Source: a virus | Taxonomy: Duplodnaviria; Caudoviricetes | Length of the DNA stretch: 28,155 bases | Virus record (IMG/VR): IMGVR_UViG_3300046720_000003 | Coordinates: 1 to 28,155 of that record | Direction: 5' to 3' (one strand) | In this document: positions 1 through 28,155 of the stretch, one piece after another | Position numbering within the stretch: the stretch's first letter is position 1 | Layout of the letters: every line of letters begins with the position of its first letter | Notes under the pieces: generated by a model | The model's database searches: none | What the model was told of the DNA's origin: nothing | The model's input: only the letters and a program-made list of their open reading frames with translations | Position numbers and translations under genes: made by a program

Positions 1-237
1 GAGCAGCGGCGGCAGATCGGGGACCGTGCGCGGCAGACTCGCATGACGCGCGGTTTGTCCCAGGAGAAGCTGGCGGAGCGGTGCGGCCTGGACCGAAAGA
101 CCATTAGCCGCGTCGAGACGGGCTCCACATCTCTGCTCCTGGATCGTCTCCTGCGCATCGCGCGGGCGCTGGACGTGCCCGCGGCGCTCCTGCTCACCCC
201 GCTGGGCCCTGACGAGACGTGGCCGCCCCCTCACTGA
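1..237 (+). CDS. XRE/HTH_3 transcriptional regulator, 5'-truncated by the window
   Basis: Frame open from base 1 (EQRRQIGDRARQTRMTRGLSQEKLAERCGLDRKTISRVETG), a classic XRE HTH signature. Confidence 0.85.
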   Translation, partial: EQRRQIGDRARQTRMTRGLSQEKLAERCGLDRKTISRVETGSTSLLLDRLLRIARALDVPAALLLTPLGPDETWPPPH

Positions 238-245
238 CAGGGCAG

Positions 246-551
246 TTACCTGCGCACTACTGCGGCCAGGAGCACGAGGGGTACGACGATCCAGCTCGCG
301 AGGATGGCCAGGGCTCCGCCGTGGTAGCGGGCTTGGCGCAGCCGTGCCCGTACCCGGCTCGCCGGCGGCTTGCCTGCGTGGTGGGCCTCCCTCCGGGCGA
401 GAGCTGCCGTGATCCGCCGCCGCGTGTCCTCGCCGAGCTGCTGCACGAGCCCTGCGGGCGGGCCGGCGGCGATGGCGCGGCGTATCGCATCCGAGCGGAC
501 CCTCCGCGGCAATGGCGCTCGCGTGCCGCGCGCGCACGCCTGGGCGGTCAC
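246..551 (-). CDS. Hypothetical protein with C-terminal TM helix
   Basis: GTG start overlaps the upstream stop (GTGA at 548-551); hydrophobic C-terminus ALAILASWIVVPLVLLAAVV. Confidence 0.5.
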   Translation of the reverse strand: MTAQACARGTRAPLPRRVRSDAIRRAIAAGPPAGLVQQLGEDTRRRITAALARREAHHAGKPPASRVRARLRQARYHGGALAILASWIVVPLVLLAAVVRR

Positions 552-793
552 CGGTCGGCCTGCCGTTCGCGGCACTGGGGGCATTCGCACAGCGGGAACC
601 GGTCATGCGGCTGAAGGGCCGTGGTCCCCGCCATCGTGGTTGGCTCCCGCACGGTCGTCCGCTCCCCGGTGGCCCGGTTGATGCTGTATACGCCGATGGT
701 GATGTAGGTCGGCGTCTGCCCGTCGGCCGGGAATCCGGCCGCGGCGGCGAGGTGCGTGCGGCGGGCCCGGTCGTCGTCGGTGCGCCCGGTCAC
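548..793 (-). CDS. Small hypothetical protein with C-terminal CxCxxC motif
   Basis: GTGA overlap at 790-793; ends FPLCECPQCR. Confidence 0.6.
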   Translation of the reverse strand: MTGRTDDDRARRTHLAAAAGFPADGQTPTYITIGVYSINRATGERTTVREPTTMAGTTALQPHDRFPLCECPQCRERQADR

Positions 794-1035
794 GAGGTAC
801 CGGTGTCGCCGTAGATCAGCTGGTCGAGGTGGGCGCGGAGCTCGGCGGCTTCGTCCAGGGTCATGGTCAGGCTGGCGTCGGCGACGTGCCGGCCGTTCCG
901 GCTCAGCCACAGCGGGAGTTCGATGCGTCCGGTCTCGGTGCGGTGCGCGGGCCGGCCGGGGATGCGTTCGATCCGCCAGCAGTTGGCGGGCTTGGTGGAC
1001 GCGCCGGCACGCGCTTTTCGCTGAGTGGTCGTCAT
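790..1035 (-). CDS. Small hypothetical protein, first gene of the operon divergent from the HTH-TPR regulator
   Basis: 81-aa ATG ORF heading a chain of GTGA-coupled genes. Confidence 0.65.
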   Translation of the reverse strand: MTTTQRKARAGASTKPANCWRIERIPGRPAHRTETGRIELPLWLSRNGRHVADASLTMTLDEAAELRAHLDQLIYGDTGTS

Positions 1036-1172
1036 GTCATCGAGGAAACTGGAAGTGTCCGGTACTCCATCAGGTCAGAAGATGCCCACTTCAGCGCCGC
1101 TGACCGGACGGTTTTACCTATCGTAGAGAGGCCGTCGCACACCGTCAGAACCAGCGCACCCCAGGGGTCGGC

Positions 1173-2402
1173 ATGCCCAAGCAGCGCAACGCCACGTTAG
1201 AAGCCCTGCTCCACGAGTACGGCTACAGTCACCAGCAGCTCGCCGACGAGGTCAACCACGTCGCCGGGATGATGTTCGACAAGCCGACGGCGTGCACCGA
1301 CCGGCACGTGCGCCGCTGGATATCCGGTGACGTCCGCTGGCCATGGACCCGGTACCTCCTCCCGCTGCAAGAGATTTTCGGCCGCGGTCCTGAAGCTCTC
1401 GGGTTCATCCCGCGCGGGAAGACCACGCGGCTCCCCGCGCCACCACAGCGCCCGGCGGCCGCCGGGCAAGCGGCACAGGCCGTGCAGCGCCGCACGTTCA
1501 TCGCCGATGCCCTGGCCGCCACGCTGGGAACCGACCAAGCCCCGCAGCGCGGACGGCTCGGACAGGGCGACGTGGACAGGATCGAGAGCACCATCACCCG
1601 CATGGACGCGCACTTCAACGGGTTGGGTGGAGGCGCCATGATCGAGGTCGCCGGCGACTATCTGCAACGCCTCCACCACTCCCTCGACCACTGCACCTAC
1701 GGCCCCCGGGTCGAGCAGGCTCTGTGCCGGGCGATCAGCGCCGTGGCGTCCTGCGCCGGGTGGTCCGCCCACGACTGCGGCCGGTACGAGCAGGCCGCGC
1801 GCCTGCGCGGCGACGCTCTGCAGGCCGCCCTCCTCGCCCAGGACCAGCAGGGGCAGGCCCGCGCATGGTCCGACCTCGCCGCGCAGGCGGAGAACGTAGG
1901 GCGCCCGGGGGAGGCGGCGCGTATCAACAGGGCTGCCCTGGGGGAGCGGCACGTCAAGCGGCACCCGCTGATGGCCGCTTTACTGCACGCCCGGCTCGCG
2001 GACTGCCTGAGCGCCACTGGGGACTTGGCGGGTATGGGCCGTCACCTCGCCGCCGCCGAGCGGGCCTATGACCGGGCAGACGGTGTCACCGCGGCGAGTT
2101 GGCTGGCGTTTCTCGGCCCCGCTGAGTTGTCCGGGCTCGCGGCGATCGCGCACCGGAGCGCCGGGCGGTACGCCCAGGCCGAGAGGCTCGCCGCGCAGGC
2201 AGTCGCCCTGATCGGCCCCAGATTCCCCCGAAACCGCCTCTACTACAGGGTGCTGCTCGCTGAGCTCCAGCTGGCCCAGGGGGAGGTGGAGCGGGCTGCG
2301 GCTACGGCGGCCAGTGTGCCGGTCGGCGCTGTCGCCAGCAGTCGTATCACCGGCCGTCTGGACCGGGTGACGGCTGCGCTACGGTCGGGTGAGGGCCCGT
2401 GA
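1173..2402 (+). CDS. XRE-HTH/TPR-like Streptomyces regulator (NsdA-like architecture); two in-frame TTA codons
   Basis: N-terminal HTH (YSHQQLADEVN...RHVRRWISG..WP), RRTF linker, Ala-rich helical repeats; TTA at 1197-1199 and 1980-1982. Confidence 0.8.
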   Translation: MPKQRNATLEALLHEYGYSHQQLADEVNHVAGMMFDKPTACTDRHVRRWISGDVRWPWTRYLLPLQEIFGRGPEALGFIPRGKTTRLPAPPQRPAAAGQAAQAVQRRTFIADALAATLGTDQAPQRGRLGQGDVDRIESTITRMDAHFNGLGGGAMIEVAGDYLQRLHHSLDHCTYGPRVEQALCRAISAVASCAGWSAHDCGRYEQAARLRGDALQAALLAQDQQGQARAWSDLAAQAENVGRPGEAARINRAALGERHVKRHPLMAALLHARLADCLSATGDLAGMGRHLAAAERAYDRADGVTAASWLAFLGPAELSGLAAIAHRSAGRYAQAERLAAQAVALIGPRFPRNRLYYRVLLAELQLAQGEVERAAATAASVPVGAVASSRITGRLDRVTAALRSGEGP

Positions 2403-2944
2403 CCGGCGTCGGCGTCGACCTGCGACGCTACAGGTCGCCGGAGGTCGGCGCGATCCGTGAGCTGCTGCTGGATGTGCACGATGAGGTGTACGCCGACAGC
2501 GGTGATCCGCTCGCCGGACGCCAGGAGTTCGCCGGGTTCCTTGACCATTGGGCCGCGCGGGACGGCTTCGTGTGCGTGGTCGCCTACGAAGCCGGACAGG
2601 TCGTCGGCTACGGCTACGGGGCGCCGCTCACCACGGGGTCGGCCTGGTGGTCCACGGTCGAGCCTCGCCCGGATCCGGGGTTCGCTGCCGAGACGGGTGC
2701 GCGGACCTTCGCCTTGTCTGAGCTGATGGTCCGTGCGCCGTGGCGTGGTACGGGTGCGGCCCGGCGGATCCATGACGAGCTGCTCATCGGCCGGGGTGAG
2801 GAGCGGGTGACGCTGCTGGTGCATAAGGCGCATCCGAAGGTGCGGGCGCTGTATGAGAGGTGGGGGTATCGGCTGGTTGGTGAGATGACGCCGTCGTTCC
2901 CGAACGCGCCGCGCTTGTGCGCGATGGTGCTGAGGCTGCGCTGA
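2399..2944 (+). CDS. GNAT family N-acetyltransferase
   Basis: Acetyl-CoA motif A (ELMVRAPWRGTGAARR) and ALYERWGY; GTGA-coupled to the regulator. Confidence 0.9.
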   Translation: MTGVGVDLRRYRSPEVGAIRELLLDVHDEVYADSGDPLAGRQEFAGFLDHWAARDGFVCVVAYEAGQVVGYGYGAPLTTGSAWWSTVEPRPDPGFAAETGARTFALSELMVRAPWRGTGAARRIHDELLIGRGEERVTLLVHKAHPKVRALYERWGYRLVGEMTPSFPNAPRLCAMVLRLR

Positions 2945-2995
2945 GCGGCGAGGGCTGACTGTCCGGCGGATCGTTAGCCTTGCCCACGATAATCG

Positions 2996-3640
2996 TCAAG
3001 CGGGGGTCTGCCATCTCCGGACGCCGAATCTGGCGTTTTCCCGGCGCGCGTTGAACAGGAGGTGTACGAGATTGGACTCGTATGGCCAGCGAGCCACACC
3101 GCTATCCCTCCACAGATGCAGCAGGGTGCAGCTCGGCATGCTGTACCCGACTTCCAACGGGACGCAGGCCGACGGAACCAACTGCGGCATATAGACCGGA
3201 TTTGTCCCGCAATCCTGCACCAGTCCTAGACCGGTCGACCGCGACGCCCGGATAGGGTCAGGCCACCAGAACCGGCCGTCCGCCTCTGCTCCGTTCTGGA
3301 CCATGTCCAAGCGGGCTCGAAAAGCTTCGTGCAGGCCCTCTAGCTTCGCCGCGTTGCCCTCGCGGTCTACGTCTGAACCTGGCTCGGCGCCTACGATGAT
3401 CGGCACGTGAACGAACTCGCCGCTCATGAGGCCGATGTGCGTGCGCTGGTAGGCGGCCATCTGTTCCGCTGGCCAGTAGGCCGGAGCGCGCTGGGTCTGG
3501 CCGATCGCCGCCGTGTACTCCTCGTTGTAGTCGCCGCGGCGGAATGCCGCGCGCTGATCAGCTATCTGCTCCGGCAGCCCGATCTGCCGGAGCATCTTGT
3601 CGAGCAGTGCGGTCGCCATGTCCTCGTGGATGGTGCTCAA
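2996..3640 (-). CDS. Hypothetical protein (214 aa), visibly lower GC than the flanks
   Basis: TTG start with GGGAG RBS, 24 nt downstream of the recombinase stop. Confidence 0.65.
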   Translation of the reverse strand: MSTIHEDMATALLDKMLRQIGLPEQIADQRAAFRRGDYNEEYTAAIGQTQRAPAYWPAEQMAAYQRTHIGLMSGEFVHVPIIVGAEPGSDVDREGNAAKLEGLHEAFRARLDMVQNGAEADGRFWWPDPIRASRSTGLGLVQDCGTNPVYMPQLVPSACVPLEVGYSMPSCTLLHLWRDSGVARWPYESNLVHLLFNARRENARFGVRRWQTPA

Positions 3641-3664
3641 CTGCCTGTCTCCCTGTCTGTCTGC

Positions 3665-4681
3665 TCAGAGCCCGATGTCCTCGGACGCGGCGTCGGTCCA
3701 CTTGTCGGCTTCGCGGATGTAGCCCCAGAAGGCGGGGCTGTTCTCGGCGTGGCCGGACTGGGCGCGGATCTTCTCTTCGCGCCTGCCTGCGATCCTCGAG
3801 GTCGTGATGAACCCAGCTCGCATGCTGTGGCCCGTCAGGCGGACGGCGATCCCGGCGCGCTCGGCGTTGCGGGCGATGATCTCTCGGCAGGCTTCGGGTG
3901 AGAGGTTCCTCGAGCCGAGGTTGCCCCATACGTCGATGGGCAGGAATGCCGGGCCGCTCATGATGCCGCTCGAGCTTTTCCATGTGGACCAGGCGCGGAC
4001 GGGGCAGGTGTCGGGGTTCTTGCCGTAGGCGACGACGATGTCTCGAGCGGGGCGGCCTTTGACGGAGGGGACGTGTACCTCGAGGCCCATGCTCGAGAGG
4101 ACGATGCCTTCGGCGGTGAGGGCGGCGACTTCGGCGGAGCGGCCTGCGATGCCAAACGCCATGAGCCAGAGCGCGCGGTCACGGAGGCCCGTCAGGCTCG
4201 AGGGTGCGGCGGCACTCATCTGCCGCAGCTGCTCAGTGGTGGCGGCTGACGCTTGGCCGCGTCCTCGAGCTTGGCGTTCGGGGTCGAGCTTGAGCGGCTT
4301 GAGGGCTTGGCGTGCTGCAACGGTGGCGGCTTTGGGGACTTCGACGCCTTGGGCTCGAGCGGTGACGGTGACGCCGGTAATCCGCCGGTCGATGCTGTTG
4401 GGTGCGGCGAGCTTGATGGTGTCGAGCCAGACGACGAAGCCGACGAGCGTGCCCTTGGTGACGGCGGTCAACGGCAGGCGGTGACCGGTCCGTTCGGCGA
4501 GCCAGGCGTGGAACTCCTTCCAGAGATCCCAGTCGTTCTCGTAGCCGCGCCTTGTGTTCTTGGGGATCAGGCTGTCCAGGTGCTGCTCGGCTGCCTTCTC
4601 TATGGCGGCCAGGACGGCGAGCGTCGCAGCGTCGTAGACGGCGGGTGCGGCGTTTGTCTGGCGCGGGACGAGGTCAGGCAT
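3665..4681 (-). CDS. Cre-like tyrosine recombinase (338 aa)
   Basis: Catalytic residues R (GRSAEVA), K (VKGR), HxxR (GHSMRAG), H (SGH), Y (WGYIR); SAM-like N-terminal domain (NTRRGYENDW); ATG at 4681 preferred over 4759. Confidence 0.9.
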   Translation of the reverse strand: MPDLVPRQTNAAPAVYDAATLAVLAAIEKAAEQHLDSLIPKNTRRGYENDWDLWKEFHAWLAERTGHRLPLTAVTKGTLVGFVVWLDTIKLAAPNSIDRRITGVTVTARAQGVEVPKAATVAARQALKPLKLDPERQARGRGQASAATTEQLRQMSAAAPSSLTGLRDRALWLMAFGIAGRSAEVAALTAEGIVLSSMGLEVHVPSVKGRPARDIVVAYGKNPDTCPVRAWSTWKSSSGIMSGPAFLPIDVWGNLGSRNLSPEACREIIARNAERAGIAVRLTGHSMRAGFITTSRIAGRREEKIRAQSGHAENSPAFWGYIREADKWTDAASEDIGL

Positions 4682-4898
4682 CGCCGCATCCCCTCGCGCG
4701 CAGCCAGTTCTCGCCGTCAAGGTCCCACTGGAGACGATCGAGGGCGTCGTCGTAACCATCCTCTACGCAGGTGTCGCACCAGGCTTCATGCTGCCCGGCG
4801 TGACCTTGAAGCAGATCGCATACGGCCACGCCATGTTGGTGCTCCAATTCGGCGGAGCAGCGAGCCGAGAGAGACCGTTCGATGGGATCTTGAGACAT
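4674..4898 (-). CDS. Small Cys/His-rich hypothetical protein (74 aa)
   Basis: 3' part of the 4674..5333 ORF from ATG 4898; C-x-L-xx-GH-x-G-x-H motif plus CxxC; overlaps the recombinase start by 8 nt. Confidence 0.5.
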   Translation of the reverse strand: MSQDPIERSLSARCSAELEHQHGVAVCDLLQGHAGQHEAWCDTCVEDGYDDALDRLQWDLDGENWLRARGCGDA

Positions 4899-4943
4899 GC
4901 CCAATTCTACCATTTCCGACGCTTGATATGGCATGTTATCAAG
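4889..4943. promoter_or_regulatory. Inverted-repeat site upstream of the recombinase (candidate recombination or binding site)
   Basis: CTTGATA-N8-TATCAAG at 4922-4943; related copy CTTGAGACATGCC at 4889-4901. Confidence 0.4.
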
Positions 4944-5009
4944 GGCGGTGGCCGCCACGCTGCCCGGACCGGTCCCGGGCCTGTCATCGGCGGCGCCTAG
5001 GATTGGCGG

Positions 5010-5228
5010 ATGCCCAAGCCGCCCCCGATCCCTGCCCTTGCCCCGACGTTTGGTGAGTTGGTGGAGTGGGTGCGCGCGTTGGACGCCGCCGATGAGGCGG
5101 TGCGCGCGTTCGTCCGCGGGCGGCGTGATGCGTGGGACCGGGATGCGCAAGACGAGCTCGACCGGCTGCGTGGCCGGTATCTGGCGGCGGAGGCGCGGCT
5201 GCGGGAGCACCTGGGCCAGGCGGCCTGA
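5010..5228 (+). CDS. Small helical hypothetical protein (72 aa)
   Basis: ATG ORF followed directly by a GC-rich hairpin. Confidence 0.6.
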   Translation: MPKPPPIPALAPTFGELVEWVRALDAADEAVRAFVRGRRDAWDRDAQDELDRLRGRYLAAEARLREHLGQAA

Positions 5229-5230
5229 TC

Positions 5231-5270
5231 GCCCCCCGCGTGGCGACGGGGGATGCGACGCGCGGGGGGC
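5231..5270 (+). terminator. GC-rich stem-loop, probable terminator
   Basis: GCCCCCCGCG...CGCGGGGGGC 10-bp stem 2 nt after the stop. Confidence 0.5.
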
Positions 5271-5337
5271 TCGGGTCCAAGTGTGAGGGATGGCGGGTGG
5301 GGTGGGGGTGGGTTGTGCGGGAGATGACCCCAAGGGC

Positions 5338-5366
5338 TTGCGCTTCCTAATTTAGGAAGCTAAGAT
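5338..5366 (+). promoter_or_regulatory. Sigma70/HrdB-type promoter with palindromic operator
   Basis: TTGCGC-N17-TAAGAT; perfect inverted repeat GCTTCCTAA-T-TTAGGAAGC at 5342-5360. Confidence 0.8.
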
Positions 5367-5420
5367 TGTTGTCACGAGGTCAGGGGAGCAGCCCCAGACC
5401 CGGACCGGAAGGACCCGGCC

Positions 5421-5603
5421 ATGAACCGTCAGGACATCGCCCACCAGGTCTCCACCACCCTCGCAGACCACAGCGAGGACTTCGACATCGACGCGATCGT
5501 GGACGACCTCATCGCGAACCATGACGGTGACCTGAACAGCATCGACGACTTCGACTCCCAGGGCTACTGGGCCATCGTCGAGTCCCACGACCTCACCGCC
5601 TGA
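5421..5603 (+). CDS. Very acidic 60-aa protein (candidate anti-defence protein or DNA mimic)
   Basis: GAAGGA RBS; 15 D/E versus 1 R and 0 K; good high-GC codon usage. Confidence 0.8.
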   Translation: MNRQDIAHQVSTTLADHSEDFDIDAIVDDLIANHDGDLNSIDDFDSQGYWAIVESHDLTA

Positions 5604-5662
5604 TCCACTCACCCATGGGCCTCGCCGGAACGAGGCCCTTGGGTGTACCGAGAGGCCTCACC

Positions 5663-6085
5663 GTGCCCGACTACACCGACCCGCCCGGCATGCCCGACGA
5701 CGAGCGCATGACCCCGGCAGAACTCAAGGTCATCCGCGAATTCCTGGGGCTCTCAGGCGCCGCCCTCGCCGCCTACCTGAAAGTCTCCGGCCGCACCGTC
5801 CGCCACTGGGAGGAGGGCAAGTACCCCATCCCCGACGGGGCGCGCCTCGCGATCGAGGACCTGGAGGCGCAGACCGGCGAATTCGTCTCCAGCTCCATCG
5901 AGCAGCTGATGGACCTGCCCGACCCGGGGGTCGTCACCTACCGGACGGATAAGGAGTATCACGCCGCGCACCCGGATGTGCCGTATCCCGCATCGTGGCA
6001 CCGCGCCGTGATCGCTCGGATCGCTCAGGAAGTGCCCGGCCTGGAAATCGCCTACGCCGAGGTCGCCGAAACCGCCGGACGATGA
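5663..6085 (+). CDS. HTH protein, Aca2/YdiL (DUF1870)-like
   Basis: MTPAELKVIREFLGLS...VSGRTVRHWEEGKYPIPDG; GTG at 5663 with GAGAGG RBS (ATGs at 5690 and 5708 are alternative starts). Confidence 0.75.
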   Translation: MPDYTDPPGMPDDERMTPAELKVIREFLGLSGAALAAYLKVSGRTVRHWEEGKYPIPDGARLAIEDLEAQTGEFVSSSIEQLMDLPDPGVVTYRTDKEYHAAHPDVPYPASWHRAVIARIAQEVPGLEIAYAEVAETAGR

Positions 6086-6150
6086 GAGTCCTGCCGCCCC
6101 GCACCGTCACCCCAACCGCAGGGCCTCGCCCTGCAGAAAGCGAGACCGTC

Positions 6151-6528
6151 ATGACCAGCACCGAACGCGTCCTCCCGACCATCGAACAGGGCCTCACGTG
6201 GGCCGGGTATCACCGCGGCTGGGCCCTCGGCCACGAGGGCGTCAAGGCTGACGCCCCCGACCAGCTGCCGCGGGATGTCCGGGTGAAGGCGGACACCGAA
6301 CTGATCCTGCTGCCGCATCACCGGCAGGACCCCGCCCTGAAGGCCATCTACCGAGAGGCATTCGAAGAAGGCAATACGGATGGGTTGCTCTGGATGCCCG
6401 CGGGGGGCAACCCCAACCACCACCCCATGTACGTGAAGGGGCACGCAGCTGCCCAAGCCGCGGAGAAGGCGTGGGAGAAGCGGGACATTCCCGCCCTCGC
6501 CAGCCTCGCCAGCGAACTGGCCCGCTGA
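6151..6528 (+). CDS. Hypothetical protein (125 aa)
   Basis: ATG after a GAAAG RBS; followed by a terminator. Confidence 0.7.
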   Translation: MTSTERVLPTIEQGLTWAGYHRGWALGHEGVKADAPDQLPRDVRVKADTELILLPHHRQDPALKAIYREAFEEGNTDGLLWMPAGGNPNHHPMYVKGHAAAQAAEKAWEKRDIPALASLASELAR

Positions 6529-6542
6529 CCCCGCAGACGACG

Positions 6543-6577
6543 AAAAGCGGCCCGCCCCCGGTGAGGGGCGGGCCGCT
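6543..6577. terminator. Intrinsic terminator, possibly bidirectional
   Basis: 13-bp perfect stem AGCGGCCCGCCCC/GGGGCGGGCCGCT, 6-nt loop, A-tract on the left. Confidence 0.75.
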
Positions 6578-6627
6578 GTGGTGCGCGGTCAGGAGACGGT
6601 CGGATGGCCCTGGTTAGGGCTTCCGAG

Positions 6628-6656
6628 TTGACTTCCGCACACCATGTGCGTATGTT
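6628..6656 (+). promoter_or_regulatory. Sigma70/HrdB-type promoter with palindromic operator
   Basis: TTGACT-N17-TATGTT; inverted repeat CGCACA-CCA-TGTGCG at 6636-6650. Confidence 0.8.
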
Positions 6657-6690
6657 GAGAGTGTCAGAACGAAGTCGAAAGGGGCACACC

Positions 6691-7089
6691 ATGGCCGTCT
6701 TCTACCGCGTCCACTGGGACGACTGCCCCGAGCTCTCCGCCGACAACGCCTGGTCCGCCCTCTGGGGAGCCACCCGCAGCGCCGACGGCACCCGCACCGA
6801 ATGCCGCGACTGCGACGGCGAAGGCGAACTCGCGGGCGGGACCTGCGACGCCTGCCGCGGCGAGGGCTGGGAGGACTGCGTCCCCGGCTACAGCGCTTGC
6901 GATACTCCCGAAGAGCTCATCGAGTACTTCGACCGACCCGGCATGGAGCCCTGGCACGAGCAGGTCGTCGTTTTCGAGGGCCGTCAGGTCGGCACCGGCG
7001 CCGATGGGGAGCCCACCGCTGTCCCCGAGCGCGTCATCGAAACCATGACTTGGGAAGGGTTCCTCGCCCGCCACAAGGAGACGCCGTGA
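6691..7089 (+). CDS. Acidic 132-aa protein with a DnaJ-type zinc-finger pair (CxxCxGxG x2)
   Basis: AAAGGGG RBS; CRDCDGEG and CDACRGEG. Confidence 0.8.
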   Translation: MAVFYRVHWDDCPELSADNAWSALWGATRSADGTRTECRDCDGEGELAGGTCDACRGEGWEDCVPGYSACDTPEELIEYFDRPGMEPWHEQVVVFEGRQVGTGADGEPTAVPERVIETMTWEGFLARHKETP

Positions 7090-7286
7090 TCACCACCGCC
7101 CGCGAGTGCGCTGAGCGCTGGGGGATCAGCCCGGCCCGCGCCCGCCGCATCCTCGCCCCCGTCCAGCCCGTCGGCCGCGATACGGCCAGTGGGGCCATGC
7201 TGTATGACCATGCCACGGCTGAGGCCGCCCGCGCTGCCATGCCCGGCCAGGGTGCCCGTACCGATCTCGCCCCCGCCGCAGACTGA
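7086..7286 (+). CDS. Small HTH DNA-binding protein (66 aa)
   Basis: GTGA-coupled; TTARECAERWGISPARARRIL HTH and C-terminal PGQGARTDL motif. Confidence 0.7.
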   Translation: MITTARECAERWGISPARARRILAPVQPVGRDTASGAMLYDHATAEAARAAMPGQGARTDLAPAAD

Positions 7287-7301
7287 CGGCGCCGCCGTAT
7301 T

Positions 7302-7641
7302 TCACGGCTGCCGCAGGCTCCAGTTGCGGACCATCTGCCGCAGGCCCGGGGTGTCGACGCTGGTGAATTTGCCGCCTCCAGCCGAGCTGGTGTAGCCGCC
7401 GGACGGGCTGCACATGACGGGCAGGTAGCCGTAAGCCGTGCGCTCGCACTCATACGGTTCCACGATGCCGTCCCGGTCCAAATCCCGGTTGGGGTGGCCG
7501 AGGGCGAGGTGCCCGAGTTCGTGGGTGACCGCGTTGCGGCGCCGGGCCTCGTTGACCACCGCGTCCGGCGGCGGCCTGGGCGGGTGCGGCAGCGAGCAGG
7601 ACAGCCGCCGCGGTGACGGTGGCGAGCGCGCGGATGCGCAT
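7302..7641 (-). pseudogene. Internally deleted secreted zinc metalloprotease (metzincin-like)
   Basis: Signal peptide MRIRALATVTAAAVLLAAAPAQA is out of frame with a fragment carrying HELGHLALGH and a Met-turn-like PVMC. Confidence 0.65.
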
Positions 7642-7674
7642 GGGTGCCTCCAGGGGTGCTGCAGAAATGGCGAA

Positions 7675-7713
7675 GCCCCCGCCGCTCACCCTTGAAGGCG
7701 AGACGGCGGGGGC
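7675..7713 (-). terminator. Stem-loop terminator
   Basis: GCCCCCGCCG...CGGCGGGGGC outer stem with further inner pairing. Confidence 0.6.
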
Positions 7714-7725
7714 GGGGTGCGCGCC

Positions 7726-7785
7726 TCAGAGGAGGCACAGCGCTACGGCGACGTTGAGTGCGACGTGCACGGCGACGGCCAGCAT
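7726..7785 (-). CDS. 19-aa hydrophobic peptide MLAVAVHVALNVAVALCLL (below the ORF-track cutoff)
   Basis: Strong SD GGAGGTGA before the ATG; terminator immediately downstream. Confidence 0.6.
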   Translation of the reverse strand: MLAVAVHVALNVAVALCLL

Positions 7786-7839
7786 GGAATCACCTCCCCC
7801 CCATCGGTCGGAGGAGGGGGGCGGGGCGGATGCTGCAGC

Positions 7840-8181
7840 TCAACATGGTTGCCAGATACCGCATCTGACATACCCATGTGTCCCGCAACACCGCCACAGC
7901 AGCGACGGCTCCAGGTGTAGCGGCTCGCGGGCCACGAGGGTGTGGGCGGTGGTGGATGCCGCCATCCAACGGCCTTCATCAACTGTGTGCCGGTCTTCAT
8001 CAACTGTGGGGCCGTCGCCCGGCGCGTACCCGGTGCACCAGTGCCAGAACGAGGGGTTGGTCTCGTCGAGCGCCGGGTCTGTGTTCCGGGGCCAGCCGTA
8101 GTAGATGTCATCGGTCAGCCGCGTGAGGTCGGCCCACCAGTCGCACCAGTTCGTGGGCGGATCGTCGCGGTCGTGGCTCAC
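7840..8181 (-). CDS. DUF6527-like Cys/His protein
   Basis: C-terminal LEPSLLWRCCGTHGYVRCGIW pattern; GTGA-coupled. Confidence 0.6.
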   Translation of the reverse strand: MSHDRDDPPTNWCDWWADLTRLTDDIYYGWPRNTDPALDETNPSFWHWCTGYAPGDGPTVDEDRHTVDEGRWMAASTTAHTLVAREPLHLEPSLLWRCCGTHGYVRCGIWQPC

Positions 8182-8327
8182 GGCGCCTCCGTCGTCGGCG
8201 GTGCGGGCGGTTCGGGGGACGGTTCGGGCTGCGGGTCCACCACGCCCATCGCTTCCAGCGTGGCCAGGTCAGCCCCCGTGGGGTCGGGGCGCGGTGTGAC
8301 CTGGCGCGGCGCAGGCTGAGCAGACAT
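8178..8327 (-). CDS. Small Pro-rich hypothetical protein (49 aa)
   Basis: ATG overlaps the collagen-gene stop (TGATG); GGAGG RBS. Confidence 0.55.
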   Translation of the reverse strand: MSAQPAPRQVTPRPDPTGADLATLEAMGVVDPQPEPSPEPPAPPTTEAP

Positions 8328-9064
8328 CACAGCCTCCTGTAGGTGGGGAGCATGGTCAGCGCGATACCGCCCAGCAGCCCCGGGGATGACGACGGGGACG
8401 GTTCGAGCGTTGGCCCGTTGGTGGGCTGGCAGGTGTAGTGGGTGGATCCGTCGCCGTCCGGGGTGCACTCGTAGGCGGCGCCGTCGGGAGTCGTGTATGT
8501 CCAGCCGGACGGTGGCGGGCCTGCGGGGCCCTGCTCGCCCTGCGGCCCCTGTTCGCCGCGGGGCCCTTCGGGGCCTTGCGGGCCGGGCACGGCCGAGTCG
8601 GCGCCGGGCTCCCCACGGTCACCATGAGGCCCCGGGATGGTCGAGTCCGCCCCTGGCTGCCCCGGGGCACCATGCGCCCCATCCCGCGGGGTGATGGTCG
8701 GCGCCGGCCTGCCCGGCGGACCAGCCGGGCCCGTCGCTCCCCGCGCGCCCGTCCGGCCGGGCGGGCCGGGGATCGGCACCGGCACCTCAGCGCGCCGCGG
8801 CAGATCGGCCACCGCACGCGCCGGATCCGGGGCCACCGGTGTCCTGCCAGCGGCCTGCACCTGCGCCCGCAACTGCCGCACGTCCGTGGCCAGCGTGCTG
8901 ACGGCCGCGCCGCGTTTATCGGCCTCAGCCGCCAGGGCCGCGGCGTTCGACTCGGAGCGGACCCATGCCACGGCTGCGGCCACGGCTGCCGTCAGCATCA
9001 GCAGAGCCGTGACAGCCGCCAGGGCCTTCCAGCGGCGGGCGAACGCCCGCTCGGTGCGGGTCAC
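8327..9064 (-). CDS. Membrane-anchored collagen-like protein
   Basis: N-terminal TM helix, coiled coil, interrupted G-X-Y repeats, C-terminal Cys pair. Confidence 0.8.
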   Translation of the reverse strand: MTRTERAFARRWKALAAVTALLMLTAAVAAAVAWVRSESNAAALAAEADKRGAAVSTLATDVRQLRAQVQAAGRTPVAPDPARAVADLPRRAEVPVPIPGPPGRTGARGATGPAGPPGRPAPTITPRDGAHGAPGQPGADSTIPGPHGDRGEPGADSAVPGPQGPEGPRGEQGPQGEQGPAGPPPSGWTYTTPDGAAYECTPDGDGSTHYTCQPTNGPTLEPSPSSSPGLLGGIALTMLPTYRRL

Positions 9065-9348
9065 AGACTCCCCCCGAGTTGGATCACGAGCAGTTTCAGG
9101 CGGGAGACCTCAGCCTCTAGCGCGTGGACCTGAGCCTCCGCCGCCGCCACCCGCGCCTCAGCCTTGGCCTGGTCCGCTTCGGCCTTGTCCCGCTCGGCCA
9201 CCAGGCGGCTGGTCAGGCTGTCGTATCCGGTGAGCACGTGGCCGTGCCGCTGCGCACGGCCGGCGGCCCGGGACCCGTACACGGCCGCCGCCCCCGTCAC
9301 AGGCACGCCGATCAGCGCGGCGACCGCCGTGACCATGGCAGCGTCCAA
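9061..9348 (-). CDS. TM + coiled-coil lysis-cassette protein
   Basis: N-terminal hydrophobic helix, heptad-like C-terminus, located after the holin. Confidence 0.75.
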   Translation of the reverse strand: MDAAMVTAVAALIGVPVTGAAAVYGSRAAGRAQRHGHVLTGYDSLTSRLVAERDKAEADQAKAEARVAAAEAQVHALEAEVSRLKLLVIQLGGSL

Positions 9349-9367
9349 CGGGGCCTCCGGTCACAGC

Positions 9368-9727
9368 TCAAACGCCTGCGGGTCCGCGCGAGCGGTCCAG
9401 TGTGGGCGCCGGGGACACCTGCCCGCGGGTCAGGAACACCAGCGTCGCGAGCACGAGCCCGTTGATCGCGCCCACGGTCTCCGGCGCCACACCGAAATGG
9501 AACGCCGCGAGCAGCGCCACCCCGGCGGCAACGAAACCAGTGAACGCCGACGGTGCGACAGGCCGAGTCACCGCGGCGGTTATCGCGGCGAACACGGCGG
9601 AGACGACAGCCACGATCGCCCCGGCCTGCACCGAGGACAGGCCCACGTTGAACGTGACCAGCAGCGACAGGGCAGCGGAGACCAGGCCCAGCACCATAGC
9701 GGGCTCACGGCCGAAAATGGATCTCAT
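9368..9727 (-). CDS. Holin-like multi-TM protein
   Basis: IFGREPA start, about 4 TM segments, adjacent to the endolysin. Confidence 0.75.
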   Translation of the reverse strand: MRSIFGREPAMVLGLVSAALSLLVTFNVGLSSVQAGAIVAVVSAVFAAITAAVTRPVAPSAFTGFVAAGVALLAAFHFGVAPETVGAINGLVLATLVFLTRGQVSPAPTLDRSRGPAGV

Positions 9728-9754
9728 GACGATTCCGTTCTGTCAGGAGGGTGG

Positions 9755-10612
9755 TTAGTCGACGACGGTGAACCCGTGCTTGTCGCCGAGCCGTTTCAGG
9801 GATGCCTTGCCTGGGATGCCGTCGGCGGCTGACCCGTGGTAGCCGCAGCGTTTCTGCCAGGCGGTGTAGGCGCCCAGCGTCCGGGTGCCGAAGGACCCGT
9901 CGACCCACTTCTCCGCTAGCAGGCCCTCGGCGTGCAGTGCGCGTTCGACGCGCAGTACCTCCGCTTTGTAGGTGGTGCCGCCCTGTCGCAGGTTCGGGTC
10001 CCGCTTCGCTGCGGCCACGACGTGGGACAGGTCCACGCGGGGCCTGGCGCTCGGTGCGGGTTTCTCGGCCGGAGACTTCGCCCCGCCCGCCCCGGCCGGG
10101 CGCTTCGCTCCGGCCTGCACCCACGCATACAGTGGCCCGCCCGGGCACGCGGTGGCGTAGCCGTCCCGGTGCCCCCGGATCTCATCCCCTGCGCCGCCAT
10201 GCAGCCGCAGTAGCTCGATGGCGTCGCGGATCCCGGCGAGCTGGGCGTCCGTCGGGTGGGTGAGCCCCTCGGAGCCGACCATGGCGCACACCGCGTAGTG
10301 CGCCATGTTGAGGGTCTGGTTGCCGTTGGCGGCCGTCTTGTGGTGCAGCCCGCGACCCTCGTAGGTGTATCCGTGCGGACAGGCCACGTAGTTGTACGCG
10401 ATGTCGGAGTAGTCCTCGCGGGTGTTGGCCAGGTGAGAGCGCTGGAGGTCCCGCATCCGGTCATCGCACCGGGTGTGATGCTCCGGCGCGGCCAAGTCCG
10501 CAGGCACCGCCGTGCCCTCGTAGTGCACCTTCACGCCGCGGGTGCTGCCGATGTGCACCAGCGGATACCGGGACGGTCTGGCGCCCCACTGGGCGCGGGT
10601 CACAAGCAGCAT
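9755..10612 (-). CDS. Endolysin: N-acetylmuramoyl-L-alanine amidase (PGRP-like) with peptidoglycan-binding domain
   Basis: VTRAQWGA, HY, DIAYNY, YEGRG, GHRD..ATACPG; C-terminal DGSFG and ADGIPG motifs. Confidence 0.92.
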   Translation of the reverse strand: MLLVTRAQWGARPSRYPLVHIGSTRGVKVHYEGTAVPADLAAPEHHTRCDDRMRDLQRSHLANTREDYSDIAYNYVACPHGYTYEGRGLHHKTAANGNQTLNMAHYAVCAMVGSEGLTHPTDAQLAGIRDAIELLRLHGGAGDEIRGHRDGYATACPGGPLYAWVQAGAKRPAGAGGAKSPAEKPAPSARPRVDLSHVVAAAKRDPNLRQGGTTYKAEVLRVERALHAEGLLAEKWVDGSFGTRTLGAYTAWQKRCGYHGSAADGIPGKASLKRLGDKHGFTVVD

Positions 10613-10615
10613 GGG

Positions 10616-10753
10616 TCAGCCCTTCCTCTGCGCGGTGCCACGGGTGGGATGCCATCCGCATTCGCCCCGGCACGAGCAGCACCGGTCGGCCAGCCTTCGG
10701 GCGGCACGGTCCAGCGCGGCCGGGTGGTCCGGGCAGCACTTCACCCCGGGCAT
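10616..10753 (-). CDS. Small Cys-rich protein (45 aa, MPGVKCCPDH...CCSCRGECGWH)
   Basis: TGATG-coupled to the upstream gene; exactly fills the gap to the endolysin. Confidence 0.5.
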   Translation of the reverse strand: MPGVKCCPDHPAALDRAARRLADRCCSCRGECGWHPTRGTAQRKG

Positions 10754-10989
10754 CAGTGGCCGTCCAAAGCGGCGCGAACGAAGCAGTCCTTCGCCTCCAG
10801 CAGCTTGCGGAGTCCGGCTGTCAGTTCGGGCCCGTCCGGCAGGACGTCGATCAGGCCCTGCGCGAGGTCGGCGCACGGCCTGCTCACCGCCTGAAGGTGC
10901 AGGGGCAGGTGGTCGTACTCGAAATACCGGGCGATGTGCACGGTGCTCGGATGACGGTCGGCAGTGTCCACGGGTGCCTCCATGGGCAT
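10753..10989 (-). CDS. Small helical-hairpin phage protein, Acb2/Tad1-like
   Basis: FEYDHLPLHLQ...LPDGPELTAGLRKLLEAKDCFVRAA; start at 10989 or 10983. The CDS is secure, the family call tentative. Confidence 0.6.
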   Translation of the reverse strand: MPMEAPVDTADRHPSTVHIARYFEYDHLPLHLQAVSRPCADLAQGLIDVLPDGPELTAGLRKLLEAKDCFVRAALDGH

Positions 10990-10990
10990 G

Positions 10991-11021
10991 AAAAAGGCCC
11001 CGACCGGGGACGGCTCGGAGC
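10991..11021 (-). terminator. Intrinsic terminator after the tail module
   Basis: GCUCCGA/UCGGGGC stem followed by CUUUUU. Confidence 0.65.
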
Positions 11022-11037
11022 GTAAGTGCGGGCGGGG

Positions 11038-11658
11038 CTAGAGGCTGTATTGGACGTTGTTGAGGGACAGCCAGGGTGGGGTGTCGTTGCTGGTCGTGCC
11101 GACGATGGTCACGGTACCGTCGGTGTGGAAATCGACCTTCAGGGCCACGCGGGTGGACGCGGCGTCGGAGCAGGCCACGGTGACCGTGCGTCGCGAGGCC
11201 GGCCGGAAGGTCGAGGCGAGAGCGGCGGACAGGAAGTTGCCGCTGTTCAGGGGGTTGCTGCCGCTGTAGGGGATGTTCAGGCCGCCCCTCCACTCCACGT
11301 AGTTGGTGCCGAAGCGGCTGGTGAGCCGGTACTGCACAGTGCCGTTGGAGTTGCCGTCGCCACTGTAGCTGGCCGCCAGGGTCGGCGTGGTCCACGAGGT
11401 GGAGCCGTGCGCGAGGGCCTGCCACGCTGCCCCGTCGTACACCTCCAGGCGGTCGGCGTCCTGCAGCCACGTCACCATGCCTTCCACGGGGGCGGATGCC
11501 CCGGTCAGGGCGGCGGCGCGGGCTGATGCGGAGGCGAACCGCAGGGTGGTGCGCTGGACGATGCCGTTGGTCTGAGTGTCGAAACCGGTCTCGGCGTCGG
11601 GCGCATCGGACAGCGCCGGGTAGGCGATGCCCTGGCTGTAGATGTCGGTCTTGGACAA
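11038..11658 (-). CDS. Minor tail / fibre-type protein
   Basis: TTG start with GAGGAG RBS; RFASASARAA..PVEGMVTWLQD..YDGAAW motif, beta-rich C-terminus. Confidence 0.75.
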   Translation of the reverse strand: MSKTDIYSQGIAYPALSDAPDAETGFDTQTNGIVQRTTLRFASASARAAALTGASAPVEGMVTWLQDADRLEVYDGAAWQALAHGSTSWTTPTLAASYSGDGNSNGTVQYRLTSRFGTNYVEWRGGLNIPYSGSNPLNSGNFLSAALASTFRPASRRTVTVACSDAASTRVALKVDFHTDGTVTIVGTTSNDTPPWLSLNNVQYSL

Positions 11659-11668
11659 CGGATGCTCC

Positions 11669-12400
11669 TCACGCGATCCGTTCGAGCCGGACCCATGAAT
11701 CGGTGTAGACGACGGTCGCCGAGGCGTTGCTGGTGCCCTGCGACCATTGGAGGGCGTAGGTGCCGGCCGTGCCGGCGACGCGCAGCGTGCCCTTGATGAG
11801 GACCGTGAGTTCCGCTGACGTGTCGGTGCCGGAGAAGTTGCGGGTCTGTGAGACGTCGTTGGCCTCGGTGCGGATCGAGTAGCCGGAAGTGGTTTGCGCC
11901 GTGGTGCCCAGTCCGGCGCCGTGCCCGGTCCACTCGCCGAGCGCACCGGAGGGGATCGCCCAGTCGATGGTGAGGTCCACGTCGGTGAGGGCGGAGTATT
12001 TGACCCAGCCGTCCACCACATATTTGGCGTTCGCGGTCACGGCGAACGTCAGGTGGGGGTCGTCGCTTGGTGTGGCGTTGCTGGCCCGTGAGGTGTCGGC
12101 GGTTTTAAGCGCGACCTTCCGTGAGCCGACGGCGTCGGCGGCGCTCACCGTCCGTCCACCGGCCCACCAGTTGCCCATGCCGGATCGCGCCAGGATGATG
12201 ACGTCGCCCACGGCCGGGTTCGTGTAGGACTCCAGCCTGCGGGCCCGGATGGAGCCGATATCCACGGTCCCGTCCGTGCCGACGGCGGTGACGGTGCCGG
12301 TCTGCACGTCGGCGCCACGGACCGCGGGCTCGCTGACCACCGCCCGCTTCGCCTCGGCGTTGATCGCGTCGGCGACAGCCTGCGCCGTGGCGCTGCTCAC
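11669..12400 (-). CDS. Minor tail protein
   Basis: GTGA-coupled start at 12400; OB-like N-terminus (GTVTAV..YTNPAVGD), beta-sandwich C-terminus. Confidence 0.75.
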   Translation of the reverse strand: MSSATAQAVADAINAEAKRAVVSEPAVRGADVQTGTVTAVGTDGTVDIGSIRARRLESYTNPAVGDVIILARSGMGNWWAGGRTVSAADAVGSRKVALKTADTSRASNATPSDDPHLTFAVTANAKYVVDGWVKYSALTDVDLTIDWAIPSGALGEWTGHGAGLGTTAQTTSGYSIRTEANDVSQTRNFSGTDTSAELTVLIKGTLRVAGTAGTYALQWSQGTSNASATVVYTDSWVRLERIA

Positions 12401-13497
12401 TGGTCCTCCTTGCCGGAGATCGTGGCCAGGACGAAGTCGCCGCCGGTCTCCAGGGGCACGGGAAATGCCTGGATCTGGTGGAGTTCGCGGGTGCCGTCGC
12501 CGTAGGTCACGCGCACCACATCGCCGGGCTCCAGGGCCGGGTTGGGCAGGGCGGTGATGTCCGCGGTGGCGTTGGGTTTGACGCTGTCCCGCAGGATCTT
12601 GGTGGCGGCGTTGGTGCAGGCCGCTGTGGTGTTCAGGGTCGGGCTGGAGTAGAAGCGGGGCACGCGTCCGAAGGGTCCGCTGATGTAGGTCGGCGAGCCG
12701 GGGTCGGTGTCGGCCACCGTCGCTGAGACGGGGGCGGCGTTTTCTTCGGCGTTCTCTCCGTAGGCGGTCACCGAGTTGTACATGCCGTCGCGGTTCATGC
12801 CCCGGGTGGCGGTGATCAGAGCCCCGCCCTCGCCCGCTGTGATGTCCCACACCGGATCGACGGCGAGCAGGTCCGGGAGCTCGGCGATGATGAACTGGCC
12901 GTCGGGGTCCGCGTACACCTCGGCGCCGATCGCGGTGGCGATCTCCTGTACGGCGGCCCACCGGTCGCCCTCCCGGTCCCAGGTGCGCACCCCCAGTGTG
13001 GCGTCTGTGGCCCGGTTGACGACGACCGCGCCGGGGATGGATGCCTGGATCAGGGCGGTGATCGAGGCGACCGCCCCCGTGCCGCCCCGCGTGGTGTACG
13101 GGGCGGTGAACCGGTCATCCATGATGACCGCCTCAAGGCCCTTGCCCTGGATGGTGACGGGCCCGTCGTGCACATCACCGTCAACGGAGTCGATGCGGAA
13201 AATCCCGAGCGGCACGGTCTCGACCGTGCCGTCCTGGTACTGGATGCCTCGGCGGATCAGCAGCTGCGCACCGTAGATGCTGACTTTGTCGGCGGCGGTG
13301 CGGGGGATCAGCGCCGGATCCGGCACGGTCACCGTGCAGGTACGGCGCACCGCCGACCCGCGGTCCACCGTCACCGATCCGCCGGTGTGGTCGAGCAGCT
13401 CGATCCGCCCGTCCGTGCGGACCAAGCGCACCTCGGTGACCACCTGGTGCGAGGATGCCAGGGCGGGCAGGAAGCGAGGGCTGAGGTTCGGGTACAT
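12397..13497 (-). CDS. Baseplate hub / Tal-like minor tail protein (DUF5047-like)
   Basis: ATG at 13497 (TGATG); GGSVTVDR..VRRTC, VPLGIFRI, PNPALEPGD motifs; second gene after the TMP. Confidence 0.8.
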   Translation of the reverse strand: MYPNLSPRFLPALASSHQVVTEVRLVRTDGRIELLDHTGGSVTVDRGSAVRRTCTVTVPDPALIPRTAADKVSIYGAQLLIRRGIQYQDGTVETVPLGIFRIDSVDGDVHDGPVTIQGKGLEAVIMDDRFTAPYTTRGGTGAVASITALIQASIPGAVVVNRATDATLGVRTWDREGDRWAAVQEIATAIGAEVYADPDGQFIIAELPDLLAVDPVWDITAGEGGALITATRGMNRDGMYNSVTAYGENAEENAAPVSATVADTDPGSPTYISGPFGRVPRFYSSPTLNTTAACTNAATKILRDSVKPNATADITALPNPALEPGDVVRVTYGDGTRELHQIQAFPVPLETGGDFVLATISGKEDQ

Positions 13498-15743
13498 CAG
13501 CCGGCCTTCCGGGTGCCGAGCAGCACGTCCCGCCACGTCTCGTACCGGCTAAGCACATCACCCCAGGTGGTGTTCTCCAGTTCGACGTCCTGCCAGGTGC
13601 GTCCGGCCGGGCCGGCGACGCCGCCGAGCGGCATGTCGCTCTGGGTGAAGGCCAGCGTCCAGCGCCTGCGGGGATCCTTGCCGTAGGGGTTCAGCCGCCC
13701 CTCGGTGACCTCTCCGGCGCACACGTAGGCGTCTTCGAGGCCGAGACCGCCGGCGGTCTGCAGGAGCAGCACGGTGCCGGCGTCGAGCAGTAGGTGCAGG
13801 CTGGCGCGGGCGCCGTCGGTGAGTGTGTCGGCGACCAGGTCGCCCTGCAGTCCACCTCGCACGTCGGAGAGCACGACGCTGTTGCGGCGTCCGCGTACCC
13901 GGTATTCGGCCTGATTGATCGGCCGTTTCCAGTCCGGCGCGGTGATCATTCGGATGCGCTGGTTGCGCTCCGGCCGCCCGGGGTCTTTCAGCCAGCACTC
14001 GTTGGCGTCGGCGAGGTGGATCGTGATGGTGTCGGAGGTGCGTGTGGAGTAGCTGCTCAGCCCGTCAGAGGCCCACATCTCGACGCGGTAGGAGACCTGT
14101 GTTTCCATCGGCGCCTCGTTGTCCTCGATCGCCAGGGTGTCGGCGGTGATCGGGGTCTTGTCGAGCAGTCCCGAGGCGCCGCGGACCAGTGCGCTGGAGC
14201 CGTCGGACAGGACCCGGGTGACGGTGATGACCTGCCCGGTGGTGAGCTCGCGCAGGGTCAGTGTGGCGTTGCCGTCGGCGTCGCTGGTGGTCGCCGCGGT
14301 GAGCGGCAGGACCTGCCAGAGCGCGAGAGCGTCCAGTTGCAGTGTTGAGCTGGCCGAGGTCGCCGTCAGGCTGTACTCGATCAGGCCCGTGACGGCGGCG
14401 GCGGGCGCGGTGAAATCGTCGCTGGTGAGCCACCAGTTCGGCGTCGGTACTGCGGCCGATGAACTGGACGACGCGGAGATCTCCGCATCGGATGTGTTGT
14501 ACCAGCGGACGCGGCGGATCCATGTCCAGCCGCCCGCGGTGACTTTGCTGTAGGTCTCCAGTCGCCAGTTCAACAATTCGGCGACCGGGTATTTCGGTGA
14601 GCGGATCACGCTGGTGGTCGCGGTGGCCGAGGACACGGTGAGGCTGTAGGCGTCGTAATATGCCTGCCCGCCCCACGGCGTGCTGCGGGCGAGGGTGGCC
14701 ACGCCGCTGTTCACCGTCCAGCCGCCCACGCCCGCCTCGAAGCTCCAGTCGGCCATGGGCAGGACGTTGCCGGTGCGCCGGTTCGCCGCGGTGGCCACGG
14801 CGACGGTGCCGATGTAGGCGCCCTCCGTGCGCATGACCTGCCCGGCAGTCCCGCTGGTGATCCCGACCGCCAGGGACGCGGTGGCCGCGTTACTGGGGGC
14901 CACAGCGCTGACGATCTGGCTGTACATGCCGGTGCCGGGCGCCGCCAGATTCGCGCGGGTCGCGCTGATTTGCGATCCGCCCGCATCGTAGAACCGCAGC
15001 TCCACCCAGCACGTGGAGCCGGAGGTGGGCGGGTTGACGAAGACGGATCCGAGGTAGTCGGTGCCGGGCGTGACAGGTGCGCGCTCCACACACAGCGCGC
15101 TCGCGTTGCCGTTCGCCGTGACCGTCAGGCCGACTGTCTCGCCGCCGGCGTAGTAGAAACTCTCCGAGTAGGAGAACACCGGGGCGAGCCGGGACAGGGT
15201 GCAGTTGGTTTCTACGCCCCACGCGGACAGGTCGATTTCCCCGCCGGATTCGGCATTGAAGGACAGCAGATTGCCGGGGAATCGCAACGGATAGCCCAGG
15301 TAGACGTTCTCGAAATAGTTGATCACGCCACTTGCGGCAGGCGTGGCGGACACCAGGACCTGCGCCCGCGCCGCACCCGCAGGCGCCGCGCCCGCCACCG
15401 AGATGCGGTGCCACGACGCGGACGCCGACGCCGTGGTCACCGACCACGTGACCGAGATTTCCTGATTGAGCCAGGTCAGCCACCGGATCCCGATGCGCTC
15501 CGGCACCGTCGCCCCGGATGCGTCCGCGAACGCCCAGTACACCTGACCTGGGACCACGCCATACGAGGAGAACGTGCGGGCCTGCATCTCACCGGACGCG
15601 CTGGAGGTGAGTTTGAGGACGCCGTCGCCCACCCGGCCACCCGAACCGAGCGCGATCGCGCAGTTGAGTTTTGCCGCCCAGCCGCTCGTGTTGGGGTCCA
15701 CCCGCGACGTCGTATCCGACAGGAAATTCCCCGGGATCGCCAT
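13497..15743 (-). CDS. Distal tail protein with three N-terminal carbohydrate-binding-like repeats
   Basis: Immediately follows the TMP; repeats begin GNFLS, GNLLS and GNVLP; C-terminal WLKDPGRP...GRRNSVVLSDVR. Confidence 0.8.
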   Translation of the reverse strand: MAIPGNFLSDTTSRVDPNTSGWAAKLNCAIALGSGGRVGDGVLKLTSSASGEMQARTFSSYGVVPGQVYWAFADASGATVPERIGIRWLTWLNQEISVTWSVTTASASASWHRISVAGAAPAGAARAQVLVSATPAASGVINYFENVYLGYPLRFPGNLLSFNAESGGEIDLSAWGVETNCTLSRLAPVFSYSESFYYAGGETVGLTVTANGNASALCVERAPVTPGTDYLGSVFVNPPTSGSTCWVELRFYDAGGSQISATRANLAAPGTGMYSQIVSAVAPSNAATASLAVGITSGTAGQVMRTEGAYIGTVAVATAANRRTGNVLPMADWSFEAGVGGWTVNSGVATLARSTPWGGQAYYDAYSLTVSSATATTSVIRSPKYPVAELLNWRLETYSKVTAGGWTWIRRVRWYNTSDAEISASSSSSAAVPTPNWWLTSDDFTAPAAAVTGLIEYSLTATSASSTLQLDALALWQVLPLTAATTSDADGNATLTLRELTTGQVITVTRVLSDGSSALVRGASGLLDKTPITADTLAIEDNEAPMETQVSYRVEMWASDGLSSYSTRTSDTITIHLADANECWLKDPGRPERNQRIRMITAPDWKRPINQAEYRVRGRRNSVVLSDVRGGLQGDLVADTLTDGARASLHLLLDAGTVLLLQTAGGLGLEDAYVCAGEVTEGRLNPYGKDPRRRWTLAFTQSDMPLGGVAGPAGRTWQDVELENTTWGDVLSRYETWRDVLLGTRKAG

Positions 15744-15746
15744 CGC

Positions 15747-18700
15747 TCACCCCCTCCGGCCTGGGCGCAGGACCTGCAGCAGTTGCCCGTTGGCCGAGCG
15801 GACCTCGGCGCGGGCGATGTCGGTGATCTCGCGGTCGCCGATGTGGACCTGCACATACAGCGGGCCCACATCGCCGCGGCCGGGGGTGGCGCCCGCCCGC
15901 GGCGCGCCCCACTGCCCGGTGAGCGTGGCCGCGGACATGCGGCCCGCGGCGGAGGTGACGGCGGGCCCCATCCGGTCCATGCCGCCGATCAGGCCGGCGC
16001 CGAAATCTCTGCCGATCAACTCGGCCTTCTTGGACGGGCTGTGACTGTCCAGGGCCCTGCGGATGGATTTGACCAGGCCCGCCCCAAGCCGGTCCATCTG
16101 ATGCTGCAGGGCTTTCTCCTGCGACTGCAGGCCGGCGAGGAACCCCTTGCCTGCGTTCTTGCCGGAGTCGTACAAGACGTCCGACATGGTGCGGCCGTAG
16201 CTCTTGGCGATCTTCGCCCCGGATCGGGCGACGCGGTTCAGCCGGGCGATGTCGCCAGCGCTCGCGCCCTCCAGGATCCGCGACAGGTTCCCGCCCGGGC
16301 CCTCGTCGATGAGCTGCCGCAGCAGGTCCTTGTGCAGTCCCCGCTTCGCCAGGCCGGCCACCTGGCGGCGGAACCCGCTCGCCTTGGCTTGCTGGCGTTC
16401 CATGCCCGTGAGCAGGCCCACGACGTCATGCGCGGTGCTCGCCCGGCTGCCCAGGAACTCCTGGGCAGTACCCCGCTGCTCACCCGCATACGTCTTGGCC
16501 TGCCGGATCTGCTCGGCGATCTTGTCCCGCTGGTTGGCGAGGGACTGCAGCCTGCGGCTGGCGCGGTCGACCTGGCCCGCCAGCTGCCAGCCAGCCTTGC
16601 CGAGCTTCTTCAGGTCGGTTGCCAGCGCCTTGGACGCCGAGCGGATCTCTGACGCCGACTTGGTCAGGGACCGGCCGAAGTCCCCGAAGTCGCCGGGCAG
16701 CTCGCGGCGGGCGTTGATGACGGACTGGGGGGTCTTTTTGACGCGGCCGCCCTTGGCGTAGCCGACCATGCCGCCGTCGGCGAACCGCATGCCTACCGGG
16801 GTGCCGAAGCGGCCCCAGCGGTTGAGTGCATTGACGAAGCCCGCCGGGCCGAGCCCAGTGGCCTGGCCGCCCTTGCGTACCGTCTCCGGCACGATGACGC
16901 CCTCGCCCTGGGACGCGAGGATCAGCTCCGTGTCACGGCGGGGCGCGTACCCGGGGATGTACAGGCCGTCCTGGGCGCGGCCGACAGTCCCGCCGTAGGA
17001 CATGCGTCCGGCGGAGAACCCGGAGATCGACTTGCCCTTGTACCGGTAGAACGTGGTGGTGGTGATCGTGACGTTCTTGCCCCGCAGGGCGTTGATGGTC
17101 CGCTGCAGCGCGGCGATCGCCGCGCGGGATCCACCGGTCGGCACGGTGATCCACACTTTCTTGCTGCCCGGGATCCGCTTCACGCTGTACCCGGCGGCCT
17201 GCAACGCCTTGATCGCCGCTCCGGTCGGCGCCCGGATGGCGATCGCCCTGCCGGCCGGGATGTCCCTGACCTTCTTGCGGACGTCGTCCAGCTCGGATGC
17301 GACCCGGTCCGCACCTGGCGCCCCGACTTTGGTCTGCTTCGACGCAGGCAGCTGGGCGTAGGCGGAGGTGAGCTTGCGGATGGCGTCCTCGCTGAACCCG
17401 GCCGCGCGCATGGTGCGCTTCAGCGCGCCGATGTCCTGCTCCAGAACCTTGTTACCGGCTTCCACCGAGCCCTTCTGGTCGGCCACCGCCTGAGCGTGCT
17501 CCTGCGCCCCTTTCGCGGCGTCCAGGAACGCCGATTTGACCTTGCGGCCCTTCTCGGAGGTCACGTCCAGGCTGTGCCCGTTGTCCTTGACCGCGCTGGT
17601 CAGATCGGCGAGGGACTGCCGGAAGGCGATCTCCTGCTCGGCCGCGCCGATGTTCAGGCCGTTCAACGTCTTCAACGCGTCGGTGAGCTTTTCGGCCGCG
17701 GTCCGCTGGTCTTGCAGCTCATCCGCGGTCATTCCCGCGGCATCGCCAAGTTTCTTCTGCCCGTCAGCCGTCAGCTTCTGCTGCGTGTCCGCACCCGCGA
17801 GAGCGTCCGAGTACTGCGGCAGCAGCGTGCGCAGCTTCCCGGTGGACGTACCGGACCTCTCAGCCTGAGCGGCCATACGGCCGAACGCCCGCGCGGCCAC
17901 ATCGGGGGATCCGGACTGCACCAGCGATGCGAGGGCCTCGTCCACGCCCTTGACCTTGTCTCGGGCTTCTTGGAGCTTCGCGTCGTCGCCGAACCCGAAA
18001 TGCGAGATCTCGTACAGGCTGTCGCCGATGCGGTCCAGCGCGGCCGGGTGGGCGATCCGCCCGACAGCGTCCCCGAACGCGCCGAGGTCCCTGCCGAGCA
18101 CCTTCGCGGCCTCGCCCGACGCCTTGCCCCTCAGCGCCAGGTCTACCAGCGAGTTTGTGAGCCTGGTGACGTTCGGCGGGGCCGCCCGGAACTGCTCGTC
18201 GAGCTTGTTCATGCCGTAGCCCACGGCGGCCAGGACTCCCAGGACGCCGCCGACTTTGCTCAGCGTCATCAGCGCGCCCCGTGTCGCGGCGGCGGTGATC
18301 CCCATGCTGGTCAGCTGGGCGCGCACCGCGGCGATCCGCGGCAGCATCAGCAGCATGCCGGCGGCCACGAGGCCGGCAATGCCGGCCACGCCGCCGAGCA
18401 TGGTCACCGTTCTCTGCAGCGGCGCGGGCAGGTCGTTGTAGGCGTTGACCAGGACCGTGACCCAGCGGGTCATCGCCCGCAGGGAGCCGTTGGCCGCGGA
18501 GCCCCCCTCGATGAGCGCGACCTCGATGGCGCCGCGCAACCGCTCCAGGTCGCCGATGAGGTTGTCGGTCTGGATGGACGCCATGCGGCCGGCCGCGCCC
18601 TGGTCGTCGACGGACTTGACGTACCGGTCGATGCCCTTGGAGCCGAGCTCGTACAGGATCGTCGCCGAGCGCACTGCGTCCGAGCCGAAGATGGTCGCCA

Positions 18701-19517
18701 TGGCTGCGTTGCGGGCCTCGGGCGTCAACTTTTTGAACGAGGCCTTCATGCGTCCGGCCAGTTCGGACAGTCCCACGAACTTGCCCGTCGAGTCGTAGGC
18801 GCTGAACCCGATCTTGTCCATGGCGGCCTTGGCCTCGTCGGACTGCGGGACGAGGCGCTGCAGCATGACCTTCAGCGACGTGCCGGCGTCCGAGCCGATC
18901 AGGGCATGGTCGGCAAAAGCGGCGAGGGTGCCCACCGTGTCCTCAAGGGAGAGACCTGTCTGGTGAGCGAGCAGGCCGCCCATGCGGAGCGACAATCCAA
19001 GGCCGTGCATGTCGGCCGCGGACTTGTTCGCGCCGGCGGACAGCACGTCCGCGATGTGCGTGACGTCCTTGCCCTTCAGGGTGAACGTGTTCATGGCCTG
19101 GGCGGCGATGACTGCGGAGTCGGCGAGGTCCATCTGCCCGGACGCCGCGAGGGCCAGGGATCCCTTCAGGGCGCCGCCGGTGATATCGGCGACAGATACT
19201 CCCGCGCGCGCCAACTCGGCTTCCGCGTCTGCTGCCTGCGTCGCCGTGTAGGACGTGGTTTTGCCCGCCTCCAGCGCGGCCGCGCGCAACTTGGACATCT
19301 GCGCCGCCGAGGCGCCAGACACGGCCCGCACGTTGCTGAGCGCCTGGTCGAACTTGGCCGCGGACGCCACGGCGACCGCGAACCCGGCCACCAGGGCGGT
19401 GGACGCCGCGGCGCCGATGCCCGCCAGCTGAGAGGTGTTCCGGGCCGCGGTGCGCATGTTCCGCGTGTACTGGGAGATGTCGGCGCGCAGGCGCACCGTC
19501 ACGGTACGGACAGCCAC
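15747..19517 (-). CDS. Tape measure protein (TP901 family), 1256 aa
   Basis: Ala-rich helical; FDQALSNVRAVSGA, GSDAGTSLK, IFGSDA motifs; follows the tail chaperones. Confidence 0.95.
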   Translation of the reverse strand: MAVRTVTVRLRADISQYTRNMRTAARNTSQLAGIGAAASTALVAGFAVAVASAAKFDQALSNVRAVSGASAAQMSKLRAAALEAGKTTSYTATQAADAEAELARAGVSVADITGGALKGSLALAASGQMDLADSAVIAAQAMNTFTLKGKDVTHIADVLSAGANKSAADMHGLGLSLRMGGLLAHQTGLSLEDTVGTLAAFADHALIGSDAGTSLKVMLQRLVPQSDEAKAAMDKIGFSAYDSTGKFVGLSELAGRMKASFKKLTPEARNAAMATIFGSDAVRSATILYELGSKGIDRYVKSVDDQGAAGRMASIQTDNLIGDLERLRGAIEVALIEGGSAANGSLRAMTRWVTVLVNAYNDLPAPLQRTVTMLGGVAGIAGLVAAGMLLMLPRIAAVRAQLTSMGITAAATRGALMTLSKVGGVLGVLAAVGYGMNKLDEQFRAAPPNVTRLTNSLVDLALRGKASGEAAKVLGRDLGAFGDAVGRIAHPAALDRIGDSLYEISHFGFGDDAKLQEARDKVKGVDEALASLVQSGSPDVAARAFGRMAAQAERSGTSTGKLRTLLPQYSDALAGADTQQKLTADGQKKLGDAAGMTADELQDQRTAAEKLTDALKTLNGLNIGAAEQEIAFRQSLADLTSAVKDNGHSLDVTSEKGRKVKSAFLDAAKGAQEHAQAVADQKGSVEAGNKVLEQDIGALKRTMRAAGFSEDAIRKLTSAYAQLPASKQTKVGAPGADRVASELDDVRKKVRDIPAGRAIAIRAPTGAAIKALQAAGYSVKRIPGSKKVWITVPTGGSRAAIAALQRTINALRGKNVTITTTTFYRYKGKSISGFSAGRMSYGGTVGRAQDGLYIPGYAPRRDTELILASQGEGVIVPETVRKGGQATGLGPAGFVNALNRWGRFGTPVGMRFADGGMVGYAKGGRVKKTPQSVINARRELPGDFGDFGRSLTKSASEIRSASKALATDLKKLGKAGWQLAGQVDRASRRLQSLANQRDKIAEQIRQAKTYAGEQRGTAQEFLGSRASTAHDVVGLLTGMERQQAKASGFRRQVAGLAKRGLHKDLLRQLIDEGPGGNLSRILEGASAGDIARLNRVARSGAKIAKSYGRTMSDVLYDSGKNAGKGFLAGLQSQEKALQHQMDRLGAGLVKSIRRALDSHSPSKKAELIGRDFGAGLIGGMDRMGPAVTSAAGRMSAATLTGQWGAPRAGATPGRGDVGPLYVQVHIGDREITDIARAEVRSANGQLLQVLRPGRRG

Positions 19518-19520
19518 AGG

Positions 19521-19880
19521 TCACCCCCTCCGCTCGACCAGGACATGCAGGCCGCGGGTGTCCCCGCCGTCCCGCTCGAACTGCTGCACCCTGCGGGCGG
19601 CGGTCGCGCAGGCGTGGCAGCGCGTCACCTCAGCCCGGTACCCGAACTCCGATTCTTTGGCCGCGGCCTCAGACCATGGGCGCCGGCAGTCCGGGCAAGC
19701 GTCCGCCTCGACCTCCATCAGGGCGAACACCCAGGACCGATCCTCCGGCAGCCACAGCGGCTCACCGGGTTCGACCACCCGGCCCATGAACACACTTCGC
19801 GGGACCTGGTGGTCGCGCGCCGCCTCTACTTCCCGTCGGTGAGGGAGGCGAGGATCGCGGAGGCGCGCAGCGAGAAAGGG
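19521..19880 (-). CDS. Tail assembly chaperone, -1 frameshift extension (gpT-like)
   Basis: ORF in the -1 frame overlapping the chaperone 3' end, entered at slippery heptamer C CCU UUC (19874-19880); CxxC...CxxC motifs. Confidence 0.8.
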   Translation of the reverse strand, partial: PFLAARLRDPRLPHRREVEAARDHQVPRSVFMGRVVEPGEPLWLPEDRSWVFALMEVEADACPDCRRPWSEAAAKESEFGYRAEVTRCHACATAARRVQQFERDGGDTRGLHVLVERRG

Positions 19881-20344
19881 ACACTGGTCGCCTCGTTGTT
19901 CGCGTCCCACGCCGCATCGAAAAGTTCTTTGATCTGGCCCTGGTTGAGGACCGCGAACAACTGGCCGACCTGCTCAGGGGTCATCGCCGGGTCCACGCAG
20001 CACGCCGCGATCAGCGCCGGGGGGAAAGTCGAGGAGTCGAACGCCTCCTCCTTGCTGGCAGGGGGGTGCGCGGCCAGCAGATCCGACCACGGCTTGTCAC
20101 CCAGCGCCCGGAACCGAAACTGGGCCTCCTGGCCGCGCATCCGCTCCCGCGCCGACTGCAGCCGCTGGGCGATCTCATGCGCGGGGTTGACGTCCGCGAG
20201 CCCGGTGGGCTCCCAGTCCTCCTGGACCCGGGCCAGCTCGGATTCGAGCTGTTCCACCTCGCCCGCCACGTCACCGGCCAGGCACACCGTGACGGTGCGC
20301 TCGCGGGGCTTGGCGCGCTTGAGGATGTCGCTGATATCGGCCAT
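19826..20344 (-). CDS. Tail assembly chaperone (gpG-like), 172 aa
   Basis: TGATG-coupled to the major tail gene; lies between the tail tube and the TMP. Confidence 0.85.
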   Translation of the reverse strand: MADISDILKRAKPRERTVTVCLAGDVAGEVEQLESELARVQEDWEPTGLADVNPAHEIAQRLQSARERMRGQEAQFRFRALGDKPWSDLLAAHPPASKEEAFDSSTFPPALIAACCVDPAMTPEQVGQLFAVLNQGQIKELFDAAWDANNEATSVPFSLRASAILASLTDGK

Positions 20345-20823
20345 CAGGCCACCGTGGCGCGGGTGTTCGGCTCGGTGGTGAGCTTCATCGGCGACATGAA
20401 CTTCATGACCTCGTTGGCGGCCGGGGCGGCCTGCTGCGGCTCGCCGCACGCCACCGGGTACACCTCGACCGTCTGCCCGGCGGCGATGGCTGTGGTGTAG
20501 GCCACGGCGCGGCGCACGATCAGGTAGCCGTGGGTGCCGTAGGTCAGCGTCGTGTACGGGGAATCCTCGTTCGGCGTCGACCCGCGCTTGAACGTCACCT
20601 CTAGGTCGAAGCCGCGCCGTCCGACCTCCTGGGTGGTGAACGTCGAGGCCAGCGAGGACGTGTCGACGGTTTCCGTGGACGCGTCCGTTTTCAGGCCGTC
20701 CGGGGTGATCCGCTGGGTGTAGTCACTGCCGGCGGTGATCTCCGCCACGGTGGGCGTGTTGACGTTCGCGACGGTCGACGCCCAGACGACCATCGTTTTG
20801 CCGTCGCTGATCAGGTCAGACAT
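20344..20823 (-). CDS. Major tail tube protein
   Basis: AAGGAGG RBS; PTVAEI..G, ITPDGL, GQTVEVYPV motifs; synteny. Confidence 0.85.
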   Translation of the reverse strand: MSDLISDGKTMVVWASTVANVNTPTVAEITAGSDYTQRITPDGLKTDASTETVDTSSLASTFTTQEVGRRGFDLEVTFKRGSTPNEDSPYTTLTYGTHGYLIVRRAVAYTTAIAAGQTVEVYPVACGEPQQAAPAANEVMKFMSPMKLTTEPNTRATVA

Positions 20824-20841
20824 GGGCCCTCCTTGGGCATG

Positions 20842-20864
20842 AAAAAAGCCCCGGGCGACGGGGC
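20842..20864 (-). terminator. Intrinsic terminator upstream of the major tail gene
   Basis: GCCCCG-N5-CGGGGC followed by UUUUUU. Confidence 0.7.
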
Positions 20865-20884
20865 GGGCAGATCAGGGTCCGGGG

Positions 20885-21214
20885 TCAGATGACCAGGCAG
20901 GCAGCGGTGACGTTCGTCGTGGACGAGTAGGCGACCGCGCACGTGCCGTCGGTGGCACCGGCGAACAGGTCCGGCGTGATCGGGCCGATCATCTTGTCGC
21001 CGGTCGTCGCGGGAACGGTGACCACCAGGTCCGCGACACCTTGCCCGCGGATCTTGCCGGTGGCGGTGAGGGTGACGGTCATCGACGACCCTGCGGTGTT
21101 CTTCACGTGCAGGAACGTGCGCTCACCGCAGTTCACCGTGGTCGATGCGGCGGCGGCGCTGTAGGTCGGGGTCAGGCCGGTCAGGGCGATGGCCTGCTGG
21201 GCCAGGAGGGCCAT
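20885..21214 (-). CDS. Small beta-rich putative virion protein
   Basis: 109 aa, Thr/Ala/Val-rich, GGAG RBS, within the structural operon. Confidence 0.7.
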   Translation of the reverse strand: MALLAQQAIALTGLTPTYSAAAASTTVNCGERTFLHVKNTAGSSMTVTLTATGKIRGQGVADLVVTVPATTGDKMIGPITPDLFAGATDGTCAVAYSSTTNVTAACLVI

Positions 21215-21231
21215 GGGAATCTCCGATCAGG

Positions 21232-21630
21232 TCAGGCAGTGGACTGGAGCCGGTACTGCACCGGCAGGAAATACAGCGGCGGGGTCACATCATCGTCGCG
21301 TTGCACTGGCGGGCCGCCGAGCTCCTCCGGCCGCCACGACGTCCGGCCCGCGACCGTCAGGGCCGGAAACAGGGCGGCGCGGGCCTTATCCGCCACCCAC
21401 AGCGCTTGCTCCTCCGTCGGGCCGACGCAGGTGACCTGGAACATGCACACGAAGTCCGTGCGCTTGTCGGCCAGCGACTCGGGCACCGACTGGCCGGGGT
21501 CGAAGTACAGGGCCACGTATATGGAGGGCGCCGACGGTGGGGCCCCGCCCAGGCCCACCGCCAGACCCGCGCCCTCCAGCGCCGCCCGCACCGCATCCCG
21601 GTGCGGCAGGACCGTCGGGGGCGTGCTCAC
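21232..21630 (-). CDS. Tail terminator-like protein
   Basis: Synteny; YVALY..FQVTCVG..QALWVADKAR..RDDDVTPPLY. Confidence 0.75.
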   Translation of the reverse strand: MSTPPTVLPHRDAVRAALEGAGLAVGLGGAPPSAPSIYVALYFDPGQSVPESLADKRTDFVCMFQVTCVGPTEEQALWVADKARAALFPALTVAGRTSWRPEELGGPPVQRDDDVTPPLYFLPVQYRLQSTA

Positions 21631-21637
21631 GGCAGCA

Positions 21638-22036
21638 TCACCACCACGTCAGCCCCCTCGCCGTGATCAGGGCCATCTGCGCCTCGAACCGCGGCATCTC
21701 CGCCGCCAGCGCCCGCCCCCCGTCGTTGTGCGGCGGGTTCTTCGACGACCCGTACTCCAGGAGGTTGCCCAGCGCGCCCTGCCGGCGCCCCTTGTCCGGG
21801 CCGATCTCCGCCTCCGTGACCGGGCCCAGACGCCGCACATCGAAGCTGATCGAGCTCGGGTAGTACGGGGCGTGCCGTCCCGACGAGGCGCGAGCGTTGA
21901 CCCGCCAGTCCCGCTTGATGTTCAACGCGCCGCGGCGCACCACCATCGCCGCGTCCCGCTCCGCCTGTGGCACCACCCTTGCCAGATGCCGCTCCAGGCG
22001 CCTCACCGCGCCCATATCGATCCTGGTACCCGTCAC
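21638..22036 (-). CDS. HK97 gp10-like neck/tail completion protein
   Basis: GTGA-coupled; AEIGP..LGNLLEYGS..PPH motif. Confidence 0.75.
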   Translation of the reverse strand: MTGTRIDMGAVRRLERHLARVVPQAERDAAMVVRRGALNIKRDWRVNARASSGRHAPYYPSSISFDVRRLGPVTEAEIGPDKGRRQGALGNLLEYGSSKNPPHNDGGRALAAEMPRFEAQMALITARGLTWW

Positions 22037-22446
22037 GACCGGTCCTCCGTGCTGATTCGCCACGCCGTCGCCGTGGCCCCGAACTGGCTACCTGTCACCC
22101 ACAGCGTCAGCCCAGCCAGGCGCACATCCGGCGACGCCTGAACCTCCACCCGGTCGCCGGCCAGGACCCGGCCACCGCCCGGAATCACCGTCGCCCACGG
22201 CAGCGCCACCTGGTACTCGCGCAGGATGACCTCGCGCTCGCCCGCCTGCACCTGCTCGCCCGTCGCCTGCGCGACCGGCTTCACCCGCCCCCGGCCGGTG
22301 TACAAGGTGGTCTGCTGGCCCGGCGCTGTACTGCCTGTCGCCCGGTCGAAAACACCCTCGGCCTGCCGGTACAACCGCACCGTGTCCACCATCAGCTGCT
22401 CGTGCTCACGACGGCCAGCGGTAAGGGCGGCTTCCAGGGCGCTCAC
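22033..22446 (-). CDS. Head-to-tail stopper (DUF6093-like)
   Basis: GTGA-coupled start at 22446; LMVDTVR..LYTGRGRVK..GDRVEV..TAWR. Confidence 0.78.
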   Translation of the reverse strand: MSALEAALTAGRREHEQLMVDTVRLYRQAEGVFDRATGSTAPGQQTTLYTGRGRVKPVAQATGEQVQAGEREVILREYQVALPWATVIPGGGRVLAGDRVEVQASPDVRLAGLTLWVTGSQFGATATAWRISTEDRS

Positions 22447-23066
22447 GACGGCGCTACCGAGAACGCTGCCCGCCGGTACGAGCGCAAGTCCTCTTTGTGG
22501 CCGCTGGTCAGCCGCGCGTTGCCGATGGTCTCCGACGCGAACGTGCGGCTGTAATCGTCGATGCTGACGCTGCGCAGGTTCTCCGGGTTGGACAGGTTCA
22601 TCGTCGCCAGATCGAGCACGACGTCGACGATGTCGTCCGGAACCTCGGCGTAGCCGTGGCTGTAGGTGACCCGCACCTTCGGCGCCCAGACGCCCTGAGG
22701 GGGCGCCCAGGGCCAGCCCATCAGCCGCGTCGGCGCCTGCCACGGGTAACCGCGAGTCAGCTCGTTGCCCAGCCGCGAGTAGTCACGGCCCTCGATCGCC
22801 TCCAGCTCGACGCCGCCGAAGTCGGCGACCTCGACCACGGTGAGCGGATGGGCGTCGTCGACGACCAGCGGGTACTGCGGAAGCCGCAGGACCCGCTCGC
22901 CACCAGGGAGCATTACGGTATCGCCCCCGACGAACGTGATGTCCTGCCGCGTGTATCGGCGTACCCGGGCCGACGCCCGGCGTAGCGCCAACTCCATCGC
23001 CGCGTCCGATCCCGTAGCGCCTGCAGCTTGCAGATCGGCCGCCATCGCGAGCAGAGGCAGAGCCAT
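22443..23066 (-). CDS. Head-to-tail adaptor
   Basis: ASARVRRY, VTYSHGY..VPDDI, NPENLRSVSIDDYS motifs. Confidence 0.8.
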   Translation of the reverse strand: MALPLLAMAADLQAAGATGSDAAMELALRRASARVRRYTRQDITFVGGDTVMLPGGERVLRLPQYPLVVDDAHPLTVVEVADFGGVELEAIEGRDYSRLGNELTRGYPWQAPTRLMGWPWAPPQGVWAPKVRVTYSHGYAEVPDDIVDVVLDLATMNLSNPENLRSVSIDDYSRTFASETIGNARLTSGHKEDLRSYRRAAFSVAPS

Positions 23067-23078
23067 GGCGGCCTCCCC

Positions 23079-23420
23079 TCACGCTTCCGGGCCGGCGTCG
23101 GCGAGCTTGGCCAATTGCTTCACCAACGTGGAGCGCGGCTTTCCCTTCGCCTGCTCCGCGGCCAGCGCCGCCGCCGCCCGCTCCGAGTCATCGCCCACCC
23201 ACGCGAGAATGGCGTCCGCCTTCGCGTCGATGTCCAACTCGGCGGGCGGATCTCCTGGGACCGCAGGCTCGGGGTCGCCTTCCAGTACCTCCACCGAACC
23301 GGCGGGGCTGTTGTCGGCCAGATGCCGGGCGAGATCGCCGACGAACTCCTCACCCACCTCGAAGCCGCGGACCTCGTAGTTCCAATACGCCGCGAACGGC
23401 TTGACGATGCGCACGCGCAT
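23079..23420 (-). CDS. Small post-capsid hypothetical protein
   Basis: AAGGAG RBS; C-terminal ILAWVG..ALAAE..KPRSTLV helical motif. Confidence 0.75.
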   Translation of the reverse strand: MRVRIVKPFAAYWNYEVRGFEVGEEFVGDLARHLADNSPAGSVEVLEGDPEPAVPGDPPAELDIDAKADAILAWVGDDSERAAAALAAEQAKGKPRSTLVKQLAKLADAGPEA

Positions 23421-23441
23421 GCCTGATCTCCTTCCTCAGGG

Positions 23442-23478
23442 CCCTGCTGCCGCAGGCGCGAGACATGCGGCAACAGGG
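23442..23478 (-). terminator. Stem-loop after the major capsid gene
   Basis: 13-bp stem on the minus-strand RNA (one G-U pair), 6 nt after the stop. Confidence 0.6.
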
Positions 23479-23484
23479 AACCAA

Positions 23485-24819
23485 TCAGGCGTGCTCGATG
23501 ACCACGCCGCGCTTGAAAAGCGCCGCGTCACCAGTGCCCGCGTCGGACGGAACACCGTAGTCGCCCACCCACGACCAGGTCGTGGCGATGACCTGCTGGT
23601 AGCGGTCGGCGGGCGGGCGCACGATCAGCGTGATGTCCACACCCGGAGCCGGCGTGATGTTCCGGATCTCCGGCACGTCCTCCGTGCCGGTGCCCTCCAG
23701 CAGGGTCCCGGTCCGCTCGAACGGGGCGGCGATGAGCGCGCCCGCGCCGAGCACGACGGGGCGGTGCACCGTGAGTGTGCCCGCCGAGCCGCCGAGGATG
23801 GTCGGGGCCTCCAGGTTGCGAACCCAGTCGATGCCCGCGAACCGGCCGATGGACAGGTCCCGGTAGATCGGGGAGTCGACGCGGCCCTGCAGGGCCTGCT
23901 TGAAGTCCGAGTCCGCGAACAGCTCGGACTCCGTGTCGGGGTCGATGTGCGCGACGTAGTAGCCGCCCAGCGTCGGAACCGCCATCTTCCGCAGGCGAGC
24001 GACCGCAGCACGGAAGTTCGCGAAGGTGACGACGTTGGTGCCGGACAGGTCGAAGGCCGAGGCGCCCGTCGCCCGCACCGACACCGGGGCGTTCGCCGCC
24101 ACCACCGAGTCGCCCACCACGTCGACCCGAGTGGTGCCCAGCGTCAACGTCTTGGTGGAGGTGTCCACGCCAGTCACGGTGTTCGCGACACCGGCGATGG
24201 ACACCGTCAGCGGGGTCGACGCCGACACGGCAGTCGGCACGCCGTTCACCAGCACCTTCTCGAAACCGTCGGTGCTGTTGACGATGATGCTGGTGTCGGT
24301 GCTGGCCGCGGCGGTGGCCCAGGTCCGGCCGCCCGCATAGGCCTTGTACAGCTTGTTCCGGGCGATCTGGTTCAGCGACTGGCCAGCGTTGATTCCCAGC
24401 GTCTCGGTGTCGGAGAGGAACTTGTTGGCCAGCGCCATCGCTGAGGACAGCATGTTGGTGTCCATGCTGTTACCGAACTGGTCCATGGTCACCGAGTACT
24501 GCTCGATGCTGTAGGTCGCCGCCGACGGGTCCGAACCGGTGGTCGCAGTTGTCACCGGGGTCAGCAGACCCCGGCGGGTGAACGTCTTGGTGTCGCCCAG
24601 CCCGCCCATCCACGGCTGCGGGTCGGCGATCTGCGGGAACAGGAACTCCGGAACCAGCGCGTCCTGGAAGACGCGGTCGAGGGTCCCGTTCTGCAGCATC
24701 GCTCGGATCGCGGCCGGGACGGTGCTGCGCACGTCGTGCCGGTCGAGACGGAACCACGGCCGCGCCGCGCTCCGCTGGACATTCAGCCGCGGGCGGACCG
24801 CGGTCATGGCGAGAGTCAT
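23485..24819 (-). CDS. Major capsid protein (N4-gp56-like) with N-terminal leader and beta-rich insertion
   Basis: QFGN..LGINAGQSLNQIARN, YVAHIDP..L..D..F, IGRFAGIDWV; AGGAG RBS; synteny. Confidence 0.85.
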   Translation of the reverse strand: MTLAMTAVRPRLNVQRSAARPWFRLDRHDVRSTVPAAIRAMLQNGTLDRVFQDALVPEFLFPQIADPQPWMGGLGDTKTFTRRGLLTPVTTATTGSDPSAATYSIEQYSVTMDQFGNSMDTNMLSSAMALANKFLSDTETLGINAGQSLNQIARNKLYKAYAGGRTWATAAASTDTSIIVNSTDGFEKVLVNGVPTAVSASTPLTVSIAGVANTVTGVDTSTKTLTLGTTRVDVVGDSVVAANAPVSVRATGASAFDLSGTNVVTFANFRAAVARLRKMAVPTLGGYYVAHIDPDTESELFADSDFKQALQGRVDSPIYRDLSIGRFAGIDWVRNLEAPTILGGSAGTLTVHRPVVLGAGALIAAPFERTGTLLEGTGTEDVPEIRNITPAPGVDITLIVRPPADRYQQVIATTWSWVGDYGVPSDAGTGDAALFKRGVVIEHA

Positions 24820-24822
24820 TCG

Positions 24823-25011
24823 TCACTCCTGTGTGATCTTTACGGACACGAGGTCCGGGTACTGCCGGGCGTATTCCTCCAGCCCAAGCAGCGCGGTTTG
24901 GGTAATGGCAGTGATCGCCGCGCAGACGCGGCCGTCCACGGCGCGGCCCTCGTGTCCGGACACCTCAATGAGGGTGTGTCCGTCGCCCAGCTGGGCACGG
25001 ATTCGGATCAC
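24823..25011 (-). CDS. prp: Minimal Prp-family (DUF464, ribosomal-processing) cysteine protease
   Basis: IEVSGH...VCAAITA (His/Cys dyad) and C-terminal LGLEEYARQYP; TAGTG-coupled to the scaffold stop. Confidence 0.78.
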   Translation of the reverse strand: MIRIRAQLGDGHTLIEVSGHEGRAVDGRVCAAITAITQTALLGLEEYARQYPDLVSVKITQE

Positions 25012-25814
25012 TAGTAGCGCTGCCGGAAGCCGTACTTCGCCAACTCGGCCGCGACCTCTTCCTTCGGGGCCGTGCGGAAGTCGGTCGCTGGCGTCGGTGG
25101 ACGTGCACCCTGACCCGGGTCGGGCTTGATGCGGGGCTTCGGCTCAGGGGTCGGGGCAGCCGGTTCGGGCCTGCCCCAGTGCGGCTTGCGGTCCAGCAGG
25201 TCGTCGAGGGCCGTCTGGATGGCGTCGGTGTCGATGTCGCCGTTGTCCAGGACGTACTGCGACGGATCGCGCATCAGACTCTCCGCCGCGTCCATCGGGT
25301 CGGCGAACTTGCCCGTGGACAGCGCCTTCACCTCGGCCTGTACTGCGCGGGCAGTCGCCTTCGCGGCCTGGTCGGCGAGACGCTCGGCCTTAGCTGTGGC
25401 CTTCTCCAGCTCCGACTTCTTCTCGTCCTCGAACTCGGCGACCTTGCGGGCCAGATCATCGGCGCGCTTCCTTGCTTCGGCGGCATCCTTGCGAGCCTGC
25501 CGAGTCTGGACGGCGTCTGACTTGGTGTCGCGGAGCTCGTTCAGCTCCTGCTTGGCCGCCTTGAGTTGTTCCTTCATCCGATCGAGGGCCTTCTTGCCCG
25601 CGTCGCCGAGCTGGTCGACACCCTCCGGGTCCGGCTCAGGGTCTGGGCCGCTGGGGGGTGGATCGGTCGCCGGATCTTGCGGGTCGGGGTCTCCCTTGGG
25701 GTCTGCGGGATTCGGGTCGTCCGGGTCTGCAGGATCGGGGTCGTCGTGTCGGTTCAGCTGGAACCAGTCCGCGCCCTGGGCAGCAGAAAGCCAGCTAATA
25801 CGGGTACTGCGCAT
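25011..25814 (-). CDS. Capsid scaffolding protein (267 aa)
   Basis: ATG at 25814 with GGGAG RBS; D/P-rich N-terminus, LGDAGKKAL, coiled coil, KPH, PDPGQGAR. Confidence 0.88.
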   Translation of the reverse strand: MRSTRISWLSAAQGADWFQLNRHDDPDPADPDDPNPADPKGDPDPQDPATDPPPSGPDPEPDPEGVDQLGDAGKKALDRMKEQLKAAKQELNELRDTKSDAVQTRQARKDAAEARKRADDLARKVAEFEDEKKSELEKATAKAERLADQAAKATARAVQAEVKALSTGKFADPMDAAESLMRDPSQYVLDNGDIDTDAIQTALDDLLDRKPHWGRPEPAAPTPEPKPRIKPDPGQGARPPTPATDFRTAPKEEVAAELAKYGFRQRY

Positions 25815-25825
25815 GGTGATGTATC

Positions 25826-25864
25826 TCCCGTTGCGGGATTGGTCTCGCACCATTGCGGTGCAAG
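25826..25864 (-). promoter_or_regulatory. Twin RNA hairpins with CC-GCAAY-GG tops over the scaffold RBS
   Basis: CUUGCACC-GCAAU-GGUGCGAG and UCCC-GCAAC-GGGA; the second contains the SD. Confidence 0.5.
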
Positions 25865-25874
25865 AGGTATGTGG

Positions 25875-26132
25875 TCAGCGGGCCCTTGGCGGTTGCCCGG
25901 TCCCGGGGTAGACATCGCCGCTCAGAATCGCGGCACGTCGGGCGGCAGCCTGGCTCTGCTCGGCGGGACTGGTTGCCTTGAGGCGCAGTAGCTCCTCGAT
26001 CAGTTCCGTCTTCTCGCGCTCGGTCCGCTGGCAGCGCCTCTGCCACTGCCGAGCGCGGGCCTTCCAGTACTCGATCGTCCCCGCCGCAATACCAGGACCG
26101 ATCTCGTCCAACTGATCCCCAGTAGGTGCCAT
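25875..26132 (-). CDS. Hypothetical coiled-coil protein (85 aa)
   Basis: GAGGAG RBS; fills the gap between the minor head and scaffold genes. Confidence 0.65.
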   Translation of the reverse strand: MAPTGDQLDEIGPGIAAGTIEYWKARARQWQRRCQRTEREKTELIEELLRLKATSPAEQSQAAARRAAILSGDVYPGTGQPPRAR

Positions 26133-26141
26133 TACGGCTCC

Positions 26142-27201
26142 TCAGTAGACGTATTCGTAGCGCCTGAGCATGGCGATGGCCTCATCGCGGGATCCGGCGA
26201 GCCGATAGATCTCCTCCGGCAGGAGCCGTGGGGTGCGTAGCTCGAACTTAGGCAGCCCGCGGCGGGCCTCGATCCGGTCGCGGGCGAACCGAATACCGGT
26301 CCGCTGCTCGGTCCGGGCACGTTCGGCCCGGTAGAAGGACCCGCGCCGCGTGGCACCCTCAAACGTCGCCCTCGGGCTGCGACCGTAGGCATCGGCGGTA
26401 TACATGCCGCGGCGGGCATTGACGACGGAGTTCATGTCCGCGCCGTCACGGATAGCTCGCGCGCCGGCCCCCGTGAACACCCGGTCCTGCTCGGCCCGCG
26501 ACAGGCCCTTGAAGTAAGCCTCCGGATCGAACGCACCCGGGGCGTGGCGGTTGCGAGCAATGAGTTTCGCGGGCATATGCACGCAGTCGCAACGTTAATA
26601 ATCGAGGGTGGCGCTGGAAGCCAGCATTCCACCCGTACTCCTTCCCTGCGAGGATGATGCACCTCGCGCACGCGGGCGGGTTAACGACCCGGATGTAGCC
26701 GTTGATCGTTCGGTTTCCCGCGATCGACGCCCCGGTAGCTGCCCGCCCCGCATCTGTGACCTCAGATGCGGCCATCCGCAGCAGTTGGCGCAGGCCAGTC
26801 ATCATCGCGTCGACCTCATTCGCGCCGGCCGCGATAGCTGTCTTCGACGTGACGACCGGCAGATACAGCAGGCTGTCCAGCGAACGGCCGTCAGCGGCAC
26901 GGCCTGCAAAAGCCTCAGGGCGGATTCGACCTGACGGGTCAGAGCGCAGCCCGCCCGCCGCGATGACGGACTCCACGTAGGCATCGGCCGCCGCCGCCGT
27001 AGCCAACTGCCCGGCCACGACCGCCTGCACGACCTGCGGGCCGACGAAGGTGCCCCACGAACGGCTCAAGTCCCGGCGGTCGATCTCCCGCCACAACTGC
27101 TGCGCCCGGTCCGCGACCCGCCGCGCATGCGTCTGCTGCGCCACGTAGAAGGCGTTCGCCAGTTCCTCGGCCGACAGATCCCGCACCGCACCGGTGGCCA
27201 C
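26142..27201 (-). CDS. MuF/VG15-like minor head protein, split by a 10-nt coding gap (349 aa if bypassed)
   Basis: GYIRV...ACARCIILAG...FQRHPR then, 10 nt later and in another frame, CDCVHMP...RTPRLLPEEIY. Confidence 0.85.
26592..26604 (-). other. Candidate translational bypass site CGA-UUA-UUA-A-CGU
   Basis: Arg take-off and landing codons flanking two in-frame UUA codons; skipping 10 nt restores HPRCDC. Confidence 0.75.
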
Positions 27202-27202
27202 C

Positions 27203-28155
27203 TCAGGTCACCGGCACAGGTTCGGGCTCGGCATCAGGCCGGACAGGATCCGGTGGCGGCTTGGGCCCTGCCTCCAGTGCGGACAGGTCGCCAGCCATGA
27301 TGCGCTGCATCGCGTCCTGCGCAGCGGACTCGTCCTCCTCCTCCATGCGCTGGATCTGCGCCTGCGTGTAGCCCATGTCCTCGCGGGTCTGCCGCTTCGG
27401 GACGATCCCCTCCGCGTGCAGCTTCACGGCGGCGTCGGCTCGCTGCGCGACCGTCGGCGTCGCCGCGTCCCGCCACAGCGTCTCCAGGCTGCGAGCCGCC
27501 GGATCCCAAACACCGTCCCGGACCCGCAACACCAACCGCATGACCCGCTCCCACGAGCCACCCCAAGCCCGCTGCTTACGCTCCGCGCGCTTCACCAACC
27601 GCGTCTCACTGGAGCGGATCGCATCAGCAGAAGCCGGGTTCTGGGTGCTATAGCCGAGGAACTGCGGCGGCAGACCAGACAGGCTGGAGACCAACTGCGC
27701 GAGCTGGTTCAACGTCTGATGGAAGTTGTTGAGGGACGCCTCGGGGAACTGCTTGACCTCCGCACCCTCCTGCGTGGTCCGCTCCGTCGCCCACATCCGG
27801 CCGATGATCCGACTGAACGCCGACACCCGGCGGCCCTCCGAATCAACAAAATCATCCTCGCCGAAACCGAACGCCACCCGGCGCGGCGTCGCGTGGTACT
27901 CGGCGCTGACCATCATGTCCGTGGCGATCTTGCAGGCCGCATCGGACAACGGGATCACATCCTGGAGTTCCGACACGCCACCCGGGCACTTCAGGCGCGG
28001 CCGGTTCGGCAACACCTCAACGAGAACCGCACCCACCCCGTGGTCATCCCGCTCATGCTCCGGATCGACCAACCAGTGGCCGGACGCATCCTTCACCCAC
28101 CACACCGTGGCAAACGGCAAGTACAACGTCGCGTGATCCGTCTTCCGGCCCTCGT
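27203..28155 (-). CDS. Portal protein (SPP1 Gp6-like), 5'-truncated
   Basis: Open to the window edge; PNRPRL..GVSEL, EYHATPRR, NPASADAIRSSE.RLVKRAERKQ, LWRDAATPT. Confidence 0.92.
   Translation of the reverse strand, partial: EGRKTDHATLYLPFATVWWVKDASGHWLVDPEHERDDHGVGAVLVEVLPNRPRLKCPGGVSELQDVIPLSDAACKIATDMMVSAEYHATPRRVAFGFGEDDFVDSEGRRVSAFSRIIGRMWATERTTQEGAEVKQFPEASLNNFHQTLNQLAQLVSSLSGLPPQFLGYSTQNPASADAIRSSETRLVKRAERKQRAWGGSWERVMRLVLRVRDGVWDPAARSLETLWRDAATPTVAQRADAAVKLHAEGIVPKRQTREDMGYTQAQIQRMEEEDESAAQDAMQRIMAGDLSALEAGPKPPPDPVRPDAEPEPVPVT

Follow-up and report, generated by a model that had tools for sequence, protein, structure and literature searches.

A half-size Prp-family gene and a shared leader tag on the scaffold and capsid proteins of a phage of Streptomyces type

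The scaffold and the major capsid protein of this phage begin with short leaders that end in nearly the same residues, and a 62-aa open reading frame lies between the two genes. The question of whether this frame encodes a protease that removes both leaders, and at which bond, was analysed. The window, that is the whole stretch of DNA studied, is an entire virus record of 28,155 bases with a GC content of about 70%. Its genes for portal, head, tail and lysis and an integrase-like gene mark it as a temperate Streptomyces-type siphovirus, with the host deduced from its relatives. The order of genes on the minus strand is portal, VG15/MuF-like gene, small ORF, scaffold, 62-aa ORF and capsid (Table 1). 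The GTG start of the 62-aa ORF shares 1 nt with the scaffold stop codon, and the capsid ATG comes 3 nt after the stop of the 62-aa ORF. The same module with its tags is carried by many actinobacterial prophages and by the cultured Streptomyces phage Kromp (MH744420), whose capsid protein is 58% identical to that of the window. Kromp is reported to reach 2e10 PFU/mL on S. coelicolor M145 (bioRxiv 2025.09.03.674096). The first-pass annotation had placed a tag at the end of the scaffold leader, and it indeed lies there; the start of that leader is revised. A further in-frame ATG is present upstream at 25853, and the second ATG, at 25814, is the most likely start because a GGGAG ribosome-binding site precedes it and it agrees with the start of Kromp gp5. 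An ORF of 85 aa (26132-25875, minus strand), coiled-coil-like by prediction, lies between VG15 and the scaffold; it matched no Pfam or PHROG family above cut-off, and Kromp has no annotated gene at that place.

Table 1. Features of the head module in the window (the arrow marks the predicted cut)
Feature	Position	Strand	Evidence
Head scaffolding protein, 267 aa from likely ATG	25011..25814	-	PHROG 4708, E 2.9e-17
Scaffold leader, predicted cleaved, 23 aa, last residue His23	25746..25814	-	Sequence; cut position by inference
Scaffold tag WFQLNRH↓D	25743..25766	-	Sequence; conserved across Prp-positive loci
Half-size Prp-family cysteine protease (predicted), 62 aa	24823..25011	-	PF04327, 28.1 bits
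Protease His20	24954-24952	-	
Protease Cys30	24924-24922	-	
Major capsid protein, 444-aa precursor	23485..24819	-	PHROG 1357, E 4.1e-28
Capsid leader, predicted cleaved, 28 aa from ATG 24819, last residue His28	24736..24819	-	Sequence
Capsid tag WFRLDRH↓D	24733..24756	-	Sequence; conserved across Prp-positive loci
VG15/MuF-like gene, frameshifted; rival enzyme, outside the module	26142..27201	-	Family matches, PHROG 1522

The occurrence of the shared motif was compared with chance expectation. The pattern WFxLxRH was found twice in the six-frame translation of the window, at the two leader ends described in the first-pass annotation, and in none of 300 shuffles. The looser pattern FxLxR[HF] occurred three times against 0.25 expected; the third copy lies on the plus strand at 20252, opposite the tail genes, and no additional coding-strand copy that could mark another substrate was present within the window. 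The alignment of relatives gave the consensus (W)-F-x-L-x-R-[H/F], so that the core of the proposed motif WFxL[ND]RHD recurs, and its [ND] and final D are variable. Conservation in homologous scaffold and capsid pairs was confirmed, both motifs being recovered in 110 of the 122 unique Prp-positive loci. Among the other 12 loci, the scaffold start or ORF could not be used in 11, and one was frameshifted with the motif present. The capsid tags (n = 110) had His at P1 in 109, Arg at P2 in 109, Leu at P4 in 105, Phe at P6 in 108 and Trp at P7 in 98. The scaffold tags (n = 110), for which the search pattern had pre-selected P6, P4 and P1, had His at P1 in 102 and Phe in 8, Arg at P2 in 108 and Trp at P7 in 95. 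Phe at P1 was seen in only one of the 110 capsids. The position after His (n = 110) was Asp in 72, Ala in 34 and another residue in 4.

The two tags were also seen to vary together. At 11 loci neither protein has Trp at P7; another 4 loci lack it only in the scaffold, and 1 only in the capsid. The joint cases belong to two clades and to the locus L160. L160 has Phe at P1 in both tags, and L067 has Leu at P2 in both tags. Codons for P2 Arg were compared in the 109 tag pairs whose residues agree, and 75 pairs use different ones, which indicates that the constraint acts on the protein. As a separate observation, the capsid leader of L106 (about 3190-3340) carries the tag twice in tandem.

The family of the 62-aa ORF was examined by profile search. 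Its score against Pfam Peptidase_Prp (PF04327, MEROPS C108) exceeded the cut-off of 27 over profile positions 1-57 of 90, in accordance with the earlier proposal of a Prp-like gene between scaffold and capsid, and the score against the NCBIfam Prp equivalog was 19.3 bits, below the cut-off of 133. Of 268 candidates, 267 proved to be relatives at E <= 0.001, and the 120 listed span 62-64 aa, so the short length is a trait of the family. His20 and Cys30 showed no substitution in 50 of 50 close relatives or in 47 of 47 mixed half-size sequences. The Gly-His...Cys pattern, here Gly19, His20 and Cys30, was found in 188 of 189 Prp-positive loci, with a His-Cys spacing of 10 in the half-size form versus 12 in Staphylococcus aureus Prp, so that the loop is shortened by two residues. 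The equivalent of Ser38, which is Thr34 here, was Ser or Thr in 102 of 102. Comparison with 47 prophage copies gave 1082 differences at the third codon position, against 484 and 454 at the others. From the profile match and the conserved His and Cys, the 62-aa gene belongs to the Prp family, with catalysis predicted. A loop-stabilising residue differs from the known enzyme: the equivalent of S. aureus Asp31, three residues before Cys, was Gly in 99 and Ser in 3 of 102 half-size sequences, compared with an Asp kept in 89 of 91 full-length Prps; an Asp stands one position before that site in 51 of the 102. The Asp31Ala form of S. aureus Prp is reported to be inactive (PMC9405229), and the loss therefore weighs against a simple transfer of function. 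The residue following His20 was acidic in 101 of 102; the exception is the Gly of L160, a locus whose scaffold and capsid tags both have Phe as their last residue. The idea that this acidic residue selects His at P1 comes from that one locus and is contradicted by Cp-1, which has Gly together with His; it was rejected.

The half size of the protein was analysed with a profile built from the short sequences, which gave 614 matches against 1.84 billion representatives. Among the best 150 of these matches and two further proteins, 38 were of 85 aa or less and 109 were of 90-130 aa, and 101 of the 109 matched the half-size profile in two stretches. Against 91 full-length Prps, a set drawn with the half-size profile itself, which tilts the repeat test toward a positive result, the profile fitted the first half with E 4e-26 and the second half with E 5e-18 over 50 columns. 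The two halves of full-length Prp align with each other over the helix (E 6e-7), and the weak sequence match to S. mutans Prp (E 0.046) splits likewise into two parts. The modelled full-length Prp has the order strand-strand-helix-strand-strand-helix-strand and a TM score of 0.93 to 7KLD. The 62-aa protein does not comprise the Prp subunit fold of about 100 residues with two helices and five strands; its monomer model, a weak one (pTM 0.52), has two strands and one helix with the last strand unpaired, and Foldseek gave no Prp match with it at E <= 0.001. Judged from the profile alignments, the 62-aa enzyme is one internal Prp repeat, and the Prp fold is an internal duplication, as the half-size enzyme shows. 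The fit of the half-size profile to both halves of Prp points to a single repeat that likely oligomerises, where two chains would rebuild one full-length Prp subunit and four would rebuild the Prp dimer, which in the family holds P4 and P6 at its interface. It is tentatively suggested, with considerable doubt, that the protein is a self-assembling tetramer of 62-residue chains with four active sites and a pre-duplication clan CR architecture, having a remodelled pocket for Arg-His↓Asp that would make it a minimal, site-specific enzyme orthogonal to bacterial Prp. No tandem half-Prp was found among 8000 scored candidates. Four longer forms did appear there and were discarded: two are Prps of ordinary full length, and each of the others joins several genes in one long fusion, apparently through an error of gene calling or sequencing. 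Half-size Prps were also observed in lower-GC phages at L298, L302 and L304 (Prp genes at approximately 714-899, 2501-2695 and 1973-2160, respectively), 5' of a scaffold with an L27-like or intermediate leader.

The co-occurrence of protease and leader was tested over 287 loci with a capsid gene, taken from sequence searches and three named phages, with 48 loci found using the protease as query. After dropping 10 loci without an anchor and 13 with less than 400 nt upstream, 264 remained, which formed 147 clusters at 95% identity. A leader was present in 97 of 97 Prp-positive capsid clusters, 88 by pattern, 8 as clear variants by eye and 1 as a degenerate form. The motif itself was present in 96 of the 97, and in none of the 50 Prp-negative clusters, absence of Prp being judged within 600 nt upstream, with one complete phage and two short contigs searched whole. 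The complete Ralstonia phage record gave no Prp match. The capsid of 46 of the 50 Prp-negative clusters has its ATG six residues before a conserved Pro, which is the site of the Asp after His; three others have Leu at that site, and one (L292) has a different extension. In a FastTree phylogeny of 70 capsid rows, the 42 Prp-positive rows formed one clade with a support of 82. The association of motif and small Prp foreseen in the first-pass annotation is thus borne out, as approximately one gain and not as 147 independent tests. The degenerate case, L073 (G009), combines a divergent half-size Prp with a capsid leader that has the His-Asp end and is without F-x-L-x-R. In the nearest Prp-less relatives (L074, L078 and L079) the capsid is leaderless, and the scaffold opens with a short hydrophobic leader (FTLFFNAD) that is followed by a Gly-rich tract; from its sequence, this scaffold leader is perhaps a substrate of a host Prp.

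The capacity of the hosts to process such leaders was then considered. In five of five prophage-bearing host genomes the sole PF04327 match was the prophage gene. The same five hosts have a short L27 without extension, with rplU directly before rpmA, in agreement with the earlier statement that actinobacterial L27 generally lacks the extension. Across 401 genomes of the phylum, the PF04327 cut-off was passed in one, by that same prophage, and one further match was weak and interrupted by a stop. The removal of the leaders is therefore likely beyond the host. The gene of the window sits in a phage head operon and not in the rplU-rpmA setting of the cellular ribosomal Prp (YsxB).

The position of the cut was predicted from the relatives. 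The first-pass annotation had placed it within or just after RH/D, and the bond between His and Asp is the most likely one, since Met1 of the leaderless capsids aligns with the Asp29 that follows His; cleavage there would release the 23-aa scaffold and 28-aa capsid leaders. The residues P6 Phe, P4 Leu and P1 His or Phe align with the L27 sequence L-x-L-Q-F-F↓A (table of PMC9405229). Compared with the 80alpha form, L-x-L-Q-[FH]-F↓small, the register of P6 and P4 and a minority P1 Phe are kept, and the P3 Gln, the P2 residue and the small P1' are lost. At L298, a half-size Prp is followed by a scaffold with WMFNIQRF-S, which is intermediate between the L27-type and Arg-His tags. The claim of a different recognition sequence is overstated: the Arg-His tag has drifted from the L27-type motif, keeps its register and is linked to it by intermediates, and is not an unrelated sequence. 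Known Prp substrates are reported to have a small residue at P1' (PMC9405229) and the P1' here is mostly Asp, so either the pocket must differ or the cut lies one residue off. A cut after Asp, where removal of Met would shift the leaderless start by one, was considered less likely, as that position varies, being mostly Asp or Ala.

Several known systems resemble the module. A clan CR endopeptidase of phage Cp-1 is reported to remove 48 residues from the N-terminus of the major head protein (PMC12445089, PMC9405229). Cp-1 gp13 is, like the enzyme of the window, a phage-encoded Prp-clan protease (MEROPS clan CR, listed with C108) accompanied by a capsid leader; it matches PF04327 weakly (E 0.0024), and residue 48 of the head protein is His, counting Met1, the same residue type as P1 here. 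It differs in being full-length (104 aa) and located away from the head genes, in a podovirus of a Firmicutes host (pneumococcal/Streptococcus); its site ARINH↓A has no F-x-L-x-R, and the Cp-1 scaffold is without such a tag. Both elements of the Cp-1-type scheme, the gene and a linked removable leader, are found here, with the removal predicted. In 80alpha, the host Prp is reported to act on scaffold and capsid (PMC5744158). In S. aureus Prp (YsxB, 7KLD), as in the window enzyme, a conserved Gly precedes the His-Cys dyad; in both systems one tag is common to scaffold and capsid, and its P6 and P4 are hydrophobic and in register. S. aureus Prp is host-encoded between rplU and rpmA, consists of two repeats in 106 aa, and cleaves LQ[FH]F↓A; the window enzyme is phage-encoded with 62 aa, has P2 Arg, P1 His and a mostly acidic P1', and is without the Asp31 equivalent and without a host L27 substrate.

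Kromp gene 6, annotated 'protease' and 71% identical to the predicted enzyme, was the sole match among 50,697 phage records, and no functional study of it was found in the literature searched. More distant relatives are common, as 478 viral stretches, of gut- and soil-type phages, encode one. Among the best 80 of these 478, where genes were resolved, Prp mostly lies ahead of a scaffold whose leader is of LQLF↓A type, and no fewer than three distinct Prps so placed are half-size. These phage-borne Prps differ from the present one in being mostly full-length, in lying before and not after the scaffold and in having an L27-like tag. Among the papers listed by full-text searches, none deals with a Prp that is half-size or from an actinophage. 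Phage-encoded Prp (Cp-1) and a tag shared by scaffold and capsid (80alpha) are already known; what is new is that the enzyme has a single repeat, that the tag is of the Arg-His kind and that the host phylum largely lacks Prp. The description as a self-contained system with its own protease stands as regards the phage gene and the Prp-less hosts, and loses its novelty as regards phage-encoded Prp.

The reading that best accounts for these results, and which is held to be probable, is that the phage-encoded single-repeat Prp would bind the shared F-x-L-x-R-H tag on both proteins and cleave both leaders between His and Asp, doing a job which the host, having no Prp, likely cannot do. Its role would be in the folding or assembly of procapsid proteins rather than in triggering expansion. 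The term 'head maturation' used earlier is overstated, since cleavage is dispensable in 80alpha, and a need of cleavage for head maturation is by this analogy doubtful. 80alpha with uncleavable capsid or scaffold is reported to be viable, the scaffold leader alone being essential, and its authors propose a common chaperone (PMC5744158); a chaperone role of Prp toward L27 has also been proposed. These reports, together with the loss of the Asp31 equivalent, favour a 62-aa protein that is a tag-binding chaperone or adaptor, with cleavage absent or incidental. This is nevertheless unlikely in view of the invariant His20 and Cys30 and of a leader end that is the exact start of the leaderless relatives; a chaperone role and cleavage are moreover compatible with each other.

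It is less probable still that a VG15/MuF-like 'capsid maturation protease' or a host protease cuts the leaders while the small Prp is a passenger. VG15 bears that annotation in Kromp and in PHROG 1522, and it was seen at 167 of the 189 Prp-positive loci, against 0 of 63 Prp-negative loci with the portal in view. Against its involvement, three Prp-positive loci of two lineages (L071/L154 and L160) keep their leaders with no VG15 between portal and scaffold, the VG15 gene of the window is frameshifted while the Prp-leader module is intact, and the tag is of Prp type. Least probable of all is that the two leaders share the motif for a reason other than proteolysis, as a signal in DNA or RNA or for the docking of scaffold to capsid. 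The DNA of the two tags is alike at the Phe and His codons, a likeness probably due to GC-rich codon bias; the Arg and Leu codons are free to vary between the tags, and the motif is absent wherever the protease is absent.

The frameshift of VG15 was inspected separately. It results from a 10-nt AT-rich insertion at 26601-26592 (minus strand), present in the record sequence, and the Kromp gene is, unlike this copy, intact, as is VG15 in 140 of 153 loci. The insertion falls exactly between His-Pro-Arg and Cys-Asp-Cys, which is the site of an intein-like insert of about 315 aa in L001 and L043, with weak matches to intein families; the same insert start is seen in L006, L007, L018 and L065. Insertions of 4-7 nt, all 1 mod 3, occur at or beside the same site in L048, L050, L164, L077, L085 and L125. 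From their placement, these insertions may be scars left where a homing endonuclease cut the DNA and end joining repaired the break.

The surprise of a single-repeat phage Prp acting on a shared tag would be moderate, because Cp-1 and 80alpha already follow the general scheme. The half-size enzyme offers a predicted protease-tag pair of very small size. The module also bears on the purpose of the leaders on the 80alpha scaffold and capsid, because the protease could be removed from the cultured phage Kromp with no essential host gene touched. If the reading is true, Prp-type processing would extend to phages of a phylum mostly without Prp, and the phage use of Prp would be separated from its ribosomal use.
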